In this document: piece by piece, positions 1-47,611 of the stretch | Numbering within the stretch: position 1 is the stretch's first letter | Layout of the letters: the number at the start of each line of letters is the position of its first letter | DNA from: Escherichia phage vB_EcoS_swi2 | Reading direction: 5' to 3' (one strand) | Sequence record: NC_054649.1 | DNA length: 47,611 nucleotides | Notes under the pieces: model-generated | Databases searched by the model: none | Seen by the model: the letters and a program-made list of their open reading frames with translations, nothing else | What the model was told of the DNA's origin: nothing | Program-made: the position numbers and the translations under genes

Positions 1-84
1 CGACAACAACAGCCACCAAAACAACAAAGCACACAAGGAGGTAATGAGACTCCGATGGACTTTGATGATTCAATACCATTTTGA
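1..84 (+). CDS. ssb: Single-stranded DNA-binding protein, C-terminal part (continuation of the ORF that begins at 47210)
   Basis: Frame 1 from base 1 reads RQQQPPKQQSTQGGNETPMDFDDSIPF then stop at 82-84; the acidic DDSIPF tail matches the E. coli SSB C-terminal tip; frame is continuous with 47210..47611. Confidence 0.7.
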   Translation, partial: RQQQPPKQQSTQGGNETPMDFDDSIPF

Positions 85-94
85 TGATAAAACT

Positions 95-118
95 AACCCC
101 GCATAAGCGGGGTTTTAT
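95..118. terminator. Rho-independent terminator hairpin downstream of the tailspike gene
   Basis: Stem ccccgc / gcgggg with ataa loop at 97-112, T-run on plus strand and T-rich flank on minus strand. Confidence 0.6.
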
Positions 119-119
119 A

Positions 120-2312
120 TTAAATTGTTGGGAAGTTTGTTGATAATGGTACTATTGCATATTCAAGTTTTGTTGGTGGTTGATTTGCCGAGCTGTATGT
201 TGAAAGAGCCTCAAGCACAATATACCCACTCCCGTTGTAGCCTGCTTTGAAGCAACTTTGCAGGTTTGCTATGGATGTGTCTCCGGGGTTTAGACGCTGG
301 TCAATAGGTGGTTTAAGGTCAGTTGCGTCGGCTCTTGATGTTGCATCATGAGCACCAGAAGACATGATATATGTAGCGTAGTTGTTTTTTATCCCACCGG
401 TTACTTTTATGTGGAGAAGGTAAAGTGAACGGTCAGATGTGGCCCCTGTTAATATCTGATGGTCAAGAGTAATTCTTATCTTTGAACCATCTGATACAGC
501 TGGTATAGTCTTGCTCAACATTGCTATGCCATTAACAGTATTATCATAACCATTGCCGATGTAGTTCCCTGAACCTACAAAAGCTGAGTTCATTCGCCAG
601 ATATCTTCTGCAGTAAATAACCCTGACGTAATGAAGTTACCTGTCCATACGTTTCTGTTTCTTTCTGGTCTGGCGTTAAGCACCATTCCTACTCCGCCAG
701 CCATAAAATTACCTGATATAACTGCCCCAGACATATCGGTCGGGTTAATACATTGCAACCTTAGAGACGTGTTTACGGCAGGGTCTAACACCATTTGCAT
801 TGTGTTACCGGTGATACTAATACCTGCGCACCATGTTCCGTTGAAACCATTGTTACTATTGTTGAGCGCCTGTGATGCTATAAAGTTAAATATCCTCTGA
901 TCTGATGGAATGCTCGCACCTTTGTAATAAAAAACATTATTAGATATGCTAACAAGTGATGTCCGTAAGAATATTGCAAAGTCATTTAACGGATTTTCTT
1001 CAAAATGAAATACGTTATTCGATATTGAAGATCTACCACCTAATCCGACGCGAGTGCTGCTATCAAATTGCATTGACATCATTTTAATGGCAGTGTTAAC
1101 AAAACGGTTTGATGTTAAAGATACTTCAAGACCACCAGTAAAAGTGTCAAATTCGCATGCACATTCCGTATTCCTGTTGCAGAAAAGATTGCCGTTAACA
1201 TTGCCGCCTATCGTAGTACCACCAACTTTACCCAAATCTGCATTAGGACCACTCTGCATAAAAACATCAAAGGTATTATTGGTCACATGGAACATTGACT
1301 TGCGAGGCGTCCCAATGTCGACGGATGCAGTCGTGTTTCCAAGAATCATCAGATATGGATATACCTCACCCTGTGCACCTGACATTCCTGCATCAGAAAT
1401 ATACTGGTCTGTGTTGTCATCAGTCTTGCAGTAGTTATTATCAACTGAGATATGTACGCTAGTTGGGTCCTGACAGTTAACCATGATGTAGCCAACACCG
1501 CAGTTAAAGCATTGCATATCTTTTAACACCACGCGCGTTGGCAAATTCGCCAGCCCATCAGGGTAATCATTGAAAATTACCTGAGGACGCTGGGTGTGGT
1601 ATGCATTTGCGGTGAACTTACCGCCGATAATCTCTACTGATTTTGCGCCAAGCGGATGGAAAATATAATCAATGCCATTGAAGGTAAATTCTCCAGCGGA
1701 AGCATCAATAATGATGTCTCCTGAGATGGTGACGGGGGTTGTTACGTCATACACGCCTGATGCGACAAGTCTTGTTTTGTTTGCCACCGCATAATTTACA
1801 GCTGCCTGTAATTTTTCTGACGCATTACCTCCGGGGAATACCTCTGGGACAACCCATTTGATGGCGTCCTGTACCGTGCCATATGGCATAATCCCAACAA
1901 GATCTGCGCCAGTCGTGTTTGCTAACTGTGTTCTCAAAGCTGCATCACCAACACTAACCCAGGAACCAACACCAATACCACCAGCTGTTTCAGGTGTTGA
2001 ACCAGCGGTGACGATTTTTGGAAACTCCCCATCCCAGCGATAATATTCTCCGTTCGCTTCATAACGCAGGGTCTGATTGGGCAGCGTCAGCGTCGCACCA
2101 TCTTCGAAGCTGTCCATCGTAATGTAGCCATAGTTGCGGATGGCCTCTTCTGCGGTGTGTTGAAAGCCAGCAATTGTCCAGCGGCGTACACCGAATCTGT
2201 CGGTATAGTAATGCGCATCAGAGTTGACAACCTCGTCGATTTTTCCGGCATTGAACTTAAGGTCGCGTGGGTCTTCTGATGGAATTGGTTTATTAGTTGG
2301 TGTGGTGGCCAT
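120..2312 (-). CDS. Tailspike / tail fiber with parallel beta-helix (pectate-lyase-like) domain, probable polysaccharide depolymerase and receptor-binding protein
   Basis: 730 aa ORF at the distal end of the tail module; Asn/Gly-rich repeated segments (NNVF, SGNF, TGNT) typical of right-handed beta-helix tailspikes; terminator immediately downstream. Confidence 0.65.
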   Translation of the reverse strand: MATTPTNKPIPSEDPRDLKFNAGKIDEVVNSDAHYYTDRFGVRRWTIAGFQHTAEEAIRNYGYITMDSFEDGATLTLPNQTLRYEANGEYYRWDGEFPKIVTAGSTPETAGGIGVGSWVSVGDAALRTQLANTTGADLVGIMPYGTVQDAIKWVVPEVFPGGNASEKLQAAVNYAVANKTRLVASGVYDVTTPVTISGDIIIDASAGEFTFNGIDYIFHPLGAKSVEIIGGKFTANAYHTQRPQVIFNDYPDGLANLPTRVVLKDMQCFNCGVGYIMVNCQDPTSVHISVDNNYCKTDDNTDQYISDAGMSGAQGEVYPYLMILGNTTASVDIGTPRKSMFHVTNNTFDVFMQSGPNADLGKVGGTTIGGNVNGNLFCNRNTECACEFDTFTGGLEVSLTSNRFVNTAIKMMSMQFDSSTRVGLGGRSSISNNVFHFEENPLNDFAIFLRTSLVSISNNVFYYKGASIPSDQRIFNFIASQALNNSNNGFNGTWCAGISITGNTMQMVLDPAVNTSLRLQCINPTDMSGAVISGNFMAGGVGMVLNARPERNRNVWTGNFITSGLFTAEDIWRMNSAFVGSGNYIGNGYDNTVNGIAMLSKTIPAVSDGSKIRITLDHQILTGATSDRSLYLLHIKVTGGIKNNYATYIMSSGAHDATSRADATDLKPPIDQRLNPGDTSIANLQSCFKAGYNGSGYIVLEALSTYSSANQPPTKLEYAIVPLSTNFPTI

Positions 2313-4734
2313 TATAATAAATGCTCCTTTGTGAATTTGATGTATATTGTATCACGATGACTGAATGGCATATTCGTACATGTCGTCGCTGTATTCGCTC
2401 ATGGTCAGAGTTGTTGTGCCGTCACTTCCCGGATTCTTCTGGCTGACAACCCACAACGTGGTATCAAGCTCTTTCTCAGTGCTCAGCACGTAACGAGATT
2501 CTGATTGCACGTTTGTACCATCCCAGATGTTTAACTTGAAATCTGATGGCAGATTGCAGGTGAATGTATGCAATCCAGTTACTGTGGCTGGCAATCTGTC
2601 TGATACGCTGCCGTCAGAACTGGTAATCACAACATAAAGATTATCATCAGCCGTTAGCTGCTCGCTGGTTGTGAGTGCGTTCCCGTTACGCGCTTCAATA
2701 ACGCCAGTCTGTTGCACGTCATCGTACATATCTACAACCTGAATCATGTCACCTACGTTAACCCATTCACCATCTGCCAGCGCTTTAATTTCCATGCTGC
2801 GACGAGAGTAAATCAGCCTGCGACATTCAAGGATTGCCCGGTCAACAGCCTGATATCGATTGCGAACATAAAGCATGTCGAATTTCTTCGCTTTAGTTGG
2901 CTCGCCTTCTACAATTCCGCTGTTGGTAATTCTATAGTAAACGTTGGCCTGCTTATTCGTTGTTGGGTCTCGATATTCGACGTTAACGCCATCATAAGTG
3001 CCGGGAAGGCTGATATCGTAACTCAGTTTGTAGCCATCGCTCTGCGTGTTTCTGGTATTGAATACAGTAGCTGGATATTCGCGTTTTTCATCACGCGAGA
3101 AACTCATCACTCCATCATCCCAGAATGCGGTGACACGCGCCGCATCGCAGATGGTCTGCAGGCGTTCACCGATGCTCTTATCCTCATCGTCAAACGTATA
3201 ATCGAAATACCCAAGTCGCTCATCAGGCAGGCTATCGGCAATTTCATACAGCTTCACGATGTCGATCGTGTTTTCTGGATTGCCAGCGGTAATCAGCCAG
3301 TTATGCAGAACAGCATCAGCAAAGCTACGAGATGGTGCAAGTGTATAGCGCACCGTGCCAGTATCCCGGTTGTATCCGATGGTATGACGCATGATTAGCG
3401 CATTATATTTCCTGTCACGGCTTCCTGTTGCGTTCTCCGTTGCGCGCACGATAACCTTAACCACCGTATCATCTGGATACGAAACGTTTCTGCGCGTGAC
3501 GATTGAATGCACTTCATCAAGCTGAATGATTGATTCTTGGGTGCTGTTGTTTGTCCTTGTAAACTGAACTGCGTATCTGGCGCTACCATATGATGGCGTT
3601 ATTTTTCTTGTGTAATAGTAGGTATCTGCTCCTCCAGCCACAAAGGTATATGTGGTTGATTGGTATGAACCTGCAATCTGCACGTTATCATCATCCACCG
3701 CCCACCACTCAGCTTTGACAATAGCACCCTGATCTTCACCAAATTGAGCAACAAAGTGGAACCACAGCTGATCACCTTCTATTGGTGAGAAATACGGACC
3801 TGAAACAAGAGGTTGGTTATCAGTAAGGTTGAAGTAAGTGTTATTGATGGTTGCGCCACTCAAGGATGATATCGGTGCGCCTGAGTAGTTGATGTTATTA
3901 ATTATAAATGTATACCAGTAATCAACGGGTGGAATATTTCCATCATCCGTTTCTGATGCTGACACAAGACTACCTGACAAGGTGACGTTTTCAGTGACCG
4001 ACGTGCCGCCGCCAAGCGCGTAAGTGATGTTTAGTTTGAAAACCACATCATGAGGCATAACCAAATCAACAAAGTAATCGAAAGCGGAATTTTTTGGTAT
4101 TTTTACAGCTATTTGTCCGCCAGCAAAGTCAGTGCTGGTCACCGATGTTGTTGTGGCTGACTCAATGACAACAGAGTTAGTGTCGTTTGGCCCATACAGT
4201 TCCTGACCGTCAACGTCATCAAATGCGTAAGGTTCAAGAACAACAGGGATAACTTCTCCAGGCTGATAAATGGTGTAACTAGCGCCAGCCAGAGAGCCGA
4301 GGTTTGATTCCGAATAACGCACAGAAGATACATCATACTTACCGAGGCCAAAGTTCATGAACTCGGTGACGTATTTAATATTATTGATGTATTCGAATAA
4401 TGATTCCTGAAGTAAGTCAGGAAACGCACGAATCTGTCCGAAGTTATCAGGGCGCGCCTCGCCGTTACGAGCAATGTTAGTCTGTGCCTTCAGGCTGGTA
4501 TTTGGTGATGTTTTTGAGCTGGTATCCGTTTTGGGTGTGGATACCTTCGGCGTAAGGAAGGAGAAAATCTTCGTTACTGGTTTCAGTATCGCACCGATCA
4601 GGTCGCCGATTGCGCCGGATGGCTGACAATAAACGTTGACAACGTCGCCATCGCGCAGGCAGAAGGAAAGCTCATCATCTTCACCAAGCACTCTGCCATT
4701 TACCGCAATTGAAATGCTGGCAGGAAGATTTGAT

Positions 4735-6189
<1,455 letters not shown>

Positions 6190-6277
6190 TCATAAGTGCA
6201 GCTAGTCCGGCCAGATGAAAAGCGATTGGTTATCGCCTGCTGCATCACTTCAAACCACCTTTAACCGAGGATTCAAT

Positions 6278-7156
6278 ATGAGTAAGTCAACCGCTGAAGA
6301 ATTTATTATAAAAGCCAGAGGTATTCATGGTGATAAATATCTTTATGATGCTGTTTCTTATATAAAAAGTTCGATAAAGGTAAAGATAACATGCCGTAAG
6401 CATGGGCTATTTGAGCAGACTCCAAACTCTCATTTGAATGGAGCTGGATGCCCTTCTTGCTCTGGAAATAAGAAGAAAACAACGCGTGAATTTGTGGCTG
6501 ATGCGATTGCAAAGCATGGTGACTCTTATGATTATTCTAAAGTTGAATACAGAGGCGGTCACAAGAAAGTAAAAATAATATGCAAAGTACATAATTTTGA
6601 GTTTTCTCAGGAGGCCAACAGCCACCTTAATGGGTGTGGTTGCCCTGTTTGCGCAAGGGAGAAAATTACAGCATCTGTAACTAAGGGGTTCAATAAGTTC
6701 AAGAAAGATGCCATTATAATTCATGGGAATAAGTACCATTATGATTGCTTGTCATACATTAATGTGACAACAAAAATGAGAATAAAATGCCCAGAGCATG
6801 GGTGGTTTACAAAGACGCCAGATAAGCATCTCCAAGGGCAAGGTTGCCCTCATTGCTCCAAGGGAGGTTTCAAGCTGAAAGAAAAGGCCTTTGTTTACTT
6901 CTTGTTCTCAGGAAACGAAATTAAAGTTGGGATCACTAACAATCTTAGGCGTAGAGTTTGTCAGTTAAAGAAAAACACACCATTTGATTTTCACGTCATA
7001 TCAAAAATAAAGACAATAGGTAGTGATGCCCTTGCTATTGAAAAGTACTATCATAAGAAATACGAAAGTGCAGGACTGACAGGGTTTGATGGCGCAACGG
7101 AGTGGCTTAAATATTCACCTGAATTAATGGATGAGATAATGAACAAAGCCCCGTAA
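6278..7156 (+). CDS. T5orf172 / GIY-YIG-like domain protein with three tandem Cys/His zinc-finger repeats (putative homing endonuclease)
   Basis: Three about 45 aa repeats each with C-x-x-HG ... HL-x-G-x-GCP-x-C; C-terminal VYFLFSGNEIKVGITNNLRRR motif typical of T5orf172; GAGGA RBS before ATG 6278; AT-rich; opposite strand to flanking tail genes. Confidence 0.6.
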   Translation: MSKSTAEEFIIKARGIHGDKYLYDAVSYIKSSIKVKITCRKHGLFEQTPNSHLNGAGCPSCSGNKKKTTREFVADAIAKHGDSYDYSKVEYRGGHKKVKIICKVHNFEFSQEANSHLNGCGCPVCAREKITASVTKGFNKFKKDAIIIHGNKYHYDCLSYINVTTKMRIKCPEHGWFTKTPDKHLQGQGCPHCSKGGFKLKEKAFVYFLFSGNEIKVGITNNLRRRVCQLKKNTPFDFHVISKIKTIGSDALAIEKYYHKKYESAGLTGFDGATEWLKYSPELMDEIMNKAP

Positions 7157-7170
7157 GGGGCTTATTTTTC
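7146..7170. terminator. Bidirectional terminator hairpin between convergent genes
   Basis: agcccc gtaa ggggct hairpin followed by T-run; overlaps stop codon of the plus-strand gene. Confidence 0.6.
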
Positions 7171-9547
7171 ACTCTGTTGCTCTCCTGTTGGTATTAAAGT
7201 TTCTTGAGATAGATTGGCTCATCGGTCCGCCTTCATTCATATCGGATATAAATGTCTCAATAGTTATCGAGCCATCACCGTTATCAGTGGCTCTGCTTGT
7301 TGCGCTAGCATTGCTTGAATTATTGTAAACATTATTATAGACCACAACTCCGCCACCTCCACCGGAAATATCCTTATTGCTGATAACCTTTCCTGAGTTG
7401 CCAGGTATCATGTATTGCCTGCCTGTACTCGCCTGGAATATTTCTGGTGCATTTCCCTCGCCCACTTCGTACATACTTCCTGCACTAACAGGGCCACCAT
7501 TTTTTCGCTTGCCAGCAATTCCCATCGCCAGCGCCCCGAGAACAGCACCTACCCCAATTGCAGCCGCTCCACCGAAAGAACCGATTGATGCGACGATTGC
7601 CGCAGGAGTCCATGCTGCCGTTGTGGTGGCTGCCGCTGCAGTTGATGCTGCTGTTGTGGTTGCCAGTCCTGCCGTTTGCGCCGCTGTGGTGGTAGCTGTT
7701 GCCGCAACCTGCGCAGTCTGCCCCATAACGGCGGATTTAACCCACTGAACGCCCATTTCAACAAAGCTGTTTACCAGAGAATTCAGCACCGTAGAGCCGA
7801 GGCTGCGCATTGCATCCTGAACGCTCATTGTGCCTGTGAGCAATCCAGTGATGCTGTTTGATGCTGCACTCATCGCTGAATCAAGCGCCGTGCCGAACAA
7901 TTGCGCCCCGAGGCTTTGCTGCTGCCATTCAGCCCACATCGCATCCATTCTCTGCTGGCGATACTGCGCTTCAATTGCTGCGCGAGCCTGCTCAATCTCC
8001 GTGATTTTCTGCGGATATGCTGCGGCGTAGGCGTCAAGGTCAGCCATGCGTTGCTGGTATTCGCTATCAATGCCAGCCGTTGGCGACGCAATGGCGCGTA
8101 ATCCCTGATATGATTGTTCTACTCGCTGTCTTTCCTTCTCAGCTGCTGCCTGCTCCTTCAGTGCATTCTTCTGGTCCCAAATCTTGGCAGCGTACTCGCC
8201 AGCCAGTTTTATCTGCTCCTGAGTTGCCGACTTGCCAAGCGATTGCTGCGCGTTGAGGATGGCTTGCTCGCGGGATAGTTCGCTGGTAGATGTGGCATTG
8301 AGCATGGTTTGCTGGCGTAATTTCTCCAGCTTTTCAGCCACTGACTCAGCTTGCCGTTCTTCTGCACTTTTTCCTGTTGCTTTTTTCTTTTTCTCTTTCT
8401 CTGCTGCTTTTGGCACTGTCAAGTGCGCCTGCGCCTTTGCCGCTTCCCCTGTCGATTTGGTGACAGCATCCATATCCGCGACCAATGTGGCCGCCTGATT
8501 TGCTACCGCCGCTATGGCTTGATTCTGCGCAGCCCAACCATCAATTCCAATCCATGACCATGTTCTTGCTCTACGACTGAACATTTCTGCTGTTGATGTC
8601 AAATCAGAAATAACCTCTGCCGCACCTATGGTCTGACCAGTTAGTCTGTTGATTGCTGAGGTAATAGAGTCAATAACTGAAACAAAGGTAGAACTGGCTC
8701 CGGTTGCTTCGTTTATGCTTGCTATCATTTTTGCAAATGATGTTTCAAGACTGCCAGTCGCCTGAGATATAGAGCGCGGTAGCTTTGCGAACTCAGCATT
8801 GACGACACTCGTCCTGTCCTGAATGGCATTCAGTGCATCTTCTGCTGTCAGTTTGCCATCGAGCATTCTTGCGCGAAGTTCACCCATTGAAATGCCAAGA
8901 CCCGCCGCAATCTGGCGAGCAAGCTCAGGCATCTGTTCAAGGATGGAGTTAAATTCTTCGGCGCGGATTGTGCCAGATGCGATTGACTGACCGAACTGAC
9001 GTAATGCATTCGCCATTTCTTCAGTTGATGACCCACCTATTCGACCTATTTTTTGCAGGGTATCTGTAAGGTTCAGAACCTGCGCATTTGTCGCTCCAGC
9101 CTCTTTCAGTGATGACGTCAATGTTTCCCACAACTTCGTAGTGTCACTGAGGCTTGCGCCAGTGGTCGAGGCGATATTTGCCAGTGTGCTGAATGTTTCG
9201 TTCGCGGTTTTCGCATCAGTTGACAGGCGAGCAATCCTTGCCTGAAGCTGAGTCATGTTATCGGCAACCTCAAGGAATCGCTTTCCCCATTCGATAATCA
9301 GTGACACGGATATTGCGCCAGCCAGCATCGACATGCTGGTTTTAAGCCCTGAAGCTGCGCCGCCAGCATTCTTCATTCCGCTGCCAGCATTGCGCGCGCC
9401 TTTATCCAGCTTGTTGAACTCTCCTGTAGTCTTGTTTAGTGATGATTCAAGGTCATCTAAAGTCTTATTGGCTGTTGTCGCGCCAGCTTTCAGGCCTTTA
9501 ACATCCATCCCGACTTCATAGACAATTCCGCCGACTTCTTCAGCCAT
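7169..9547 (-). CDS. Tail tape measure protein
   Basis: 792 aa, Ala/Gln-rich predicted coiled-coil over most of length, Ala/Thr/Gly-rich hydrophobic segment near C-terminus, position between chaperone and minor tail genes. Confidence 0.8.
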   Translation of the reverse strand: MAEEVGGIVYEVGMDVKGLKAGATTANKTLDDLESSLNKTTGEFNKLDKGARNAGSGMKNAGGAASGLKTSMSMLAGAISVSLIIEWGKRFLEVADNMTQLQARIARLSTDAKTANETFSTLANIASTTGASLSDTTKLWETLTSSLKEAGATNAQVLNLTDTLQKIGRIGGSSTEEMANALRQFGQSIASGTIRAEEFNSILEQMPELARQIAAGLGISMGELRARMLDGKLTAEDALNAIQDRTSVVNAEFAKLPRSISQATGSLETSFAKMIASINEATGASSTFVSVIDSITSAINRLTGQTIGAAEVISDLTSTAEMFSRRARTWSWIGIDGWAAQNQAIAAVANQAATLVADMDAVTKSTGEAAKAQAHLTVPKAAEKEKKKKATGKSAEERQAESVAEKLEKLRQQTMLNATSTSELSREQAILNAQQSLGKSATQEQIKLAGEYAAKIWDQKNALKEQAAAEKERQRVEQSYQGLRAIASPTAGIDSEYQQRMADLDAYAAAYPQKITEIEQARAAIEAQYRQQRMDAMWAEWQQQSLGAQLFGTALDSAMSAASNSITGLLTGTMSVQDAMRSLGSTVLNSLVNSFVEMGVQWVKSAVMGQTAQVAATATTTAAQTAGLATTTAASTAAAATTTAAWTPAAIVASIGSFGGAAAIGVGAVLGALAMGIAGKRKNGGPVSAGSMYEVGEGNAPEIFQASTGRQYMIPGNSGKVISNKDISGGGGGVVVYNNVYNNSSNASATSRATDNGDGSITIETFISDMNEGGPMSQSISRNFNTNRRATE

Positions 9548-10293
9548 TATGTGTTCCTCGCTTTTTTCGCTTTGCGTTCAGCCAGTGCCTTCATGCGCTC
9601 ACGGTCTGCTTTAGCCTGATCGTACTCTGCCGCGCGTTCTTCTTTCGTTAACCCTTTCGGCTCTGGATATTTATTCTTAATCATCATCTGAAACTCTGTC
9701 ATGGACAGGTTTTCAGCCTCATCGCGCGTCATGTCGAAATGCGTGCGTGCTGAGATGATGTATTGCGATGCATGAAATTCGTTTGTGGTTTTCTTGCCTT
9801 GCTCTTCCAGACGCTCAGGAACTTTGAGTGGTGACTTGCCGATGATGCCGTGCTCCATTAATGAGCGGGCAATCTCAATAATTCCACCTGTTCCCCCTGG
9901 CAAATGCCCAGTGCCGCCAATTGGCATTACTCCCGGCACATATCTCACACCACGCGGAGTTGGCTTCCATCCACCAATCAGCACGGAAATATCATCTTCA
10001 CAGCATGACTGCATGACGATGTAGGCGGCGCTCAGTACATGGCGACCATACACGGGCTTGCTGATGGTCTTCATGACCTGCATCTGCGCGCCAAATGGCA
10101 GGTATTCGACGTGCTGCAATGGCGCAACATAATCAATGCCATTGAGCTTAGCGTACACCTCGACGATTTCCTTTGGTGTGCCGATTTCATTCATGGCGCG
10201 GAATGATGGCTTAAAGAAAAAACTCCTGTCAGAAAGCGAGATGCGCATCTCCCCGATTTCTGTTAGTGGCGTGCGATTGCTCATGTTTTGCAT
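9547..10293 (-). CDS. Putative tail assembly chaperone (G/T-equivalent by position)
   Basis: 248 aa ORF immediately upstream of tape measure gene; exact start uncertain (several in-frame ATGs). Confidence 0.4.
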   Translation of the reverse strand: MQNMSNRTPLTEIGEMRISLSDRSFFFKPSFRAMNEIGTPKEIVEVYAKLNGIDYVAPLQHVEYLPFGAQMQVMKTISKPVYGRHVLSAAYIVMQSCCEDDISVLIGGWKPTPRGVRYVPGVMPIGGTGHLPGGTGGIIEIARSLMEHGIIGKSPLKVPERLEEQGKKTTNEFHASQYIISARTHFDMTRDEAENLSMTEFQMMIKNKYPEPKGLTKEERAAEYDQAKADRERMKALAERKAKKARNT

Positions 10294-10313
10294 CCTGAAT
10301 TTGACTGATGTTG

Positions 10314-10319
10314 ATTATA
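10314..10319 (-). promoter_or_regulatory. Minus-strand -10 element (TATAAT) upstream of the chaperone gene
   Basis: Perfect TATAAT on minus strand about 20 nt upstream of ATG 10293. Confidence 0.3.
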
Positions 10320-10333
10320 TCATCTCAGTGGTG

Positions 10334-10362
10334 TTGACACCTGCTAGGTGGTGATGTAGATT
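10334..10362 (+). promoter_or_regulatory. Sigma70-type promoter TTGACA-N17-TAGATT
   Basis: -35 TTGACA 10334-10339, 17 nt spacer ending gtgatg, -10 TAGATT 10357-10362; 35 nt upstream of ORF 10398. Confidence 0.6.
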
Positions 10363-10397
10363 CAAGTCATGGAAGCAGATGAGGAATGAGGTGATTT

Positions 10398-10712
10398 ATG
10401 ATTAATAAGAAAATTATTATTTGTGGTTTGTCAGCGGTATTTCTGATTGGCGCAATGCAGGTAGCTGTCATGCTTGGGTTTATGAAGCCTCTATTCATGT
10501 TCAGTTATAGCGGAGCAATACAGAGCGTATCACTGTTATTTGTTATTGGTTTAGTTATTTTTGTGTACCTTTTGCCTGCATTTGTGGCGCTACAACGCAA
10601 GCATGTAAACACAACAGCAATTTGCGTGCTGAATATTTTTGCTGGCTGGTGTTTCTTTGGTTGGGTGGCTGCACTGGTTTGGGCTTTGGTTAAAAGTGGC
10701 GACAAGAAATGA
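10398..10712 (+). CDS. Small integral membrane protein (accessory gene; candidate superinfection-exclusion type protein)
   Basis: 104 aa with several long hydrophobic segments; own promoter; plus strand inside minus-strand tail cluster. Confidence 0.5.
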   Translation: MINKKIIICGLSAVFLIGAMQVAVMLGFMKPLFMFSYSGAIQSVSLLFVIGLVIFVYLLPAFVALQRKHVNTTAICVLNIFAGWCFFGWVAALVWALVKSGDKK

Positions 10713-10852
10713 ACGAACAAACAAAAGCTGACCTGACTTTCTACACTGAATTGTATGTTGATGCTGGTTATGACTACGAAGAAGCAGAGCGAATGGCAAA
10801 AGACCTGCTTCGTGTGATTGGTGTGATTTTTGATGAGGATAAGGTGATATGA
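10709..10852 (+). CDS. Small acidic hypothetical protein
   Basis: 47 aa ORF with ATGA start/stop overlaps to both neighbours. Confidence 0.35.
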   Translation: MNEQTKADLTFYTELYVDAGYDYEEAERMAKDLLRVIGVIFDEDKVI

Positions 10853-11049
10853 GCCAGTGGATTAAGTGTAGTGATAGGATGCCTGAAGAAGGCGAGATGG
10901 TTCTCACAGCATTTCGTGGTGTCGTTAGAACTGCGGTATGTAAAGTTATCGACAACATTGGCAGTAAGATTTTTGTTAGTGAATTAGAACGCTGTCACGG
11001 CATTCCAGCTACCCATTGGGCCAATCCACCAGAACCACCACAAGAATAA
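10849..11049 (+). CDS. Hypothetical protein (DUF551-like N-terminus MSQWIKCSDRMPEEG)
   Basis: 66 aa ORF, ATGA coupled, followed by terminator. Confidence 0.4.
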   Translation: MSQWIKCSDRMPEEGEMVLTAFRGVVRTAVCKVIDNIGSKIFVSELERCHGIPATHWANPPEPPQE

Positions 11050-11052
11050 AAC

Positions 11053-11078
11053 AAAGCCCCTTTCGGGGCTTTTTCTTT
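11053..11078. terminator. Bidirectional terminator hairpin
   Basis: aaagcccc tttc ggggcttt followed by T-run; between convergent plus accessory operon and major tail gene. Confidence 0.6.
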
Positions 11079-11079
11079 A

Positions 11080-11796
11080 TCAGGATACAGTGCAAGCTGT
11101 ACTGATGATAATTTCAGGGTCAGTAGATGAATCAGTCACTGTAACGGTATATACGCCAGCCGTAGGACTTGCCAGCGATGCGCCTGATTCACCACCAACA
11201 ACTACGCCATCTTTGCGCCACACGTAAGTGTAAGGAGAGATGCCACCTTCAACAACAACCGTTAACGGGCTTCCAGTCGTGCCAGTTGGTTGCAGGTCAG
11301 TAGTGAACTTCAGAGGCTCAAGGCTTTCGACGGTAACGCTGTCAGAATCATACACCTTAAACTCAAGGCTTCCGGTAACGATGTCGTTAGTGCCGCCTTC
11401 GTAGCTGATGCTGGTGATGTTGCAGTACGCGGTAACGATAGTCGCACCAGTCACCTCGCGAACCCACAAGGAAGGCTGGCGACGAGCTTTCAGTTCAGTG
11501 GTGTAAATCTCGACCAGACGATGGAAGCCAAACTCATCGCTCGGGTCATTCTTGCGGATTTCCACTTCTGCGCTGATGGTCATATCAGAGCTGGTAACGA
11601 GAGTGGAAACAAAGCCGCCAGCGGTATCAGCTTCAGACGTGGTAGTCTGCGGTGAGTAGTCAACACCCTTACTGGTGGTTGAGCCTAAATACTTCCAGTC
11701 TTCTGCCTCCGGAACTGCGTCACCGCATCCTTCAGCAAGGAACAGTCGAGTCATACGACCGACCAGAACGCCCTTATCATTTGCACAAATAGCCAT
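11080..11796 (-). CDS. Major tail protein with C-terminal Ig-like domain
   Basis: 238 aa, position at head of tail operon, C-terminal segment TVVVEGGISPYTYVWRKDGVVVGG...GVYTVTVTDSS resembles Big_2-type Ig domain as in lambda V. Confidence 0.6.
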   Translation of the reverse strand: MAICANDKGVLVGRMTRLFLAEGCGDAVPEAEDWKYLGSTTSKGVDYSPQTTTSEADTAGGFVSTLVTSSDMTISAEVEIRKNDPSDEFGFHRLVEIYTTELKARRQPSLWVREVTGATIVTAYCNITSISYEGGTNDIVTGSLEFKVYDSDSVTVESLEPLKFTTDLQPTGTTGSPLTVVVEGGISPYTYVWRKDGVVVGGESGASLASPTAGVYTVTVTDSSTDPEIIISTACTVS

Positions 11797-11831
11797 TTCG
11801 ATCTCCGAATTGTGTTAGCTGCTAACGTGGT

Positions 11832-11840
11832 GATTATATC
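11832..11840 (-). promoter_or_regulatory. Extended -10 promoter element (TGnTATAAT) on minus strand upstream of major tail gene
   Basis: Minus-strand TGATATAAT about 35 nt upstream of ATG 11796. Confidence 0.35.
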
Positions 11841-11847
11841 ACAGGTG

Positions 11848-11876
11848 TTGACAGTGATTATTTTGTGGTGTAGATT
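11848..11876 (+). promoter_or_regulatory. Sigma70-type promoter TTGACA-N17-TAGATT driving the noncoding/tRNA region
   Basis: -35 TTGACA 11848-11853, spacer ends gtggtg, -10 TAGATT 11871-11876; no plus-strand ORF follows, tRNA lies downstream. Confidence 0.5.
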
Positions 11877-12344
11877 GTATTTCAGATAGTTTTCGTGAGC
11901 GACTTTGCGGACTTTTTAGAAACTGATCACAAAGATAAATGCAAACGAAGAAATGTATCTGGCCGTAGCTTAACAGCTAAACACAAGTGAGGTATTCCAG
12001 TTCCTCATCAACGAATCTTGCGCACTGGCCCGGTGTGATTAATAATGGGCACACAACGGAAAGAGCATTACTGGTGACGGAGACTAGCGATTAGCTATAT
12101 GCGAAAGTTCTAGAAGCCAAGGCGGTTCGACTCCGCAAGTGCTCTTTCCGGTGTGGTGAATGCGCAGGCTGATGCGCGCAGGAGAGCTTCGGAAGAACAA
12201 GGTGCCTGTATACAAGCCGGAGATCAGCACCGGCCACCACAATACTTAACATCCAGCATTATCGCAATCATATGTAGGGGTATGTATGGGTTACGGGGCT
12301 GGATGTTAAGAAAGCACGCTGGCAATGCTTAAACCAGCACTTAT

Positions 12345-12421
12345 GGACGCGTAGCTTAATTGGTTAAAGCAACCGACTCATAATCGGCTGATTGAAGGTT
12401 CAAATCCGTCCGTGTCCACCA
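12345..12421 (+). tRNA. tRNA-Met (anticodon CAT; could alternatively be Ile2-type)
   Basis: Acceptor GGACGCG pairs with CGTGTCC, D-stem GCTT/AAGC, anticodon loop CTCATAA, T-loop TTCAAAT, 3-prime CCA encoded; terminator follows. Confidence 0.75.
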
Positions 12422-12427
12422 AATTAA

Positions 12428-12452
12428 AAGCCGCTTTATGCGGCTTTATTTA
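12428..12452. terminator. Terminator hairpin after tRNA
   Basis: gccgc tttat gcggc followed by tttatttatttc. Confidence 0.55.
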
Positions 12453-12866
12453 TTTCACGACCCGTAAAAGCAACTCATGCACAGGACGTTTTTCTTCCGT
12501 CAGCATTGGCCTACCAAGTGGCGCTTGCAACTGGATGTAGTTAACGCATGAATCAATCGGATGCGTCTTGATGTATTCGATAATCTCCAGCGCCTTCGCA
12601 TCAACATCAGCAACGTTGTACTGGCCTTGCTTGCCAACAACATACAGCGAGAAATAGAAGTCACCGCCGAGTCCATCCATCACCTGCGTGCCACCATTGG
12701 ATTGCAGAACAATAAATTGCTCACTTCCATCTCCGGTATCATTCCAGAACTGCAATTGCGAAGTCCAGCCATCATACAATCCGGCATCCTGAAGATATGC
12801 ATCAACCAGCTCAAGCATGTTCATATTAAACCCCAATATTGCAATATCGATGCACATATCATACAC
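12450..12866 (-). CDS. Putative tail completion / head-tail joining protein
   Basis: 138 aa ORF in neck-gene region between capsid and tail modules; function by position only. Confidence 0.35.
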   Translation of the reverse strand: MYDMCIDIAILGFNMNMLELVDAYLQDAGLYDGWTSQLQFWNDTGDGSEQFIVLQSNGGTQVMDGLGGDFYFSLYVVGKQGQYNVADVDAKALEIIEYIKTHPIDSCVNYIQLQAPLGRPMLTEEKRPVHELLLRVVK

Positions 12867-12994
12867 TACCTATGTCACGTAGGCGTGGAACCCGAAACGA
12901 CACACAGGCAACAATGAATTTAACGCCCTTGTCAGTATGGTTTGTTGCAACCATGTTCCACCTGACAGGGGCGTTTCCCTTTTGGAGTGAGTAA

Positions 12995-13486
12995 ATGATT
13001 TCAGAGCGGGATTACATAGCAATCGCGTCAAGGGTTAAATACGACCCGATTACCGGATTGTTCACCTGGGCTGTAAGTTGCGGGAAAATATCAAAAGGTG
13101 ATATTGCAAATTATCACAACGACGCAGGATACATAACACTTGGGAAGAAAAGATTAAGGGCGCACCGAGTGGCTTGGTTTATCCATTATGGATATGTCCC
13201 TGAGCATGAAATTGATCACATAAACAATATTCGTGATGACAATAGAATTTCAAACCTGAGGGAGGCCAGTGACTGCGAGAACGCAAGGAACACAAAGATA
13301 TCTAAATCAAACACGTCTGGATATAAAGGAGTTCATTTTTGCAAGTACACGGGAAAATGGAGAGCCACGGTAAAGATGCATGGGAAAAGCTATCATCTTG
13401 GTAGGTTTTCAGACAAAGAAGCCGCCCATAAAGCCTATTGCAAAAAAGTAGATGAACTGTTTTTGGAGTTCGCAAACCACGGCTAA
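12995..13486 (+). CDS. HNH homing endonuclease with C-terminal AP2 DNA-binding domain
   Basis: HNH_3-type motif AHRVAW...EIDHINNIRDDNRISNLR followed by AP2-like SGYKGVHF...GKWRATV...GKSYHLGRF; opposite strand to flanking structural genes; AT-rich. Confidence 0.8.
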   Translation: MISERDYIAIASRVKYDPITGLFTWAVSCGKISKGDIANYHNDAGYITLGKKRLRAHRVAWFIHYGYVPEHEIDHINNIRDDNRISNLREASDCENARNTKISKSNTSGYKGVHFCKYTGKWRATVKMHGKSYHLGRFSDKEAAHKAYCKKVDELFLEFANHG

Positions 13487-13944
13487 ATCTTCATTTCTTT
13501 TTTTATCACTGAATCAACGAGGCTGCGAGTTTTATCGGCAGCCTTTGTTAAGAATCTAGGTTCAGCATTAGGCGACCAGTACGTGCCATTACCATTACTG
13601 CGTGGTTTACCTGCAAGTTTACCGCTGGCATTGTGGACGTACAGCGCATATTTCGCAGAATAGCCAACCTTGCCAGTGATTCGCGTTCCGCTAACTTCCA
13701 CAGTATCAAACTGACTGTTAATCAGCGTTGATGTGTCAATTGGCGTCAACGTGGCTGATTCGGTGCGGATGATATATGTCGCTGACTTCAGAGCACGCAC
13801 CGCTTTTGTGGCGATTATCTCGTCCACAATCTGCGATGTTCTGGCGATGGCTTCGTTAATACCTTTGAGTTTGGCTGGCATGTTAGCACCACTCCATCCA
13901 TCCAAAGCATTTTTTGTATGCCCCACCACAGGATAAATCATCAC
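13483..13944 (-). CDS. Putative neck / head-tail connector protein (HK97 gp10-like)
   Basis: 153 aa ORF in head-tail joining region; family assignment tentative. Confidence 0.4.
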   Translation of the reverse strand: MMIYPVVGHTKNALDGWSGANMPAKLKGINEAIARTSQIVDEIIATKAVRALKSATYIIRTESATLTPIDTSTLINSQFDTVEVSGTRITGKVGYSAKYALYVHNASGKLAGKPRSNGNGTYWSPNAEPRFLTKAADKTRSLVDSVIKKEMKI

Positions 13945-14079
13945 TTTTTCTTGCGGCCTTGGATGCCTTTCTTTTCCAGTACCTGCCAGACGGTTTTACA
14001 TACGCACTAAACCAGATTCTTGAACCTGATTTGTTTCTGCTCTGTTTGTGGTTCTTGAGATTTAATTTTTCATCTTTCA

Positions 14080-14427
14080 TTATGTAATCAACGCAAAGTC
14101 AGGTGGCTCAGCGCGACTGAACGTATTGCCATAGTTAATCACATTCAGAATCTGGTTTGCGCCAGCCGACAGCGGGTCATCTTCTGTCACCGTGCCAATT
14201 ATGATGTAATCACCTACCTTAGCACCAGTGTATTCTGTCCAGAAAGTATTCTTCTGCACAATCTCATTACCTTTCGCGTCAGTCGATACATCATCGTTAA
14301 AGCCATAATCGCACATGATGCTTACTGGCGCATCAAAAGTTGGCTTGCCGTACTTGTCAGTGCCGCTTTTATGCCAGATGGTGCATGGTTGCGTATAGCT
14401 CCAGTTAGCCAGCGAAGTCATTTGCAT
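14080..14427 (-). CDS. Putative head-tail adaptor protein
   Basis: 115 aa ORF, overlapping-stop arrangement with neighbours in neck cluster. Confidence 0.35.
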   Translation of the reverse strand: MQMTSLANWSYTQPCTIWHKSGTDKYGKPTFDAPVSIMCDYGFNDDVSTDAKGNEIVQKNTFWTEYTGAKVGDYIIIGTVTEDDPLSAGANQILNVINYGNTFSRAEPPDFALIT

Positions 14428-14846
14428 TTACTCCCACGCACAACCGCAAACCACGGTTTACCGCTTCCATCAGGGTCTTCCACCAAATCGCCAGTGCATC
14501 CGGCTGTATCCAGTAGCTTCATCTGATTGTACAGCGCCACCCACGGCTTACTGCCATACGCGAATGATTGTGATGCGCCAGACGGTGCGCTCTGACTGGT
14601 AACGTAGCGACCAGCGGTATTTGCGCTAATCAGAATGGAAGCCCACAGCATGATCGCATTTTGTCGGCATTCATCGTTTGGATAGTTCAGCTCAAGGCAT
14701 TCACTGATTGATGCCACAAGACACAGAATGCCAGACGCATCCGTTGTGGTGATAGTCATCCCGCGCGATGCCATCTGACTAACCAGTTCTTCAGGTGTTG
14801 GTGCTGTCATTTCTCTTTGACTCCCGGACTTTCCACCACATTTCAA
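14418..14846 (-). CDS. Hypothetical structural protein
   Basis: 142 aa ORF in neck cluster. Confidence 0.35.
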   Translation of the reverse strand: MKCGGKSGSQREMTAPTPEELVSQMASRGMTITTTDASGILCLVASISECLELNYPNDECRQNAIMLWASILISANTAGRYVTSQSAPSGASQSFAYGSKPWVALYNQMKLLDTAGCTGDLVEDPDGSGKPWFAVVRGSKCK

Positions 14847-15075
14847 ACAGATTCTTTATTACCAGAGACAGAGCGCCGAGGATTGACGCTACTGCCGCCC
14901 ACTCCGTCAGGCTGTGTGGAATCATAGCCTCAAAATAAGACTGCGTGACAGGCGTTTGCTCTGCAACTTTCAGGCCAATGCCAGTACCAATAGAGGCATA
15001 TCCAGCCTTGTCAATCACCTGTCCTGTCGTTCCGCTTATAATCTGCTCTGCGACTTGCCTTAGTGCTCCGTTCAT
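14791..15075 (-). CDS. Hypothetical protein
   Basis: 94 aa ORF in neck cluster. Confidence 0.3.
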   Translation of the reverse strand: MNGALRQVAEQIISGTTGQVIDKAGYASIGTGIGLKVAEQTPVTQSYFEAMIPHSLTEWAAVASILGALSLVIKNLFEMWWKVRESKRNDSTNT

Positions 15076-15107
15076 TGTGTGTCTCGCTGATGATATGTTT
15101 CCAGCAC

Positions 15108-15548
15108 TTATAGATTTGAATCAGCGAAAAAACAATGGCGACCACGCCAAGAATAATGTCCAATTTCGCCGCCCCATTTAAAAGTGATGGAAAGGATGAA
15201 CAGATGGGTGCCGATAATAATAAATGCGTACTGCGCATGAAGCGGCGTTTCTACAGGCGTGATAAATTCCCATACGAATGACTCTATCGCTACCAGCCAT
15301 TCGTAAAGGCTCATCGTCAGCACGCAGAGAGCCATCTTTGTACTTTTGCGCAGTGCAATAGCCTGGAACAACCAGACCATAGACTGCGCAAGGTAATACA
15401 GATATTCGGCGGGAAATGAATCAACAAGCACCCATCCAAGATACACAGACATCACCATTGCCGGAATGAACACCAGAAACGCAACCATGCCCGTACAGGC
15501 GAAACCCAGCACATACATGATCATGATGGCAACGTCTGCGCCGAACAT
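15108..15548 (-). CDS. Integral membrane protein
   Basis: 146 aa with multiple hydrophobic helices. Confidence 0.4.
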   Translation of the reverse strand: MFGADVAIMIMYVLGFACTGMVAFLVFIPAMVMSVYLGWVLVDSFPAEYLYYLAQSMVWLFQAIALRKSTKMALCVLTMSLYEWLVAIESFVWEFITPVETPLHAQYAFIIIGTHLFILSITFKWGGEIGHYSWRGRHCFFADSNL

Positions 15549-15667
15549 TATTTCTTACCGCGCGATGGTGAGCTGGTGGAACCGTTTGGCTTCACTGCGC
15601 CAGTTTTGCCGCCAGTTTTAGTATTGCCAGTAGCGCGTGAACGAGACGGCGAATTGGTTGAACCCAT
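15549..15667 (-). CDS. Small basic Gly/Ser/Thr-rich protein
   Basis: 39 aa ORF (MGSTNSPSRSRATGNTKTGGKTGAVKPNGSTSSPSRGKK) with AGGAG RBS 5 nt upstream; stop overlaps next start (TAATG); not in ORF track because under 60 aa. Confidence 0.35.
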
Positions 15668-15713
15668 GTTTAAATCTCCTGTTGTTTGATTAGCATGATT
15701 TTAGCATATTACT

Positions 15714-15742
15714 GTTGACGTAGATTTGTGTGGAGTTTATAG
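15714..15742 (+). promoter_or_regulatory. Sigma70-type promoter TTGACG-N17-TATAGT
   Basis: TTGACGTAGATT then -10 TATAGT 15737-15742; second copy of GTGACGTAGAAAC motif just downstream. Confidence 0.55.
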
Positions 15743-15784
15743 TTAGTGACGTAGAAACAACAATAAATGTTAGAGGTGAGTGAT

Positions 15785-16093
15785 ATGAAAGATGAATTTA
15801 AAGGCACAAAAGGTCAGTGGACCAATCATTCTTTATTTACTGGTGAAGCGCGTACATCAATTTGGTCTGGTGATATTTATGTAGCAGAAGTAATGAGTGT
15901 TAGGGAGTCAGAATCGGTGAAGAAGGCTAACTCAAATATTATCGCTGCAGCGCCAGAATTACTCGAAGCACTTCGCCAGCTTCGCGATTATGTTGAGGAT
16001 GTTTGCGCAGTATCGTCTGATGATTGCCATGAGGAACACCCATTAAATCTGGCAAACAAAGCAATCAAGAAAGCATTAGGAAAGAAGCAATGA
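15785..16093 (+). CDS. Hypothetical protein, paralog of 28232..28525
   Basis: Shares EFKGT-G-W N-terminus and IAA-P-LL-AL-QL central motif with 28232..28525; GAGGTGA RBS. Confidence 0.5.
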   Translation: MKDEFKGTKGQWTNHSLFTGEARTSIWSGDIYVAEVMSVRESESVKKANSNIIAAAPELLEALRQLRDYVEDVCAVSSDDCHEEHPLNLANKAIKKALGKKQ

Positions 16094-16899
16094 AAACACT
16101 AAGCAAAATCTATTCAGACAAAGAAACGCGCAACGGTATCGCAGTCAACAAAACCTACCTCGTGCCAGTGGAGCAAATCTATCTGGAGCCGGGATACAAC
16201 ATCCGTGAAGCAGATGAGCAGCACGTTGAATATTTCGCACAGTGCTGGGAATCAGGTCAGCCACTGCCAGCATTAACAGTTATTCCTGACGAGAAGGGGA
16301 TACGCATTCTTGATGGTCAGCATCGCTATCTCGGCGCATTGCGTGCCATTGAGCGTGGCGCACCAATCGCTCGTATTGAGTGCAAGGATTTCACTGGCGA
16401 TGAGGCGGACAAAATTGCCTTCATGGTGTCATCCAGTCAGGGTAAGCAGCTTGACCCGTTTGAACGCGCAAAGGCTTACACACGACTGAAAGGCTTTGGC
16501 TGGACTAACGAGGAAATCGCCAAGAAGGTAGGTCGCTCAGTATCTGACGTGCAAATGCACCTGTCGCTGGGTGATGTTCCGGCCGAAGTAAAAGCACGCA
16601 TCAGTGCAGGACAAATCAGCTATGCAAACGCCGTAGCGGTAACGCGTGAGCATGGCGACGATGCGGTTAAAGTCATCGACGAGGCAGTAGAAGAAGCCAA
16701 AGCACAAGGTAAGGACAAGGTCACAGCGAAGGTGCTGAAGTCGAAAAAGATTAAGCCAGTAGACCGCCTGATTGAGCTGTTGAAGCAAGCAGATCACGTG
16801 ATTCTCCCTGCTGGTCATTTTGTGGCAGAGGATGAGGAATTTATCCAGATTCCTGTTGCTGATATTCACGAGGTCATGGCAATTCTGGAGAAGATGTGA
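16090..16899 (+). CDS. ParB-like N-terminal domain protein with HTH
   Basis: ILDGQHRYLGA motif (ParB/sulfiredoxin-type) and HTH-like WTNEEIAKKVGRSVSDV; ATGA overlap with upstream gene. Confidence 0.65.
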   Translation: MKTLSKIYSDKETRNGIAVNKTYLVPVEQIYLEPGYNIREADEQHVEYFAQCWESGQPLPALTVIPDEKGIRILDGQHRYLGALRAIERGAPIARIECKDFTGDEADKIAFMVSSSQGKQLDPFERAKAYTRLKGFGWTNEEIAKKVGRSVSDVQMHLSLGDVPAEVKARISAGQISYANAVAVTREHGDDAVKVIDEAVEEAKAQGKDKVTAKVLKSKKIKPVDRLIELLKQADHVILPAGHFVAEDEEFIQIPVADIHEVMAILEKM

Positions 16900-17102
16900 T
16901 GAATGAGCATGATGATAAATTAATTGCAGGATGGGGCGACCCATTACTGGCTAAGAAAGTTCACTATTTCCGTGATGGGAAGATTATCAGTGAATGTGGA
17001 AAGTGGATGTTTGGCGGTGAAAGAGAAGATATATCAGCATGGAAGCATGACGCAATATGCAAACAGTGTCTCAAGAAGTACGAGAAGATGGAGAAAATGT
17101 GA
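16896..17102 (+). CDS. Small Cys-containing hypothetical protein
   Basis: 68 aa ORF with C-x17-C-x2-C spacing, overlapping stops. Confidence 0.35.
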   Translation: MMNEHDDKLIAGWGDPLLAKKVHYFRDGKIISECGKWMFGGEREDISAWKHDAICKQCLKKYEKMEKM

Positions 17103-17353
17103 TGAGCAAGTATGAAAAACTTGATTCGATGATTATGGATATTCTTGATTTCAAAATTCCGACGCCATTCATGGCAATTCATTTTTCTGATGGCATCCAT
17201 AGTGGCATATACGCAGAGTGTGAAAAGCTGGCAACAAAACCACATGAGGGATTTCGAGTCCTTGATCGCCGACTTCAGGCGTTGCGAAAGAAAGGTCTCA
17301 TCTTATCGCATGGAGCAAGTAAAGGATGGGTGAAGATAAATCATGAACGCTGA
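17102..17353 (+). CDS. Hypothetical protein
   Basis: ATG overlapping upstream stop. Confidence 0.35.
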   Translation: MSKYEKLDSMIMDILDFKIPTPFMAIHFSDGIHSGIYAECEKLATKPHEGFRVLDRRLQALRKKGLILSHGASKGWVKINHER

Positions 17354-17516
17354 ACAATTCATCGAAAAACAACTTCGCGCCAAGCTGCCTGACATCGACC
17401 AGATGGCAATTGATGCGGCGATTCAGTACTACAAGCGCAATCAGAGCGCTAAGAAGGGCGGCATTTTTGAAGAATGCCTGAAGGTTGCAAAACAGCACAT
17501 GATTAAGGTGAAGTGA
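17343..17516 (+). CDS. Small hypothetical protein
   Basis: 57 aa ORF not in track; stop overlaps start of next gene. Confidence 0.3.
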   Translation: MNAEQFIEKQLRAKLPDIDQMAIDAAIQYYKRNQSAKKGGIFEECLKVAKQHMIKVK

Positions 17517-18052
17517 TGAAACTAAAAATCAGCAAATTATTACTTGAATCAGCATTAATCTTTCAGGCGCGCAATGATGTGCGATATTACCTGAATGGAA
17601 TCTGCTTTATGCCTGATGGTCGCATTGCCTCAACTGACGGTCATCGTGCGTTTATTGGTGGAAACCATGATAATAATCTGACAGAAAATGTGATTATCAA
17701 GATTGGCAAGTCACCAACAAAGCGTTATGAGCACGCCATCATTGATACAAAGTCGAAAATTGCAACGTATCATAATGAAGCTGGCGTGATGGTTGGCGCT
17801 GGTATCTGCGAAGAGATTGATGGTCGATTCCCTGACATTGACCGCGTGATACCAAAAGAAACAAAAGCAGCAGATGAAATTGGCTTCAATGCTGGCTATC
17901 TGGTTGATATCGAGAAAGCTGCGAAGCTGTTTAATCCTAAATTCTGTGGCGTCAAATTTGAACTGAAGGGAAATACAAATGCCGCAGTTTGCTGCCTTAG
18001 CGCGCCATCTGGCGAGACTGCGAAGATTGTTGTTATGCCGATGCGCCTGTAG
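17516..18052 (+). CDS. Truncated DNA polymerase III beta sliding clamp (DnaN) homolog
   Basis: 178 aa; NDVRYYLNGICF...TDGHRAF, DGRFPDIDRVIPK and C-terminal IVVMPMRL match E. coli DnaN domain II, the II-III linker and the extreme C-terminus; domain I is absent. Confidence 0.75.
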   Translation: MKLKISKLLLESALIFQARNDVRYYLNGICFMPDGRIASTDGHRAFIGGNHDNNLTENVIIKIGKSPTKRYEHAIIDTKSKIATYHNEAGVMVGAGICEEIDGRFPDIDRVIPKETKAADEIGFNAGYLVDIEKAAKLFNPKFCGVKFELKGNTNAAVCCLSAPSGETAKIVVMPMRL

Positions 18053-18056
18053 CAAT

Positions 18057-18085
18057 AAAAGCCCCTTTACGGGGCTTTTCTTTTA
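18057..18085. terminator. Bidirectional terminator hairpin
   Basis: aaaagcccc ttta cggggctttt plus T-run, between convergent genes. Confidence 0.6.
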
Positions 18086-18934
18086 TCACGCCAGATAAGT
18101 ATCATCCTCAAACCACGAGACATACGCATTGATATTCTGCACCGCAGTATCCAGTGATGTTATGCGAAGCAGATATGTGGTATTTGGTGCCATGATTATT
18201 TGCTCACCCAATCGAGCCTGCGAGTTACCCTGCCCCTGATTCGATGCATTCCCTTCGCTATACGTTGCTGCAACTGTCAGCTGTCCAATGTTTGTCACTG
18301 TAGAGCCAGTCAGCAGCTGTGCCGTAGCTGCCTGAGGCGTTATGTCGTTGGGATTATTAATCTCCGCAGCAGTACCGCCAGCGGCAACCGCGCCACGATA
18401 GATTGATGCTACGACACCTTTCCCTGTGTAACCAATAATCCGCTGGTTAAATATCACCTGTTTTGTTCCGGTGATAAAAACGCTGTCAAGGTTTGAGCCG
18501 CCAGCAACATCAGTCACCCTGCGCGATGCAGTAAACAGCTTGCCTTGCTTATTGGCGCGCTCAATATATGACTGTGTGGTAATGTCGCTTAACGCCACAT
18601 CAGGCTGAAGGTTTACTACCGATTGAGGAGACACGCCAGCGCGCCACACCGAAACGCGCAGCGAACTTACTGCTGCTGGCAATTCCGTTTTGATTATCTT
18701 CAGGCGCAGCGCTACGCCATAATAATTATTATTGTTGACGTCAATCCAGTAGTTGCCAGATTCAAATGGCGACACTTTCACTGATACGGTGCCACTGACA
18801 AGTGGTGTGTATGCGCCAGATGAATTAATCGGCATCACGTTAACCTGTAGTGCCGTCCAGTCAGCAGACATCAGCTCATCAAGTATCACCTCGCCATCTT
18901 CGCGCGTGGTGAATATGTCGTATCTTACAGCCAT
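18086..18934 (-). CDS. Hypothetical structural protein (capsid- or neck-associated)
   Basis: About 282 aa from first ATG (track ORF begins at alternative TTG 18946); downstream of major capsid gene. Confidence 0.4.
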   Translation of the reverse strand: MAVRYDIFTTREDGEVILDELMSADWTALQVNVMPINSSGAYTPLVSGTVSVKVSPFESGNYWIDVNNNNYYGVALRLKIIKTELPAAVSSLRVSVWRAGVSPQSVVNLQPDVALSDITTQSYIERANKQGKLFTASRRVTDVAGGSNLDSVFITGTKQVIFNQRIIGYTGKGVVASIYRGAVAAGGTAAEINNPNDITPQAATAQLLTGSTVTNIGQLTVAATYSEGNASNQGQGNSQARLGEQIIMAPNTTYLLRITSLDTAVQNINAYVSWFEDDTYLA

Positions 18935-18943
18935 AGAAACCCC

Positions 18944-18970
18944 CAATAAAAAACCCGCATTGTGCGGGTT
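18944..18970 (-). terminator. Minus-strand terminator/attenuator hairpin
   Basis: aacccgca / tgcgggtt stem followed on minus strand by TTTTATT. Confidence 0.45.
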
Positions 18971-18974
18971 CAGT

Positions 18975-19172
18975 TTACTCTGCTTTCTTTCTCTTTGTCG
19001 TCTTTTCTTGCGGGGTTGCGACTTCGAAAGACTTTTCCAGTTCTGGCATGATGCGCAGCTTTGGTAGCAGATGCTCGTCTGGTTCGGTAATCACCTCGCC
19101 AAGCTGCAACTCGCGAATCTTGCCTTTCTCCTTAACAAAGATTCCGCGTGCGATGACTTCGTATTTAGCCAT
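18975..19172 (-). CDS. Small hypothetical protein
   Basis: 65 aa ORF with GAGGTGA RBS. Confidence 0.4.
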   Translation of the reverse strand: MAKYEVIARGIFVKEKGKIRELQLGEVITEPDEHLLPKLRIMPELEKSFEVATPQEKTTKRKKAE

Positions 19173-19190
19173 TATTCACCTCAAATTCAT

Positions 19191-19216
19191 AAAGGGGCTT
19201 TCGCCCCTTTTTTTAT
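19191..19216. terminator. Hairpin immediately downstream of major capsid gene
   Basis: ggggc tttc gcccc with 7-T run on plus strand; weaker T-tract on minus strand. Confidence 0.45.
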
Positions 19217-20286
19217 TACACCGGAGTTTGCGTGCCGTAGCCGTTGAACACTTTGGACTTGCCAGTGAAATCCTTGCGCACCTGAAGCCCCATAGCTGAC
19301 CACACGAGGAAGTTGAAGTTATCGTGCGGGTTGACACGGGCTGCCGCATAGGTGGAAACAGGCTGGGCAACGCGCGGACGGATGTACATGTCGTTGCGAA
19401 CATAGCCAACAAAGTGGTTACCAGTCAGCAGGAAGTTGGTGCCAATCTTGCCAATGCGACCGTTGCCGAACTGCGTGATGTACTGCTCAACCGTGCCGCC
19501 TTTGAATCCTGCTGCATTAGAATACGGACGCATGAAGCTACGGCGCACTGCCGGGGAGACCCACAGAGTCACCTGCTCAAATACGTTCTGCGCATCCAGA
19601 ATAGCCTGGAAATCCTGATTGAAGAAGGTCACTATTTCGTCTGGTGTTGCAGTTTGCAGGTCGATATTCAGGCCGCCAGAAGCATTCAGGTTAACCTGAA
19701 CAGTGTTCGGGTGGTTGGTGATACCGTAGCCGGTGTAAACGCCGTTCACGTTCAGAGTCTGGTCGCCAGTCAGCAGGTATTGCGCCATATCGGAACGCAG
19801 GTTAAAGGTGACGTTGGCCTGATCGTCCAGCAGTGGGTAAAAACCTTCAGACTGCATACCAAGCAGTTCGCGCCATTCGCGGCTGTAGCCAGTCTTGAAG
19901 ATTGGAATCACATCGCCAGTGTAATCGTAGCGAGTTTTATCCAAATCTTCCGGCTCCTGACCAGACAGAGTGCGAACAACCTTGCCAGCATCAGAAGCAA
20001 TGCGGCTGATTGCCACAGTCTTACCAATGTTGATGTTTGCCGCGATACCCATCAGGTCAGCCATCATGTCCTGACCGGCTTCATTGCGGAAAACGCGGGT
20101 GGTAACGTTATCCACGTCGCGCCAGTAATCTTTCGTCACCAGTGCGGTGGCGTTAACTCCATAGGTTTTCGCCAGTTCAGCTTCTGCATTGCAGAACACC
20201 TTGCGGTCGATGGTGAGATGTTTCCACTGATCAGCCACCACTGCGGAGTTGGCTACCAGGTCTTTGGTAAAAATAATCTTTTCCAT
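19216..20286 (-). CDS. Major capsid protein
   Basis: 356 aa ORF in scaffold-decoration-capsid order; hairpin immediately downstream. Confidence 0.6.
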   Translation of the reverse strand: MEKIIFTKDLVANSAVVADQWKHLTIDRKVFCNAEAELAKTYGVNATALVTKDYWRDVDNVTTRVFRNEAGQDMMADLMGIAANINIGKTVAISRIASDAGKVVRTLSGQEPEDLDKTRYDYTGDVIPIFKTGYSREWRELLGMQSEGFYPLLDDQANVTFNLRSDMAQYLLTGDQTLNVNGVYTGYGITNHPNTVQVNLNASGGLNIDLQTATPDEIVTFFNQDFQAILDAQNVFEQVTLWVSPAVRRSFMRPYSNAAGFKGGTVEQYITQFGNGRIGKIGTNFLLTGNHFVGYVRNDMYIRPRVAQPVSTYAAARVNPHDNFNFLVWSAMGLQVRKDFTGKSKVFNGYGTQTPV

Positions 20287-20288
20287 TA

Positions 20289-22168
<1,880 letters not shown>

Positions 22169-22505
22169 GGTTAACTCTCCACGGTTAGTTTGTGGTCGAA
22201 TTATAACACAGGGAGATATAGCACCATGAGGCGGTAGCCAGCGCAAATAATGGCGAATTGGTGAGTGCGTATAGCGTGAGAAAGTAAGTGATAGGGATTA
22301 TGTTCATGGGCTACCTCCTGATTAAATGATAGCAGCCCATGATGAACAAAAGATATACGGAGTTAGTCTGAAATCACATCATCCATAAATGCAAGTGCAG
22401 CACCTGACAGGCAGAACAGAGCGCCATAGCAAATCATCTGGTACAGAGTGTCAGCCTCAAATACCCTTGCGAATGCGTAGGCTGATAATATCCAAAGCAA
22501 TGGAA

Positions 22506-22694
22506 TCATGGTCTACCCCTGTTTTCTTTATATAGAGAATCGCAAATCTTACGGTACGCAATGCCAAAGAAGTCGTATTTCTCATTATATCGACCACCTA
22601 CCGCGCTAATTTGATTTGCTGCAATGGTGCTTGCTGCATTAATCAATGCAACCTGAACCTCAACAGGCAGTTCTGGAAATTTTGGCTCGCTCAT
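22506..22694 (-). CDS. Hypothetical protein
   Basis: 62 aa ORF. Confidence 0.3.
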   Translation of the reverse strand: MSEPKFPELPVEVQVALINAASTIAANQISAVGGRYNEKYDFFGIAYRKICDSLYKENRGRP

Positions 22695-23017
22695 AACCCA
22701 GCCTCCTGTTTTGCGCGGTGCACGTATGACATAAACTTGCCAATCGGCATTTCCTTGCGTATTTGCGCCAGAATAGCTCCGTGAATCATCCTTTCCTCGC
22801 CAAAATAAAGTTTATCCAGACGAGTTTTAATAAGTGCTCGCTTGCGCTTCATGTGGTCGCGCGCCTTAAGTGCTTTCTCATGCCAGACGCGGTCGTTCTT
22901 CTTATCCGCATATTGCAGTTGACGATCAACGGTTTCGATTTCAAACGCCAGTTGCACGTCATAATCTTCAAGCTGAATGATGTCTGCTTTCATAATGTCG
23001 TTTAGTTGGATAATCAT
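22691..23017 (-). CDS. Hypothetical protein
   Basis: 108 aa ORF with overlapping start/stop to neighbours. Confidence 0.4.
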   Translation of the reverse strand: MIIQLNDIMKADIIQLEDYDVQLAFEIETVDRQLQYADKKNDRVWHEKALKARDHMKRKRALIKTRLDKLYFGEERMIHGAILAQIRKEMPIGKFMSYVHRAKQEAGL

Positions 23018-23394
23018 TTTTTCACCTCTAATCCTGCTTGCTCAATTACCATTTCATATGCATCCATTGCGTCACCAAATCCATTGGAGTAATCAACCGT
23101 GTAGCCTTTATTTAATGCCGATCTTGAATCAATGAAATCAGGAGACTCAATCTCAACTTCAGCGCGCGATGCCTGCCATGCTTTCCATGCCCATGCAGTT
23201 GGCGAATACACATAATCACAGTCACCATAAACAAGGCTCATTCCGTTCTCTTTGGCCCACCCTTCAAACTGCTTTCTGCTCGTCATCTTCATCTCCTCCA
23301 CTATCCAGCCCATCTTTCTACGGTTATTGGCAATAAACTTATCCGATGTTACAAAAAGAGTCCTGCCAGATTTATGATTAATAGCCCATCTCAT
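23014..23394 (-). CDS. Hypothetical protein
   Basis: 126 aa ORF. Confidence 0.4.
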   Translation of the reverse strand: MRWAINHKSGRTLFVTSDKFIANNRRKMGWIVEEMKMTSRKQFEGWAKENGMSLVYGDCDYVYSPTAWAWKAWQASRAEVEIESPDFIDSRSALNKGYTVDYSNGFGDAMDAYEMVIEQAGLEVKK

Positions 23395-23519
23395 TTAGTA
23401 CATCCTCAGCAAGTTTGCGGAACATAATTTGCACTCTTGCCACTTTGCGCCACTCAGCCTCGGTGAGAATCACATCCTCATGCTGCGGCATTCCCGACAT
23501 TTCGCATGGTGGCAATGGC

Positions 23520-24014
23520 TCATACTCTTGCTTCTTGCGTTTGGCTTTTCCCATGATGACCTCTTGCGCTGCGAAGAAGTGAATTAAACAGGTTGCTCAC
23601 ATTTACTTCCTGCTCCCGCCATGAGTAACGCCACAACTTCTTGTGGTGGTCATAACTTCTCGTCACATCGCCGTTGTGAAACATGATGCGGATGCGGCTT
23701 TTCACTATTCGGTAATCAATGCCAGTGGCTACGCTGATTTCTTTCACTTCCGCACCAGAGTTATCAAGCAAATGGCACTTAATCGCACCATCAATACCAG
23801 CGGAATCATCAGAGATAAAATATTTATACTGCCACTTCCCGCCGCGAATCACTGACTTCTCACGGCGAATAAAGCCAAGCGCAAGCATCTCATGTAAGCG
23901 ATGTGTTGTGGTGCTTGAATGCTTACCGCCGCAATGCTTTTCAATATATGCACGCGTTGCTCCTGGGTGATTCATAATCACGCGCATGATTTGTGATTTA
24001 TAATCCATAATCAC
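23520..24014 (-). CDS. Hypothetical protein, possibly winged-helix DNA-binding
   Basis: 164 aa ORF with two basic helix-rich segments; tentative. Confidence 0.35.
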   Translation of the reverse strand: MIMDYKSQIMRVIMNHPGATRAYIEKHCGGKHSSTTTHRLHEMLALGFIRREKSVIRGGKWQYKYFISDDSAGIDGAIKCHLLDNSGAEVKEISVATGIDYRIVKSRIRIMFHNGDVTRSYDHHKKLWRYSWREQEVNVSNLFNSLLRSARGHHGKSQTQEARV

Positions 24015-24249
24015 GCTCCTGTGCTGCCTGATTGAAGTCGTCGGCTGTGTAGAGGTGTCCGCCTCTTGTGTTCCATGACTTCACTGCTGATGCTTGGTGA
24101 GGCCACTCATCAGTACCACACCCACACTGCGAGCAAGCGACATAAAACGCTCCAGGACCATCGTTATCTATATACGCATGACTATCCCCACAAAACGGAC
24201 ACTCAAGCAGCATTTCATCATTCGTCATCGGCATATGTGGTGCGCTCAT
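23998..24249 (-). CDS. Lar-family restriction alleviation protein (putative anti-restriction)
   Basis: ECPFCG...C-x2-C zinc-ribbon signature typical of Lar-like proteins; GGAGA RBS before ATG 24249. Confidence 0.55.
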   Translation of the reverse strand: MSAPHMPMTNDEMLLECPFCGDSHAYIDNDGPGAFYVACSQCGCGTDEWPHQASAVKSWNTRGGHLYTADDFNQAAQERDYGL

Positions 24250-24440
24250 TTCAACCATTCTCCAAGATTATTAAATTTAGGTGCATCGCCAGACCAGTCG
24301 ATAACGTCTTTCTGCTGACTGCGCTTGCGTTGCAGGCGGTTTCGCACTTCCCGCAGCTCACATTCAAGCCATTCGCGAGTGCGTTCAACTTCATTCAGTC
24401 GCTTGATTAACGATTCCTCGTACAGCTCGTCATGCGCCAT
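24246..24440 (-). CDS. Small coiled-coil hypothetical protein
   Basis: 64 aa ORF overlapping downstream start. Confidence 0.35.
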   Translation of the reverse strand: MAHDELYEESLIKRLNEVERTREWLECELREVRNRLQRKRSQQKDVIDWSGDAPKFNNLGEWLK

Positions 24441-24500
24441 TTATAATTTCTCCCGTAGAATTTGATAACAACGTGCTCAACGCACAGATAACCTTCATCC

Positions 24501-24698
24501 TCAACCGTTACTGGTTGAACTATAAACCACCGCAGATATAAGTTCGTCAGCCTTTTCACGACCTGCAACCTCCGCTTCAAGCGCCAGTGAACACATGGCA
24601 GTTTCCACAAACTTAATGGTATCTTCGCGAACGTTAAGAATCTCCATAACCTCGCGAACTTCTTTCTGGTATCTCGCTGCTATTTCTTTGTATCGCAT
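24501..24698 (-). CDS. Hypothetical protein
   Basis: Internal ATG (MRYKEIAARYQ) preceded by AAAGGTGA RBS. Confidence 0.4.
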   Translation of the reverse strand: MRYKEIAARYQKEVREVMEILNVREDTIKFVETAMCSLALEAEVAGREKADELISAVVYSSTSNG

Positions 24699-24735
24699 TT
24701 CCACATCACCTTTTCCGTTGTGGTACAATCTACGT

Positions 24736-24773
24736 CAATAAGTATTGACTAAGTGATGTAGAAACGTCAAGAT
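24736..24773 (+). promoter_or_regulatory. Promoter-like region with conserved GTGATGTAGAAA motif
   Basis: TTGACT 24745-24750 and GTGATGTAGAAAC 24753-24765; exact -35/-10 assignment ambiguous. Confidence 0.35.
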
Positions 24774-24797
24774 GTTTTTCGAGAAGGAGTAGTAAAT

Positions 24798-24992
24798 ATG
24801 CCAAGACCACGACGCGAGCCGATGGACATTATCACCAGCATTGTTGAGAAGCGGCAGCCGCTGACACTCCGTGATGTTCGCTACTTTGCCCGTTGCTATG
24901 TGGCGCTGGCTGATATGCCAAAGGATGATATGTACCAGATGATTCGTGAGAATTTTAATGTTGATGAAAATAACCGGGTGACGATGAAATGA
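24798..24992 (+). CDS. Hypothetical protein
   Basis: 64 aa ORF with GAAGGAG RBS. Confidence 0.4.
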   Translation: MPRPRREPMDIITSIVEKRQPLTLRDVRYFARCYVALADMPKDDMYQMIRENFNVDENNRVTMK

Positions 24993-25480
24993 AAAAATGG
25001 AAATATCTGAAAGGTTATGAGGATGATTTTGTTGACCATGACACGGCTTGTCTTGTAGTTAAGTCAGGAAGTACTGGTGAGATTTTCTATCTAAGCATAG
25101 ATTACGCTGGTCGCATTGAAGTGATTGAGGGTTGCGGGGATGTTGTTATTGCATACCGCGAGCCAATTACCGACGAACAAGACCTCAACGATTGCATTGG
25201 AGCGCCGGAAGCTGACGCAACAGAGCAACTCATCACCGAACGCGGCAGTCGATACGGCAAATTCAAAGACGGCGCAGCCATCATGCAGGAGTTGAAATTC
25301 GTCATGCGCGAGGTTGACGGGTGGCATAACCTCACACCAAGCCAACGCGAGGCGCTCGACATGATTCAGCACAAGATTGGGCGTATTCTGAATGGTGACC
25401 CGACTTATGATGATAGCTGGAAAGACATTGCTGGCTATGCGACATTAATTGTTAATGAACTGAACGGAGAGATTAAATAA
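24989..25480 (+). CDS. Hypothetical protein
   Basis: 163 aa ORF, ATGA coupled. Confidence 0.45.
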   Translation: MKKWKYLKGYEDDFVDHDTACLVVKSGSTGEIFYLSIDYAGRIEVIEGCGDVVIAYREPITDEQDLNDCIGAPEADATEQLITERGSRYGKFKDGAAIMQELKFVMREVDGWHNLTPSQREALDMIQHKIGRILNGDPTYDDSWKDIAGYATLIVNELNGEIK

Positions 25481-25788
25481 TGTCATTCTGCGACATCACA
25501 ATCGCGCAACGAAACGCGAACTTTACCAATATTGCTGACACGTCCGCACAACTGGTGTCACTGAACAGCGACGGTAGCGCAGTGCTGAAAATCGGCACTG
25601 AAACAGCGCAATTCATCGTGCAGAATCTGTCACAGGCGAACGCAAAGCAGGTGCTGATTAGCACTGGTAGCGTTCTGTTTCTGGCTGGTAATTACAACGC
25701 ACCAAATCTTGAGTGCTCACTGGTGCGCATCGTCGAAACAACTGCGGAGGAGTCTGTTGATGATCCAACAACACTGCCAGCAGAGTGA
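25480..25788 (+). CDS. Hypothetical protein
   Basis: 102 aa ORF. Confidence 0.4.
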   Translation: MSFCDITIAQRNANFTNIADTSAQLVSLNSDGSAVLKIGTETAQFIVQNLSQANAKQVLISTGSVLFLAGNYNAPNLECSLVRIVETTAEESVDDPTTLPAE

Positions 25789-25915
25789 GCCACCAAAACC
25801 ATCAGCATGGTGCGAGAAAATGGAGCGCAATGCGAAAGATGGCGATGAAGCGTATGTTTATTTCCAGCTAAAGCAGATGTGGAAGCAACGAGAAAACTCA
25901 GAGCAAACCAATTAA
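25760..25915 (+). CDS. Small hypothetical protein
   Basis: ATG 25760 preceded by GGAG; followed by terminator. Confidence 0.3.
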   Translation: MIQQHCQQSEPPKPSAWCEKMERNAKDGDEAYVYFQLKQMWKQRENSEQTN

Positions 25916-25917
25916 AC

Positions 25918-25942
25918 ACAAGCCCCATTGCGGGGCTTTTTC
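25918..25942. terminator. Terminator hairpin
   Basis: agcccc attg cggggct followed by TTTTT. Confidence 0.6.
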
Positions 25943-26023
25943 ATCCCTTAAACTTTATCCAGCCGAACATCCTGACACCAAGCCACATAACGCCAGTTCT
26001 CAGTGATGAAACACCGCTATCCT

Positions 26024-26254
26024 TTAATGCCTGTCTGAATGGGTGGCATACAGATAGTCATGAACGGCTGCTGCTTTCTGACCAACATCACCAATAAAAG
26101 CGAACAGGTAAGGAAGCCGAGGAACACTGGCAAAATCAGTGCGAAATCCTGCTGGCACTTTTATTTCTTGATGCCTGAACTCATAGATTGGCGGCTCAAT
26201 CAGTGTCCACGTTGAGTCCTTGTTCAGCTTGACGATAAGATCGGATTTGAACAT
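26024..26254 (-). CDS. Hypothetical protein
   Basis: 76 aa ORF downstream of spanin genes. Confidence 0.4.
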   Translation of the reverse strand: MFKSDLIVKLNKDSTWTLIEPPIYEFRHQEIKVPAGFRTDFASVPRLPYLFAFIGDVGQKAAAVHDYLYATHSDRH

Positions 26255-26261
26255 TTATTTT

Positions 26262-26744
26262 TTATCTCCTTGTCAGTGATTCGTATTGCTTCTGGCATGC
26301 TAATCCCGCCTCTCTTGCTCTGTCAGCGTAATCTGCCAGTTGTCGATTTCTTTCGACAGATTCTGAGAGCAGCTGGGCAAGCAAAACTCCGGTTTCTGCG
26401 GCTGGATTGCCAATGGACTCAGCGGTGGAATATCCGACGAGTTGCTTGCGGATGTTTGCAAGTTGTTGCTGCAACCTGCCAGACTTAGCGGCAGCATTAA
26501 CAGCATCATTGCGCGCAGCATCAATCCTTTGCTGTGCGTTAGCCTGAATCTTTTGCAGTTCTGCATTGCGTCGTTGCTCCTCTTTTTCGTCTGCGGCCTT
26601 CTGTTCTGCAATTGCTTGAGCTTTGCCTTCTGCGTATCGCTGGTCGCCGTACTCTACAACCTCTCCGCGAATCCATAGCGCACCAGCAGCAACAATTATA
26701 ATAATTGCCAGTGGTTGCCAGTATTTAGCGAGAATTGACATCAT
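26262..26744 (-). CDS. i-spanin (Rz-like)
   Basis: N-terminal transmembrane segment then Ala/Gln-rich coiled-coil; downstream of endolysin and holin-like genes. Confidence 0.6.
   Translation of the reverse strand: MMSILAKYWQPLAIIIIVAAGALWIRGEVVEYGDQRYAEGKAQAIAEQKAADEKEEQRRNAELQKIQANAQQRIDAARNDAVNAAAKSGRLQQQLANIRKQLVGYSTAESIGNPAAETGVLLAQLLSESVERNRQLADYADRAREAGLACQKQYESLTRR
26300..26521 (-). CDS. o-spanin (Rz1-like) embedded in the Rz reading frame
   Basis: Alternate frame inside Rz; signal sequence MLRAMMLLMLPLSLAGC with lipobox Cys, Pro-rich mature part. Confidence 0.55.
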   Translation of the reverse strand: MLRAMMLLMLPLSLAGCSNNLQTSASNSSDIPPLSPLAIQPQKPEFCLPSCSQNLSKEIDNWQITLTEQERRD

Positions 26745-26964
26745 TGCGCAGCCTCCGGTTTTCCTTCCTCATGCCGTGCATTTTGCCGAGGATGCCAACC
26801 AGCATGATTGAGTAGCTCACCCCTTTAACCACGATTGGCGGCAGCGCTGCTTTCAGGTCGTCCGGCATCATTACCCACACATGCATCATTGCGTCAGGCC
26901 ATAGCTGCAATAGCGAACAGAATGAAATCCACGCGCCGAGCAGCCAGTTGCTTAGTTTTTTCAT
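26725..26964 (-). CDS. Holin-like small membrane protein
   Basis: 79 aa, two hydrophobic segments and charged C-terminus; ATGA overlap with endolysin stop. Confidence 0.5.
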   Translation of the reverse strand: MKKLSNWLLGAWISFCSLLQLWPDAMMHVWVMMPDDLKAALPPIVVKGVSYSIMLVGILGKMHGMRKENRRLRNDVNSR

Positions 26965-27428
26965 GCCACAACTCCGCCAGCCTCTTTGTATACCTGAATC
27001 AACTTATCCAGTTTCTGCTCATGCTGACCATATCCAGCACCGGGCAATGAAGCCCAACGTGAGCGGCATTTATGAATGGCATCAGCAATGCGGCCAGCCT
27101 CAACATCGGCGGTGGCTTTGCATTCGCGGATTAGCTGCATTGCAATAGCATCCTGCGATGCGGGGGAGAAGTCCGGTAAACGCAACTGCTTTTTGTACGC
27201 ATCATAAAATTTAGCCAGCACCTGATAGCGCCCAGCGGCAGTGGATTTGATGCCCAGCTTAGGCAGGCTAATCAGCTTGCGCGGGTGATCGGAATATTCG
27301 GTAAACAGTGAGCCACCTACAATCACATCATAGCCATGATTGTTGGTTTTCTGTCGCCCGTTATCCGTGCCCTCGCTGTACGCCAGCATATCCAGAAACG
27401 CCTTCATGTTTTTGCTAATATCCATACC
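26961..27428 (-). CDS. Endolysin, lambda R-like lytic transglycosylase
   Basis: MDISKNMKAFLDMLAYSEGTDNGRQKTNNHGYDVIVGG...AGRYQ closely matches lambda R along full length; start at internal Met of track ORF. Confidence 0.9.
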   Translation of the reverse strand, partial: GMDISKNMKAFLDMLAYSEGTDNGRQKTNNHGYDVIVGGSLFTEYSDHPRKLISLPKLGIKSTAAGRYQVLAKFYDAYKKQLRLPDFSPASQDAIAMQLIRECKATADVEAGRIADAIHKCRSRWASLPGAGYGQHEQKLDKLIQVYKEAGGVVA

Positions 27429-27693
27429 AGTAAACCTCTTTTTCAGCTTTACGTTTTGCCTTGTCGCCAGTCTTCTCGCCCCACAAGATGAAATGAGCAA
27501 CGGCACACGAGAAGCAGCGTAGATTGTGCTTCTTCAGAAGCGTTGATTTGCGGAAAGTGTCAATGCCGATGTCGGTGGCGAGGCTTGTCAGGGCATCAAA
27601 CTGATTCTGCGTTGTCTCGGCGGTGATGTAAGGCGATATATCCACGGCATCGGTGACATCAAGCGCCTCCATGCCGCGTTGCGATAGTTCCAT
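27415..27693 (-). CDS. Hypothetical soluble protein at head of lysis operon
   Basis: 92 aa ORF with AGGAGG RBS 5 nt before ATG; no transmembrane segment. Confidence 0.45.
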   Translation of the reverse strand: MELSQRGMEALDVTDAVDISPYITAETTQNQFDALTSLATDIGIDTFRKSTLLKKHNLRCFSCAVAHFILWGEKTGDKAKRKAEKEVYWYGY

Positions 27694-27736
27694 TCTGCCT
27701 CCTGTTCAAATAATGATTAATTCTATCACAACGACT

Positions 27737-27765
27737 ATTGACGTAGATTGAGTGGTGGTGCATAG
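27737..27765 (+). promoter_or_regulatory. Sigma70-type promoter TTGACG-N17-CATAGT
   Basis: TTGACGTAGATT followed 11 nt later by CATAGT; same architecture as 15714..15742. Confidence 0.5.
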
Positions 27766-27798
27766 TATCTACATCAAATGGTGAGTGAGGTGGTGGAT

Positions 27799-28077
27799 AT
27801 GTGTGATTGCATGAACAAAATGGAAGAGTTACTGAAGGAAAGATTGATGGAGCGCGTGCCAAGCGGTTCGGAGGTGAGTTCTAATGTTTTTGACAAAACT
27901 GGTTGGGATAATCAATTCATTAGCCTTTCGTCAGGAAAGGTTTTTGTGATGCTCAAATACAGGCTAGCATACAGGGCAAGAAAGAAAAACGGAGAACTGG
28001 CTAAAAACTTAACAAGATTGGAGTCTAACGTAAAAATGTCATACTGCCCATTTTGTGGCGAGAAGCAGGTGGATTAA
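27799..28077 (+). CDS. Zinc-ribbon hypothetical protein
   Basis: CDC near N-terminus and CPFCG near C-terminus; GAGGTGGTGG RBS. Confidence 0.4.
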   Translation: MCDCMNKMEELLKERLMERVPSGSEVSSNVFDKTGWDNQFISLSSGKVFVMLKYRLAYRARKKNGELAKNLTRLESNVKMSYCPFCGEKQVD

Positions 28078-28079
28078 AC

Positions 28080-28223
28080 ATGGTAATGGTCAAATTCAAA
28101 GAAAACGGACGCTGCGGAGTATTCGGTCTTAAGCAAATCAAAATCCGTCCGTGCGGCAAGGTGATCGCGCCATTTGGTCTTGTGCAGATGCGTGAAGTTG
28201 AGATTGTTGAATATATCAAGTGA
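28080..28223 (+). CDS. Small hypothetical protein
   Basis: 47 aa ORF not in track, fills gap between flanking genes. Confidence 0.3.
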   Translation: MVMVKFKENGRCGVFGLKQIKIRPCGKVIAPFGLVQMREVEIVEYIK

Positions 28224-28231
28224 GGTTGGTG

Positions 28232-28525
28232 ATGGAAGAATTTAAAGGCACGCATGGCCCGTGGAATTACTGTGCTGATGAGCCGGATTGGGTTACAGAT
28301 AGCAATGACAATATAGCGGTAGCAAGGGTCACTCGTTACAACGCGGATGCGGAAGCTCAACATGCAAACGCAAAGCTGATAGCAGCATCTCCTGACCTGC
28401 TCTCAGCACTCCAGCAACTACTGGAAATCTACGACGATAACTCCGGAAAAGTCTGGACAACATCAAGCAAGCGTCGCGCTCTGGATAATGCGCGCGAGGC
28501 GGTTAATAAAGCGTTGGGAGAATAA
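28232..28525 (+). CDS. Hypothetical protein, paralog of 15785..16093
   Basis: Shared EFKGT-G-W and IAA-P-LL-AL-QL motifs. Confidence 0.5.
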   Translation: MEEFKGTHGPWNYCADEPDWVTDSNDNIAVARVTRYNADAEAQHANAKLIAASPDLLSALQQLLEIYDDNSGKVWTTSSKRRALDNAREAVNKALGE

Positions 28526-28748
28526 TTATGTGGCTTGTATTTAATATTGGATGAATCGAATGCGGTGTTTCATCAAATGTTGTTGCTGTTTATCCAACTG
28601 AACAGGAGGCTAATGCGGTGGCTAAAAAACTGAATGAGGTTCACTCATGGCGAGAAGGAGGCCAAAACTCGTATGAGGTATTTAAGCTGGGTGATCTGTA
28701 CGAGGTTGAGGGTGAATATAAAGAAATACTTTCTGATGGAGAAACAAA

Positions 28749-29399
28749 ATGAAACTTATTGACCTGTTAGTTAAAGAATTGCCTAAGCGTGGTGGGTGGC
28801 CTCAAAACTCGCTGTCAATTACTCAAGATAATGACGGTTCACTGTGCGTATGGGACACGAATGACCCACACTACGAAGGGTTCTCATGGAAACACCACAC
28901 TGGCAATAGTCTTATGCATTTCTGGTGCGAAGAAGCGGCCATGCCATTATCTTCCGACCACAAGGAGTCAATAGTAACCTACTGGCAATACAAAGCAGCA
29001 CTCGCCGCATCGCAAAAGCCAACATGGGACGGCGAAGGTCTTCCGCCAGTTGGTGCAAAAGTAGAATTCTTCATTAATCCAAAGTTCGGATACCGCAATG
29101 CCTGGATTCCTGATGCTGGCACTGAAATGGAAGTTGTAGCGCACAAAACAACAACTGACGGGAACGATGTTGCTGTTTGCTATTGGGATGATGGTGGCGC
29201 TGGTCGGTCATGCTGCTTCATACCGGAAAGCCTAAAACCACTACGCACAGAAGCAGAAAGGAGGCGCGACGCATTTATAAATGCAGTTCTTGATGGTATG
29301 CGCGTAATCCCTTGTGATTTGTCGTTGCGTGATGAGGTTGCTGTTATTTACGACGCCATCGCAGCAGGAAAAATTCCCGGCGTGAAACTGGATGATTAA
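28749..29399 (+). CDS. Hypothetical protein
   Basis: 216 aa ORF followed by terminator. Confidence 0.45.
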   Translation: MKLIDLLVKELPKRGGWPQNSLSITQDNDGSLCVWDTNDPHYEGFSWKHHTGNSLMHFWCEEAAMPLSSDHKESIVTYWQYKAALAASQKPTWDGEGLPPVGAKVEFFINPKFGYRNAWIPDAGTEMEVVAHKTTTDGNDVAVCYWDDGGAGRSCCFIPESLKPLRTEAERRRDAFINAVLDGMRVIPCDLSLRDEVAVIYDAIAAGKIPGVKLDD

Positions 29400-29477
29400 A
29401 ACAATATTCAGCGTCGTAGAGATATTGTGCTATGCGATAATAATATTTGTTCTGTGCATGCTGATAAGATAAAGCAA

Positions 29478-29503
29478 AGCCCTCACTTAGAGGGCTTTTT
29501 GTT
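29478..29503. terminator. Bidirectional terminator hairpin
   Basis: agccctc actta gagggct followed by TTTTT. Confidence 0.55.
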
Positions 29504-30439
29504 TGCTGATTGCCACGCTTCTCGCTGCTTATCAAGCCTTTCCTGCGACGATTCCAGAATAACTGGCTTGCCATCCATTAATAACGCAGGGGTTTGTGCA
29601 CAATGGCAATTATATCTATTGCCATTCTCGCTATAAAACGTGTCAATCTCTTCTGGCGTGTAAAACCGTCCGTGACGAGCGGCGTGCGTCTGGCGAGTTG
29701 TACGCATTAATGCAGACTGCCACAGCATCACCGTCTCAATGCCTAATTCTTCGCGCGCCTCAATGACCTCTCGCCTGTTTGCCTGCCGAAGTGTTCCGGT
29801 GATTTCTGTCTGCGCAATCTGTTTTGCGTAGCTGTGGGAAACGTCAACTCGCTTAACAATGTCAGCTTCAACATCGCGAGGATTAGCGCCACGGGCAATG
29901 CCTTCCATAATGACAGACGCCAGTTGCTGACGGGAATAATCACTCAATCCGCGCCAGTCTGAGTAACCTTGCGTATAAGCCAGTTGCAGTCGATTCAGAT
30001 AAGGCTCACTGTAGAGTATCGCGGAAATCGGCCTTTGCTCGGCGTAAACCGGAGACAGGCTTGACAGTTCAGAGTTGGCCTTCTGCGTGCCTGCTTGATA
30101 CGCATCACCGATGAATACATTGGCCCACATCCTGCCGTGATCAAGATCATCACCTTCAAGAAGAATCTCGTCAATAAGTGCCTGCAACTCATCCATGAAA
30201 GTGGCAGCCCGCGCACTGCTGAAATCGTAGAAATACAGACCGCTTGATTCTGCGTTGGTCTGACCGTTCGGAATGGTGCGAAACAGCTCAAGTGCACGAG
30301 TCCTGAGCTGTTTGTATTTGCGCGTTATCACCTTATCCATCTTCGACAGGCGGGTTGCAGCGCCTAACGGGTCGGTCAGACTCTGCGATATGCGCGGTTG
30401 TGGTAGTCTTGCGTTAAACCGGAGTATCTTCATTTTCAT
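29483..30439 (-). CDS. Putative head morphogenesis protein
   Basis: Immediately downstream of portal gene and overlapping its 3-prime end; start at MKMK. Confidence 0.45.
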
Positions 30440-31826
30440 CTTCCGGCGGTGTGTCTTCGCGATAGCTTTCGTCAAGTTCAATCGGCTCCATACCAACCAT
30501 TCCGCGAGCCTCATCGACAGTCAGCAACGCAGATTGACCAGCATCAAAGAACGACTTGTTCGCAGTGGCGAGCTTGGACAGCAACTCCGCTTTATCCAGT
30601 TCTGAAGGCGCAAGCAGGTCATCCCACTTAACCTTGTAGCCATTTGCCGGGGCTTTATCGACAACACCAAACTGAATCATGCGCTCAACGAACATTGAGA
30701 TGACATAATCAACCCATGTTTCGCGGCGCTGCTTGGCTGTCATTGCCTCCTGCATCTTGTCTTCATCGCTCGCAAGGCGTCCGGTTTGCTGGCCAAAAAT
30801 GACGGTGAACGGAAGCGCCATTGATGCAGCGAACTGGTTGGCAGCAACTTCCCATGTGGGTTTTGGGTCGGCTGGCGTTACAGCAAGAACCTTAGCATCA
30901 GCCCCCATTGTGAACATAGCTGCGTCAATCCCGGAGTTCAGTGCCTCAATGTTCTCATTCATGATGTCGGTGAGTTCTTCGATATCGACACCCATTGACT
31001 GCGCAAGGCTTGCTGGTGTTACGTTATCCTTCGTGTAGTTTACCGCCAGTTGACGGCTGGCATTCTTCAGGAACCCTTCCGCTGAGCTACCGGAAACCTT
31101 AGCCATGTCGATAAGGCTATTGTAACCAGCGCGCAGCATTGGGATACCACTGAACATGCTGCCGTCAAAACTACCCTCAGCCAGAATGATGATGCGGTCA
31201 GGATGAATCTGCACTGAACGATCAGGCTTACCGTCGCTGTCGAAGTCTTCCACGGCGCTTTCCTGATATTCGTACATCTCAGGCATTCCGTAGTCTTCGC
31301 TGGTTTCATCGTTATTCCACGCACTGACTCGTAGTTGCTCCTCCCACACAGGAATAAAGCGAACGATGGATTTATCTTTAATACGTCTGGTTTTGGTGAT
31401 GTCAACAGGCTCGCTCCACTGGCGACCATCGCGGATTTGCAGGATAACGGCGGAATAGCGGTTGATGGCGTTACGCTTGTCAGCCTCCTTGATAAACGGA
31501 TAGGCTCGCTTCATCATGTCGTTGATGGACAATTCCCACGGCGTTGAATTCTTGTCATCCTCGCCATCTTCGACAACTTCAGGGTATTTCTGCCAGCATT
31601 TATTAATAATACGGTTAATGCCAGCGGCTGCGGCTGGGTGTCGCTCATAGGCGTAGCGGAACATCTCGGCGGTGATCTCCTGCGGGTAGCCGCATTCCGT
31701 CCAGAGTCTGTCGTGCTTCTGGTCGAGATTCTTCCCACCAGCACAAAGCCGTTGCTGCTGAAGCGCCCGGTTATTGTTCGCCACGCGGTCGCGTATATAG
31801 GCGTTTAATGCATCAATTTTGGACAT
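30414..31826 (-). CDS. Portal protein
   Basis: 470 aa ORF, acidic C-terminus, position between terminase and head morphogenesis genes. Confidence 0.55.
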
Positions 31827-31871
31827 ATGTCACCGATAAAAAATCCCTCACGATGGAGGGATTATAGCATG

Positions 31872-32120
31872 TCACTTGTTGCGATTTCGGTTTCTGTATG
31901 CCGGATAGAATTTTGACAGAGGCCACACCCAGAATTTCCAAAGCATCTCATCGTAGCTTGGTAGTGCCTCATGGAATCGCTTGCCGGCTGCGTATCCATC
32001 AGGGTCTCCTTCATAGAAGAACTTTATAAACCCAATTCTCGCGTCAGCGACCGCGCTATTTCTAATAAACATATAAGCAAAGAACGCCATAACAACAAAG
32101 CCGATAATAATAGTCACCAT
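31872..32120 (-). CDS. Small membrane protein
   Basis: Start at MVTIIIGFVVMAFFAYMF with AGAGGTG RBS. Confidence 0.35.
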   Translation of the reverse strand: MVTIIIGFVVMAFFAYMFIRNSAVADARIGFIKFFYEGDPDGYAAGKRFHEALPSYDEMLWKFWVWPLSKFYPAYRNRNRNK

Positions 32121-32130
32121 AGTCACACCT

Positions 32131-32292
32131 CTATTTGAAATACTGATACAGCAAGCATGGCACAACACCAGTCACCACAGCGAAAAATGAACCAACTATA
32201 AAGTGAATCCATCTCGGATCATTCACTTCTGCAGCCATAGCCCACCAGAACATAAAGTTTAGTGGAATCCAGAACGACCAGAATAGTGCCAT
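32131..32292 (-). CDS. Small membrane protein
   Basis: 53 aa hydrophobic ORF not in track; GGTGGAG RBS; start overlaps upstream stop. Confidence 0.3.
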   Translation of the reverse strand: MALFWSFWIPLNFMFWWAMAAEVNDPRWIHFIVGSFFAVVTGVVPCLLYQYFK

Positions 32293-32483
32293 CACTCCAC
32301 CTTTTCGAATTTGTCGATTACTACTTTGATGCCTTGAGATGTTAGAGATGACACCATATCATTACGCCAGAAATTCTCTAGAGCATCAACTGCGTTGGTG
32401 GCAACCATCACTCCACTTAACTTTTCTGCCGCACAGTCATTATTAACAAAGACTTCCGCATGAATAAAATAAACACTCATCAC
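32292..32483 (-). CDS. Hypothetical protein
   Basis: 63 aa ORF. Confidence 0.3.
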   Translation of the reverse strand: MMSVYFIHAEVFVNNDCAAEKLSGVMVATNAVDALENFWRNDMVSSLTSQGIKVVIDKFEKVE

Positions 32484-32649
32484 TCAATCTCATCACCATT
32501 TACCCAGCTTTGCAGGACTTCGATAAGCTGCGCGGCTTGTTTTTTATCAAGCTGAACCCAGTCGTCGCATTGCCTTAAATTTATTACTAGTTCTGTATTT
32601 ATATACAGACTGTGGCATTCATTTGTTTTTTCAATAATCATCACTCACA

Positions 32650-33093
32650 TCAACAAAGTTCACCATCAGTTACCATTAATAACTTCTGCCATTTGGCTAC
32701 TGGCTTGCACAGTTCAGCCTTTAGCCTGCTTAACGAACCTGTAATATCACTCCATTCAGTGAACGGAACGTATCGCACAAACCGGTAATCAGCACCAGAC
32801 CAGTGCCAGCCGAGCGTGTAATCAACATAAGAGCCGTCTGACTGCATGTTGATGTAATGAGCTGTTGCGCCATCATCATTAATCATAACCACCTCAACCA
32901 CTGCGCACGAACCACCATCGCGAGCCTTGTTTACTGCATTCAGATGACAGGCATGATTGTACAGTCCGGCGCCGTCGATGAATGATATATCAATCTTTTT
33001 GGTGTATTTCTTGTCCGCAGCGTCGCGGATTATTTTCTTTAATTTATTTCTGAACATGATTAATCCACCATGCGGCAATGTCATCACCGGCAA
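32650..33093 (-). CDS. Hypothetical protein
   Basis: 147 aa ORF. Confidence 0.4.
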   Translation of the reverse strand: MPVMTLPHGGLIMFRNKLKKIIRDAADKKYTKKIDISFIDGAGLYNHACHLNAVNKARDGGSCAVVEVVMINDDGATAHYINMQSDGSYVDYTLGWHWSGADYRFVRYVPFTEWSDITGSLSRLKAELCKPVAKWQKLLMVTDGELC

Positions 33094-33365
33094 ATCTTGA
33101 CCACATAGTCAATCTTGTTTGCATTAAAATGGACATCTTTAAATGCAGCCTCTACACTTTGATAAGTGCCATTATTTCTGCGAACGCCCAACTTCTTGGC
33201 AATAACCATTGATTTACCAGTCTCTGGCACAGCAATCCAATTGCCACAATCAATTAGCACATCACAGCCAAATACCAATCTGTGACGGGCTTTGCGATGA
33301 ACATGCAATCCACCAATGCGCTTCGGTATAATCTGACCTTTTTTAAATAGTTCGCCACTCATCAT
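33084..33365 (-). CDS. Hypothetical protein
   Basis: 93 aa ORF. Confidence 0.4.
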   Translation of the reverse strand: MMSGELFKKGQIIPKRIGGLHVHRKARHRLVFGCDVLIDCGNWIAVPETGKSMVIAKKLGVRRNNGTYQSVEAAFKDVHFNANKIDYVVKICR

Positions 33366-33366
33366 G

Positions 33367-33573
33367 TTACCCTCTCAAAAAATCATTCTTGCAGCAGATA
33401 CCTTTGTACCCGCGCTTCTCTTGCAGGTTAACGAAAACATCATCCAGAACGCGCAGCAGGAAATCCTCGTCGATATCATACCGACGGCAAATCACATCAT
33501 CAGGCACGCCAGCGCGCGCCAGTGAATAAACCTGCTCTTTTTCCTCCTGTGTGAATCCTGCATAGCTGCGCAT
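33367..33573 (-). CDS. Hypothetical protein
   Basis: 68 aa ORF. Confidence 0.4.
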   Translation of the reverse strand: MRSYAGFTQEEKEQVYSLARAGVPDDVICRRYDIDEDFLLRVLDDVFVNLQEKRGYKGICCKNDFLRG

Positions 33574-33670
33574 AGTGGTATCTCCGGTAAGCCTGATGTA
33601 GATATACTATGCGCTCGGTGTAGATTGGTCAAGTGTGGTGATGCGGATTTATCAACAATAATAATAAATG

Positions 33671-33699
33671 TTGAAGTGGATATAGTGGTGATGTAGAAT
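33671..33699 (+). promoter_or_regulatory. Sigma70-type promoter TTGAAG-N17-TAGAAT
   Basis: Spacer ends ggtgatg, -10 TAGAAT 33694-33699; three more copies of the TGATGTAGA motif lie within 100 bp upstream. Confidence 0.5.
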
Positions 33700-33733
33700 C
33701 ATCTTATCGACAAGAGATTAAGGAACAAAAGAA

Positions 33734-33889
33734 ATGTTTGAGACTAAAAAAGAATGCGAAGCGTACATTGCCGAAACTTATGGTGCTGATTACGTTAAAT
33801 TTGGCATCGTTACCGCCCAGAAGGTTGGCCCAACAGTCGCCAAGATGCTTGGCATCAAAGAAGGTTACTACCCATCAAATGCCTACTAA
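33734..33889 (+). CDS. Small hypothetical protein
   Basis: 51 aa ATG-initiated ORF (MFETKKECEAYIAETYG...) with upstream AAGGAAC; preferred over TTG-initiated track ORF. Confidence 0.35.
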   Translation: MFETKKECEAYIAETYGADYVKFGIVTAQKVGPTVAKMLGIKEGYYPSNAY

Positions 33890-33893
33890 TTAC

Positions 33894-34091
33894 ATGCCGA
33901 GATGCCTTCGTGAAATACCGAAGGCGAAAGTTAAACCAAGAAATCAAGCGATAAAAGAGGCAAAAATTGAGGCTTTCAATATTGCCATTTCGATAATAAA
34001 AGACAGATGCAGAAATGAAAAGTCTGAACGCATTAAATCAAACATGTATGCAGCTGTGAGTGATATATCAAGATTGAGAGATGAGCTTTAA
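33894..34091 (+). CDS. Small basic hypothetical protein
   Basis: 65 aa ATG-initiated ORF in frame of track ORF 33738..34091. Confidence 0.3.
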   Translation: MPRCLREIPKAKVKPRNQAIKEAKIEAFNIAISIIKDRCRNEKSERIKSNMYAAVSDISRLRDEL

Positions 34092-34117
34092 GCCCTCGAA
34101 TGAGGGCTTTATTTTAT
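34090..34117. terminator. Bidirectional terminator hairpin
   Basis: agccctc gaat gagggct followed by TTTATTTTAT. Confidence 0.55.
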
Positions 34118-35538
34118 CGCCTGCGCCGGATTAGCATTCCACTACCGCGCTGAACTATATGGTCATTAAGTGCGTAACGAACCGCGTCCCAATAGTGGTT
34201 GTATGCATCAACAATATCAGTCAGCACATTCCCTGTCAGCTTATCAACTTTGTAGCTGTACATTACCGCCTCATTCTGCATCTCCTTGCATCGCTCATGA
34301 ATGATGATGCTGTCACAGCCACGCAGCCACGTTACACCATCCTCAACGCTTCCCGGCCATTTCGTGCACGGGTGGATATCGAATCCAGAACGCTTGATGT
34401 GACTGATGGTTTCAGGTCGAGCGCAGTCGGCATACCATCGTGCGCGCTTAGCCATCGGGAATGATTGCTCCATCGCAGCCGGTGTATCGGTAATCTCAAG
34501 CCCCACCTTGCCGTACTCGCGATTAATATAAATGTTGCGCCGCCCACCTGGTAACTCCTCGATGTAAACCTCAACCATCGCGGTAGGGTCCGTGCTGAAT
34601 CCGAAGTCCATCCCGAAATATGGGCCATGCCATTCAGGTTTGACCTCGAAGTTATCAATTCGCCACTTGCCGCCGAAGACCTGTTCGTCGCTACGCTTGT
34701 TGAACTTGCCTTCCCATATCCACATGTAGCGGTCGAAATCGACGCGCTTCATTTGCTCCATAGCGGATGGCAACGGCGTATCCCAGAACCACGGGTTGTC
34801 TGAATAGTTACATTCGATAATCAGAATTTCATCATTTTCGAAGATGCCATCAACCATCTGTGAGTGATAGGGGGCAATCCAGTTTTTCCATGTGGGGTCT
34901 GTTTCCTTGTTTGGGTTGAATGAGCACCACAGTTCGGAATTGGCAGCACGGATGGTAGGCACAAGAATATCCCAGCTTGTCTGGCTGACGTTCTCTGCTT
35001 CCTCTACCCAACCGACGGTAATCCCAGCAAAACCCTTAACTGTAGTCTGATTGCGATACAACCCCTTAAAGCGAAATTTGGCCTTAGTCTTTTTGTGTGT
35101 TATCTCGTTGTTGATAACGCGAAACTCTGCCGATTCACCCTTGCGGGCTATCTCATCAACAAGCTCCTGATAGCTTGAGTCTTCAATGGATTGCTGAATC
35201 TCACGAAAACAGGCAAAGCGGTCAGGGCGAAACCTTGCGCGCTCAGTGAGTATAGTGATAATCGTTCTTGTCTTGCCTGACCCGCGGCCACCGTAGATAA
35301 ACTTGAATCGTTTTGGGTAAAGCAGGCGCTCCAGTTTTGCGGGAATCAGGTGGTCAGCATGAGTGGTTGCATTTGTCACGTCATCAACGCCAGTGGCGGT
35401 CATCCTTAGCCGTTTGATGACGTTTTTCTGTATGTCGCAGATGCCAAAAATGGCTGACTCGGCGACATCTGTCATTTCATCATCAATCTGCGCTTCCAGC
35501 TTTTCGATTGCCAGCGCGGAGAGGCGTTTACGAGCCAT
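34114..35538 (-). CDS. Terminase large subunit
   Basis: Walker A YGGRGSGKT near N-terminus, 474 aa, position upstream of portal. Confidence 0.85.
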   Translation of the reverse strand: MARKRLSALAIEKLEAQIDDEMTDVAESAIFGICDIQKNVIKRLRMTATGVDDVTNATTHADHLIPAKLERLLYPKRFKFIYGGRGSGKTRTIITILTERARFRPDRFACFREIQQSIEDSSYQELVDEIARKGESAEFRVINNEITHKKTKAKFRFKGLYRNQTTVKGFAGITVGWVEEAENVSQTSWDILVPTIRAANSELWCSFNPNKETDPTWKNWIAPYHSQMVDGIFENDEILIIECNYSDNPWFWDTPLPSAMEQMKRVDFDRYMWIWEGKFNKRSDEQVFGGKWRIDNFEVKPEWHGPYFGMDFGFSTDPTAMVEVYIEELPGGRRNIYINREYGKVGLEITDTPAAMEQSFPMAKRARWYADCARPETISHIKRSGFDIHPCTKWPGSVEDGVTWLRGCDSIIIHERCKEMQNEAVMYSYKVDKLTGNVLTDIVDAYNHYWDAVRYALNDHIVQRGSGMLIRRRR

Positions 35539-35666
35539 TGGCTAGCCCCTGAAGGATAGTTGCCACCTCTTCATCGCTCATTGCTTTGTCAAATGTAACG
35601 CTGCGAGCACTGCTGTTGCGTGGCAATAGCACCTCATCACATTTTGATTTATAGTTATTTGCTTCA

Positions 35667-36086
35667 TCATCCATTCTGCTGCTCCAGCAATTTCTCCAGT
35701 CGCTCAAGGCGCGCGGCGAGTTCGGTAACTTCGGCAATATCCAGTCCCGTCCTGATAACCTCAGCAAACGTTTTACCAATGTCCACAGGTATAACGCCAG
35801 CGGCTATGCCACGAATAACAGCATCAATCTTCTCGACTGGAGTTCCGTCATCAGGGAAATCCACCTCAAACACTGGTGCTACAGGCTTAGGCAGCGGACT
35901 GAATCGAACGATAAGCTCCTTCATCATTGACGTGTCACGCTCAATCATCGCCATCTCAACGATGGTGTCATAGAGCTTTTCCTCACTAAACCCCTTCCGC
36001 TCAAGAGCTTCAACGAGCAACTTGCGCTTATCTTTTCCGCGTTTATTTTGTGGTTGATTTTCTTTACTGAATAGCTTTTTAGCCAT
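35667..36086 (-). CDS. Putative terminase small subunit
   Basis: 139 aa basic N-terminus and C-terminal coiled-coil, immediately upstream of large subunit. Confidence 0.45.
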   Translation of the reverse strand: MAKKLFSKENQPQNKRGKDKRKLLVEALERKGFSEEKLYDTIVEMAMIERDTSMMKELIVRFSPLPKPVAPVFEVDFPDDGTPVEKIDAVIRGIAAGVIPVDIGKTFAEVIRTGLDIAEVTELAARLERLEKLLEQQNG

Positions 36087-36163
36087 AGATAAAACCTATC
36101 AATATTCCGCTTTTTTTCCGTTATTCGATATTGTAACAGATTCTACACCATGACGTTAATGGC

Positions 36164-36190
36164 AAAAAAAGAACCCGCACAAGGCGGGTT
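36164..36190 (-). terminator. Minus-strand rho-independent terminator separating early-left genes from packaging genes
   Basis: aacccgc / gcgggtt stem followed on minus strand by CTTTTTTT. Confidence 0.6.
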
Positions 36191-36394
36191 AAAGGTTGGG
36201 TGATGATATGAGTGAAGCAATGGTGGTTATGCGTTTATTGTACACCATCACTATCACGCTTGCCAGCATAGCACCATGCGTTTTCTGTTTGCGTCTGCAC
36301 ATGAACGATTTCAAGCGCATCAGGGAATGTCTTTGCCACCTTAGCGATGAAATCGTCCAGTTCGTGCTGTTTCGCGAGTTGCCAAACTTTCTGT

Positions 36395-36574
36395 TTAGTG
36401 GTTTGCATTAGCATAATCTCTCGTTGAGCACATGCACTTAATGTTATGCACGCCGTTATCAGGCACAACCTCAATGCGATTGCCGAGCTGCACCATCATG
36501 TAATGACAGGTCATCATGCAATCCCAGTAGCGTTTCCACATAAATTCCATTGCGGCGTTGATGTCGTCAAACAT
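36395..36574 (-). CDS. Small Cys/Met-rich hypothetical protein
   Basis: First ATG of the track ORF. Confidence 0.3.
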   Translation of the reverse strand: MFDDINAAMEFMWKRYWDCMMTCHYMMVQLGNRIEVVPDNGVHNIKCMCSTRDYANANH

Positions 36575-36674
36575 AATGCACAACTCCTGCAATAGCTGCT
36601 ACCAGCGCCAAAACATAAACAGCAAGGAAAATTTTAGCGCCAGTGGTGTATCGGCGTCGTTGGTGTTTGGTCAT
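36567..36674 (-). CDS. Small transmembrane peptide
   Basis: 35 aa ORF MTKHQRRRYTTGAKIFLAVYVLALVAAIAGVVHYV with GGAGAT RBS; not in track. Confidence 0.3.
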   Translation of the reverse strand: MTKHQRRRYTTGAKIFLAVYVLALVAAIAGVVHYV

Positions 36675-36720
36675 CTCAATATCTCCACTAAAGCGTGCGC
36701 CACATAGAGCGCACTGATAA

Positions 36721-37038
36721 TTAATATGAACGGGTACTATTCACTTTTAGCCAGGCTTTCGAATTGCTGAGCGCGATGTCAAACTGAAACCTCTTGACAA
36801 CATCGTCAAACATGACAAATTCGCCTTCATGGTCTTCAGTCATGTCAGCACAGCAGTTCGGACTGAATGTGTCGCAACCACCAGTATTAAGATCGTATCG
36901 CTTGAGTTTTACGATATTTGATAAATTAAGCGCCAATACAGCAAGGTCATAAACCTCTTCGGCGGTATAACCTGCACCATGTCCATACATTTTAATGCGC
37001 GATATTATTTCTTCTACTCTTTGTTTTGTGATTGTCAT
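36721..37038 (-). CDS. Hypothetical protein
   Basis: 105 aa ORF. Confidence 0.4.
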   Translation of the reverse strand: MTITKQRVEEIISRIKMYGHGAGYTAEEVYDLAVLALNLSNIVKLKRYDLNTGGCDTFSPNCCADMTEDHEGEFVMFDDVVKRFQFDIALSNSKAWLKVNSTRSY

Positions 37039-37451
37039 TTTTTATCAACTCCTTTACGAAGCTGGGCGGCGAACTCGTTAAGTGATATGTAGCAATCTCC
37101 AAATGTTAACGAACCGCTCGACTGCATATGCTCCATAGCCATCTCCACTCCCTGCGCCCGTACTTCAGCCAGGAAGGCGTCGGTTGCTGGTGTTTTGTTG
37201 TCGCACATCAATTCAATCGCGTCGTTCCCATCAAGATTGCAGAACTCCCATGCTGACGAATAGAACTCGATGCCAGGCCAGACCAAGATTCTATTCATTT
37301 TGTCATTTAGTGTCGCATTCTCCGCTGCCAACGCAGCGCATTTAGCTTCGAGTTCCGCGTAGTCCTCGTAATTAACATAAGCACCATCGCCACACTCATC
37401 CATAGACATGCTACCAAAAGCAGAAATGTCATAACGCTTAACTTCACTCAT
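37035..37451 (-). CDS. Hypothetical acidic protein
   Basis: 138 aa ORF. Confidence 0.4.
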   Translation of the reverse strand: MSEVKRYDISAFGSMSMDECGDGAYVNYEDYAELEAKCAALAAENATLNDKMNRILVWPGIEFYSSAWEFCNLDGNDAIELMCDNKTPATDAFLAEVRAQGVEMAMEHMQSSGSLTFGDCYISLNEFAAQLRKGVDKK

Positions 37452-37681
37452 ACCCTAACCCCAATAATTTCTTCATAATAACCATCTTCTTCAAACTCAA
37501 TCTTTGCGATTGTGAGAGCATCCTCATCTGTGATGTCAATTGCTTTGAATTTGCACTTTGCCAGCACAATGCAGCCTGACAGGATTAACCACTTATTCCA
37601 CCAGCGCGCTCGCTTGACTGTCTTGCACGCATACATTGCGTTCCGCACAAACCAGAACTCATATGTTTTTACTTTTGCCAT
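37448..37681 (-). CDS. Hypothetical protein
   Basis: 77 aa ORF. Confidence 0.4.
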   Translation of the reverse strand: MAKVKTYEFWFVRNAMYACKTVKRARWWNKWLILSGCIVLAKCKFKAIDITDEDALTIAKIEFEEDGYYEEIIGVRV

Positions 37682-37717
37682 ATCATCACCATTAAAAATA
37701 AGAGAGCTGAATCGATA

Positions 37718-37900
37718 TCAGAATACGATAATCAACTCATCCATTACTCTTCGCTTACCTTCACCATTAAAAACGCGCACAACGCGATTTACGCGAATAG
37801 ATTCCATTGCATTACGTGCTTTCTTGCTCATAAAGTTCTGCGCGCCAACGTGTCCAAGTTCTTGTTCCAGCTTCTCGCGACGATAGATAGTTTTTGCCAT
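37718..37900 (-). CDS. Small basic hypothetical protein
   Basis: 60 aa ORF. Confidence 0.35.
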   Translation of the reverse strand: MAKTIYRREKLEQELGHVGAQNFMSKKARNAMESIRVNRVVRVFNGEGKRRVMDELIIVF

Positions 37901-38080
37901 TTATTTCGCCTCGCAAGAGTTAGTGATTGACTTAATGCGACGGCGATACAGCTGCATTATGTGCTCGTTATGCCAGTTGCTCATTCTGTTACTCCTTATA
38001 ACCTGATTTGGAAACTGCTACTGCGATAATGATGAGCGCCACGATAACCAGACTGGCGATAATTTCAAATGATGCGCCTG

Positions 38081-38227
38081 TCATTTGCTCAACCCATACG
38101 CTGAGATTAAAGCCTGCATTGCTGCGTTCCAGAATGCTTCAGCAGGAATGCTGTTGTTTGTGCGCTCAACTGCAATGCGTGCCATAGCCTGCGCATCTTC
38201 AAATTCTTCACGGTCTTTGATTTTCAT
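38081..38227 (-). CDS. Small hypothetical protein, first gene of leftward early operon
   Basis: 48 aa ORF with GAGGGTGA RBS directly downstream of minus-strand promoter; not in track. Confidence 0.4.
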   Translation of the reverse strand: MKIKDREEFEDAQAMARIAVERTNNSIPAEAFWNAAMQALISAYGLSK

Positions 38228-38257
38228 CTCTTCACCCTCGTTTGTTCCGATGAGTTC

Positions 38258-38286
38258 AATCTACATCAACGATGATTCTACGTCAA
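38258..38286 (-). promoter_or_regulatory. Sigma70-type promoter on minus strand, TTGACG-N17-TAGATT
   Basis: Minus strand reads TTGACGTAGAATCATCGTTGATGTAGATT; drives leftward early genes. Confidence 0.6.
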
Positions 38287-38292
38287 CAGCAA

Positions 38293-38675
38293 GTTACCCA
38301 AATAACGCAAAATCCGGTAACTCGGAACATAAAAACCGGTAACTGTTACAAATCAATTACTTATGTTGTTTTATACCATTTTTGCCATTAAAAAGTTACC
38401 GGAGTTACCGGTCGTCCGGTAACTTGAAACCCGCGAACAGCAAGGCTCTCAGGCGAGTTACCGGATTTACCGGGTAACTCCTTACATATATAAAAGGGTT
38501 GAATTTCTTATTATATATATGATTTATAAGCATTTTATTCAATTTTGATACAAATTCTCATTTTTGAAATTTTTATAGACTCATATGCAAAAAATCCGGT
38601 AACTCCGGTAACTCTATATCTATCAGTAACTTGCATCGGTAACTGATCGGTAAAAACCCGGTAACTCCGGTAACT
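38293..38675. repeat. Iteron array: at least 12 copies of CCGGTAACT / AGTTACCGG in both orientations flanking an AT-rich core (putative origin or operator region)
   Basis: Copies at 38314, 38336, 38395, 38403, 38416, 38456, 38471, 38596, 38605, 38637, 38658, 38667 plus variants; AT-rich about 100 bp at 38485-38590; no ORF. Confidence 0.7.
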
Positions 38676-38715
38676 ACTGTAAAGATGTGTAAGTTAGAAC
38701 GTTATCTTGCTGTCG

Positions 38716-38744
38716 TTGACGTGTACATAATATTCATGTATATT
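38716..38744 (+). promoter_or_regulatory. Sigma70-type promoter TTGACG-N17-TATATT for rightward replication operon
   Basis: -35 38716-38721, -10 38739-38744, AAGGAGGA RBS and ATG at 38770. Confidence 0.55.
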
Positions 38745-38769
38745 TTTTACATCACAAAAGGAGGACTGA

Positions 38770-39048
38770 ATGTACCCAGATGGCACTAAATTAATGTTTG
38801 CATACGAGCTGTTATCTTCAATGAAATCTGGAGAACTGGTTGGTATTCACTTCGAGAATGAATACTCAAGCGAAATAATCAAAGGAGAAAAGGAAAATTG
38901 CTGTTGTGTAGTGATCGATGAAAAGTACCGCATGACGCACAACATGTTCAGGTCTTACTGCACCAGAATAGCCAATGAACAAGGTATGGTCATCAAAACA
39001 AAAACCAGTGAAAGCAAAAAATTCATGTATATCTGGAGAGTCCTCTGA
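38770..39048 (+). CDS. Hypothetical protein, first gene of rightward operon
   Basis: 92 aa ORF with strong RBS. Confidence 0.45.
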   Translation: MYPDGTKLMFAYELLSSMKSGELVGIHFENEYSSEIIKGEKENCCCVVIDEKYRMTHNMFRSYCTRIANEQGMVIKTKTSESKKFMYIWRVL

Positions 39049-40676
39049 TGACTGATTCAAAGCAAATCATTGAACTAAAGGAATCTCTTAAGCCAACAGG
39101 TAAGCCTGATTCTGGAAATCCACTTGATGAAATTGACGTGCCAGAATTCCGTGAAGGATACAAAATTCCTCCTGGCTCTCTTGGTGAATTCATGTGCGAG
39201 ATAGAGAATCATTTTGAAAATCGCGAAGAAGGAGAGGTATACCGATTGCCGGGTGCTATCGCGCTTGCTCAGGTGATGGCTGGCAGATACATCATTGGCC
39301 CAAGCGCAAAAAACAAGTGTGCGACGGGGACATTTATTGTTGGTCGATCTGGCGCAGGTAAGGGTGCTCCATCTGATTTTGTTAAGGCTTACGCAGAGAA
39401 TCTTGGAATAACTCCTCGCGTATCAAAAAGCACCGTAACATCATTGCGACAAATCAAAGAACGACTAATTGAGGCTGATGGTTTCTTGCTTTATATCGCA
39501 GATGATTGTCCTGAACACCTTCAGGCTTGGTCAGATACGCGCTCACCGCTTGGTGAAACAGCTTCATGGTTCAGGACGTCGATTAGTGGTGACTGGTTCC
39601 CTGAGTCTCCTGTCGTTACATTGTTTCAGGAGAAGCTGGCTAGTGCTCAAAACCCGAAGTTAATACTCTCTGCTGCGCAGGCTCAGGGGTGGATGATACC
39701 TCGCATAGGTGAATCTGATGGCGCTATAGATTATCGCAGACTTGCGAAAATGAACCATGATATTGGAAGAAGATTAAATCACGCCATGCAATGTTATGAC
39801 CTGTGCATTAACGAGAAGGGAATACAGAACGTAAGGTTCATTCCTTTCATAACTGTTACCCCAGAACAGGGGATTGCAACAGTAAGGAGATGGGAAAAGG
39901 ATGGCGGCATGGGCAGATCTCTTTTCATTAAAGGCCATGAACACATGCCAGAACTTAAGAATACTCCTGACATGGAAATCAATAAAACAATAATAAACGA
40001 ATGGAAACCAAGAATTCCAGGTGGATTCTTTAATGTGGAATATGCAAATGATGGCGTTTCGAAATACTATGAGATGTTGCGCAGGCGCATAGATAAGTCA
40101 AGCAACATTCCCGGTGTAATTGGTAGCGTCGGCCCTCGCTCTGCTCAGATGGTTATTGAGCTTGCGACTCTTTGCGCTTTTGCTGACTTATCATCGCGCA
40201 ATGGCATGACTCCGCAGATAAGGGAATGCCATATTGAATGGGCGTATGCAACAGTAATGAACAGCATGTACGATCTGCGTGATTATCTGGAGGGAGAAGC
40301 AGAGTTTGACGGACTTGAAAACACTGAGTGGGACAACATTGTTATGAAGGTTAAAAAATGCATTGAATCAAAGGCTTTCGCTGAAAAGCCTTATATTTCA
40401 GTGGTAAAAAACAAACTTTGTCGCGACAGAATCAGTAAGATAATTTCCGCCGCCGATTCAAACTCAATTCAGGTTACGCCGGATAAATTTACTTACGAGG
40501 TCATCATTGCCATCTCTGAAAACAGGCATTCACCAATAGAGCTTGACCCAGAAAATCCATCCAATATCCGGCTTTCTGGTGGCGGTTCATGGTCTGGGTT
40601 GCGGATGAACTCATCAGTCAGGAATATCCTGTCATCAGCAATGAAGCGAATGAGATTTATGAGGAACTTGAAATGA
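39048..40676 (+). CDS. P-loop NTPase, putative replication initiator or helicase-type protein
   Basis: 542 aa; Walker A-like GRSGAGKG; located next to putative origin and primase. Confidence 0.45.
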   Translation: MTDSKQIIELKESLKPTGKPDSGNPLDEIDVPEFREGYKIPPGSLGEFMCEIENHFENREEGEVYRLPGAIALAQVMAGRYIIGPSAKNKCATGTFIVGRSGAGKGAPSDFVKAYAENLGITPRVSKSTVTSLRQIKERLIEADGFLLYIADDCPEHLQAWSDTRSPLGETASWFRTSISGDWFPESPVVTLFQEKLASAQNPKLILSAAQAQGWMIPRIGESDGAIDYRRLAKMNHDIGRRLNHAMQCYDLCINEKGIQNVRFIPFITVTPEQGIATVRRWEKDGGMGRSLFIKGHEHMPELKNTPDMEINKTIINEWKPRIPGGFFNVEYANDGVSKYYEMLRRRIDKSSNIPGVIGSVGPRSAQMVIELATLCAFADLSSRNGMTPQIRECHIEWAYATVMNSMYDLRDYLEGEAEFDGLENTEWDNIVMKVKKCIESKAFAEKPYISVVKNKLCRDRISKIISAADSNSIQVTPDKFTYEVIIAISENRHSPIELDPENPSNIRLSGGGSWSGLRMNSSVRNILSSAMKRMRFMRNLK

Positions 40677-40864
40677 GAACAATATCAGGCGAACTTTGCC
40701 GCTCAGAAGGTTTATGGCATTTCAGGCCGTATGGTTATTCGACGTGGTTTTTCTGGAGTGGGATTAACAAAGTATGGATTCGCTCTAATTACCACGTGCT
40801 TAATGATTACTGGCACAGATTTTGTGTTGGTCACGTTGATATTTCAAAGATGATGATTAAGTGA
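40673..40864 (+). CDS. Small hypothetical protein
   Basis: ATGA overlap with upstream stop. Confidence 0.3.
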   Translation: MRTISGELCRSEGLWHFRPYGYSTWFFWSGINKVWIRSNYHVLNDYWHRFCVGHVDISKMMIK

Positions 40865-40954
40865 GTGTAAGGAAATAGATATGGAATATCACACAGGTAA
40901 GTCGCTGCGAAATGTAGACTTCTGGACTGAAGCGCCAGAGTTCAAGGAATAACA

Positions 40955-40982
40955 AAAACCCTCCGATTGGAGGGTTTTTGTT
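40955..40982. terminator. Bidirectional terminator hairpin
   Basis: aaaccctcc gatt ggagggttt followed by TTTGTTAT. Confidence 0.6.
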
Positions 40983-41934
40983 ATCTGATGACTGACATTT
41001 TCTCTATCAACTCGCCAGCGTCATAAATCTTTCTCCTGATTCTCTTTGCCATCCTGATTGTGTCAGCATCATCAGGTAGCATCACCGGAAGGCCTGCATT
41101 CTCTGCGGCGCACAGCTCGTCGAATTTATAATTAACTATGCAGCGTAACCGTGCTTTCGTCTCATCGCTAACAGAACGCACCACTTCCCACATGTTTTCC
41201 GGTGACCAGCAGCACCAGACATGGGCGCCAGTGAAGTAATGGCATTTCCACGCATCGGCATAATCAGATGCCAGGTAAATGAACTTTCCGTTGTCTTCTC
41301 CGATTGGACTTATCGCTCCGCGCGTGAGCTTTCCGTTGATAGCTGAGTCTTTGTTGTATCCAGCACGGAAAAACGTTCTGAATAAATCACCATCCATGCC
41401 AATGAATGCCACGTTGCACGGCTTCATTGTGTCAGCGCGCATCATCTCAACCGCAATAAGCTCTCCAGATTTACCTCTGGTGACATTAACGTCGCAACCA
41501 ATACCATTTATCAATGTCCACTCATTCATCGCGACACGCGTCGTTTTGGCCATGATTGCTGCGACTTCCTGCTCGGTGATGAAGTTATCGTTGTAATTTA
41601 TCTTCGGCAACTCCTTCCTAATTGCCTCCAGCTTTTCACGCGGGTGCATATTCAGGAATCCACCAAGTGCCTCCAGTGCTTCGGGAAAGCTCATGCCTGA
41701 AAGTTTCATCAGCCAGTTCATGCCGCTACCGGAACCGCACTGATTGCATATTGCGCCGCCGTCGCCTTTTGTTTCGAAGTTGTCATCGAAGCGATACCTG
41801 TCTTTTCCTGAGCATGACGGGCATGGCTGATGCTTGCCATTGAAAACTCTGCTATCCACATTGACGATAGACATGATGGCGGCTTGCCAGTTGCCAAGCA
41901 TTTTTGGCTCAATGTCTTTCCAGTAGTATCTCAT
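40981..41934 (-). CDS. Putative DNA primase with zinc-binding motif
   Basis: CPSCSG...CNQCGSG zinc-ribbon near N-terminus; start at MRYYW with AGGAAG RBS. Confidence 0.5.
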   Translation of the reverse strand: MRYYWKDIEPKMLGNWQAAIMSIVNVDSRVFNGKHQPCPSCSGKDRYRFDDNFETKGDGGAICNQCGSGSGMNWLMKLSGMSFPEALEALGGFLNMHPREKLEAIRKELPKINYNDNFITEQEVAAIMAKTTRVAMNEWTLINGIGCDVNVTRGKSGELIAVEMMRADTMKPCNVAFIGMDGDLFRTFFRAGYNKDSAINGKLTRGAISPIGEDNGKFIYLASDYADAWKCHYFTGAHVWCCWSPENMWEVVRSVSDETKARLRCIVNYKFDELCAAENAGLPVMLPDDADTIRMAKRIRRKIYDAGELIEKMSVIR

Positions 41935-41946
41935 AAAATCTTCCTG

Positions 41947-41975
41947 TTGACTGTGATGTAGAATCATTGTAATTT
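41947..41975 (+). promoter_or_regulatory. Sigma70-type promoter TTGACT-N17-TAATTT
   Basis: Contains conserved GTGATGTAGAATC spacer motif. Confidence 0.45.
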
Positions 41976-41981
41976 ACTCAC

Positions 41982-42026
41982 ATGAAACAATCAATCGTTA
42001 CTTGCAATGAAACAATTAATCGTTAC
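41982..42026 (+). repeat. Tandem 20-bp direct repeat ATGAAACAAT(C/T)AATCGTTAC x2
   Basis: Copies at 41982-42001 and 42007-42026, 19/20 identical, 5 nt apart, immediately downstream of promoter. Confidence 0.7.
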
Positions 42027-42041
42027 AATAGAGGATAAGAA

Positions 42042-42194
42042 ATGGCTATCACCGTTAAGAAGTGCGAGGTTTGCGGAAATGAGTTTATCGGAACTGCAAA
42101 AGCAAAATGTTGCTCAGGAAAGTGCAGATTGCGCAAGCACAGACAGAAGAAAAACCCAATTCATAACTCAAAAACAGATAATGGAATATCTTGA
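42042..42194 (+). CDS. Small zinc-ribbon protein
   Basis: 50 aa ORF with C-x2-C ... CC-x3-C; GAGGA RBS; overlaps HNH start. Confidence 0.35.
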   Translation: MAITVKKCEVCGNEFIGTAKAKCCSGKCRLRKHRQKKNPIHNSKTDNGIS

Positions 42195-42654
42195 ATATAA
42201 CCCTGAGACTGGTGTTTTTACAGCTGCAAAAACACATGGAACACTCTGGCGTAAAGGCAAGATTGTTGGGCATAAGAATAAGGCAGGGTACATCACCATC
42301 ACGCTACTGGGAAAACTAAGGAAAGCTCACAGGCTGGCATGGATTTATGTTTATGGAGAAGATATAGATGGGTATGAAATAGACCATATAAATGGTGACA
42401 AATCAGACAATAGAATTTGCAACCTTAGGATTTCTAGTCACCAACAAAACATGTTCAACATGAAAAAGAAATCAACAAATAAATCTGGTGTAAAAGGTGT
42501 GCATTTCGATAAAGGGTGCAACAAATGGAGAGCGCAGACATCAATAAACAAGAAGAGGGTTCATCTTGGTTTGTTTGACACCATAGAATCAGCAGAAAAG
42601 GCGATTCGTGAATTCATGGTTGCTAACCATAAAGAGTTTATTAATTTAGGGTGA
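42181..42654 (+). CDS. HNH homing endonuclease with AP2 domain (paralog of 12995..13486)
   Basis: AHRLAW...EIDHINGDKSDNRICNLR and SGVKGVHF...NKWRAQ motifs; track ORF starts upstream at 42007 without RBS, so internal ATG preferred. Confidence 0.75.
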   Translation: MEYLEYNPETGVFTAAKTHGTLWRKGKIVGHKNKAGYITITLLGKLRKAHRLAWIYVYGEDIDGYEIDHINGDKSDNRICNLRISSHQQNMFNMKKKSTNKSGVKGVHFDKGCNKWRAQTSINKKRVHLGLFDTIESAEKAIREFMVANHKEFINLG

Positions 42655-42657
42655 GTT

Positions 42658-44580
42658 ATGCATAAGATAGACAAAATGATTTCAGAGATTGACATTAACT
42701 TGCTGAAATCCTGCTTGGATACTGGTGATATCGAGCCAAGACCATATCAGTGGTTGATATATAAGTTAACTGGTGATGTGATCCGCCATTATGTTGGTCC
42801 AAGCTATGTAACAGCAAGCGTCGGTAGCGGAAAGTCACTGATGATTGCCATGATAGCAAAGCGTTTTCAGGAAATGGGATATTCAGGGATGATTTTATCA
42901 AGACAGGGCGAAATAGTGGAGCAGGATGCGGAAGAGCTATGGTCGTTTGGTGTTAGAAACTCGCTATTCAGTGCTTCGTTAGGTAGGAAAAGTTCTACGT
43001 ACCCAATAATCTGTGGTTCTGAGGGTACTGTTGTAAATGCTTTGTTTGATAAAAAGGATGGGTCAGGGAATGTTATTGCAAAAGGTGTGCTCTCTGACTT
43101 TTGCCCAAGATTCCTGCTGATCGATGAAAATCATATGGTTAATGACATTGATGTTGTTAATAATGGTGATACGCAGTATGCAGTGATAATTAATGAGCTA
43201 ATGAAAAGGTGCAAAGATAAGCACGGCCATGAGTTGAGAATAATAGGTTATACAGGCTCACCGTTTCGCGGAACTACATCAATAAAAGGCGCTTTCTGGA
43301 AGAAAGAGATTATCAACATAGACACCAAGTACATGGTTGAAAACGGTTTTCTTGTACCAACAATTTTTGGTCTTCATGATGTTGATAGTCTGCATTATGA
43401 CCTTTCAGATTTTCATGGTTCAGATGTTGATGGTACTCAGGACTTTACCGCCGAGCAGCTCAAGCAGATGCAGAAAGAAATTCTTGAGCAAGGTACGTTG
43501 ACGCAGAAAATCATGCTCAAGGTTATGGAATTGACTAAAAACAGGAACGGAGTGCTAATTACATGTGCTGGTAAAAAGCATTGCCAGGAGGCGGCAAAGT
43601 ATTTGCCTGAAGGAAGTTATTCAATAGTTACAGAAGATATGGGGTCAAAAGCCAGAAGGAAGGCTCTAAAAGATGCATACACCGGGCGCAAAAAATTCAC
43701 ATTCCAGATAGCTGCCCTTACCACTGGCGTAAATATACCGTTATGGGATACGAGCTGCATATTGCGAAAAATAATGTCACTCACTCTTCTTGTTCAGTTG
43801 CTTGGTCGCGGGATGCGCCTGCTGAAGAAAGAGCAAATTGATGCCGGGTATCATAAAGAGGACCATCTGGTTCTTGATTTCTCTGGCACGATGTTTGAGC
43901 TTGGTCAGCTATATGAAGACCCAATCCTTGAAGAGGCTGAAGCGCAACGTTCAAAACGCAGTGGTGAACAAGTTCCGTGCCCGAAATGCGGAACAATGAA
44001 CAGCCCATATGCGCGCCGCTGCATTGGCAAAGATGCATTGTCGCCAGATGGTAGATGCGAAGAGTTTTTCAGTTATATCCGTTGCGGTTTCGACAAACAT
44101 GGCATCCGTATTTTTGATGATGGATGCGGCACTAAAAACGACCCCACTGCGCGTTATTGCCGACATTGCGATCATGTTTTGCGCGACCCGAATGCGGCAC
44201 TTAATGAGCGTGCGTATACAGATAATGAGTGGGCTGATGTTATGGATTTCAAAGTCCAGTTAACGAAGGATGGAGAAGGTATTTTGTATCGCTACTGGAT
44301 TAATCGTTGTGATGGCAAAGAAGGCTGGGCTAACGAAGTTTTCTACCCTTATGGCGGCGCAACTCACATGAAAAACATGTTTAAGGCAAAGGCGGTCTTT
44401 CCTCACCTTGATGATAAGTCAATGGCGGGGAAGATCCTGAAATGCCAGAACGCCAAGCAATTCATGATGTATGCGGGATTGATTAAAGCGCCAAAACGCA
44501 TCACGCATCGAATTAATGATAAAGGTCGCGACATAATACACCGCAAAGAATTTAAAGGGGAACAAAGTGAAGCAGCTTGA
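42658..44580 (+). CDS. Superfamily 2 helicase with C-terminal zinc ribbons
   Basis: Walker A VGSGKSLM, DExH-like LLIDENHM, later motifs, Cys-rich C-terminal region. Confidence 0.7.
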   Translation: MHKIDKMISEIDINLLKSCLDTGDIEPRPYQWLIYKLTGDVIRHYVGPSYVTASVGSGKSLMIAMIAKRFQEMGYSGMILSRQGEIVEQDAEELWSFGVRNSLFSASLGRKSSTYPIICGSEGTVVNALFDKKDGSGNVIAKGVLSDFCPRFLLIDENHMVNDIDVVNNGDTQYAVIINELMKRCKDKHGHELRIIGYTGSPFRGTTSIKGAFWKKEIINIDTKYMVENGFLVPTIFGLHDVDSLHYDLSDFHGSDVDGTQDFTAEQLKQMQKEILEQGTLTQKIMLKVMELTKNRNGVLITCAGKKHCQEAAKYLPEGSYSIVTEDMGSKARRKALKDAYTGRKKFTFQIAALTTGVNIPLWDTSCILRKIMSLTLLVQLLGRGMRLLKKEQIDAGYHKEDHLVLDFSGTMFELGQLYEDPILEEAEAQRSKRSGEQVPCPKCGTMNSPYARRCIGKDALSPDGRCEEFFSYIRCGFDKHGIRIFDDGCGTKNDPTARYCRHCDHVLRDPNAALNERAYTDNEWADVMDFKVQLTKDGEGILYRYWINRCDGKEGWANEVFYPYGGATHMKNMFKAKAVFPHLDDKSMAGKILKCQNAKQFMMYAGLIKAPKRITHRINDKGRDIIHRKEFKGEQSEAA

Positions 44581-44983
44581 TAGCGGTATATGGGTATTTG
44601 ATAGCGGTTATCGCGGAGAATGCCCAAAAGAGGAGATCGACCAGATGGGTTACGGTACATGGATGCAACACCGTTTCCCTGATGTTCTGTGGTTTCACGT
44701 CCCGAATGAAACAGGAACATCCAGCCGCGTCCAGTTCGTACTGAAGCGCCAGAAGATGGGTGTTAAGACTGGAATAGGCGACAATGTGATAATGACGCCT
44801 GGAGTGAAGCACACTTGCGGAATGATTGAGGCAAAGCGCCGCGATAAAAGCAAAAGCAGAGTGAGCAAGGAGCAATCTACTGTATTAACTGAGATGTGCA
44901 GGCTTGGTCATTATGCCGCAATAGCTTATGGGCTTGATGAATTAAAAAAAGCTACTTTATTCTATTTTGGACTTGATGAATGA
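44567..44983 (+). CDS. VRR-NUC domain nuclease
   Basis: GTG start with AAAGGGG RBS; PD-(D/E)XK-like core with conserved Glu and Lys; adjacent to SF2 helicase. Confidence 0.6.
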   Translation: MKQLDSGIWVFDSGYRGECPKEEIDQMGYGTWMQHRFPDVLWFHVPNETGTSSRVQFVLKRQKMGVKTGIGDNVIMTPGVKHTCGMIEAKRRDKSKSRVSKEQSTVLTEMCRLGHYAAIAYGLDELKKATLFYFGLDE

Positions 44984-45001
44984 CGTAGATTGATGTAGAT
45001 T
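44973..45001 (+). promoter_or_regulatory. Sigma70-type promoter TTGATG-N17-TAGATT
   Basis: Two tandem TGA(C/T)GTAGATT motifs; -10 TAGATT 44996-45001. Confidence 0.45.
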
Positions 45002-45032
45002 CAATTACACAATGACAAGTGAGGTGATGAAG

Positions 45033-45209
45033 ATGGATATTGAGATTCCGGATAGTTTTGATGCTGAGTGGCAATGCGAAATGCTACGCAATCTTCTTGT
45101 TAAGTTAAACGAACTTGATGATGGAGGTTATGTTGTCAGCGATGGTTATTCATTGCTTGATGATGCAATGAAAATTGTCGAAGCGTTACGTGAATACAGT
45201 GGTGATTAA
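45033..45209 (+). CDS. Small acidic hypothetical protein
   Basis: ATG 45033 with GAGGTG RBS at correct spacing. Confidence 0.35.
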   Translation: MDIEIPDSFDAEWQCEMLRNLLVKLNELDDGGYVVSDGYSLLDDAMKIVEALREYSGD

Positions 45210-46148
45210 ATGAAAGTCTATTTCAATAATGAATTAACTAATGAGCAATACCACGCTGACACAGAGCACATCAACGGTTCTGGCCTGTGGAACATTTATG
45301 ACCGCTGCCCCGCAGCTTGGCGCTACAAAGACGAAGAAGATGAGCAGTCAAAAGCTCTTATCTTCGGAACCGGAAGCCATACGGCTCTACTTGAACCTGA
45401 GCGCTTTGATGCGGAATATGCTCGCATGCCAACCAAAGAAGATTTTGGTGATGACCTGCTTGTTACTGTAAGCGATATGAACTCATGGGCGAAAGAGCGC
45501 GGCATTAAAGGACTATCAGGGAAGTCGAAAGCTGAGGTGATCAAAATAATTCGTGCAACTGGCGAACCAGTGAAGATTTACGACGAAGAGCGTCTTATTG
45601 CTGAAATTAACGCCAATGGTCGCACTCTGTTAGAAGGTGATGATTATGACGTCATTCAGCAAATGCGTGCTGTAATTCACGCAAACAGCTATTACAGCAG
45701 CCTTCTTGCTGGTTCTTATGCTGAAGTATCAATCCTCGGTGAGCTTTACGGGGAAAAGGCAAAGGTTCGGTTTGACTGCCTGACAAAAGGTGGTGACATA
45801 ATTGACTACAAGACAGCGGTAAGCGCCAAGCCTGATGAGTTTTTCCGTCATGCTGCGCGACTTGGCTACTTTATGAAGATGGCGATGCAGCACGACATGT
45901 TTGTTGCGGCATACGGTCATGCGCCGCGTTCTGTAAACCTTTTAGTTCAGGAAAAGAAAGCGCCGTTTATTCCTGCGTTAATTCTCTTGACTGAAGAGCA
46001 ATTACGCATCGGTCGCATTCAGTTGAATGGTGCAATGGAAATTTACAAGGCGTGTAAAAAAGCCAATTCATGGCCGGGTTATTCAATGGGTAATCCTGTT
46101 ATCGAAATGGAAACGCCTGAGTGGTTCAAGAAACAGTTTAATTTATAA
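45210..46148 (+). CDS. PD-(D/E)XK family exonuclease (recombination exonuclease)
   Basis: 312 aa; D ... IIDYK catalytic-like motif; gene context with AAA_24 ATPase and SSB. Confidence 0.6.
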   Translation: MKVYFNNELTNEQYHADTEHINGSGLWNIYDRCPAAWRYKDEEDEQSKALIFGTGSHTALLEPERFDAEYARMPTKEDFGDDLLVTVSDMNSWAKERGIKGLSGKSKAEVIKIIRATGEPVKIYDEERLIAEINANGRTLLEGDDYDVIQQMRAVIHANSYYSSLLAGSYAEVSILGELYGEKAKVRFDCLTKGGDIIDYKTAVSAKPDEFFRHAARLGYFMKMAMQHDMFVAAYGHAPRSVNLLVQEKKAPFIPALILLTEEQLRIGRIQLNGAMEIYKACKKANSWPGYSMGNPVIEMETPEWFKKQFNL

Positions 46149-46165
46149 TTAATGAGGTGATGCAA

Positions 46166-47206
46166 ATGGGTATTCTCAATATCAAACCAGCAGAGCGTTC
46201 AGGTTCTCGTGTGGTCATCGGTATTTCAGGTCAGTCTGGTAGTGGTAAAACATATAGTGCACTTAAGCTGGCGCGAGGTATGGTTGATTCACCAGAGGAA
46301 ATCGGATTCCTTGATACTGAAAACGGTCGCGGTCGCCTGTACTCAAACATCCTTGATGGTAAATTCCTGCACGCTGATATGTATGCTCCATTCAGCCCGG
46401 CTCGCTACCGTCAGGCCATTGAAGAGTTTCAGGTTGCTGGCGTTAAGGTTCTTGTTATTGATTCTGGCTCGCACGAATGGGAAGGGGAAGGAAGTTGCAC
46501 GGAGATTGCTGAAAAGCCTCTTCTTAACGGTAAAAAGATGGCTGACTGGAAGCGCGCCAAAGCTGAACACAAGAAGTTCATGAACGCCATGCTACAAAGC
46601 AATATGCATATCATTGTCTGTCTTCGCGCTCGCCAGAAAACTGACTTCGCAAACCCGAAGGAGCCTGTATCACTTGGGTTGCAGCCAGTGTGCGAGAAAG
46701 ATTTCATGTTCGAGATGACCGTGAGCATGATGATGCACGATGGAGGCAAAATTCAGGAGTTCACCAAACTACCAGAAGAGCTACGTCCAATCTTCTTTGA
46801 GTCTGGTCGTGAAAGTGTTCGTCATGGATACATTGGCGAGGCTCACGGTCGCGGACTCATCAAATGGGTGGACTCTGGCGTTAAAGTTGACGAAGAATTT
46901 GAGTCATGGCGCTCACGACTTCAGCTTTCCGCCGCAAAAGGCATGGAAGGCCTGAAGGAAGAAGCAAAATCAATACCTGATAACCTGAAAGATAAAATTC
47001 GAGCAATCTGGCCTTCTCTGGCTGCTTCGGCCGCAGAATATGATCGCATTGAGTCTTTCATCAATGATGAGCAATTATCCCCTGTGGTAATAACTCCTCA
47101 GGATAATTTCAACCCTGCAAAACTGGCCAAACAGCAACCACAGCAGCCAGAACAGCAGGAAGAAACAAAAACCGAACATAAACCAACTCCAATTGAAGGA
47201 TTTTAA
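46166..47206 (+). CDS. AAA_24-type RecA-fold ATPase (putative recombination protein)
   Basis: Walker A GQSGSGKT, FLDTENG motif, GAGGTGA RBS before ATG 46166. Confidence 0.6.
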   Translation: MGILNIKPAERSGSRVVIGISGQSGSGKTYSALKLARGMVDSPEEIGFLDTENGRGRLYSNILDGKFLHADMYAPFSPARYRQAIEEFQVAGVKVLVIDSGSHEWEGEGSCTEIAEKPLLNGKKMADWKRAKAEHKKFMNAMLQSNMHIIVCLRARQKTDFANPKEPVSLGLQPVCEKDFMFEMTVSMMMHDGGKIQEFTKLPEELRPIFFESGRESVRHGYIGEAHGRGLIKWVDSGVKVDEEFESWRSRLQLSAAKGMEGLKEEAKSIPDNLKDKIRAIWPSLAASAAEYDRIESFINDEQLSPVVITPQDNFNPAKLAKQQPQQPEQQEETKTEHKPTPIEGF

Positions 47207-47209
47207 TAA

Positions 47210-47611
47210 ATGGCTCGCGGCGTAAATAAAGTAATTATTGTTGGCACTCTCGGAAACGACCCTGAAGTTAAATATTCAGCATCAGGCTCTGCAATTGCCA
47301 ACCTTTCTGTTGCAACATCTGATCAGTGGAAAGACAAGCAGACAGGAGAAAAGAAAGAGCAGACTGAATGGCATCGCGTGGTCATCTTTGGAAAACTTGC
47401 AGAAGTTGCCGGAGAATATCTTCGCAAAGGTTCACAGGTTTACATCGAAGGCCAGCTTCGAACTCGCAAGTGGACTGACAGCAACGGTGTGGACAAATAC
47501 ACCACTGAGATTGTCATTCCACAGATGGGCGGAGTTATGCAGATGCTTGGAGGTAAACGTGATGATTCTGGTCAGCAACAACCACGCCAGCAGTCAGGGC
47601 AACAACCGCAA
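47210..47611 (+). CDS. ssb: Single-stranded DNA-binding protein, N-terminal part (ORF runs off window end and continues at 1..84)
   Basis: [22 protein letters not shown]...[39 protein letters not shown] closely matches E. coli SSB OB-fold; no stop before window end. Confidence 0.85.

Follow-up and report, generated by a model that had tools for sequence, protein, structure and literature searches.

T5orf172 homing endonuclease genes (HEGs) with repeated and shuffled CapR, DUF723 and DUF4379 zinc fingers have been reported in ICP1, T5-like, Plateaulake and VpaJT-like phages (Barth et al. 2023, PMC10448857). These genes adjoin essential genes, including the tape measure gene, and occupy recombination boundaries, and their homing is stated to lack experimental verification (Barth et al. 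2023, PMC10448857). The T5orf172 domain of Odn (ICP1 Gp88) cleaves DNA in vitro, an activity abolished by E180A, and Odn targets the satellite replication origin via its RepA_N domain (PMC8263062). The 45–48 kb siphoviruses (Skatevirus, Saltrevirus, Caminolopintovirus and similar) are not mentioned by Barth et al. 2023, and a leader RNA is absent from their description. In papers on related phages, we found no account of the junction of the tape measure and minor tail genes, and homing endonucleases are mentioned generically only.

We analysed a stretch of 47,611 nucleotides from Escherichia phage vB_EcoS_swi2 (NC_054649.1), referred to as the window. The phage belongs with the 45–48 kb siphoviruses of Salmonella, Escherichia and Klebsiella, and the top match over positions 4800–9000 is Escherichia phage ECO111 5-P (92% identity, 80% of the query). 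Judging from sequence comparison, the window probably carries a free-standing homing endonuclease cassette, composed of zinc fingers and a T5orf172 domain (GIY-YIG superfamily) and inserted exactly between the tape measure gene and the first minor tail gene. The locus comprises the following features:

5668–6141, − strand: minor tail gene (157 aa), the downstream neighbour, with further tail genes after it
about 6145–7171, + strand: inserted cassette of ~1.03 kb, extra DNA in the alignment to empty-site relatives
6267–6271, + strand: Shine-Dalgarno sequence GAGGA of the nuclease gene, 6 nt spacing to the ATG
6278–7156, + strand: nuclease ORF of 292 aa (ORF list, Pfam, PHROGs and homolog alignment)
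6290–6862, + strand: three DUF4379/DUF723 treble-clef zinc-finger repeats (residues ~5–63, 68–127 and 137–195)
6884–7147, + strand: T5orf172/MUG113 domain with a predicted GIY-YIG fold (residues ~203–290)
7146–7163, both strands: GC-rich, terminator-like hairpin between the tape measure stop codon and the remaining tail operon
7169–9547, − strand: tape measure gene (792 aa), the upstream neighbour in the tail operon

Like the HEGs of Barth et al. 2023, the window gene is free-standing, with an N-terminal treble-clef zinc-finger array and a C-terminal T5orf172 domain; it likewise adjoins essential structural genes at a boundary of genetic exchange, with non-homologous alleles at cognate sites. 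Unlike those HEGs, it runs antisense to its operon and lies exactly at a stop/start overlap. As the architecture has already been described (Barth et al. 2023), the gene is a further member of a described family, and it is best filed with the T5orf172 HEGs of that study.

The nuclease ORF extends from ATG 6278 to the TAA stop codon at 7154–7156. The mechanical ORF list places the start further upstream, at ATG 6215; a Shine-Dalgarno sequence was found only for ATG 6278, with no counterpart at ATG 6215. The preliminary description had pictured an AT-rich gene antisense to the tail genes, equipped with its own ribosome-binding site and terminator, and all of these features were recovered. The GC content is 35–42% over 6150–7200 versus 44–58% in the flanking DNA, the ORF lies on the + strand with the tape measure and minor tail genes on the − strand, GAGGA precedes the start codon, and the terminator-like hairpin (7 bp, 5 of them GC) is followed by ATTTTT on the + strand. 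The loop of this hairpin contains the stop codon of the nuclease ORF. A tblastn search of the window revealed no paralog of the nuclease gene elsewhere in it.

Profile searches with Pfam matched the protein to DUF4379 "probable treble clef zinc finger" in three stretches (41.2 bits, cut-off 24.5), and residues 206–290 to MUG113 (PF13455; 38.6 bits, cut-off 22.3) and T5orf172 (PF10544; 31.0 bits, cut-off 20). The search for a T5orf172/GIY-YIG profile, proposed in the preliminary description, was thus positive for T5orf172 and negative for canonical GIY-YIG (PF01541), which gave no significant match (E 0.36, 11.6 bits versus a cut-off of 22.6). The Pfam CapR model matched weakly (E 0.0016, 19.0 bits, under the 24.2 cut-off), and DUF723 is also assigned in the precomputed Pfam annotation of near-identical proteins. 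The NCBIfam profile search returned nothing meaningful, and the profile search of PDB sequences gave no match under E 0.6. Relatives of the nuclease number 4,524 at E ≤ 1e-10 in a large protein database, and tblastn matched the gene in 1,190 phage records.

In an alignment of 21 full-length homologs with T5orf172 (32–72% identity), all 12 zinc ligands are invariant (C39/H42/C58/C61, C102/H105/C122/C125 and C171/H174/C190/C193), so that each repeat combines a profile match with a full Cys/His ligand set. The three tandem Cys/His units noted earlier therefore stand, while the period of ~45 aa assigned to them does not, the spacing being ~64–69 aa (C39 to C102 to C171). These internal repeats were missed by BLASTP self-comparison and are revealed by the profile and the alignment alone. 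The number of zinc fingers among the relatives ranges from three to six, and the three fingers of the window protein are presumed to form its DNA-recognition array. In the C-terminal domain, Y207, K216, G218, R226, E255, H259 and T274-E275-W276 are invariant in the 21 homologs. The T5orf172-type motif previously placed after the repeats was found there as VYFLFSGNEIKVGITNNLRRR (residues 206–226), in a domain above the Pfam T5orf172 gathering score. The core residues of T5orf172/MUG113 domains are present, namely the Tyr of strand 1, K-x-G, the Arg of helix 1 and the Glu of T-E-W, and the predicted structure has the beta-beta-alpha-beta-alpha core of the GIY-YIG fold. The second motif of the nuclease reads K-V-G, not Y-I-G. 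The catalytic domain of I-TevI is N-terminal. Compared with I-TevI and the T4 Seg proteins, the domain order of the window protein is reversed, with the nuclease domain at the C terminus; the DNA-binding modules also differ, and KVG replaces YIG.

Comparison with insertion-free relatives, by which the preliminary description had expected to define the homing site, located the insertion precisely. In the empty sites of ZCEC08 and STGO-35-1, the tape measure stop codon and the minor tail start codon overlap as TAATG, with zero intergenic DNA. In the window, ~1.03 kb of extra DNA sits exactly between these two codons, containing a promoter-like site, a leader RNA, the Shine-Dalgarno sequence, the nuclease ORF and the terminator. 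The left end of the cassette brings a new Shine-Dalgarno sequence for the minor tail gene (GGAG, 6148–6151, − strand, 6 nt before the ATG). A same-family gene occupies the same place in the same antisense orientation in ECO111 5-P, Bas80, 64795_sal3 and K1M. Of 202 related phage records, 155 have an uninterrupted junction, judged by unbroken coverage of at least 80% of a 304-bp probe; the figures count records, many of them near-duplicate genomes. Among close relatives the gene thus shows presence/absence polymorphism at one precise site, as a homing gene does. The preliminary description had named two observations that would speak against its reading, namely the lack of any nuclease-family profile match and conservation of the gene at this position in all relatives. 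Neither was made, given that PHROGs family 681 "endonuclease" matches the nuclease at 1.4e-70 and that empty sites are found in those 155 records.

The DNA flanking the cassette differs from that of empty-site genomes in two tracts:

5995–6144, − strand: left HEG-linked tract over the beginning (5' end) of the minor tail gene, 57–70% identical to empty-site genomes
7203–7472, − strand: right HEG-linked tract over the final ~100 codons (3' end) of the tape measure gene, read from identity bins

Beyond these tracts, identity to empty-site genomes is ~90% along the tail genes; in 5995–6144 and 7203–7442 it drops to 47–70%. The left tract is 100% identical to that of the HEG-bearing ECO111 5-P; the right tract is 90–100% identical to those of the HEG-bearing ECO111 5-P and 64795_sal3, versus 47–80% to empty-site ZCEC08. 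The nuclease-linked haplotype takes in ~150 bp of left and ~270 bp of right flanking DNA, and its tracts encode changed yet homologous ends of both tail proteins.

A nuclease 99% identical to that of the window lies at the same junction in the metagenomic Logan contig SRR11835836_16491, whose tail proteins include a 1,097-aa tape measure and a 440-aa product of the downstream gene. The DNA of this contig is 98–100% identical to the window over 6100–7240, compared with 87–93% in the backbone and 55–75% in patches; the near-identical cassette on a second backbone indicates very recent spread. Comparison of ECO111 5-P with the window revealed flanks of 95–100% identity and 93% identity over the first ~160 nt of the cassette, and a nuclease just 33–48% identical in every domain. 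The nuclease of 64795_sal3 has four fingers, and the last 180 nt of its gene are common with the window. Alleles are thus swapped inside a constant frame.

A near-identical element in diverged backgrounds with co-converted flanks is the mark of horizontal spread looked for in homing genes, and the pattern of flanks and cassette is that expected of a homing endonuclease with co-conversion of flanking markers. Linked flanks and mosaicism could also arise by ordinary homologous recombination of co-infecting phages without a nuclease. Sequence, predicted fold and population genetics all agree with a homing endonuclease, and the canonical GIY-YIG sequence profile is the sole exception. The homing reading put forward at the outset is supported by the empty sites and by the 98–100% identical cassette on a distinct backbone.

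Among the other explanations, the nuclease might cut DNA in the selected role of destroying co-infecting phages or satellites, as ICP1 Odn does, which we regard as unlikely. Odn, the sole biochemically characterised T5orf172 nuclease, is an anti-satellite weapon and carries the same type of nuclease domain, with its essential E180 in the motif that reads T274-E275-W276 here; moreover, HEG-related genes have repeatedly been co-opted, and exclusion would also result from cutting HEG-less relatives at the tail-gene junction. The specificity of Odn, however, comes from the RepA_N domain and not from zinc fingers, of which the window protein has three, together with the population signature of a homing element. 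Polymorphism at one site, cassette transfer between backbones and linked flanks are predictions of homing, and the two roles are not mutually exclusive.

The cassette could instead be a moron-like passenger or a decaying element, spread by general recombination only and with a nuclease that is inactive or irrelevant. Phages of this group are highly mosaic, unrelated alleles at the site have the same leader and terminator, which could act as homology arms, and the decay of HEGs after fixation is known. Against this stand the intact ORF with all conserved catalytic-type and zinc-ligand residues kept, the very recent spread to a second backbone, and breakpoints that match the cassette-linked tracts, and we consider this explanation quite improbable. 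It is very improbable that the protein is a CapR-like DNA-binding regulator of the tail operon and not a nuclease: the gene lies within that operon, antisense to it, and the PLE satellite repressor CapR binds DNA through the same type of zinc finger, but CapR, a transcriptional repressor, has no T5orf172 domain or other nuclease domain, whereas this domain is complete and conserved here, and most relatives lack the gene, which is therefore not needed for tail expression.

The cassette opens with a conserved segment upstream of the nuclease ORF, in which two features were recognised together with related leaders elsewhere:

6182–6190, + strand: promoter-like element TGGTACAAT of the extended −10 type, its end 5 nt upstream of the leader's outer stem
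6195–6260, + strand: 5' leader RNA with a three-way junction, a divergent member of int-alpA, RF02996 (Rfam and covariation)
L003 1896–1961, L004 2807–2870, L005 1893–1958, L007 1215–1279 and L008 1215–1278: leaders of the same type

The first ~160–200 nt of the cassette are 84–94% conserved among otherwise diverged alleles, and the 74-nt stretch 6181–6254 recurs at another locus in related phages, directly before an HNH endonuclease gene. The int-alpA motif was reportedly described by Weinberg et al. in 2017; in the literature we found it mentioned in unrelated work only. Region 6195–6260 matches RF02996 over its complete length. At 26.6 bits the match stays under the gathering score of 35.8 bits, with E values of 9e-4 for a 231-nt query and 0.18 for the window as a whole; five further leaders of the same type score 28–33.1 bits. 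The outer stem is formed by 6196–6202 and 6239–6245, hairpin 2 lies at 6222–6236, and the distance to the Shine-Dalgarno sequence is 17 nt. The leader shares with int-alpA the three-way junction and the junction nucleotides, CUAG / GAAAAGC / CCUG, which match the consensus exactly. In contrast to the Rfam family, which is typed as an sRNA gene, it would here form the 5' part of an mRNA.

Scanning viral contigs with an exact pattern yielded 37 loci of the window's leader type. RNAalifold recovered the three-way junction from 19 distinct leader sequences, with 95.5% of alignment cells paired versus 82.3% in shuffles and a covariation of 0.399 versus 0.129 in shuffles (reached by 0 of 500; slid controls ≤0.086). 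Two pairs of hairpin 2 and the innermost five of the outer stem had been preset by the search pattern and are uninformative. Folding of the single leader sequence was no better than that of shuffles (z −0.43) and gave a different inner fold, so the structure rests on covariation and not on thermodynamics. A second scan, in which the outer stem was left free, gave at least 120 loci, with 136 matches across those listed. Among the matches listed, at least six of the eight outer-stem pairs are formed in 103 of 136; these 103 comprise 61 distinct outer stems, and all 18 of their loci that were tested exceed the RF02996 gathering score (40–67 bits). Since these relatives pass the gathering score, the window leader, which has the junction and the covariation and a score below the threshold, belongs to an established RNA family as a divergent branch.

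Upstream of the nuclease gene, the scan for sigma-70 consensus sites gave no promoter, and there is no good −35 for the TGGTACAAT element; the extended −10 of the cassette became apparent only when leaders were compared. In 44 of 82 distinct leaders a −10-like TANNNT ends 3–5 nt before the outer stem; it lies 1–8 nt before the stem in 52, 18 of these with a TGn extension. With a −10-like element just before the outer stem, the leader RNA would start at the 5' end of the transcript, and we infer that transcription starts at the leader.

Analysis of the downstream genes in the first sample showed that 29 of 34 are nuclease genes, comprising 17 NUMOD4+HNH_3, 10 zinc-finger+T5orf172, one HNH_5 and one canonical GIY-YIG; the leader precedes nuclease genes of these four families as well as other phage genes. 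A leader specific to nuclease genes was considered and rejected, the 29/34 sample being confined to one outer-stem type. In the wider sample, ~45% of the downstream genes among the matches listed are nuclease-type and the rest are diverse, the nuclease clusters being the only classes verified, through Pfam matches or through grouping with verified members. The others, as assigned by eye, include intein-containing terminases, primases, methyl- and glycosyltransferases, and small genes of the structural module. The diversity of the wider sample points to a general phage 5' leader that is often used by nuclease cassettes.

The hairpin-2 loop of the window, UGGUU(A) at 6227–6232, is complementary to AACCA (6253–6257) and to UAACC (6262–6266), the latter abutting the Shine-Dalgarno sequence GAGGA. 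Across loci (L009–L147), the loop co-varies with the region proximal to the Shine-Dalgarno sequence of its own gene. Over 44 loop types, the mean length of the longest complementary run is 5.41 with the own tail versus 4.11 with other tails (permutation p about 5e-5, in tests that handle shared ancestry only by collapsing identical loops), and duplex energies agree. In many tails the complement occurs twice, or a small hairpin displays the complement or the Shine-Dalgarno sequence in its loop, and a string search found anti-Shine-Dalgarno-like strings (CCUC, CCCU and others) in 19 of 49 hairpin-2 sequences. The leader would thereby limit translation initiation, fitting a toxic nuclease. We tentatively propose that int-alpA may be a promoter-proximal, cis-acting translational gate whose hairpin-2 loop pairs with the downstream ribosome-binding region or with the loop of a ribosome-binding-site hairpin. 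It may serve as a portable module of phage genes, above all of selfish nuclease cassettes (at least four unrelated nuclease families), with its conserved sequence doubling as a homology arm for allele replacement at a fixed site. Such a leader would give an orphan Rfam family a concrete role and suggests how toxic selfish nucleases stay lowly expressed.

Under the homing endonuclease reading, transcription of the cassette would be driven by its own extended −10 promoter, and the mRNA would begin with the int-alpA-type three-way-junction leader. Pairing of the leader loop with the ribosome-binding region, a complementarity backed by statistics, may keep nuclease synthesis low. By analogy with their families, the three zinc fingers would read a specific DNA sequence and the GIY-YIG-type domain would cut the target DNA, as the related T5orf172 protein Odn does in vitro. 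During mixed infection, a cassette-free relative would be cut close to where the tape measure and minor tail genes meet, and the genome carrying the cassette would serve as the repair template. Repair would copy the cassette along with ~150 bp on its left and ~270 bp on its right, which is the pattern seen in the population, and the diverged flanking haplotype may protect the carrier against its own enzyme.

The insertion would remove the translational coupling of the tape measure and minor tail genes, and would separate the two by a hairpin and by antisense transcription over 1 kb. Initiation of the minor tail gene is probably restored by the GGAG gained with the left end of the cassette. On the − strand, reading by eye revealed TAAAAT at about 6167–6172, with TTATGA lying 17 nt before it; this TAAAAT is arranged back-to-back with the + strand −10 (window 6160–6200) and is conserved among cassette-bearing genomes; the consensus scan did not flag this TAAAAT, which could be a promoter re-starting the downstream tail genes. 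In cassette-bearing Bas80 (L004 1385–2755) and in L148 (2484–3806), the gene after the cassette encodes 440–456 aa, not 157. The first part of this gene is homologous to the minor tail gene and its remainder has no Pfam match, so the product is an extended or fused variant of the minor tail protein.

The nuclease gene adds a well-resolved case to a described family and otherwise changes little. Matched empty, filled and allele-swapped sites with sharply bounded co-conversion tracts make a good natural experiment. A first experimental demonstration of T5orf172 homing would be straightforward here, as the search for the target can be confined to a few hundred bases at the junction. With the stop/start overlap broken and a hairpin placed in the operon, the locus is also a handy case for how phages tolerate such insertions.

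Several other genes of the window were observed alongside this locus. A second free-standing gene of homing endonuclease type lies at 12995–13486 (+ strand), likewise in opposite orientation to its neighbours; it has an HNH_3 match (57.7 bits) and an AP2 domain and lacks an int-alpA-like leader. The structural module also contains an AT-rich, opposite-strand gene for a superinfection immunity protein (10398–10712, + strand; Pfam Imm_superinfect, 57.3 bits), which resembles a moron. A tRNA-Met (CAT) gene is located at 12345–12421 (+ strand; Rfam 63.4 bits, and ARAGORN); the ARAGORN "tmRNA" at 12047–12421 is probably spurious, because the Rfam tmRNA model scores just 13 bits nearby. The gene at 16090–16899 (+ strand) encodes a ParB/KorB-type HTH protein (Pfam HTH_ParB, 44.1 bits).

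Follow-up and report, generated by a model that had tools for sequence, protein, structure and literature searches.

We identified, in the tail region of Escherichia phage vB_EcoS_swi2, a compact three-gene cassette headed by a gene for a 104 aa membrane protein that is, on the evidence of its sequence, a member of the T4 Imm family. The stretch of DNA analysed, hereafter the window, comprises 47,611 nt (NC_054649.1). The reading that we favour, with a probability of roughly 0.6, is that the cassette represents a moron-like unit whose Imm-family protein would block the DNA of superinfecting phages at the inner membrane, early in infection. The cassette is not special to vB_EcoS_swi2, being known throughout the phage group and annotated in GenBank relatives; because these relatives already carry an annotated equivalent, it is largely an ordinary accessory block. 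Its conserved heart is not the membrane protein but the 47 aa acidic protein encoded by the second gene.

The cassette consists of three plus-strand ORFs, at 10398–10712 (104 aa), 10709–10852 (47 aa, p47) and 10849–11049 (66 aa), and the ATGA stop/start overlaps that a preliminary description of this DNA had reported between them were present at 10709 and 10849. On one side lies the major tail protein gene (11080–11796, minus strand; PHROG_853 'major tail protein', E=2e-85) and on the other a gene for a DUF6246 protein (9547–10293, minus strand; Pfam PF19759, E=4.5e-67; PHROG_791), which is located directly upstream of the tape measure gene (7169–9547, minus strand). The DUF6246 gene occupies the usual site of the tail assembly chaperone, and the label of putative chaperone is given by this position only. 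Because the tape measure, DUF6246 and major tail genes are all on the minus strand, the cassette is antiparallel to the tail genes. The preliminary description had placed it within the tail operon, between the major tail gene and the chaperone/tape measure genes: the site was correct, but the tail genes do not form one unbroken operon, since a separate extended −10 promoter is present on the minus strand on either side of the cassette. The G+C content of the cassette is 41.9 % (36–40 % at the third codon position), compared with 50–51 % in the flanking tail genes, and corresponds to the 10th percentile among same-sized windows. A search of positions 9500–13000 against Rfam returned tRNA only. 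A 122 aa antisense ORF (10590–10958, minus strand) was treated as spurious because it overlaps three conserved plus-strand genes and matched no Pfam family.

The transcription signals were analysed within the window and in a comparison set of 76 related cassettes, 38 of which are Skate-type loci. The cassette is preceded by a sigma-70-type promoter composed of TTGACA, a 17 nt spacer and TAGATT (10334–10362, plus strand; 10/12 consensus score). The −35 hexamer is perfect whereas the −10 hexamer matches at four of six positions, so this promoter, previously termed consensus, is near-consensus only. The motif TTGAC[AT]-N16-18-TAGATT was found in 75 of the 76 related cassettes, with variation in the spacer and over a range of 52–100 % identity in the DUF6246 anchor protein, and such recurrence is well beyond chance. 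Next to it, at 10312–10322, is a minus-strand extended −10 element that reads TGATATAAT and is situated 19 nt upstream of the DUF6246 start codon. This element is the minus-strand half of a bidirectional promoter module, and it probably restarts transcription of the DUF6246 and tape measure genes. All 38 Skate-type loci have it with an unchanged offset, and the record of phage ASO78B has a promoter annotated at the matching site. Only two exact copies of the 11-mer TGATTATATCA are present in the window, at 10312 and 11831. At the other end of the cassette, a bidirectional intrinsic terminator hairpin with T-runs on each strand was identified at 11053–11072, with folding energies of −13.4 kcal/mol on the plus strand (z = −3.3) and −17.4 kcal/mol on the minus strand (z = −4.3). 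The hairpin is conserved in two main groups, between which the stem covaries (GCCCC/GGGGC versus CCCCC/GGGGG), and it is annotated as a terminator in the ASO78B record. This terminator, first noted in the preliminary description, is predicted to end both the plus-strand cassette transcript and the convergent minus-strand transcript of the major tail gene.

The first gene (10398–10712, plus strand) is preceded by the Shine–Dalgarno sequence GAGGTG (10388–10393), 4 nt before its ATG, and encodes a long-form member of the Imm family as judged by Pfam, PHROG and alignment with T4 Imm. Its 104 aa product matched PF14373 (Imm_superinfect) over profile positions 1–42 of 42 (E=1.4e-15; 57.3 bits, against a curated gathering cut-off of 27.9 bits) and PHROG_1039 'immunity to superinfection' (E=4.4e-21), while BLASTP against T4 Imm gave 30 % identity over 53 aa (E=2e-9). 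The sole other Pfam result was a sub-threshold match to DUF3302. In an alignment of 12 sequences including T4 Imm, the residues Y57, P60, A64, I75, W84, G88 and W95 were invariant. Hydropathy analysis indicated three hydrophobic segments, at approximately residues 5–27, 38–66 and 72–99, in keeping with the multi-pass membrane protein proposed earlier. The two-helix Imm core is predicted to span residues ~46–104, the helices being joined by a basic QRKH loop, and residues 1–45 make up an N-terminal extension. These matches to PF14373, PHROG_1039 and T4 Imm argue for what had been a guess in the preliminary description, namely that the protein may act in superinfection exclusion.

The N-terminal extension (10398–10533, plus strand) contains the extra hydrophobic segment and a conserved GFMKPLFMFSYS motif, and in most relatives MDVVI alone stands in its place. 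The long form is rare, most relatives having a form of 64 aa. The alignment of the window with relatives spans the promoter, the ribosome-binding site and the ATG and ends at 10401, and BLASTN aligned nothing of 10401–10533 with three close relatives; the best phage records in the collection cover 83 % of 10300–11080. Long forms were detected only in P0001 and P0002 (74 and 66 % identity, respectively) and at L006–L008, together with 99 aa forms in Klebsiella-type phages, which have the extension motif but are only ~45 % identical.

The last gene of the cassette (10849–11049, plus strand), which overlaps the 47 aa gene by ATGA and has its own Shine–Dalgarno sequence AAGGTG, encodes a 66 aa protein that matched Pfam PF04448 (DUF551) over profile positions 1–68 of 68 (46.1 bits, E=9.1e-12). 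The score exceeds the gathering cut-off of 22 bits, and the DUF551-like label given to this protein from inspection is therefore appropriate. DUF551 is a family of unknown function (PMC10834534, PMC4776307); no sequence relatives of the protein were found in the PDB, and its AlphaFold2 model was poor (pLDDT 56). The gene is the last one in 36 of the 38 Skate-type cassettes, and within the family the ends are conserved and the middles exchanged, in a mosaic pattern. DUF551 is absent from five of the genome-reduced seszw mutants, including the one of 36.5 kb, and MZ375351 is among the mutants with the deletion; these phages are published and viable (PMC9825161).

The content of the cassette differs between close relatives. 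The Imm gene was present in 36 of the 76 cassettes. In 22, a secreted protein of 97 aa that contains two cysteines is encoded ahead of Imm or in its stead. In L009, whose DUF6246 protein is identical to that of the window, Imm is exactly replaced, gene for gene, by a secreted protein, and most Klebsiella-type relatives have no Imm, the 47 aa gene coming first in most such loci. The absence of Imm from L009 and from most Klebsiella-type relatives indicates that it is not needed for growth. Among the six most distant relatives, five (L081–L084 and L086) have the major tail and DUF6246 genes 49–80 nt apart with no cassette between them, which argues for a moron-like insertion; the sixth, L085, has a gap of 603 nt with two small unrelated ORFs. 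As in a moron of the type defined for HK97 and HK022, extra DNA with its own promoter and terminator and a distinct base composition is found at the same position. Expression from a repressed prophage, also a moron trait, does not apply to this group, which is virulent: the annotation of phage C1 includes no integrase or repressor, and the BASEL study treats Skatevirus-type phages as lytic small siphoviruses (PMC11990801). The view of the block as an accessory insertion is thus strengthened by its own promoter and terminator, its low G+C content, the cassette-free distant relatives, the variable content and the deletability of DUF551.

The cassette was compared with known systems. Its closest counterparts are those of Skatevirus, Deseoctovirus and Roufvirus-like phages (C1, BS5, Sf11, KFS-SE2, ASO78B and BUCT610), which share the position, promoter, terminator and the 47 aa and DUF551 genes at ~90 % nucleotide identity, and in which genes are annotated as 'immunity to superinfection' and 'DUF551 domain-containing protein'. 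In contrast to the window, those of them in the Skate cluster have the 64 aa Imm and often extra genes (for the 97 aa secreted protein, DUF2591/NinX or BS5 gp34); the cassette of the window is the minimal one of three genes, with the rare Imm of 104 aa. With T4 Imm, the window protein has in common the homologous core, predicted to be two membrane helices, including the invariant Y, P, A, I, W, G and W, as well as a small size, the basic loop between the helices and an origin in a virulent phage. Unlike T4 Imm, it is extended at the N terminus by ~45 residues, which include a third hydrophobic segment and a conserved GFMKPxFxFSYS motif, and it has no counterpart of the polar C-terminal tail. 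The gene is in a siphovirus tail region whereas T4 imm is among early DNA-metabolism genes, and T4, as a myovirus, differs in its injection machinery. According to the T4 record, the action of Imm leaves the DNA of superinfecting phages in the periplasm. In T4, Imm acts in exclusion together with a periplasmic protein, Spackle (Sp), to whose precursor the 97 aa protein of the relatives is analogous in size and signal-peptide architecture; this Spackle-sized protein is a feature of the relatives and is absent from the window. No sequence similarity between the two was detected (hhalign probability 0.4 %).

The gp15 moron of HK97 lies in a siphovirus tail operon and encodes an inner-membrane protein that excludes superinfecting phages by blocking genome injection (PMC3594210). 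As with gp15, the window has a small protein, here predicted to be in the inner membrane, encoded beside the tape measure region among siphovirus tail genes with its own promoter and terminator. No similarity to gp15/YebO was detected in the 104 aa protein, Imm_superinfect being the only Pfam family above threshold. The two also differ in lifestyle, as gp15 is expressed from the prophage of the temperate HK97 and the phage group of the window is virulent, and in that window-type cassettes have three or more genes and are antiparallel to the tail genes.

Under the favoured reading, in which the Imm-family protein excludes later phages, host sigma-70 RNA polymerase would start early at TTGACA-17-TAGATT and produce a transcript of ~700 nt ending at the bidirectional hairpin, as suggested by the sequence and its conservation. 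The first gene and DUF551 would each be translated from a Shine–Dalgarno sequence, that of the first gene being strong; the 47 aa gene, which has no good Shine–Dalgarno sequence of its own, would rely on translational coupling via the ATGA overlap. The two-helix Imm core is probably inserted in the inner membrane, its basic QRKH loop facing the cytoplasm. The additional hydrophobic segment at the N terminus would be a signal anchor or else a signal peptide that is cleaved off, and in both cases the GFMKPLFMFSYS segment would, from hydropathy and the positive-inside rule, lie in the periplasm. By homology, the Imm-like protein would stop the DNA of later phages of the same or related types from crossing the inner membrane, and the infected cell would thereby be protected from competitors and wasteful re-infection. 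Because the relatives are virulent, this exclusion, like that of T4, would operate in the course of a lytic infection. The 47 aa protein, an acidic helical hairpin, would be cytoplasmic and always co-expressed, and is probably why the cassette is maintained, while DUF551 would be a dispensable accessory protein. The slot from the promoter, ribosome-binding site and ATG to the 47 aa gene would serve as a recombinational exchange point that takes Imm (short or long), the 97 aa secreted protein or both. For the tail genes, the hairpin would also terminate the convergent major tail transcript, and transcription of the downstream genes would be restarted by the minus-strand extended −10 promoter.

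In the literature on PF14373 members, we found exclusion tests for T4 Imm alone; a literature search returned no published exclusion test for Skatevirus-type Imm, and the BASEL study of Skatevirus isolates reports nothing on exclusion by cassette genes (PMC11990801). If the Imm homologue of the window does exclude, T4-type immunity, experimentally described from one myovirus, would apply also to a sizeable group of virulent siphoviruses that infect Salmonella, E. coli, Shigella and Klebsiella. Biocontrol and therapy are commonly suggested uses of these phages, and the way in which cocktails should be put together depends in part on exclusion between relatives. Natural variants with no Imm, short Imm, long Imm or the secreted protein exist in otherwise near-identical phages.

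The 47 aa protein (10709–10852, plus strand) is acidic, as previously stated, with a pI of 4.1 and 12 D+E against 5 K+R residues. It carries the conserved motif AD[LF]xFYxxLY[VI]DxG[YF]xxEEA, and AlphaFold2 modelled it as a helical hairpin (pLDDT 89.6). It matched PHROG_17424, a group of unknown function; a search of NCBIfam gave no result above threshold. An exhaustive profile search of 1.84 billion proteins yielded 10 cluster representatives, which were near relatives or weak matches. When the model was compared with the PDB using Foldseek, no match was below E=1, the best being generic helical hairpins, including the N-terminal domain of EF-Ts; comparison with viral models gave uncharacterised proteins of 40–60 aa only, and the top few, at 36–49 % identity, may be family members. 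Its ORF was intact in 75 of the 76 cassettes, which makes it the constant member, and within the Skate cluster the protein is mostly 94–98 % identical (one outlier, 87 %), compared with 78–86 % for Imm.

This conservation is the basis of an alternative that we hold to be possible but somewhat unlikely, in which the cassette serves chiefly for host takeover or anti-defence. The 47 aa protein, possibly together with DUF551, would then be the key component and would have a host target in the cytoplasm, and Imm would be an optional passenger with a minor or absent role in exclusion. Many early phage inhibitors of host proteins are small, acidic and helical, features that the 47 aa protein shares, its helices being predicted with confidence. 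Its presence at the head of most Imm-less Klebsiella-type loci is consistent with such a role, as is the retention of its gene in all sequenced genome-reduced seszw mutants, some of which have lost DUF551; however, this retention may reflect the few usable CRISPR targets in a gene of 141 nt. The homology and fold searches gave the protein no function, and the BASEL Skatevirus isolates are markedly sensitive to restriction–modification systems and Old (PMC11990801). Given this sensitivity, the 47 aa protein does not confer broad protection against restriction. Action on the host is also compatible with Imm-mediated exclusion, and both could hold. As the never-lost member, the 47 aa protein is the cleaner experimental target.

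A more speculative proposal, which we consider unlikely, joins the two components into a two-part device found only in this phage group, composed of the invariant 47 aa early protein and an exchangeable 'exclusion slot'. The 47 aa hairpin may then be needed, or nearly needed, and act on a host target, while the slot may be loaded with alternative envelope proteins, namely the short Imm, the long Imm with its putative periplasmic extension, the Spackle-sized secreted protein or combinations of these, by recombination that may take place both in the conserved stretch of promoter, ribosome-binding site and ATG and where the 47 aa gene begins. The content of the slot might track the type of tape measure to be blocked. 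In 33 loci, cassettes with the secreted protein only were associated with long tape measure proteins and those with Imm only with short ones, an association confounded by linkage and ancestry. No link was detected between the cassette type and the C-terminal hydrophobic module of the tape measure.

That the Imm-like protein acts instead on the phage's own infection cycle, for instance in lysis timing like a holin or antiholin or on membrane energetics, appears improbable. A small protein with two or three transmembrane segments does resemble class II holins, and the only PADLOC match was between the transmembrane core and the 2TM module of 2TM-TIR effectors (E=0.004), but this match is weak and probably due to amino-acid composition. 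The Pfam family matched is Imm and not a holin family, and the gene is optional among near-identical phages. Furthermore, a complete lysis cassette is present elsewhere, at 26262–27506: an endolysin-like ORF is accompanied there by a gene for a protein of 79 aa with two transmembrane segments and by a spanin-like DUF2514 gene in which a lipoprotein ORF is embedded. In C1, the annotation of the homologous region lists holin, endolysin and Rz-like spanin. With this separate lysis cassette, the identification of the 104 aa protein as a holin was rejected. Finally, direct expression data were not found, as would suit an inert, unexpressed remnant with ORFs kept by chance or linkage, but that reading is highly improbable, given that the frames, ATGA overlaps, promoter hexamers and terminator stem are conserved down to 52 % identity of the anchor protein, that amino acids are conserved where nucleotides have diverged, and that two of the three proteins score above curated Pfam thresholds.

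The region 10294–11079 was found to hold a compact plus-strand unit, antiparallel to the neighbouring tail genes. These are, on one side, the gene of a DUF6246 protein (9547–10293, minus strand), which occupies the usual tail assembly chaperone position and has a putative chaperone role, and the tape measure gene (7169–9547, minus strand; Pfam TMP_3), and, on the other side, the major tail protein gene (11080–11796, minus strand; PHROG_853). The preliminary description had proposed three ATGA-coupled plus-strand genes under a consensus promoter and closed by a terminator. All three genes, encoding proteins of 104 aa (Imm, the T4 immunity-to-superinfection family; 10398–10712), 47 aa (10709–10852) and 66 aa (DUF551; 10849–11049), were found, with an ATGA overlap at both junctions and a Shine–Dalgarno sequence, GAGGTG, at 10388–10393 (plus strand). 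The promoter was also located (TTGACA, 17 nt, TAGATT; 10334–10362, plus strand), but falls short of full consensus, with only four of six positions of the −10 hexamer matched. The unit ends, as proposed, in a G+C-rich hairpin terminator (11053–11072) with T-runs on both strands and folding energies of −13.4 kcal/mol (plus) and −17.4 kcal/mol (minus), far under those of shuffled controls. An antisense ORF of 122 aa (10590–10958, minus strand) spans all three genes; it matched no Pfam family and is most likely spurious.

The window shows approximately 90 % nucleotide identity to the Skatevirus/Deseoctovirus cluster (C1, BS5, Sf11, KFS-SE2, IME207, ASO78B and BASEL Bas77–81), and the locus is common to more than 200 phage records. 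Existing annotations in related records read ‘immunity to superinfection’ or ‘superinfection immunity protein’ and ‘DUF551 domain-containing protein’, and in ASO78B the authors marked the terminator along with divergent promoters. The block is an accessory cassette that occurs throughout the group and had already been annotated in relatives. Related loci were collected with the DUF6246 gene as anchor, without presupposing the cassette; the 78 IMG/VR loci retrieved, with other loci, gave 82 DUF6246-to-major-tail regions, a few of which represent the same phage twice. The cassette was present in 76 of the compared loci. It was missing from five of the six most distant relatives (anchor identity 36–45 %), in which the two tail genes lie 49–80 nt apart; in the sixth (L085) they are separated by 603 nt that contain two small unrelated ORFs. 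This absence, and a G+C content of 41.9 % in the cassette versus 50–51 % in the flanking genes, bear out the proposed insertion between the major tail and DUF6246/tape-measure genes. The promoter pattern TTGAC[AT]-N16-18-TAGATT was detected in 75 of 76 cassettes, with varying spacers, and the terminator hairpin is kept in both the Skate-type and Klebsiella-type groups, with one compensatory stem change between them (GCCCC/GGGGC versus CCCCC/GGGGG). Taken together, the locus comparison, the conservation of promoter and terminator and the G+C contrast show what appears, by sequence, to be an independent, inserted and exchangeable transcription unit. The cassette is moron-like by structure, yet it resides in a virulent phage; Skatevirus-type phages are virulent small siphoviruses with O-antigen tailspikes (PMC11990801).

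The cassette promoter belongs to a module, TGATTATATCA...GGTGTTGACA-N17-TAGATT, with exactly two copies in the window (10312–10362 and 11831–11876). On the minus strand, each copy gives TGATATAAT, an extended −10, and at 11831–11876 this strand reads TGTGATATAAT. The DUF6246 gene follows the first copy at a distance of 19 nt, and the major tail gene follows the second at approximately 35 nt, both read on the minus strand. We predict that the major tail gene forms its own unit, starting at the second module and stopping at the shared hairpin, and that transcription of the tail genes beyond it resumes at the first module; the cassette, previously placed inside the tail operon, would thus not lie within one continuous operon, a minus-strand extended −10 being present on each flank. 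On the plus-strand side, the first copy is predicted to drive the cassette and the second a short tRNA-Met region. This duplicated bidirectional module is worth keeping in view. The plus-strand unit downstream of the second promoter (11880–12455) contains a tRNA-Met (CAT; 12345–12421, plus strand; Rfam 63 bits), a tRNA-like remnant near 12122 with a GGTTCGACTCC T-arm, which ARAGORN puts in a dubious ‘tmRNA’, and its own hairpin with a T-run at approximately 12425–12450, after the tRNA-Met. ASO78B carries tRNA-Ser and tRNA-Arg here.

The 104 aa protein had been described as a multi-pass membrane protein, placed as superinfection-exclusion or host-modulating factors often are. Hydropathy analysis gave three hydrophobic segments, and the C-terminal 42 residues cover the full Imm_superinfect model (Pfam PF14373; 57 bits, cut-off 27.9). 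The protein also matches PHROG_1039, ‘immunity to superinfection’. Direct alignment with T4 Imm gave 30 % identity over 53 residues (E=2e-9), and seven residues are invariant in a 12-sequence Imm alignment that includes T4 Imm, in agreement with the first of these options, superinfection exclusion. The best-supported reading is a putative early-expressed inner-membrane block to superinfecting DNA: host RNA polymerase would transcribe the cassette early, the Imm-family protein would insert into the inner membrane, and, by analogy with T4, it may block DNA transfer from related phages arriving later. According to the database record of T4 Imm, superinfecting DNA is left in the periplasm, and HK97 gp15, an inner-membrane protein encoded by a moron in the tail gene region of a siphovirus, can block superinfecting DNA (PMC3594210). 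The three-gene block is real, and its original interpretation essentially right.

A holin role for the Imm-like protein is unlikely, because a separate lysis cassette sits elsewhere (26262–27506, minus strand). That cassette contains a DUF2514 spanin-like gene, inside which a lipoprotein ORF (LAGC lipobox) is embedded. Its other members are a DUF7940 protein of 79 aa with two transmembrane segments, the likely holin, and an endolysin-like ORF of 181 aa. The latter matched nothing in Pfam at E<0.01; its equivalents in C1 carry the annotation endolysin.

Most Skate-type relatives have an Imm of 64 aa that begins MDVVI, and the window protein has approximately 45 residues ahead of the core. Nucleotides 10401–10533 found no match across the GenBank phage collection, and close long forms occurred in only two protein clusters among 5.8 billion (P0001, 74 % identity; P0002, 66 %), both at the same position within their own contigs. 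Since the motif GF[MI]KP[LV]FxFSYS of the window protein recurs in the 99 aa forms of Klebsiella-type relatives (for example BUCT610 and Flyfo Tbat1_6), the extension is, judged by sequence, an alternative form of long standing rather than an artefact. From hydropathy and the positive-inside rule, it would be either a signal anchor with its N-terminus inside or a signal peptide that is cleaved, and the Klebsiella-type 99 aa forms have an AQA motif suitably placed for such cleavage; under both readings, the conserved motif would lie on the periplasmic side, with the orientation of the core unchanged. What the window adds to known cassettes is a minimal version of three genes in which Imm has its rare long form.

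The chief alternative to a superinfection block, or an addition to it, is that the cassette is kept for the sake of the 47 aa protein, which would act early and on the host, with Imm merely carried along as an option. Conservation speaks for giving the 47 aa protein this central place: the 47 aa gene is intact in 75 of 76 cassettes and still recognisable in the other one, and Imm is present in 36 of 76. This invariant protein, worth keeping as a finding in itself, is acidic as described (pI 4.1) and was modelled by AlphaFold2 as a confident helical hairpin (pLDDT 89.6); however, Pfam, NCBIfam, PADLOC and Foldseek returned nothing informative, with no match pointing to a target. Among 1.84 billion cluster representatives, an exhaustive profile search found only 10 matches, and the protein therefore appears confined to the phage group of the window. 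That the cassette is an inert remnant is very unlikely, because frames, signals and stem pairing are all conserved.

The variable middle genes of the cassettes encode, among others, DUF2591/NinX, HNH endonucleases and DUF7740. A secreted protein of 97 aa that has two cysteines (PHROG_2315; family F5, in L001, L009–L031 and other loci) is found in 22 cassettes, ahead of Imm or in its place. It resembles the T4 Spackle precursor in length and signal-peptide architecture, with no sequence similarity detected between the two (hhalign probability 0.4 %). In L009 (IMGVR_UViG_3300045988_027122), whose DUF6246 protein is 100 % identical to that of the window, homology is lost at the start codon of the first cassette gene (10401) and restored precisely at that of the 47 aa gene (10709); between these breakpoints, the 97 aa protein replaces the long Imm. 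The swap is exact at gene boundaries, and this slot ahead of the 47 aa gene, where one whole gene is exchanged for another, is worth keeping. Among 33 Skate-type loci, tape measure proteins were long (816–1107 aa) with secreted-protein-only cassettes and short (approximately 780–800 aa) with Imm-only cassettes, the sole Imm-only exception being L071 (1107 aa), which also has a gp34-like gene. This association, likewise worth keeping, gave p=0.002 in a permutation test that ignores linkage and ancestry; cassette type showed no relation to the type of the tape measure C-terminal hydrophobic module in the same 33 loci.

Mutants from a genome-reduction study of the Skatevirus seszw, deposited in GenBank (PMC9825161), act as a natural deletion screen for the homologous cassette. 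Counting seszw-type records at at least 99 % identity, we found 71 for the major tail gene plus cassette, 73 for the 47 aa gene, 71 for the first gene (97 aa secreted protein) and 66 for the DUF551 gene. The DUF551 gene (gene 29) is missing in approximately 5 of 68 mutants (MZ375232–MZ375355, OL9647xx; locus L088), including the smallest, MZ375351 (36.5 kb), in which genes 30 (47 aa) and 31 (97 aa) are still present; its loss from this viable mutant means that DUF551 is dispensable in the laboratory. Genes 30 and 31 were kept in all sequenced mutants, which is no more than suggestive, because short genes offered few CRISPR targets in that study (PMC9825161).

The DUF551 assignment of the 66 aa protein held over its full length (Pfam, E=9e-12). 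DUF551 is a portable domain, also present in some Ea22 variants and YfdS (PMC10834534, PMC4776307); a search for sequence-related solved structures found none, and the AlphaFold2 model was of poor quality. It forms the final gene in 36 of 38 Skate-type cassettes. The proteins at this position (10849–11049 and homologues P0063–P0139) are mosaic, with a common N-terminal MSQWIKCSERMPEEGE and C-terminal THWMPLPEPPQE and three unrelated middle segments swapped between them, a pattern that suggests recombination at the conserved gene ends. Elsewhere in the window, an HNH_3 and AP2-domain homing endonuclease gene (12995–13486, plus strand; Pfam E=9e-16) lies among minus-strand head–tail genes, and its BS5 homologue is annotated as an HNH homing endonuclease.

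What the first reader, a model, noticed from the sequence alone, without database searches (positions are those of the whole stretch)
11848..12452. Promoter-driven noncoding locus with tRNA-Met(CAT) and extra structured RNA
A consensus promoter at 11848 and terminator at 12428 bracket about 550 bp with no credible ORF. It contains a well-formed tRNA (12345-12421, anticodon CAT, encoded CCA), a tRNA-like T-arm consensus GGTTCGACTCC at 12123-12134 whose flanks (GAGCATT at 12063, AGTGCTC at 12138) can form an acceptor-like stem, and a 12-bp perfect inverted repeat TTAACATCCAGC / GCTGGATGTTAA (12245-12256 and 12299-12310). The upstream part may be a degenerate tRNA, a tRNA-like regulatory RNA or a processed leader.
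Basis: seen in the sequence. Interest (0 to 1): 0.6.

Follow-up and report, generated by a model that had tools for sequence, protein, structure and literature searches.

The report
Phage RNA that targets and mimics tmRNA
Upstream of an ordinary phage tRNA lies a conserved, unannotated RNA, found in hundreds of unrelated enterobacterial phages, whose 5' end is antisense to the host ribosome-rescue RNA (tmRNA) and which carries its own tmRNA-style tag template but no tRNA-like end, suggesting that phages block or re-programme host protein tagging.

Summary
Window 11887-12050 belongs to a widespread RNA family: 687 phage records and 214 of 5426 complete E. coli genomes, essentially unannotated.

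- **Antisense arm (11887-11918).** It is complementary to host tmRNA nt 68-106, which cover the 3' side of PK1, the resume codon and tag codons 1-6.
- **tmRNA-type template (11935-11973).** AUAAAU|GCA is followed by a 10-codon frame, ANEEMYLAVA*. The frame shows coding-type substitution across 19 variants, including TAA, TAG and TGA stops.
- **Structure.** A stop-codon hairpin, a covariation-proven pseudoknot and a conserved hairpin follow.
- **Missing tRNA-like domain.** No homolog has a canonical tRNA-like domain. ARAGORN's "tmRNA" call in the window is an artefact.

A cloverleaf-like module, a covarying hairpin, tRNA(CAT) and a terminator follow.

My best inference (about 0.4) is that the RNA anneals to host tmRNA and substitutes its own tag template. 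A purely antisense inhibitor is the main rival. I found no prior description in the literature I could search.

The parts
11848..11876 (+). Sigma-70 promoter: TTGACA, 17-nt spacer, TAGATT. The inferred transcription start is about 11883, 3-4 nt before the antisense arm.
   Evidence: 10 of 12 consensus positions. The promoter is conserved in relatives. The start site is inferred from the -10 position. A different promoter in Felixounavirus (TTGACA-17-TATAGT) also ends about 7 nt before GTTTTCG.
11887..11918 (+). Antisense arm, TAGTTTTCGT-GA-GCGACT-TTGCGG-A-CTTTTTA. It is complementary to host tmRNA nt 97-106, 86-91, 75-81 and 68-74, in collinear order.
   Evidence: blastn-short against MG1655 ssrA. 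(duplex -40.6 kcal/mol against -27.5 +/- 3.3 for shuffles; alignment z = 6.5). (cofold gain -10.2 against -2.2 +/- 1.1). (94 of 95 nhmmer hits of the leader profile fall in ssrA 68-106, all antisense). Folded alone, the arm is predicted to be unstructured.
11919..11940 (+). A/U-rich linker ending in the invariant AUAAAU. Its U(-5) and A(-4) correspond to tmRNA U85 and A86, the frame-setting nucleotides.
   Evidence: These columns are invariant in alignment A1. The Rfam tmRNA consensus is AUAAuU|GCa and the tmRNA_permuted consensus is aUAAaU|GCa. The role of U85 and A86 is from PMC2481249.
11941..11973 (+). tmRNA-type tag reading frame: GCA AAC GAA GAA ATG TAT CTG GCC GTA GCT TAA, encoding ANEEMYLAVA*. 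There is no start codon or Shine-Dalgarno sequence.
   Evidence: 34 phage homologs, all with 10 codons plus a stop. (19 distinct sequences; third-position entropy 0.97 against 0.55 and 0.42; 278 synonymous of 885 codon differences, against 17 of 820 and 63 of 810 in the other frames; stops TAA, TAG and TGA). (RF00023, E = 0.0024).
11966..11979 (+). Small hairpin, TAGCT-TAAC-AGCTA, presenting the stop codon in its loop, like tmRNA helix 5.
   Evidence: helix 1: 3 of 5 pairs change on both sides; 70% of cells paired.
11987..12020 (+). H-type pseudoknot. Stem 1 pairs 11987-11992 with 12003-12008. Stem 2 pairs 11997-12000 with 12017-12020; the window copy has one mismatch in stem 2.
   Evidence: Stem 1 is 95% paired and stem 2 is 94% paired. 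Six of 10 pairs show compensatory changes: GTGAGG/CCTCAT, GCAAGG/CCTTGT and ACGGGG/CCCCGC for stem 1; CCAG/CTGG, CCGA/TCGG and CCAA/TTGG for stem 2. None of 500 shuffles reaches the observed covariation, and slid controls pair at 36-49%.
12028..12050 (+). Hairpin with the conserved loop GGTGTGATTAATAA. Its 5' loop part may pair with CACAC at 12050-12054 to form a second pseudoknot.
   Evidence: The stem varies with pairing kept: GCCC/GGGC, GCCCAC/GTGGGC, GGCGGGAG/CTCCCGCC, CCCTGA/TCAGGG and CCCGT/ACGGG. These were read by eye and not scored formally.
12050..12160 (+). Cassette "A": a long closing helix (CACAAC-GGAA-AGAGCATT paired with AGTGCTCT-TTCC-GGTGTG) around a variable insert. In this window the insert forms a three-way junction with a T-arm-like hairpin at 12121-12137.
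   Evidence: MFE -42.6, z = -3.4. (the closing stem covaries: AGAGCGCTG/AAGCGCTCT, ATGACACTT/GAGTGTCAT, AGCTGCTTG/CAGGCAGCT, AGGCAATTC/GAGTTGCCT; inserts of 29-95 nt). (the insert is unrelated in HK620, KP6, IME11 and Det7). (no tRNA call).
12150..12243 (+). Module "B": a cloverleaf-like four-way junction. It has a 7-bp closing stem (TGTGGTG/CACCACA), a D-like hairpin (GCGC-AGGCTGAT-GCGC), a variable arm, and a T-like hairpin (GCCGG-AGATCAGCA-CCGGC). The D-like and T-like loops are complementary to each other (GCUGAU/AUCAGC).
   Evidence: fold, z = -2.0. (12 variants share conserved flanks around variable inserts; total module length 93-148 nt, with a few wobble or compensatory changes). The module is absent from the Felixounavirus and Det7 copies.
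12246..12309 (+). It has 13 bp plus an inner stem.
   Evidence: MFE -34.2, z = -4.0. Compensatory C-G to U-A change in Bas80.
12345..12421 (+). tRNA with anticodon CAT and an encoded CCA. ARAGORN calls it Met, but it may be a lysidine-type tRNA-Ile2 reading AUA.
   Evidence: 63.4 bits. Relatives annotate the orthologue either as tRNA-Met or as tRNA-Ile. The nearest E. coli genome matches are annotated tRNA-Ile.
12427..12455 (+). Intrinsic terminator.
   Evidence: 8-bp stem with 5 G-C pairs, followed by a T-run.

Best explanation
**What is shown.** The locus is one transcription unit: promoter, then about 360 nt of structured RNA, then tRNA(CAT), then a terminator. Its conserved core is a chimera derived from tmRNA, with these parts:
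- a 5'-terminal arm antisense to host tmRNA nt 68-106. That target covers loop 3 and the 3' strand of PK1, the A-rich linker, the resume codon and tag codons 1-6;
- a 22-nt linker ending in AUAAAU;
- its own tmRNA-type template, a 10-codon frame encoding ANEEMYLAVA with the stop codon in a hairpin loop;
- a pseudoknot and a conserved hairpin.

The core has no tRNA-like acceptor domain of its own.

**What is inferred.**
- The unstructured 5' arm anneals to the single-stranded template region of host tmRNA and opens PK1 helix 4. This masks the host tag template.
- The phage template then hangs from the host tRNA-like domain at about the place of the host template.
- Ribosomes rescued by host Ala-tmRNA/SmpB would therefore resume on the phage template. 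They would add ...LAVA, ...LMAA or ...LAAA tags instead of ...ALAA.
- Rescue would be kept while the tag is re-written.

The downstream tRNA-shaped cassettes probably act as processing or stabilising modules for release from tRNA-containing transcripts. The neighbouring tRNAs (CAU, and Arg-UCU in relatives) fit an "anti-stalling" theme.
For: **Distribution.**
- The core matches 687 phage records. They span siphophages, the Lederbergvirus HK620, Felixounavirus, Ackermannviridae and N4-like Gamaleyavirus.
- It is present in 214 of 5426 complete E. coli genomes. The two loci I inspected lie between the Q antiterminator and the holin.

**Antisense arm.**
- Four collinear blocks are complementary to MG1655 ssrA.
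- Duplex energies are -40 to -49 kcal/mol for most leaders, against -27 to -32 +/- 3 for shuffles.
- Pairing with the RNA's own template is mostly at background, -21 to -32 kcal/mol.
- Cofolding gains -10.2 kcal/mol, against -2.2 +/- 1.1 for shuffled leaders.
- A profile of phage leaders searched against 0.92 Mb of ssrA-bearing genomic loci gives 94 of 95 hits inside ssrA 68-106, all antisense.
- GTTTTCG is present in 23 of 23 distinct leaders.
- Two unrelated promoters place the transcription start just before the arm.
- The arm is predicted to be unstructured.

**Template.**
- All 34 phage homologs have 10 codons plus a stop.
- Substitution is coding-type, with TAA, TAG and TGA stops.
- AUAAAU is invariant, with U(-5) and A(-4).
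- Rfam tmRNA models hit exactly this stretch in two homologs.
- The template profile hits ssrA 80-138 in sense orientation in 46 of 47 hits.

**Structure.** The pseudoknot is supported by covariation.

**No tRNA-like domain.** ARAGORN finds no tmRNA in 31 homolog loci.

**Biology.** Lambda-immP22 hybrid phage needs tmRNA activity but not the tag (PMC2481249). This favours re-programming over destruction.
Against: - There is no experimental evidence for transcription, for pairing or for tagging.
- Template substitution across a non-covalent duplex of about 35 bp has no precedent. Its geometry on the ribosome is untested.
- Such a duplex could instead trigger RNase III cleavage, which would make the RNA an inhibitor.
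- Rfam scores for the template are far below the gathering threshold (13-21 bits against 47).
- The targeted ssrA segment is nearly invariant in Enterobacterales. A co-variation test between phage arms and their hosts' ssrA was therefore not possible.
- In some variants the arm can also pair moderately with the RNA's own template. L104, for example, gives -36 kcal/mol.
- The most divergent leaders (L044, L089, L051) show only weak complementarity to E. coli ssrA (z = 2-4).
- The constant tag length could partly reflect structural constraint rather than translation.
Confidence: 0.4

Rival explanations
1. Pure antisense inhibitor or decoy. The 5' arm pairs with host tmRNA to block or destroy its template, for example through RNase III, and so shuts down tagging or trans-translation. 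The sense template, hairpin and pseudoknot are not translated. They would act as a decoy for template-binding factors such as S1, SmpB or RNase R, or simply as a stabilising structure.
For: The antisense evidence is the same as for the main explanation. There is no tRNA-like domain. A mirror-image precedent exists: the tRNA-like-domain-only RNA of mycobacteriophage DS6A, of a kind shown to inhibit tmRNA (PMC4131195).
Against: - The tag frame evolves like a translated sequence: synonymous GCN, GAY, TAY and CTG/TTG changes, and TAA, TAG and TGA stops.
- The frame-setting U(-5) and A(-4) are invariant.
- Blocking the template without providing another would trap ribosomes that have already accepted tmRNA.
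- P22-like hybrid phages need trans-translation.
Confidence: 0.3
2. Autonomous, non-canonical tmRNA. One of the tRNA-shaped modules, cassette A with its T-arm or the cloverleaf-like module B, is processed, receives CCA, is aminoacylated and serves as the tRNA-like domain for the RNA's own template. This could work in cis or as a two-piece RNA.
For: Cassette A folds as acceptor-like helix, long arm and T-arm. Module B folds as a cloverleaf whose T-like hairpin abuts the 3' strand. Natural two-piece tmRNAs exist (PMC11915505). RF04321 gives weak hits of 17-21 bits.
Against: - There is no G3:U70 pair, no encoded CCA, and the discriminator base varies (A, G, C or T).
- The T-arm insert is absent from most homologs. 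Module B is absent from the Felixounavirus and Det7 copies.
- The template lies 5' of the acceptor strand, where RNase P would cut it off.
- ARAGORN finds nothing in 31 loci.
- This model does not explain the antisense arm.
Confidence: 0.12
3. Functionless relic. The region is decayed ssrA or tRNA pseudogene material, or merely a structured spacer and processing leader of a tRNA operon, carried along by recombination.
For: The cassettes are mosaic and shuffled between phages. The tRNA content of the locus varies among relatives.
Against: - The core is conserved in 687 phage records across unrelated families.
- The pseudoknot shows compensatory changes.
- The tag frame shows coding-type constraint.
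- Complementarity to the host is maintained while the RNA's own template has diverged.
- Two independent promoters are placed exactly at the arm.
Confidence: 0.05
4. A small protein is encoded on the minus strand, as annotated in Bas80 (a 121-aa hypothetical protein that matches phrog_26260).
For: Bas80 and some other records annotate hypothetical proteins here. The Bas80 ORF matches phrog_26260 with E = 1.8e-5.
Against: - The window has no minus-strand ORF of 30 aa or more across 11900-12084.
- The PHROG match covers exactly the reverse translation of the conserved template and pseudoknot.
- Most records annotate nothing here.
- Relatives differ by indels, and the RNA stems covary.
Confidence: 0.02

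Closest known systems
tmRNA (SsrA; Rfam RF00023)
   Same: Both have a template with the consensus upstream AUAAnU, including U(-5) and A(-4). Both have a GCA resume codon, a 10-codon AND....A tag frame, a stop codon in a helix-5-like hairpin loop and an H-type pseudoknot right after it. The Rfam model aligns to 11931-11992 (model positions 83-140).
   Different: The phage RNA has no tRNA-like domain formed by its 5' and 3' ends. It has no G3:U70 pair, no CCA and no PK1. It scores 13 bits against a gathering score of 47. It carries a 5' arm antisense to tmRNA itself. It is found in phages and prophages rather than as a core gene.
Two-piece (circularly permuted) tmRNA of alpha- and beta-proteobacteria and cyanobacteria (RF04321, RF01849-51)
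   Same: These show that acceptor and template functions can sit on two RNAs held together by base pairing. RF04321 and beta_tmRNA give the best weak hits (17-21 and 13 bits). Beta-type tags (ANDE.FAMAA in the model consensus) resemble the phage ...LMAA tags.
   Different: In two-piece tmRNA both pieces come from one gene, and the coding piece still carries the 5' acceptor strand. Here the partner would be the complete host tmRNA, and pairing would be to its template region.
The tRNA-like-domain-only RNA of mycobacteriophage DS6A, and the full tmRNAs of mycobacteriophages (Bxz1 group) and Bacillus phage G
   Same: These are phage-borne relatives of tmRNA. The DS6A type is thought to interfere with host trans-translation (PMC4131195).
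   Different: DS6A keeps only the tRNA-like half, and the others are complete tmRNAs. This RNA keeps only the template half and adds an antisense arm. It occurs in enterobacterial phages, which the 2014 tmRNA Website survey I read does not list.
Phage and prophage trans-acting antisense or anti-sRNA regulators with 5'-terminal seeds (for example AgvB and AsxR of EHEC prophages; recalled from memory, not checked here)
   Same: Both are short phage-encoded RNAs whose unstructured 5' end pairs with an abundant host RNA.
   Different: The target here is tmRNA. The pairing is long, about 30 bp in four blocks. And it is fused to a surrogate copy of the sequence it masks.
YrlA-type bacterial Y RNAs and other tRNA-like modules (PMC4201824)
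   Same: Cassette A and module B combine a long closing helix with T-arm-like and D-arm-like hairpins, as Y RNAs do.
   Different: There is no Ro60 (rsr) context and no Rfam hit. The inserts are variable. This comparison concerns only the accessory cassettes, not the core.

Membership tests
tmRNA (standard, RF00023) | A tRNA-like domain: an acceptor stem formed by the 5' and 3' ends, plus a T-arm. | tested here: not met
   ARAGORN finds no tmRNA in 31 homolog loci. The window call at 12047-12421 borrows the 3' half of the tRNA(CAT) and has a nonsense tag. The transcript starts 3-4 nt before the antisense arm, which leaves no room for an acceptor strand.
tmRNA (standard, RF00023) | G3:U70 alanine identity pair and a 3' ACCA end. 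| tested here: not met
   The candidate stems, GAGCATT/AGTGCTC and TGTGGTG/CACCACA, have G3-C70 or U3-A70. No CCA follows them, and the next base varies.
tmRNA (standard, RF00023) | A tag reading frame that starts at a resume codon without a start codon, preceded by U(-5) and A(-4), and ends at a stop codon in helix 5. | tested here: met
   The role of U85 and A86 is from PMC2481249.
tmRNA (standard, RF00023) | Pseudoknots flanking the template: PK1 upstream and PK2-4 downstream. | tested here: inconclusive
   One downstream pseudoknot is proven by covariation, and a second is possible at 12028-12054. No PK1 was found. The upstream region is predicted to be unstructured and is antisense to the host PK1 3' strand.
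tmRNA (standard, RF00023) | Score at or above the Rfam gathering threshold. | tested here: not met
   13.0 bits against 47 for RF00023. 17.3-20.9 bits against 47 for RF04321.
tRNA | A cloverleaf recognised by ARAGORN and Rfam RF00005. | tested here: met
Met for 12345-12421 only (63.4 bits).
trans-acting antisense RNA against host tmRNA | Extended complementarity to the target that is specific and conserved across the family. | tested here: met
trans-acting antisense RNA against host tmRNA | Physical pairing with the target in vivo, and an effect on the target's function. | not testable with these tools
   This needs gel shift, RIL-seq or CLASH, and tagging assays.
trans-acting antisense RNA against host tmRNA | Co-variation of the arm with the ssrA sequence of the respective host. 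| tested here: inconclusive
   The target segment is almost invariant in the ssrA genes of 118 species, mostly Enterobacterales with some Pasteurellales and Orbales. There is therefore no informative variation. The GCGATTAT variants still pair, through G.U.
Y RNA (YrlA type) | Encoded next to Ro60 (rsr), with a Ro-binding helix plus a tRNA-like module. | not tested
   Only the general shape of cassette A and module B is similar. No rsr gene was seen among the ORFs I inspected in window 9000-15500, and there is no Rfam hit.

The most novel reading that the evidence does not exclude
Enterobacterial phages of many families carry a guide-plus-template RNA that docks by base pairing onto the host tmRNA and swaps in a phage-encoded tag template. 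Ribosome rescue would continue, but rescued proteins would receive a phage-chosen C-terminal peptide (...LAVA, ...LMAA or ...LAAA) instead of the host ssrA degron. This would be a bimolecular, hijacked tmRNA. It would also be the first known case of a virus re-writing the trans-translation tag.
Probability: 0.35. Interest if true: 0.95.

Novelty: categorically new. Interest (0 to 1): 0.9.

Why it matters
- **A new target in phage-host conflict.** tmRNA/SmpB is the main ribosome-rescue and protein-quality-control system of bacteria and a drug target. Phages were known to depend on it (P22 hybrids, Mu) and occasionally to carry whole tmRNAs. An RNA that both targets host tmRNA and carries a substitute template would be a new layer of this conflict. 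It would also be a new way of using RNA-RNA pairing to re-programme a ribonucleoprotein machine.
- **Natural sequences for testing tmRNA rules.** The family supplies hundreds of natural sequences for asking how the ribosome selects the resume codon, and whether the template must be covalently linked to the tRNA-like domain.
- **Scale of the gap.** The RNA is present in about 1.4% of deposited phage genomes and 4% of complete E. coli genomes, including prophages of STEC O26. It also occurs in phage groups commonly considered for therapy, such as Felixounavirus, Kuttervirus and Klebsiella siphophages. Yet it is essentially unannotated, or mis-annotated as small proteins.
- **Directly testable.** Mass spectrometry for the phage tags would settle the main question.

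Tried and rejected
- **ARAGORN's tmRNA call (12047-12421, tag AKAVRLRKCSFRCGECAG).** Rejected. It reuses the 3' half of the tRNA(CAT), and no homolog gets such a call.
- **Rfam at gathering thresholds.** Only the tRNA is found. GOLLD, ROOL, Y RNA and group I intron models give nothing.
- **A hidden tRNA-like domain.** I looked at the 5'/3' ends, cassette A, module B and permuted arrangements. None meets the identity criteria.
- **Host/phage co-variation of the antisense arm.** I used the single genome-contig scan on ssrA. The target is too conserved to be informative.
- **A cassette resembling the tmRNA 3' end.** GTGGGTAACAACGGGCAT...CAGCTCCAC in L036, L002 and L026 looks like the tmRNA T-arm plus 3' acceptor strand by eye. 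Rfam does not support this at E <= 1.
- **Protein coding on either strand.** Rejected.
- **Other short matches to ssrA.** Several 7-8-mers were treated as chance (each E about 6).
- **Complementarity of the conserved hairpin loop (UGAUUAA) to tmRNA nt 236-242.** Treated as chance.
- **Literature.** Ten full-text searches found no description of this RNA. This covers only the library I could search.
Full report
**Observation.** The window belongs to a siphophage of about 47 kb. Its relatives include Escherichia phages Bas80 and Bas81, Salmonella phages STGO-35-1 and Akira, and Shigella phage Sf11. The finding lies on the + strand between two minus-strand tail genes. One is the gene at 11080-11796, annotated as major tail protein in relatives. 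The other is a tail terminator at 12450-12866 (PF23842).
- a TTGACA-17-TAGATT promoter at 11848-11876;
- an intrinsic terminator at 12427-12455;
- no ORF longer than 59 aa between them;
- a tRNA with anticodon CAT and encoded CCA at 12345-12421 (63.4 bits);
- the GGTTCGACTCC motif at 12124-12134, flanked by GAGCATT (12063) and AGTGCTC (12138);

**The unit is a widespread, unannotated element.**
- A sensitive blastn of 11877-12250 finds 687 phage records.
- The full length is shared at 88% identity with the P22-like phage HK620 and with lambdoid HK633.
- The 5' half is shared with Klebsiella siphophages, N4-like Gamaleyavirus (IME11), Felixounavirus (VpaE1) and Ackermannviridae (Det7, KP6, Magnus).
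- Nearly all records annotate nothing there.
- In HK620 and in the E. coli prophages I inspected it lies between the Q antiterminator with pR' and the holin.
- It is present in 214 of 5426 complete E. coli genomes and is unannotated by PGAP in the listed hits.
- In Felixounavirus it sits inside the tRNA array. In Det7, IME11 and the window's relatives it lies upstream of tRNA genes.

**A tmRNA-type template.**
- All 34 phage homologs collected (filtered by blastn) share the invariant ATAAAT|GCAAACGA. A 35th locus, L098, carries the bacterial-type tag ANDEKFALAA; I took it to be an ordinary tmRNA and left it out.
- This motif is followed by exactly ten codons and a stop. The tags found are ANEEMYLAVA (window, HK620), ANEEVYLAVA, ANEEMYLAAA, ANDEQFLAVA, ANDDQFLAVA, ANDNTFLAVA, ANDNVFLAVA, ANDTQYLAVA, ANDDVVLMAA, ANDDLMLMAA and ANDDLMLAAA. 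E. coli tmRNA encodes ANDENYALAA.
- Among the 19 distinct nucleotide versions, third codon positions are the most variable (entropy 0.97 against 0.55 and 0.42).
- In this frame 278 of 885 pairwise codon differences are synonymous. The other two frames give 17 of 820 and 63 of 810, and both are interrupted by stops.
- The terminator codon is TAA, TAG or TGA.
- There is no in-frame start codon.
- The six bases before GCA put U at -5 and A at -4. These are the equivalents of tmRNA U85 and A86, the main frame-setting nucleotides (PMC2481249). They match the Rfam consensus for standard and permuted tmRNA.
- Rfam's tmRNA model aligns to 11931-11992 (model positions 83-140; 13 bits, E = 0.0024). tmRNA_permuted and beta_tmRNA hit the same stretch in the window and in Bas81 (17-21 bits). 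All are far below the gathering score.
- The stop codon sits in the loop of a small hairpin. An H-type pseudoknot follows, and both of its stems show compensatory changes. They are 95% and 94% paired, none of 500 shuffles reaches the observed covariation, and slid controls pair at 36-49%.
- A hairpin with the conserved loop GGTGTGATTAATAA and a stem that varies while keeping pairing comes next.

**No tRNA-like domain.**
- ARAGORN finds tRNAs but no tmRNA in 31 homolog loci.
- Its "tmRNA" in the window (12047-12421) merely joins an upstream stretch to the 3' half of the tRNA(CAT) and predicts a nonsense tag.
- The predicted transcript starts 3-4 nt before the conserved GTTTTCG. A different promoter in Felixounavirus does the same. 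There is therefore no room for a 5' acceptor strand.

**An antisense arm against host tmRNA.**
- Comparing the RNA with MG1655 ssrA gave, as the best hit, a perfect reverse-complement match of TAGTTTTCGT to ssrA nt 97-106, which are tag codons 3-6.
- Three further antisense blocks are collinear with it: GCGACT to nt 86-91 (AGUC|GC around the resume codon), TTTGCGG to nt 75-81 (the 3' strand of PK1 helix 4), and CTTTTTA to nt 68-74.
- Lambdoid-type leaders and Felixounavirus leaders retain different subsets of the reverse complement of ssrA 68-106. This points to an ancestral full antisense copy and continued selection for pairing.
- Predicted duplexes with ssrA are -40 to -49 kcal/mol for most leaders, against -27 to -32 +/- 3 for shuffled leaders.
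- Pairing with the RNA's own template is mostly at background.
- Cofolding with full-length tmRNA still favours the hybrid: -10.2 kcal/mol against -2.2 +/- 1.1 for shuffled leaders.
- A profile of the phage leaders searched against 0.92 Mb of genomic loci from 120 species gives 95 hits. Of these, 94 are inside ssrA 68-106 and all 94 are antisense.
- The template profile gives 46 of 47 hits inside ssrA 80-138, all in sense orientation.
- The target segment is highly conserved in Enterobacterales. This fits the host range of the phages that carry the RNA, but it prevents a host co-variation test.
- Folded alone, the arm is predicted to be unstructured.

**Accessory modules.** Downstream of the core lie shuffled cassettes.
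- Cassette A (12050-12160) is a long helix, CACAAC-GGNA-AGAGCATT paired with AGTGCTCT-TTCC-GTTGTG. Its stem covaries and it encloses inserts of 29-95 nt.
- In many prophages, siphophages and Ackermannviridae another cassette A ends exactly at the G of GTTTTCG. This suggests processing that liberates the arm.
- Module B (12150-12243) folds as a cloverleaf-like four-way junction with mutually complementary D-like and T-like loops and a variable arm.
- The window is a mosaic. Its 5' 300 nt are 96% identical to L058, and its module B is that of HK620.
- The spacer hairpin at 12246-12309 carries a compensatory change in Bas80.
- The tRNA(CAT) may be an Ile2-type tRNA.

**Mechanism.**
- What is shown is the anatomy, the conservation, the covariation, the coding-type constraint and the specific complementarity.
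- What is inferred is that the arm anneals to the single-stranded template region of host tmRNA, opens PK1 helix 4 and masks the host template.
- Because the RNA carries a complete, apparently translated tmRNA-type template but no acceptor domain, the most economical reading is that it uses the host tRNA-like domain and SmpB through this pairing and replaces the tag (confidence about 0.4).
- Natural two-piece tmRNAs show that a base-paired bimolecular tmRNA can work.
- Lambda-immP22 hybrid phage needs tmRNA activity but not the tag.
- The rivals are a pure antisense inhibitor or decoy (0.3), an autonomous non-canonical tmRNA that uses a tRNA-shaped cassette (0.12), a relic (0.05) and a minus-strand protein (0.02).

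**Comparison and novelty.**
- The RNA fails tmRNA membership: it has no tRNA-like domain, no G3:U70, no CCA and a sub-threshold Rfam score. It does work like the template half of one.
- It is the mirror image of the tRNA-like-domain-only RNA of mycobacteriophage DS6A.
- The 2014 tmRNA Website survey lists phage tmRNAs only in mycobacteriophages and Bacillus phage G. The 2025 update counts 79 phage sequences and requires a complete tRNA-like domain.
- Ten full-text searches found no description of this RNA.
- I rate it categorically new in anatomy, with the mechanism unproven.

Noticed in passing
window 12995-13486 (+): A 163-aa HNH (PF13392, E = 9e-16) plus AP2 endonuclease gene. It sits on the + strand just past the tail terminator gene (12450-12866), among minus-strand virion structural genes. 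It looks like a free-standing homing endonuclease.
   Followed up: partly
window 10398-11072 (+): A second plus-strand "moron" block lies between minus-strand structural genes. It holds a superinfection-immunity protein (PF14373, 10398-10712), a 47-aa ORF, a DUF551 protein (10849-11049) and a bidirectional terminator at 11053-11072.
   Followed up: partly
window 12047-12421: ARAGORN reports a tmRNA here, which is an artefact: it borrows the 3' half of the tRNA(CAT). Pipelines that use ARAGORN may therefore report false "tmRNA" genes at this locus while missing the real tmRNA-related template 100 nt upstream.
   Followed up: yes
L001 (Bas80) 1724-1850, minus strand; equivalent to window 11930-12060: The annotated 121-aa hypothetical protein of Bas80 matches phrog_26260 (E = 1.8e-5) only over the reverse translation of the conserved template and pseudoknot. 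That PHROG family is probably built from spurious ORF calls on this RNA.
   Followed up: partly
window 12216-12233: The T-like hairpin of module B, GCCGGAGAUCAGCACCGG, matches positions 30-47 of the E. coli sRNA rydB (RF00118) at 16 of 18 bases (13.7 bits, E = 2.9). This may be chance, or rydB may be a remnant of such a cassette.
   Followed up: no
window 12168-12175 and 12221-12229: The D-like loop of module B, AGGCUGAU, contains tmRNA nt 3-9 (GGCUGAU). The T-like loop, AGAUCAGCA, is complementary to it. The module's 3' strand also contains CCACCA. This could be a rearranged remnant of a tmRNA acceptor, or coincidence.
   Followed up: no
L036, L002 (Bas81, about 1900-2040), L026: Another recurrent cassette, GTGGGTAACAACGGGCAT...GCTGGGTTGATCTCCAGCCGTCAGCTCCACGAAAC, resembles by eye the T-arm and 3' acceptor strand of E. 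coli tmRNA (GCGGGTTCAACTCCCGCCAGCTCCACCA). Rfam does not support this at E <= 1.
   Followed up: partly
L001, L002, L038, L091, L124 compared with window 12345-12421: The tRNA cargo downstream of the RNA differs among close relatives: CAT alone; Ser(GCT) plus Arg(TCT); Arg plus CAT; Ser-Thr-Arg-CAT; or none. The locus is a hotspot for exchange of tRNAs and RNA cassettes. Arg-UCU and CAU(Ile2?) read codons that I recall to be rare in E. coli (AGA, AUA).
   Followed up: partly
L003 (HK620), L128, L129, L036, L099: In lambdoid prophages the array occupies the Q-to-holin gap, after pR' and a terminator-like hairpin. From memory, not checked here, this is the site where Stx phages carry ileZ-argN-argO and stx. 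HK620's authors place the late terminator tQ after the array, so the RNA might also be made in lysogens.
   Followed up: partly
L103 and L093 (Felixounavirus-like), just downstream of the template unit: A tRNA-like sequence with a TCT anticodon-like loop and a good T-arm (ACGGGGCGTATCTCAGCGGTCTTCTAAACCGCCG...GCGGGTTCGAGTCCTGCCGCCTCGACCA) replaces the tRNA-Arg(TCT) of VpaE1. ARAGORN does not call it. It may be a non-canonical or decayed tRNA.
   Followed up: no

Follow-up and report, generated by a model that had tools for sequence, protein, structure and literature searches.

HNH-AP2 homing endonucleases are common in phages. I-HmuI of phage SPO1, an HNH nicking homing endonuclease, is intron-encoded, and its C-terminal DNA-binding region is of the helix-turn-helix type. 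Free-standing endonucleases with an HNN nuclease and an AP2 domain were described in the Xanthomonas phages Xp10, OP1, and Xop411, and the class is distributed in Xanthomonas, T1/T5, and T4-related phages (PMC2248197; PMC2993671). In the T4-related group, HNH-AP2 genes are found in RB16, RB43, RB49, and JSE (PMC2993671). Lee et al. observed no conserved flanking sequences around their HNN-AP2 genes (PMC2248197). Homing endonuclease genes (HEGs) of the T4 type are regulated by terminators or hairpins near their 5' end, and a very stable hairpin lies just upstream of the ribosome-binding site (RBS) of seg43(25) (PMC2988022). The plant AP2 domain has been suggested to derive from homing endonucleases (Magnani et al. 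2004, cited in PMC2993671).

In this study, we analyzed an open reading frame (ORF) at 12995..13486 of the 47,611-nt sequence of Escherichia phage vB_EcoS_swi2 (NC_054649.1), which is hereafter called the window. The original prediction, made from the sequence, regarded this ORF as an HNH-AP2 homing endonuclease gene inserted in the neck gene cluster. The phage is a Skatevirus/Akiravirus-like small siphophage, the relatives of which include the Salmonella phages LPST10, BS5, seszw, and Akira and the Escherichia phages C1 and Bas80. In our search of the literature, neither HEGs nor the leader presented below turned out to have been described in Skatevirus.

Predicted domains of the HNH-AP2 protein

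The ORF (plus strand, ATG start) encodes a protein of 163 amino acids and is preceded by a Shine-Dalgarno sequence GGAG (12984..12987, plus strand), which is located 7 nt before the ATG and is kept in all three cassette types described below. Pfam HNH_3 (PF13392) matched residues 55-98, corresponding to the HNH/ββα-Me region (nt 13157-13288, plus strand), with 57.7 bits (cut-off, 24.8; E=9e-16), and PHROG_99 "HNH endonuclease" matched the protein with E=1.5e-66. The AP2 domain (residues 106-160; nt 13310-13474, plus strand) was detected with the protein alone by Pfam AP2 (PF00847) at E=1.6e-5, with a score of 25.5 bits that was under the gathering cut-off of 33.3. Most of the 214 homologues of the protein had both Pfam domains, including a precomputed PF00847 match. 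When a family profile of 66 homologues was used as the query, residues 106-160 matched the plant AP2/ERF structures WRI1 (E=7e-12), TEM1, ERF096, and AtERF1, and residues 31-104 matched I-HmuI (1U3E; E=1.6e-7) with the catalytic D-H...N...N positions aligned. In the alignment of these 66 homologues, D74, H75, N96, and N99 were invariant, and N87 was nearly so.

The AlphaFold (AF2) model of the protein had a pLDDT of 90.9. A β-β-α nuclease core was formed by residues 72-98 (strands, 72-75 and 88-91; helix, 93-98), and an AP2 fold was formed by strands 113-116, 121-128, and 131-138 together with a helix at 141-159. The top PDB matches of the model in Foldseek were AP2/ERF domains (for 1GCC, a probability of 1.00 and an rmsd of 1.1 Å over 49 residues), and I-HmuI was ranked fifth with a probability of 0.90 and an E-value of only 0.037; the two-domain architecture of the query kept the Foldseek E-values weak (3e-3 to 4e-2). 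Judging from the model, the ββα-metal fold of the nuclease is present, and the AP2 fold, a three-stranded sheet on a C-terminal helix, appears homologous to the solved AP2/ERF domains. These profile and model data indicate that the protein is an I-HmuI-like HNH ("HNN") nuclease with a single predicted active site, joined to a C-terminal AP2/ERF DNA-binding domain. Both domains named in the original prediction were thus supported by the profile search, HNH_3 with a score above the cut-off and AP2, which was below the Pfam cut-off, through the comparison of the family profile with structures and the AF2 fold.

Insertion between two tail genes

The plus-strand ORF lies between two structural genes on the minus strand, as had been predicted. 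The downstream host gene (12450..12824, minus strand; 124 aa), the start of which was set by alignment with relatives, encodes the tail terminator (PF23842, E=9e-41). The upstream host gene (13483..13881, minus strand; 132 aa), the start of which follows the annotation of relatives, encodes the HK97 gp10-like tail completion/Neck1 protein (phrog_5, E=5.5e-15). With tail completion and tail terminator followed downstream by the major tail protein gene (11080..11796), the assignment to the "neck" cluster was accurate. The predicted 4-nt overlap with the upstream gene (13483-13486, CTAA) is real; however, it does not involve the start of that gene, but is a stop-to-stop overlap (TAA on the plus strand, TAG on the minus strand) of two convergent genes (3'-3'). 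Similarly, the ORF is AT-rich as claimed, but the bias is mild, with a GC content of 41.9% vs. 46.3% in the window (14th percentile among 492-nt windows).

Akira has the same ORF at the same site. C1 and ZCEC08 lack the ORF, and their two host genes share one base (TAATG). Of the 42 IMG/VR contigs that were recovered via the tail-completion protein, five had the ORF at this site, and about 36 were empty with the host genes abutting or overlapping. These empty sites in relatives are in agreement with the insertion originally predicted.

Homology to C1 and ZCEC08, which lack the HEG, ends directly after CAT (12822-12824), placing the left border at 12824/12825. The left insertion junction (12825..12838, minus strand) reads GGGGTTTAAT on the minus strand, ahead of the tail-terminator ATG. 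It is a possible replacement Shine-Dalgarno sequence, given that the insertion breaks the translational coupling of the tail-terminator gene to the upstream gene.

At the opposite end of the insertion, all carriers show recoding, relative to empty alleles, of the final 78 nt of the tail-completion gene including the stop (13483..13560, minus strand). In alignments anchored on both host genes, the identity of this tract was 52-63% between carriers and empty alleles, compared with 86-90% among empty alleles and 99-100% among carriers; past about 90 nt of the gene end, all identities were back at 84-95%. The left flank, on the tail-terminator side, showed no unusual divergence between carriers and empty alleles. 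The peptide encoded by the recoded tract was largely preserved (AADKTRSLVDSVIKKEMKI vs. AAQRTKDLVDSVIKKEMKL, each directly before the stop), and its GC content of 37%, which is the composition of the cassette, contrasted with 49% in the rest of the tail-completion gene.

Because the tract is recoded and linked to the cassette, the mobile unit would extend from 12825 to approximately 13560 (736 nt), in antisense orientation between the tail-completion and tail-terminator genes. The recoded tract moves together with the cassette, and the nuclease target in empty alleles probably lies in this region. Either it was selected because it destroys the enzyme site, or it was co-converted as the segment separating the cut site from the gene; with both origins, the target is expected within or at the edge of an interval of about 80 bp. 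The tract could be a co-converted piece of the gene of the original donor and not a selected immunity change, and it would mark the converted interval either way.

Lateral spread and dispensability of the ORF

The leader, the ORF, and the recoded tail of the window were 99.4-100% identical to those of seszw, BS5, LPST10, and VSt472, whereas the adjoining genes were 83-89% identical. This drop of identity exactly at the cassette borders indicates recent lateral spread across diverged backbones.

Genome-reduced genomes of seszw are available from a CRISPR-based genome-reduction (CiPGr) study (PMC9825161); the ORF is not mentioned in that paper, and its deposited genomes alone were used here. At least 23 of the listed mutant genomes retained only nt 1-177 of the insert and had lost the ORF, and in clone 40L the ORF was deleted from the ATG to 31 nt short of the stop. 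Thus, the ORF is dispensable to the phage. Two seszw mutants were cut into the hairpin of the leader (retaining nt 1-133 and 1-155) and were viable, indicating that the phage itself can do without the leader.

This dispensability also bears on a function of the HNH protein in DNA packaging. HNH proteins encoded in siphophage structural modules reportedly act in some cases as packaging cofactors, and the present protein might be considered a terminase cofactor like HK97 gp74 of cos phages. However, the genes for the large terminase (34114..35538) and portal (30414..31826) are roughly 17-21 kb away, and the protein has an HNH domain of the HNH_3/I-HmuI type with AP2, not one of the terminase-associated type. 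Furthermore, most relatives lack the gene, and it is deleted in viable seszw mutants. We therefore consider this role highly improbable, the dispensability of the gene and its absence in relatives effectively refuting it.

A leader shared with sister cassettes

The stretch from the left border to the ATG is 170 nt long. It contains promoter-like hexamers (12839..12867, plus strand), TTGCAA at 12839-12844 and TACACT at 12862-12867 with 17 nt between them, followed by a conserved leader of about 110 nt (12874..12983, plus strand) that would be transcribed and is common to three types of HNH-AP2 cassette. The predicted fold of the leader RNA consists of a small 5' hairpin and a long hairpin of 14 + 7 bp (21 bp in total; 12922..12975, plus strand), after which the U-rich UCCCUUUU at 12976-12983 gives a terminator-like structure. 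A generic scan listed 12953-12974 as terminator-like; the promoter proposed at 12839..12867 was not among the sites listed by the generic promoter scan. Across 10 distinct leaders, 99.6% of the cells in stems were paired, and two compensatory pairs were found; as 26 of 500 shuffles were as good, this gives modest support to the fold.

A covariance model of the leader matched 12874-12987 with 140 bits as the sole copy in the window, and neither the window nor 57 related loci, including the regions ahead of the other HNH genes there, yielded a further or diverged copy. The segment 12839..12987 recurs with about 90% identity in Skate, LPSTLL, IME207, SCNJ1-C, and ECO95, ahead of a different HNH-AP2 ORF. 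When the cassette of the window is called type A, the type B cassette of Skate-type phages combines the leader with a different 163-aa HNH-AP2 ORF (42% aa identity) and is inserted, likewise in antisense, downstream of the tape-measure gene, where it separates two minor-tail genes. In its carriers, the last ~50 nt of the upstream gene are recoded and invariant. The corresponding site in the window (5668..5674, minus strand) is empty and is the TAATG stop/start junction of two minor-tail genes.

An exact 21-mer of the leader core was present in 14 IMG/VR and 8 metagenome contigs, all of which were phage-like and 37-49 kb in length. The same 21-mer had no exact match in 185,579 bacterial and archaeal species genomes, and blastn of the leader gave no match in E. 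coli genomes; these searches ruled out a host- or prophage-derived sequence. Through the 21-mer, a type C cassette was found, the 162-aa ORF of which is 40-45% identical to those of types A and B. It lies antisense just upstream of the tail-completion gene, its stop abutting the stop of the upstream gene without overlap, and at most about 15 nt of the gene end look recoded.

Between the cassette types, the leader was 88-97% identical at the nucleotide level vs. 49-53% for the ORF, with third positions at 34-44% (near saturation) and 40-45% identity at the amino acid level. Within type B (Skate vs. SCNJ1-C), the leader was 88% identical and the ORF was 88% identical in nucleotides (third positions, 74%; amino acids, 89%). 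Since the identities of leader and ORF are alike within a type, the leader is not unusually constrained, suggesting that it was joined to, or exchanged among, anciently diverged nucleases.

The conservation of the leader stops just before the RBS. At the opposite end, the sequence upstream of the type C leader is unrelated to that of types A and B, and the homology starts with the G that corresponds to 12874. In each of the two upstream versions, a pair of hexamers (TTGCAA/TTGAAA, 17 nt, TACACT/TACCAT) ends 6 nt before the first conserved G of the leader. The same hexamer geometry on unrelated sequence supports 12874 as the putative transcription start and the transcribed RNA as the conserved unit.

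Candidate functions of the leader

Several assignments of the leader were rejected. A scan of 11700-13600 against Rfam 15 (E<=5) gave no match overlapping the leader core (12874-12983). A coding uORF was excluded because a 1-nt indel changes the frame between the window and Akira and because SCNJ1-C lacks the ATG. An RBS-sequestering hairpin was predicted for type A with -13.7 kcal/mol and also for type B of Skate, but 13 of 200 shuffles were as good as type A, which is not significant, and the hairpin is absent from SCNJ1-C. At a neighboring position, the tmRNA called by ARAGORN at 12047..12421 was regarded as a false positive on the tRNA-Met, since the Rfam tmRNA matches were far below the threshold.

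The most economical reading of the leader is a promoter-proximal attenuator or terminator that would hold the expression of the nuclease low. Termination at the hairpin may be weak, given that the U tract following it is interrupted. A more distantly related phage (L078/L079) has an HNH-AP2 gene of 55% identity at this site, again with the 4-nt overlap of the stops, and an Xre-type HTH gene (HTH_37, E=1.3e-11) takes the place of the leader before it. This arrangement suggests an interchangeable control module at the 5' end of the cassette.

The leader might instead be a separate small RNA gene of about 110 nt that has its own promoter and terminator and acts in trans. Such a gene would be in keeping with the promoter, +1, and terminator-like hairpin bounding a unit, with conservation from the predicted +1 to before the RBS, and with the joining of the leader to three anciently diverged ORFs. 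However, in the 22 contigs and the GenBank phages the leader was found only directly upstream of HNH-AP2 ORFs and never alone, and the search for antisense targets in the window gave matches at chance level only. In addition, the 3' part of the leader is deletable in viable seszw mutants, and the HTH gene in its place in the distant relative suggests a cis or regulatory role for the nuclease. A trans-acting RNA is thus unlikely, and attenuation in cis is preferred.

A broader proposal views the leader as a discrete module of regulatory RNA, equipped with a promoter of its own and a terminator-like hairpin. Through horizontal exchange, this module would have become joined to at least three HNH-AP2 nucleases of ancient divergence, which occupy three different sites in Skatevirus-like phages. 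Its dedicated role would then be that of a "nuclease-taming" RNA, acting as an attenuator or riboregulator that relies on a factor of the phage or the host for read-through, or else as a stand-alone small RNA. We offer this proposal tentatively, as conceivable rather than likely. The shared leader raises the small question of why three unrelated nuclease ORFs in one phage group have the same 5' RNA, and whether nuclease toxicity is limited by it.

Paralogous cassette near the primase gene

The paralog predicted at 42181..42654 is real, with 45% aa identity to the ORF (E=2e-35) and both domains (HNH_3, E=3e-18; AP2, E=6e-8), but the start at 42181 is only one of three candidates (42007, 42079, or 42181, plus strand, all ending at 42654). 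Depending on the start chosen, its Pfam AP2 score was 33.2-34.5 (gathering cut-off, 33.3). RefSeq starts the orthologue of the paralog at the equivalent of 42007 (215 aa), where no Shine-Dalgarno sequence is present. A tblastn search of the window gave just these two members, consistent with the family copies originally counted.

The second cassette (41935..42657, plus strand; 723 nt) replaces the short divergent intergenic region between the primase and helicase genes. Akira lacks this cassette, and ZCEC08 has an unrelated 87-aa ORF there instead. Compared with VSt472, the cassette and the helicase side were about 98% identical, and the primase side was 89% identical. The covariance model detected no copy of the leader at the paralog. 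A zinc-ribbon ORF with a strong Shine-Dalgarno sequence GAGGA (42042..42194, plus strand; 50 aa, CxxC...CxxxC) overlaps the 5' part of the paralog in another frame. Its peptide is conserved in 71 phage records and matched the zinc-ribbon segment of phrog_1271 HNH endonucleases with E=1.5e-5, and Skate has the same two-frame layout ahead of a different, longer HNH protein. The zinc-ribbon ORF may yield a peptide of its own, may be translationally coupled to the paralog through re-initiation at 42181, or may be fused to it by a +1 frameshift.

Proposed homing of the cassette

Taken together, the analysis established the domain identity, the borders, the polymorphism, the identity discontinuity, the recoded tract, the dispensability of the ORF, and the conservation and pairing of the leader. 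The precise polymorphism, the discontinuity between cassette and flanks, the recoded flank, the dispensability, and the intact catalytic residues are the expected signature of a free-standing HEG. From these comparative sequence data, we estimate a probability of roughly 0.85 that the cassette (12825..~13560) is a free-standing homing endonuclease element, the nuclease of which is encoded by the ORF, with homing, protection by the recoded flank, and attenuation by the leader as proposed below. The inserted selfish element of the original prediction is likewise supported by the presence/absence polymorphism, the higher conservation of the cassette than of its flanks, the recoded flank, the dispensable ORF, and a paralog that is also polymorphic.

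In a mixed infection, the enzyme would nick or cut the cassette-less allele in or beside the last ~80 bp of the tail-completion gene, and recombinational repair would copy the cassette from the carrier genome. The carrier would be protected by its recoded target stretch, in which the protein sequence is largely kept. The cassette would be harmless because it is antisense and lies exactly between the stop and the next start of two normally overlapping late genes, and its two sides would serve these genes, one as a new gene end and the other as a ribosome-binding region. Expression is likely to start from a sigma-70-like promoter of the cassette itself and to proceed through the ~110-nt leader. 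There, shortly ahead of the RBS, most transcripts would be terminated or attenuated at the hairpin and the U-rich tail, so that the nuclease is kept low.

Another explanation for the locus is a resident, non-mobile nuclease or DNA-binding protein, domesticated or decaying and perhaps active in inter-phage competition or regulation, the patchiness of which results from ordinary mosaic recombination. The genomes of this group are indeed mosaic, variable tRNA and moron islands occur near the locus, and the shuffling of the leader module requires no homing. The catalytic residues, however, are intact and invariant, the change in identity (99.4-100% vs. 83-89%) falls exactly at the cassette borders, and the recoded flank is element-linked and present on one side only. 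Moreover, type B repeats the same layout with a comparable recoded flank at another site, and type C repeats the layout with at most about 15 recoded nt. The borders, the one-sided recoding, and the repetition in type B are predicted by homing and are unexpected from random mosaicism. We therefore consider a resident nuclease improbable and prefer the homing of a mobile cassette.

Comparison with known systems

The ORF belongs to a well-known class and is ordinary within it; GenBank already has annotated copies that are nearly identical. Annotated orthologues are found in the Salmonella phages LPST10, VB_StyS_BS5, Seszw_1/seszw, 64795_sal3, and Akira and in the "Acinetobacter" phage vB_AbaM_AB4P2 under the labels "homing endonuclease", "HNH endonuclease", and "AP2 domain protein". 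They share the site, a 658-nt insert that is 97-99.8% identical, and a protein cluster of 98% identity. In these records, the CDS alone is annotated, without the leader, the borders, or the recoded flank. The present analysis adds the exact anatomy of the cassette, the recoded host-gene end marking the probable target interval, and the leader common to three HNH-AP2 cassettes; among these, the leader alone, with its putative function, has some claim to novelty. The exact borders allow clean removal of the cassette in the engineering of therapeutic Salmonella and E. coli phages, and the interval of ~80 bp in which the target should lie makes the specificity directly testable. The flanking tail-gene sequence carried along with the element is a caveat for phylogenies based on these genes.

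The N-terminal sheet and the HNH/HNN catalytic motif are shared with I-HmuI (SPO1, 1U3E), whereas the gene of the cassette is free-standing and its C-terminal domain is AP2. The AP2 domain resembles plant AP2/ERF domains (AtERF1, 1GCC; TEM1, 7ET4; WRI1, 7WQ5) in its fold and in a detectable profile match; here it would target a nuclease instead of acting as a transcription factor. The T4 HEGs mobE, segF, segB, and segG, known for "intronless homing", are likewise intergenic between essential genes, and the T4 flanks are co-converted (marker exclusion). However, they belong to other nuclease families or subfamilies, use T4-specific promoters, and are mostly co-oriented with their neighbors, whereas the present cassettes are antisense to the late operon. 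The genes of Xp10, OP1, and Xop411 and those of RB16, RB43, RB49, and JSE share with the present gene the domain architecture, the conserved boxes HRLAW, DH, DNR, NLR, and EN, and a multi-copy, patchy occurrence. In contrast to the genes of Lee et al., three cassette types here share a leader of about 110 nt, two of them together with a recoded host-gene end.

Leader copy number and small insertions

The leader core was present in exactly one copy in each of the 22 leader-bearing contigs (L052-L065 and L069-L076 among the phage loci compared). Consequently, cassette types A, B, and C, the three HNH-AP2 types that have this leader in common, were never found together in one contig, although chance co-occurrence was expected only about once among the 22 contigs. 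Two direct copies of the leader would flank essential tail genes, thereby inviting deletion.

In other phages, the type C cassettes are inserted at exactly the position that is occupied in the window by a 198-nt segment (13882-14079). Inside this segment, we observed a basic 65-aa ORF (13883..14080, minus strand), which showed TAATG coupling with the preceding gene and whose sole PHROG match was a weak one to phrog_9362 (E=0.017). A DNA match to the segment was found in 0 of 50,697 phage records and in none of the related loci compared. Among the sequences compared, the segment is unique: a small, moron-like insertion located at a hot spot where insertions recur.

tRNA island and adjoining region

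A tRNA-Met gene (CAT anticodon; 12345-12421, plus strand) was located inside the minus-strand late operon, followed by a clean terminator-like hairpin (12427-12447). The relatives carried tRNA-Met, tRNA-Ile, tRNA-Ser plus tRNA-Arg, or no tRNA at the same spot, which is therefore a variable tRNA island. A stretch of approximately 550 nt (11797-12344), which separates the tRNA from the major tail gene, had no convincing ORF and aligned poorly among the relatives. ARAGORN called a "tmRNA" at 12047..12421, and tmRNA-like matches to Rfam at 11850-11973 and 11931-11992 were sub-threshold, with scores of 13-19 bits against a cut-off of 47 bits. The tmRNA-like calls in 11797-12421 probably reflect remnants of tRNAs, or else they are false positives.

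Annotation of the window and its relatives

The major tail protein (11080-11796, minus strand) had a C-terminal Ig-like (Hoc-like decoration) domain at residues ~154-237 (phrog_2973/4069). Several relatives in GenBank label this protein "neck whiskers" or "fibritin", apparently a mis-annotation. For the neck region, query coverage was highest (86%) with OR544125.1, deposited in GenBank as "Acinetobacter phage vB_AbaM_AB4P2" with A. baumannii as the host. Since this record was 92% identical to the Salmonella/E. coli Skatevirus-like genome of the window, its host or morphotype label looks doubtful.

The mechanically called primase ORF (40981..41967) had 33 nt (41935-41967) inside the second cassette. 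In the relatives, the primase starts at the position equivalent to 41934; accordingly, the residues "MILHHSQQEDF" at the N-terminus of the called ORF probably arose artefactually when this cassette was inserted.

5' modules of the nuclease ORFs

In the second cassette, a zinc-ribbon ORF (CxxC...CxxxC; 42042-42194, plus strand) that has a strong SD and is read in a different frame overlapped the paralogous HNH ORF in its 5' portion; the zinc-ribbon ORF was also observed in the compared locus L077 (901-1050). In phage Skate, the first ~105 nt of the zinc-ribbon ORF were nearly identical and were followed by a different HNH body. This arrangement is a second example of nuclease ORFs that vary behind a 5' module that is conserved. 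Furthermore, a more distant phage of ~46.8 kb (L078/L079, region 2696-3492) had a 55% identical HNH-AP2 gene at the same tail-completion/tail-terminator site as the window; there, an overlapping Xre-type HTH_37 gene precedes the HNH-AP2 gene where the RNA leader would be.

Follow-up and report, generated by a model that had tools for sequence, protein, structure and literature searches.

Gene content and organization of the island

We analyzed the 47,611-nt sequence of Escherichia phage vB_EcoS_swi2 (NC_054649.1), hereafter the window, which represents a Skatevirus-type siphophage. The list of open reading frames contains six genes on the plus strand between positions 15785 and 18052 (g1 to g6), each of which matched a PHROG family, and this module is approximately 91% identical to that of Shigella phage Sf11. 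The genes and the predicted features that surround them are as follows:

15690..15755, plus strand: promoter/operator region (consensus scan and comparison with four relatives)
15690-15709, plus strand: direct repeats TTAGCATGA/TTAGCATAT, part of the promoter/operator region
15715-15720, plus strand: -35 hexamer TTGACG (consensus scan)
15716-15724 and 15747-15755, plus strand: two TGACGTAGA boxes around the island promoter
15738-15743, plus strand: -10 hexamer TATAGT (consensus scan), separated from TTGACG by a 17-nt spacer
15785-16093, plus strand: g1, 102 aa, phrog_1273, with the Shine-Dalgarno sequence GAGGTGA before the ATG at 15785
16090-16899, plus strand: g2, ParB/KorB-like protein, 269 aa, phrog_1033 (E = 7e-91)
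16899-17102, plus strand: g3, 67 aa, phrog_2358 (PHROG match), variable cargo
17102-17353, plus strand: g4, 83 aa, basic, phrog_7185 (PHROG match), variable cargo
17343-17516, plus strand: g5, 57 aa, basic, phrog_4439, semi-core gene directly upstream of the mini-clamp gene
17516-18052, plus strand: g6, mini-clamp, 178 aa, phrog_3007, identified by DnaN homology
18054..18082, both strands: two-way intrinsic terminator hairpin serving g6 and the convergent minus-strand gene 18086-18946

The start of g1 was taken as the ATG at 15785, the mechanical open reading frame opening at 15767. The genes are tightly packed: g1 and g2 share an ATGA, the g2/g3, g3/g4 and g5/g6 junctions all read TGATG, and g4 and g5 overlap by 11 nt. 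The genes on either side lie on the minus strand and correspond, in the annotation of Sf11 and ST1UNAM, to head-tail adaptor or HK97-gp10-like neck genes and to capsid and decoration genes. The initial annotation of this stretch had described six plus-strand genes with overlapping stop and start codons between minus-strand neck and capsid genes, and our results agree with it on both points. A scan of positions 15000-18600 on both strands yielded no Rfam family match. No DNA polymerase was found among the window's scanned open reading frames or in the annotation of Sf11, so that the host Pol III is presumably required.

Promoter, intergenic boxes and terminator

The operon had also been credited with its own promoter and a bidirectional terminator, and both assignments hold. 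Matches to the promoter consensus alone are not above chance (three sites versus 5.4 expected in 2.9 kb). Both hexamers and the two TGACGTAGA boxes are unchanged in four relatives, with a variable spacer, and the annotation of ASO78B marks a promoter at the equivalent spot. These observations point to a conserved, sigma-70-like promoter, which in our best explanation would be read by the host sigma-70 RNA polymerase. The motif TGAYGTAGA was found 14 times in the window, compared with 0.63 copies expected, and every copy is intergenic. This non-palindromic box also marks other non-structural islands of the genome, and one copy overlaps the -35 hexamer of the island promoter. Sf11 encodes a CI-like repressor and a winged-helix protein, which constitute alternative candidate regulators.

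At the other end, the terminator occupies a 33-nt convergent gap and consists of the stem-loop AAAAGCCCC-TTTAC-GGGGCTTTT (18057-18079) with an A-run upstream and a T-run downstream. Its stem is preserved in ASO78B by compensatory changes (CCCGC/GCGGG), and terminators are annotated on both strands of that genome. The locus is best explained as an early-type accessory island inserted in antisense orientation within the late virion operon; its putative early expression is deduced from the promoter type only.

A mini-clamp encoded by the last gene

The last gene had been described as a DnaN fragment. The homology is clear: a phmmer search of the PDB with g6 retrieved E. coli-type beta clamps (E = 8e-14), and all structural neighbours of its AF2 model are clamps. 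This model (pLDDT 95.8, pTM 0.90) was obtained from a diverse alignment of 88 sequences, a shallow alignment of close homologues giving a pLDDT of 42. Relative to the reference families of DnaN (TIGR00663 and PF00712-PF02767-PF02768), g6 scores far below threshold, with 36.3 bits against TIGR00663 (cut-off 137.65) and Pfam clamp-domain matches of 16.4 and 13.6 bits (cut-off 27). The protein aligns to residues 136-250 and 313-366 of beta, residues 1-130 and approximately 251-312 being absent. It thus comprises domain II (minus its second helix), the stretch linking domain II to domain III and, of the latter, only the C-terminal half; of the three inner helices to be expected, the model lacks one. 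Domain I and the half of domain III bearing the I272/L273 dimer interface are lacking, which implies that g6 is unable to build a DnaN ring. Indeed, the interface residues of beta listed in a previous study (I78, F106, I272 and L273; PMC11139829) all fall within the absent segments.

The pocket that accepts clamp-binding motifs (subsites I and II) is retained, 16 of its 18 residues being identical between g6 and E. coli beta. Ranking the 178 columns of the 88-sequence family alignment by conservation places 11 of the 18 pocket positions in the top 25 (P = 8e-7, Fisher test; P = 9e-7, Mann-Whitney test), and approximately 17 mini-clamp lineages retain between 7 and 16 of the 18 residues. This conservation could be partly inherited rather than selected, because DnaN proteins at large are most conserved at the pocket. 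Members of the family are mildly basic (median pI of 8.5; 63/88 above 7.5), as might equally be expected of a tether that binds DNA.

The other half of the description, that of a fragment, did not stand. The family forms 808 clusters at 90% identity and was found in 301 phage records; there were 181 representatives at E < 1e-10 and, among the 150 listed, nearly all non-fragments measure approximately 170-210 aa. The sequences thus indicate that the mini-clamp is a conserved, full-length phage family of its own, and a decayed DnaN pseudogene was rejected given the hundreds of clusters, constant length and conserved motifs. We also rejected a RusA-like Holliday junction resolvase, the label carried by phrog_3007 and RefSeq: the structural neighbours are all clamps, and the RusA domain (PF05866) had no match to g6 in Pfam or NCBIfam. 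This label is wrong and is being propagated in RefSeq and PHROG. In the literature that we searched, we found no account of a mini-clamp or DnaN-like protein from phages, nor of a clamp from a Jerseyvirus.

An orphan ParB/KorB-like protein

The second gene had been recognized as ParB-like from a DGQHR motif and a helix-turn-helix (HTH), which the motif itself and Pfam searches bear out. In g2, the DGQHR motif belongs to an N-terminal ParB/Srx fold, which is followed by a ParB HTH in the middle of the protein and by roughly 65 C-terminal residues. It matches HTH_ParB (PF17762; 44.1 bits, cut-off 22.6) and KorB (PF08535; 27.9 bits, cut-off 22.3). Its closest PDB match is Spo0J (1vz0; E = 1.5e-12) and KorB is also matched (8qa8; E = 0.0023). 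The score against the ParB/Spo0J family TIGR00180 is below threshold (37 bits, cut-off 58.45), and PF02195 yielded no match at E <= 0.1. The DGQHR/DndB family TIGR03187 reached 16.5 bits (cut-off 58.85), with an alignment confined to the motif region.

The DGQHR motif (residues 75-79) is a form of the GxxR P-motif (Box II), GERR of Spo0J and Myxococcus xanthus ParB aligning with GQHR; G76, H78 and R79 are invariant among 36 homologues. Box III, ENLQR in Spo0J, makes Mg/phosphate contacts and takes part in hydrolysis. It is replaced in g2 by SSQGK, which is conserved, so that neither CTP binding nor nuclease activity can be deduced from the sequence although GxxR is kept. More generally, the nucleotide specificity of ParB-CTPase-fold proteins is unpredictable from sequence or AlphaFold3 (PMC12704722). 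The LG[KR]GL ParA-binding motif is absent from the N-terminus of g2, no parA gene was found in the Sf11 annotation or among the window's scanned open reading frames, and positions 15500-18200 contain no parS-like close-armed palindrome besides the terminator. We regard g2 as an orphan ParB/KorB-like protein without a ParA partner, and our best explanation reads it as a putative NTP-switch DNA-binding protein. It is 97-99% identical among close relatives, with or without a methylase gene downstream.

Variable gene content of the island

The remaining genes are less easily placed, since searches of the PDB revealed no sequence relative of g1, g3, g4 or g5. The product of g1 has no Pfam relative and is 56% identical to Sf11 gp32; it occupies a variable slot upstream of the ParB-like gene, where relatives carry EaC-like or anti-restriction genes, including phrog_14587, labelled "anti-restriction protein". 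Among 67 related IMG/VR loci, g3 was present in 2, g4 in 4 and g5 in 61. The family of g5 was found in 145 phage records, and the 25 rows sampled all belong to the cluster of Skatevirus and Klebsiella phages or lie close to it. Small cysteine proteins had been proposed for this operon; this applies to g3 (3 Cys in 67 aa, with a CxxC), the only product that is Cys-rich for its size. The mini-clamp gene is absent from 21 of the 67 loci, a Klebsiella-phage sub-clade among them, and is therefore dispensable.

Overall, the 67 loci contain 57 gene clusters, and island length varies from 1.6 to 4.8 kb in the 21 loci for which both flanking anchor genes were found. The cargo of relatives includes three unrelated methylases, namely a C5-methylase (PF00145), an N6/N4-methylase (PF01555) and a methylase-EndoVII fusion, whose genes follow immediately 3' of the ParB-like gene, the stop and start codons overlapping. 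The window's own island carries no methylase or other modification enzyme according to Pfam, PHROG and NCBIfam. The island is an accessory hot-spot with a conserved core (g2, g5 and g6) and exchangeable slots (g1, g3 and g4). It had been regarded as an accessory module rather than a set of morphogenesis genes, and this diversity, the opposite strand, the dedicated promoter and terminator and the DNA-metabolism homologies all concur.

Genomic context in other phages

We further examined the neighbourhoods of these genes in other phages. The mini-clamp gene lies within replication/recombination modules in Serratia phage Eta, Pantoea phage LIET2 and Xanthomonas phage Rb1, and between cII and the replication genes in Hafnia phage yong1. 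In Morganella prophages, the slot equivalent to that of the yong1 mini-clamp, beside lambdoid replication genes, is occupied by ParB-like proteins. In Sortsne, the mini-clamp gene stands between Dam and Dcm, and in phage rolling it adjoins a Nmad5 protein. A ParB-like gene is located less than 2 kb upstream of the mini-clamp gene in four lineages (Skatevirus-type, L008, Eta and Pseudomonas phage zjk6), and each of the two proteins is also found singly in many phages. Judging from the replication/recombination neighbourhoods, an interaction with the replisome or with the clamp network seems a better fit than anti-defence in the classical sense. The mini-clamp is not a marker of polymerase-less phages, an idea that we rejected because Jerseyvirus SE1 encodes both a mini-clamp and its own Pol I-type polymerase.

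The proteins encoded by the phage itself contain no excess of clamp-binding motifs (3 versus 3.6 expected), which points to host targets. None was found in the cargo methylases, the phage replication proteins or the SE1 polymerase. One of the three phage matches, in g2, lies inside the recognition helix of the HTH and is not conserved; the Sortsne Dam ends in QAEMIF, a match without significance if taken by itself.

Possible roles of the island

We tentatively favor the view that this is an early-type sigma-70 island with exchangeable cargo in which g6 acts as a pocket mimic for host proteins bearing clamp-binding motifs, a scenario that we find plausible, if short of probable. Because it keeps the binding pocket and not the ring-forming parts, g6 probably targets host proteins of replication or repair and has no part in virion building. 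The mini-clamp would be a non-ring mimic, soluble or tethered to DNA, that captures host proteins through their clamp-binding motif; candidate targets are clamp-loader delta, Pol III alpha/epsilon, Hda, translesion polymerases, MutS/L and RecB. Captured proteins would either be drawn off the host clamp or be brought to phage DNA, possibly jointly with the ParB-like protein. We infer the binding of clamp-binding motifs by g6, the identity of its targets and the cooperation of the two proteins. A monomeric beta variant binds delta approximately 50 times more tightly than the dimer does and supports no processive synthesis (PMC11139829). Trapping Pol III or delta would, however, also hurt a phage reliant on host Pol III, which counts against the mimic. 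Since SE1 has a mini-clamp alongside its own polymerase, a single common target is not obvious.

Quite unlikely, in our judgment, is a composite platform independent of the clamp loader, in which a dimer of the ParB-like protein would close round phage DNA as an NTP-gated sliding clamp and the mini-clamp would dock on it, making a pocket of the beta type available. Phage DNA would then attract host Pol III, or further proteins bearing clamp-binding motifs, without host clamp or clamp loader; in phages with only one of the two genes, its product would partner the host counterpart. The mini-clamp could instead be a true processivity factor that keeps a polymerase tethered to DNA, acting as a DNA-binding "half clamp" in monomeric form, as herpesvirus UL42 does, or assembling into an oligomeric ring of a new kind, in which four copies with three half-domains each would supply the twelve found in a beta dimer. 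The clamp fold with its intact polymerase-binding pocket, the presence of the gene within replication modules and the mildly basic character of the family would all suit such a factor; E. coli beta is acidic. We nonetheless regard it as improbable: the missing inner helix, the loss of the mini-clamp in 21/67 relatives and its presence in phages both with and without their own polymerase argue against it, and monomeric beta does not support processivity (PMC11139829). Episome maintenance, with the pair aiding partition or replication of a carrier-state or plasmid-like phage genome, seems very unlikely. It is suggested by Serratia phage Eta, which has the same pair, no integrase and unstable lysogens and for which plasmid-type maintenance via the ParB homologue was proposed (PMC3918226), but no ParA gene, no LG[KR]GL motif and, within the module, no parS-like palindrome was found, and lambdoid prophages that integrate carry these proteins as well.

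Two further explanations center on g2. The initial annotation had read the operon as a host-takeover or anti-defence module; the methylases and "anti-restriction" PHROG of relatives are in keeping with this, but the window's copy has no recognisable anti-defence gene, and BASEL Skatevirus phages with the island are reported to be markedly sensitive to restriction-modification and Old (PMC11990801); overall, this reading is partly supported, though not anti-defence as it was stated. An anti-restriction/DNA-modification island would shield phage DNA from host nucleases, g2 being the DNA-loading or activating partner of modifying enzymes in a split version of ParB-methylase fusions. The three methylases directly after the ParB-like gene, the possible phrog_14587 upstream and the mini-clamps between Dam and Dcm or beside Nmad5 are compatible with such a role, as are the enrichment of ParB-fold/methylase fusions in phages (PMC12704722) and the activation of a thymine dioxygenase by a phage ParB (PMC13229309). 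That ParB, however, has no obvious DNA-binding domain, unlike g2 with its HTH and C-terminal domain (PMC13229309), and the sensitive BASEL phages include methylase carriers such as Bas78 (PMC11990801). Given also that the window's island has no modification enzyme, that g2 is equally conserved with and without a methylase downstream and that the cargo methylases have no clamp-binding motif, we consider this explanation unlikely. We are similarly doubtful that g2 is a KorB-like global regulator, a transcription factor for the TGAYGTAGA regulon that acts on the g1-g6 operon itself as well as on the remaining non-structural islands, with the mini-clamp as unrelated cargo. Its KorB and HTH_ParB matches and the strong excess of boxes at promoter regions, two of them around the island promoter, would fit this role; on RK2, numerous promoters are silenced by KorB, an NTP-dependent sliding clamp (PMC11790492), and the orphan ParB-like HerB reprograms transcription. 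Yet the box is non-palindromic, unlike parS or the KorB operator, and its overlap with the -35 hexamer may make it a mere extended promoter element. Moreover, the L008 ParB-like protein is 54% identical with a nearly identical recognition helix, and 12.8 kb of L008 contain no box; the CI-like repressor and winged-helix protein of Sf11 are other candidates.

Relation to known systems and implications

Several known systems resemble the pocket mimic that we favor. DnaN has 366 aa and three domains, whereas the phage-encoded g6 has 178 aa (36 bits against a cut-off of 138) and differs from both DnaN and the monomeric I272A/L273A beta by the absence of domain I, the N-terminal half of domain III and the second helix of domain II. 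E. coli beta*, reportedly a UV-induced short beta made from an internal dnaN start (1996 papers of the Livneh laboratory), is said to act as a clamp. Like g6, it starts near the boundary of domains I and II and has no domain I, but it keeps domains II and III whole, whereas g6 is without half of domain III and one helix. Herpesvirus UL42/UL44 share with g6 a non-encircling clamp fold and hold a polymerase peptide via the equivalent pocket. Twort gp168 (PDB 7evp, which is among the structural neighbours of g6), Mu MuC (PMC12867686) and T4 gp45 in late transcription are, like g6, cases of phage intervention in the sliding-clamp network; these proteins bind the host or phage clamp, whereas g6 reproduces the binding site of the clamp. 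As for g2, it resembles KorB of RK2, HerB/YfjB of conjugative plasmids and further orphan proteins of the ParB-CTPase fold in its ParB N-domain with GxxR, its ParB-type HTH, the lack of a ParA partner, its location on a mobile element and its early-type promoter. Transcriptional regulation or host reprogramming is the role of KorB and HerB; g2 differs from them by the conserved SSQGK in place of ENLQR and by a P-motif, DGQHR, as in DndB-type proteins.

The beta clamp pocket is a hub for bacterial replication, repair and, as recently reported, RecBCD, and it is an antibiotic target. If our interpretation is true, a widespread phage family that copies this pocket without the ring would represent a new viral intervention in the host replisome, and the mini-clamp would serve as a compact, naturally occurring reagent with which to trap clamp-binding proteins. 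The recurrent pairing with orphan ParB-fold proteins provides a functional lead for the many uncharacterised ParB-CTPase-fold proteins on mobile elements, and the island hot-spot could be mined for genes with a possible anti-defence role, g1, g3 and g4 being three among many.

An operon among virion genes

The module region shares ~91% identity with Shigella phage Sf11 and with a cluster of ~200 Salmonella/Escherichia/Klebsiella siphophages (45-49 kb), which the BASEL authors assign to Skatevirus and relatives (PMC11990801). Based on the annotation of Sf11 and ST1UNAM, the island has minus-strand neighbors on both sides: neck and head-tail genes on the left and, on the right, genes for a conserved protein of 286 aa, for the capsid and for the decoration protein.

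Features of the island and its right border
15715-15743, sigma-70-like promoter TTGACG-17-TATAGT (consensus match)
15785-16093, plus strand, g1, cargo
16090-16899, plus strand, g2, ParB/KorB-like protein (269 aa)
16899-17102, plus strand, g3, cargo
17102-17353, plus strand, g4, cargo
17343-17516, plus strand, g5
17516-18052, plus strand, g6, mini-clamp (178 aa, DnaN-like)
18057-18079, terminator hairpin, 9-bp, GC-rich, A-run 5' and T-run 3'
18086-18946, minus strand, 286-aa conserved protein (phrog_5335, without Pfam match) between the island and the capsid genes, sharing the two-way terminator with the island

Six plus-strand ORFs, all with PHROG support, fill 15785-18052 and are joined by ATGA (g1/g2), TGATG (g2/g3, g3/g4 and g5/g6) or an 11-nt overlap (g4/g5). 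Neither the promoter nor the hairpin consensus match exceeds chance by count alone. Across the four relatives compared, neither the promoter hexamers nor the two TGACGTAGA boxes beside them vary, although the spacer does, and pairing of the terminator stem is preserved in ASO78B via compensatory changes. No Rfam family matched either strand of the module region. The ORFs, their junctions and the conservation in relatives confirm the six-gene operon with its own promoter and two-way terminator that was proposed in the initial annotation.

The mini-clamp family

The g6 protein aligns to E. coli beta over residues 136-250 (domain II and linker DGRFPDYRRVLPK) and 313-366 (second half of domain III), and its C-terminus, VVMPMRL, is the same as the end of E. 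coli beta. A search of 1.8 billion representatives yielded 1970 relatives, of which 181 at E<1e-10. The last gene had been described as a DnaN fragment; this was not borne out, because relatives are many and nearly all non-fragments among the 150 listed measure ~170-210 aa, which makes g6 a family of near-constant length and not a remnant.

The residues reported to stabilize the beta dimer (I78, F106, I272 and L273; PMC11139829) all fall in beta segments absent from g6. In contrast, 16 of the 18 residues of the pocket that binds clamp-binding motifs (list from PMC11139829) are identical in g6, and 11 pocket positions are within the 25 most conserved of the 178 family columns (Fisher p 8e-7). 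Pocket retention ranges from 7 to 16 of 18 residues across ~17 mini-clamp lineages. The mini-clamp has thus lost the ring-forming parts and kept the pocket. It shares the fold and pocket of DnaN but falls outside DnaN by domain, interface and score criteria. Its closest functional analogue is the engineered monomeric beta, herpesvirus half-clamps being more remote.

PHROGs (phrog_3007) and many RefSeq phage records, including those of this cluster, label the family 'RusA-like Holliday junction resolvase'. We rejected this label, as no RusA similarity was found and all sequence and structure matches are sliding clamps. The gene has been noticed by annotators since Bcep781, where it was named 'DNA Pol III b subunit fragment'; the literature searched contained no study of its function or structure.

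An orphan ParB-like protein

In Pfam, g2 exceeded the cut-offs for HTH_ParB and KorB and presented no ParBc domain match; its matches to the NCBIfam ParB and Noc models were under cut-offs. Among solved structures, Spo0J and ParB are closest (E 1.5e-12). AGERR is aligned with DGQHR in g2, which retains GxxR, the minimal nucleotide-binding signature (PMC12704722). SSQGK, conserved in the g2 family, replaces the Box III sequence ENLQR, so Box III is lost in g2. Orphan ParBs are often devoid of Box III, and the identity of the nucleotide bound by such proteins is not predictable (PMC12704722). Identity of g2 within the close clade is 97-99%, and the protein lacks the LG[KR]GL ParA-binding motif. 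No parA gene was found in the Sf11 annotation or the window ORFs scanned, and the module showed no palindrome resembling parS. The sequence features indicate that g2 is an orphan ParB-CTPase-fold protein and not a partition protein.

Variable content and phylogenetic distribution

With g2 as the anchor, 67 related IMG/VR loci were surveyed. The gene g5 was found in 61/67 loci and the mini-clamp in 46/67, and the cargo was much rarer: g1-like genes in 6/67, g4 in 4/67 and g3 in 2/67. The plus-strand ORFs of the 67 loci form 57 clusters, and island length varies from 1.6 to 4.8 kb among the 21 loci with both flanking anchor genes found; the island is an accessory-gene hot-spot. In relatives the gene directly 3' of g2 can encode a C5-methylase, an N6/N4-methylase or a methylase-EndoVII fusion, and some present phrog_14587 ('anti-restriction protein') or an EaC-like gene upstream of it. 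Pfam, PHROG, NCBIfam and PDB searches gave no informative relatives for g1, g3 and g4 of the window. A 27-nt repeat (TGGAGAARATGTGATGA...) is located at the g2/g3 (16886-16912) and g3/g4 (17089-17115) boundaries; its copies, TGGAGAAGATGTGATGAATGAGCATGA and TGGAGAAAATGTGATGAGCAAGTATGA, are 81% identical, and both preceding proteins end in ...EKM. This repeat may represent a junction for cassette exchange.

The mini-clamp was found in 301 phage records and in few plasmid records (15). Five unrelated groups of phages have it alone or nearly alone, and inverted, inside a head, neck or tail operon, at a place among the virion genes that differs across groups. Elsewhere it is found in replication/recombination modules.

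Settings of the mini-clamp gene (L-numbers are comparison loci)
Inverted in virion operon: Dhillonvirus rolling (L010)
Inverted in virion operon: Jerseyvirus SE1 (L011/L020)
Inverted in virion operon: Kagunavirus Shashou (L015)
Inverted in virion operon: Burkholderia Bcep781 (L012)
Inverted in virion operon: Shewanella 1/41 (L018)
Replication/recombination module: Serratia Eta (SSB, ParB-like, mini-clamp, helicase)
Replication/recombination module: Pantoea LIET2
Replication/recombination module: Xanthomonas Rb1 (RdgC, mini-clamp, SSB)
Replication/recombination module: Sortsne (flanked by Dam and Dcm)
Replication/recombination module: lambdoid Hafnia phage yong1 (between cII and O/P-like replication genes; L023 3001-3537)

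In Morganella lambdoid prophages (L005/L006 6001-6795), a g2 homologue occupies the slot between cII and O/P-like genes. The sole mini-clamp companion in the inverted island of rolling is gp40 (L010 3174-3938), an Nmad5 protein ('nucleotide modification associated domain 5', PF18757, E 7e-56). The Sortsne Dam directly upstream of the mini-clamp (L013 3309-3959) ends in QAEMIF, a match to the hexameric clamp-binding motif (cf. RecB QVEMEF); as a single case this is not statistically meaningful.

Four separate lineages have a g2-family gene a short way upstream of the mini-clamp: the window's cluster, the metagenomic locus L008, where the two genes overlap, Eta and Pseudomonas zjk6. The g2 family is scarce (324 of 50,697 phage records), so this pairing is very unlikely to result from chance. 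Each family is also found without the other; they are linked, not obligate partners. L008 further encodes a PAPS-reductase-family protein (PF01507; 8632-9876) 1.3 kb downstream of the pair, an arrangement that presumably resembles the IbrA/IbrB type, in which a ParB-like protein is paired with a PAPS reductase.

A box shared across the genome

The TGAYGTAGA box flanking the island promoter is present in 14 copies in the window against 0.63 expected, and 0/100 shuffles reached 14 (sites 10352, 15716, 15747, 24729, 24754, 27739, 27768, 33594, 33689, 38260, 38277, 41954, 44981 and 44991). Sf11 contains 12 copies at matching positions. Copies are often paired, in direct or inverted orientation, at distances of 1-31 bp, and every copy is in a promoter-like gap upstream of non-structural islands or early operons. 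The box looks like a phage-wide promoter/operator element, and its placement makes the island one among at least seven transcription units with a common extended -35/operator element. This fits a coordinated host-polymerase expression of these units, separate from late virion expression, with a timing that we infer.

Possible roles of the island

Two primase-type proteins, a helicase, a Sak4-like AAA_24 protein, a PDDEXK DUF3799 protein and HNH endonucleases are encoded in the window and the Sf11 genome (L019). No DNA polymerase gene was detected in either, and replication therefore presumably depends on host Pol III. ARAGORN called a tRNA-Met (CAT) at 12345-12421, with a doubtful overlapping 'tmRNA' (window 12047-12421); the equivalent site in Sf11 has tRNA-Ser and tRNA-Arg, and tRNA cargo thus varies among relatives.

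The methylase and anti-restriction genes of related islands raise the alternative that the island proteins act as DNA-modification partners or in anti-restriction. BASEL Skatevirus phages are reportedly sensitive to restriction-modification systems (PMC11990801), which weakens the anti-restriction reading. We also considered a KorB-like regulator, a true processivity factor and episome maintenance.

We favor an early accessory module whose mini-clamp would be a pocket mimic, incapable of forming a ring and predicted to bind host proteins with a clamp-binding motif. This reading is suggested by which parts were deleted and which kept, by the replication-linked neighborhoods, and by monomeric beta, which binds the clamp-loader delta ~50x more tightly than the dimer yet confers no processivity (PMC11139829). 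Clamp-binding motifs showed no excess in the phage's own proteins. RecB was recently shown to use the beta pocket (PMC13254535), so it could be a target too. Given the presumed dependence of the phage on host Pol III, recruitment or selective diversion of host proteins would be more attractive than blanket inhibition.

Follow-up and report, generated by a model that had tools for sequence, protein, structure and literature searches.

Two diverged paralogues from a very large family of phage accessory proteins with a mosaic build

In T4-type internal proteins (IPI, IPII, IPIII and their relatives) the N-terminal targeting sequence is constant and the body behind it polymorphic, and some of these proteins act in anti-restriction. 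The two phage proteins described here, A and B, resemble them in having a short constant N-terminus, a differing body, and several paralogues per genome. However, the hinge and C-terminal tail of A and B are also constant, there is no homology to the T4-type proteins, and there is no evidence of packaging or proteolytic processing. Variable proteins of DGRs and polymorphic toxin/immunity cassettes are a second comparison, since in them, too, hypervariability is confined to one part of an otherwise constant scaffold, a part thought to determine binding specificity. A and B differ from DGR targets in the wholesale replacement of sections by unrelated sequence rather than adenine-directed point mutagenesis, and from the toxin/immunity cassettes in lacking a toxin partner. 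A DGR target gene was considered and rejected: the window has no template repeat, and in a blastn search of it with A and B the only match was 31 nt between the two genes, at their N-terminal codons. The third comparison is with the lambdoid pL genes (ral and P22 gene 17) and phrog_14587, which occupy the same or alternative positions and are likewise small, early-transcribed, non-essential-looking and variable between relatives. These have no sequence or fold similarity to A and B, and the likeness is positional only.

The window, which is the whole 47,611-nucleotide stretch of DNA that was analysed, is ~90% identical over long stretches to phages Sf11, Sa179lw, C1, IME207, Akira and BASEL Bas77-81. 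By sequence it is a siphovirus of the Skatevirus cluster, which has been described in PMC11990801. Gene A (15785..16093, + strand) encodes 102 aa with a pI of 5.9, and gene B (28232..28525, + strand) encodes 97 aa with a pI of 4.8. Both open reading frames were confirmed. Gene A starts at an ATG with a GAGGTGA ribosome-binding site 5–8 nt upstream, and its stop codon overlaps the ATG of the next gene, which is ParB-like, at 16090. Gene B starts at an ATG with a GAGG ribosome-binding site and begins 8 nt past the stop codon of the preceding gene.

An earlier note on this DNA had proposed A and B as a paralogous pair that shares EFKGT-G-W and NA-IAA-P-LL-AL-QL motifs, on the proviso that their alignment might prove non-significant. 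BLASTP aligned them at E = 8e-13; across the 98 columns, which span both proteins, 34% of positions are identical and 52% positive. Both match PHROG 1273 end to end, A over residues 2–101 (E 1.8e-18) and B over residues 1–97 (E 4.4e-23). The quoted motifs are present in both as an N-terminal (D/E)EFKGTxGxW and a central AN..(I/L)IAA.P.LL.AL.QL. A family HMM run on all six-frame ORFs of the window found exactly two copies, A and B, and no third. That the similarity reflects chance or low complexity, or that the reading frames are not genes, has a negligible probability. The short length of the proteins is the sole point in favour of it, whereas the full-length alignment score, hundreds of full-length homologues whose ribosome-binding sites mark the same start, confident AF2 folds, and conserved cassette types indicating purifying selection all stand against it.

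The nearest full-length relatives of A among sequenced phages are in Kagunavirus (66–73% identity), where they form a solitary plus-strand insert between head-morphogenesis and portal genes. As a whole gene, A is rare within its own phage group, and a blastn search of complete E. coli genomes with gene A gave no match. The nearest relatives of B are orthologues, 88–96% identical, in other Skatevirus-cluster phages. Given the 34% identity of the pair, their different C-terminal cassettes (type 10 in A, type 0 in B) and the much closer relatives of each in other phages, A and B are old, long-diverged paralogues kept at two slots, and a recent duplication is unsupported. The earlier note had offered duplication or modular exchange. 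Modular exchange holds, even inside the genes, as set out below, whereas recent duplication within the genome finds no support, given the low identity and the closer relatives elsewhere.

Searches with A and B returned hundreds of full-length proteins of ~90–125 aa, all labelled PF27050. The label, precomputed and named Phage_P22_Y8K6, is carried by homologues that reach 96% identity to A and to B. The founding member of PF27050 was located as P22 orf78 (NP_059602.1, 78 aa). It was matched at E 3.5e-13, over the hinge and tail, by an HMM of A, B and 47 homologues. P22 orf78 resembles A and B in its hinge (AAPELLEAL), its tail (AIGKALGK), its similar length and its place in an early accessory operon; it differs in being shorter, at 78 aa, and in lacking the FKGTxGPW N-terminal frame. 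A profile of 49 diverse members found 1,386 clusters at 50% identity with E ≤ 1e-10 and 65,710 with E ≤ 1e-3, the latter count calling for caution because the profile is partly a short alanine-/leucine-rich helix. The family would have at least the former number of such clusters, and possibly tens of thousands. Family proteins are soluble and mostly acidic, with a median pI of 5.0. The homologues are all named 'hypothetical' at source, and together with the PHROG 1273 match this agrees with the earlier description of a small-protein family without assigned function.

A and B are almost certainly members of a very large family of phage accessory proteins of ~100 residues that are built as mosaics. 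The family occurs in virulent and temperate phages, enterobacterial and beyond, and has been in the P22 sequence for decades. A and B thus join an already-known family, and what is new here is the cassette structure within the gene, the link to P22 orf78, and the behaviour of the slots. Scans of A and B against Pfam-A (a copy without PF27050), NCBIfam and PADLOC gave zero matches, with PADLOC and Pfam read at E ≤ 1. A literature search on PF27050, phrog_1273, the family sequence motifs and P22 orf78 found nothing. A contig scan with a very narrow peptide pattern gave 16 loci, mostly Enterobacterales prophages plus two in Bacteroidota, and says little on overall breadth because of the narrowness of the pattern. 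Three annotations among the homologues were rejected. The 'Ead/Ea22-like' (PF13935) label of a Yersinia phage P400 homologue has no Pfam match at E ≤ 1 for A, B or the P400 protein. An apparent fusion to a 'VirE domain protein' in Salmonella phage 40 (L083, 2234–2800) is an artefact of extending the ORF upstream past the Met at which family members start. An apparent fusion to an 'Efflux RND transporter permease subunit' in phage EF2-1 (PQ571290.1) is a mis-annotated family member.

For analysis of the mosaic, 226 homologues were split at conserved motifs into five parts: an N-terminal frame (MxEFKGTxGPW), a middle section, a hinge (NAxLIAAAPELLEAL), a C-terminal section and a tail (AIxKALG). 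In gene A (+ strand) these are the constant frame MKDEFKGTKGQW (15785..15820), the variable middle cassette (15821..15925; residues 13–47, with three predicted beta strands), the constant hinge ANSNIIAAAPELLEAL (15926..15973; end of helix 1, an invariant Pro and start of helix 2), a C-terminal cassette of type 10, RQLRDYVEDVCAVSSDDCHEEHPLNLANK (15974..16060), and the constant tail AIKKALGKKQ with the stop codon (16061..16093). The type 10 cassette is held in common with Sf11. In gene B (+ strand) the corresponding parts are the frame MEEFKGTHGPW (28232..28264), a type 0 middle cassette (28265..28363; residues 12–44), the hinge ANAKLIAASPDLLSAL (28364..28411), a type 0 C-terminal cassette, QQLLEIYDDNSGKVWTTSSKRRALDNARE (28412..28498), which is the usual type at slot B, and the tail AVNKALGE with the stop codon (28499..28525).

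The variable sections of the 226 homologues fall into 39 unrelated middle types and 11 C-terminal types. The middle type of B pairs with 10 C-terminal types, and the C-terminal type of A occurs with ~30 middle types. In 24.8% of 24,976 pairs the C-terminal sections are ≥70% identical and the middles ≤30%; the reverse holds in 2.3%. The same pattern is visible in DNA of close relatives. At slot A, identity to Sf11 is 23–41% at 15830–15950 and 83–100% in the flanks and at 15980–16093, and one more relative differs in both variable sections. Relatives at slot B are ~75–100% identical across 28080–28260 and 28380–28525, and in four of them (L005, L006, L008 and L010) identity drops to 20–60% between 28260 and 28380. 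Inside both genes the breakpoints are sharp and fall where the frame segments end. A Cys-/His-rich cassette (ADIRGGCAAVY...DDTPGCH...) is found at slot B (L011 and L012), at slot A (L081) and together with the C-terminal type of A (P0171); its presence in both slots indicates that cassettes move between them. As judged from these alignments, the variable sections have been replaced wholesale by recombination within the gene, among close relatives, between slots and across unrelated phage groups. A lone middle cassette, searched for occurrence outside the family, returned a single fragment.

Each cassette type is well conserved across many genes, yet reassorts freely among phages that infect the same host genus. 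The conservation indicates that cassettes are under selection and not drifting. Conservation of the frames lies at the protein level and not in the DNA, with synonymous sites of frame codons varying freely across 82 genes. The strong form of the idea that frame segments serve as DNA recombination handles was rejected on this variation and on the 31 nt that A and B have in common.

AF2 models of A (pLDDT 86.2, pTM 0.74) and B (pLDDT 86.4, pTM 0.76) are alike in order. Each has an N-terminal arm, three short strands formed by the middle cassette, and three helices (beta3-alpha3). The invariant proline lies at the junction of helices 1 and 2, and the C-terminal cassette runs from the end of helix 2 through the loop into the start of helix 3. 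No membrane segment or HTH was predicted in A or B. Structure searches found no solved structure with a similar fold, a PDB sequence profile search gave nothing meaningful, and BFVD matches were only to uncharacterised phage proteins of the same type. Two distant metagenomic members, P0297 and P0320, carry the hinge-to-tail half in tandem, with two copies of LIAAAPxLLxAL...AIAKATG. This hints that the hinge-to-tail half may be an independent folding or association unit.

P54, L56, L60, K93 and A94 are invariant among the 49 diverse members. Most conserved residues are hydrophobic or Gly/Pro, which matches expectation for a folding core and argues against the constant frame binding a conserved ligand or partner, for instance as a sponge for a small signal, with the variable sections as decoration or tuning of oligomerisation. 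The few conserved polar residues (K5, T7 and K93) cluster in the co-conserved N- and C-terminal frames, the size and acidity are like those of known sponges, and the tandem repeats of P0297 and P0320 would also suit such a role. However, the cassette types are themselves conserved and so selected rather than drifting, fold searches matched neither the Tad nor the Acb sponges (CmTad1, E 3.4), and P22 orf78 lacks the FKGT frame. Binding by the frame is on balance quite unlikely.

Operons A and B are small plus-strand islands amid minus-strand structural and lysis blocks. Each runs from a host-type (sigma-70-like) promoter to a terminator, separate from the other. The operon A promoter (15715..15743, +) has TTGACG and TATAGT with 17 nt between them and 10 of 12 consensus matches; its -35 lies within TTGACGTAGATT, and a further copy of this 12-mer, GACGTAGAA, is 34 nt downstream. 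The operon B promoter (27738..27766, +) has TTGACG and CATAGT, again 17 nt apart, with the same TTGACGTAGATT and an inverted copy whose end is at 27777. If up to 2 mismatches are allowed, the window has 15 occurrences of the 12-mer where 3.9 are expected, and 0 of 100 shuffles reached 15. The earlier note had placed the genes in separate plus-strand blocks behind a conserved promoter, and the exact TTGACGTAGATT in the -35 region at 15715 and 27738 bears this out. It had also described both as heading their operons, each as the first or an early gene; A is indeed the first gene, and B is the third and so does not head its operon.

The remainder of operon A after gene A (16090..18052, +) encodes a ParB/KorB-like HTH protein (16090..16899), three small ORFs without assigned function (16896..17102, 17099..17353 and 17343..17516) and a 179-aa protein (17513..18052) with matches to phrog_3007 and phrog_947. 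An intrinsic terminator-like hairpin (18057..18079, +) closes the operon. In operon B (+ strand), two genes precede B (27799..28223), encoding a 92-aa phrog_7033 protein with a C-terminal CPFCG and a 47-aa phrog_21280 protein, and a 44-aa ORF and a 216-aa phrog_7798 protein follow it (28618..29399). A bidirectional terminator-like hairpin (29476..29498) lies between operon B and a convergent head-morphogenesis gene.

A 10-mer, TGAYGTAGAT, occurs in direct, tandem or inverted pairs at several operon starts, overlapping or adjoining the -35 hexamer. The pair sites are at 15715–15760, 24727–24770 (-), 27738–27777, 38258–38286 (-) and 44980–45001, with a weaker one at 10351. They look like a candidate common operator of a phage regulator, and the KorB/ParB-like HTH protein (16090..16899) is the obvious candidate for a regulator acting there.

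Slot A is an accessory slot between the promoter and the ParB-like gene, and its occupant varies among close relatives. Sf11 (L001) has a different family member, C1 (L104) a 49-aa ORF, IME207 (L105) a DUF551 protein of the same type as P22 orf87, and Sa179lw (L106) an 86-aa, very acidic phrog_14587 'anti-restriction protein' together with a 62-aa ORF. These occupants bear on whether A might be a regulatory or replication helper internal to the phage, for example a partner of the downstream ParB/KorB-like protein in the style of KorA and KorB. The overlap of the A stop codon with the ParB-like start codon, a ParB-like gene following a family member in 7 of 80 viral loci, and the possible operator motif common to operons are in keeping with a helper role. 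Against it, B and most family members are not adjacent to ParB, and C1, IME207 and Sa179lw have unrelated genes upstream of the same ParB-like gene. The predicted fold also lacks an HTH and the protein is acidic. A helper role is therefore very unlikely, and a KorA-like partner of KorB/ParB, taken as a specific candidate, was rejected on the same absence of conserved pairing in the three phages, of an HTH in the models, and on acidity.

In P22 the early-left operon runs 24(N), ral, orf78, orf87, 17, c3, and in the lambdoid phages Dewey and mEp213 a family member lies between N and cIII. The intervals from ral to gene 17 in P22 and from N to cIII in lambdoid phages are classic sites of early host-interference genes. 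According to its annotation, P22 gene 17 permits growth on Fels-2 lysogens. At the 80 viral loci, the neighbours show no enrichment of known anti-defence genes, and most of them lack an assigned function. In the description given by Silas et al., accessory genes antagonise host defences or other viruses; these authors independently chose the Akira slot-B orthologue (QBZ71465.1, UDP0110) as an accessory gene for their screen library. The main text of the Silas et al. preprint and that of the follow-up paper mention no phenotype for it. Skatevirus-cluster phages, which carry the PF27050 family, are reported to be markedly sensitive to restriction-modification systems and Old (PMC11990801).

Taken together, the promoter-proximal position, the P22 and lambdoid intervals, the alternative occupants of slot A, the choice made by Silas et al., and the conserved yet reassorting cassettes are the basis for reading A and B as interference proteins. 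From position and evolution they may tentatively be regarded as early proteins that interfere with the host or with other phages, their specificity set by cassettes; the probability of this is well below even. Against this reading stand the unenriched neighbourhoods, the silence of both main texts on a phenotype for the Akira gene and the reported sensitivity of these phages to restriction-modification and Old. In addition, neither A nor B resembles, in sequence or in fold, the characterised anti-defence proteins searched, including Ocr, ArdA, Ral, Tad, Acb and Acr. Cassette swapping itself suggests that A and B may bind fast-changing targets of the host or of rival phages.

The best combined explanation, to which we give slightly less than an even chance, joins a mosaic scaffold, early expression, and cassettes specific for targets that vary between strains. 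Under this explanation the genes would be transcribed early by host RNA polymerase, as the promoter consensus and gene position alone indicate. The scaffold, comprising the FKGTxGPW arm, the proline-kinked NAxLIAAAPELLEAL helix and the C-terminal AIxKALG helix, would supply folding and perhaps also a common partner or self-association. It carries two sections that exchange independently, the beta 'head' of three strands and the distal end of the hairpin formed by helices 2 and 3. The free reassortment of the two cassettes counts against one composite binding surface. The cassettes would give specificity for targets that vary among host strains; proteins of host defence or exclusion are the most plausible of these, and two copies with different cassettes would broaden the range of targets.

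The proteins could instead act in competition between phages, on co-infecting or resident phages rather than on chromosomal defence systems, through exclusion or escape from prophage exclusion, with cassettes tracking phage targets. The place of the P22 member between ral and gene 17, with its Fels-2 annotation, fits such a role, as do the travel of whole genes and cassettes between unrelated phage groups with common hosts and the antagonism of other viruses described by Silas et al. However, the protein is soluble and without a membrane segment, unlike many exclusion proteins, and inter-phage competition differs from the combined explanation only in the identity of the target. It is considered unlikely.

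Returning to cassettes directed at strain-variable host targets, a constant frame with swappable cassettes gives a concrete, testable handle on a very large family. If the cassettes encode specificity, swaps should alter a host-range or immunity phenotype; were this borne out, the family would be a rich source of small specific inhibitors, and otherwise A and B are ordinary accessory genes. A bolder and fairly unlikely extension is that phages retain this scaffold as a small, stable frame of three helices and shuffle its beta-sheet head and helical tip among genes, slots and unrelated phages. The result would be a population-wide library of small binders against strain-variable host immune or exclusion proteins, of which the window would hold two differently loaded copies.

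Several observations concern the neighbouring genes. In the close relatives compared, unrelated sequence stands in place of the first gene of operon B (27799–28077, zinc-ribbon-like CPFCG). In most of them the stretch behind B (28530–28740) is replaced as well, though in L006 it is 86–100% identical. With both the gene before B and the stretch after it replaced in relatives, the whole of operon B is a patchwork. The 216-aa protein (28749–29399) has a conserved start, MKLIDLLVKELP; its N-terminus partly matches phrog_26870 and its centre phrog_3483, and this phrog_7798 protein may itself be modular. No other gene is found downstream of the family as often (12 of 80 viral loci), an association that may be inherited because many of those loci are in related phages. 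In operon A, annotations of relatives of the 179-aa protein (17513–18052) conflict, naming a RusA-like resolvase, a DNA polymerase and a DNA polymerase III beta subunit. The protein has a strong phrog_3007 match, a weak match to a processivity-factor PHROG, and no Pfam family. Elsewhere in the window, a tmRNA called by ARAGORN at 12047–12421 overlaps a tRNA-Met at 12345–12421 and is probably spurious; Sf11 has tRNA-Ser and tRNA-Arg at the corresponding place.
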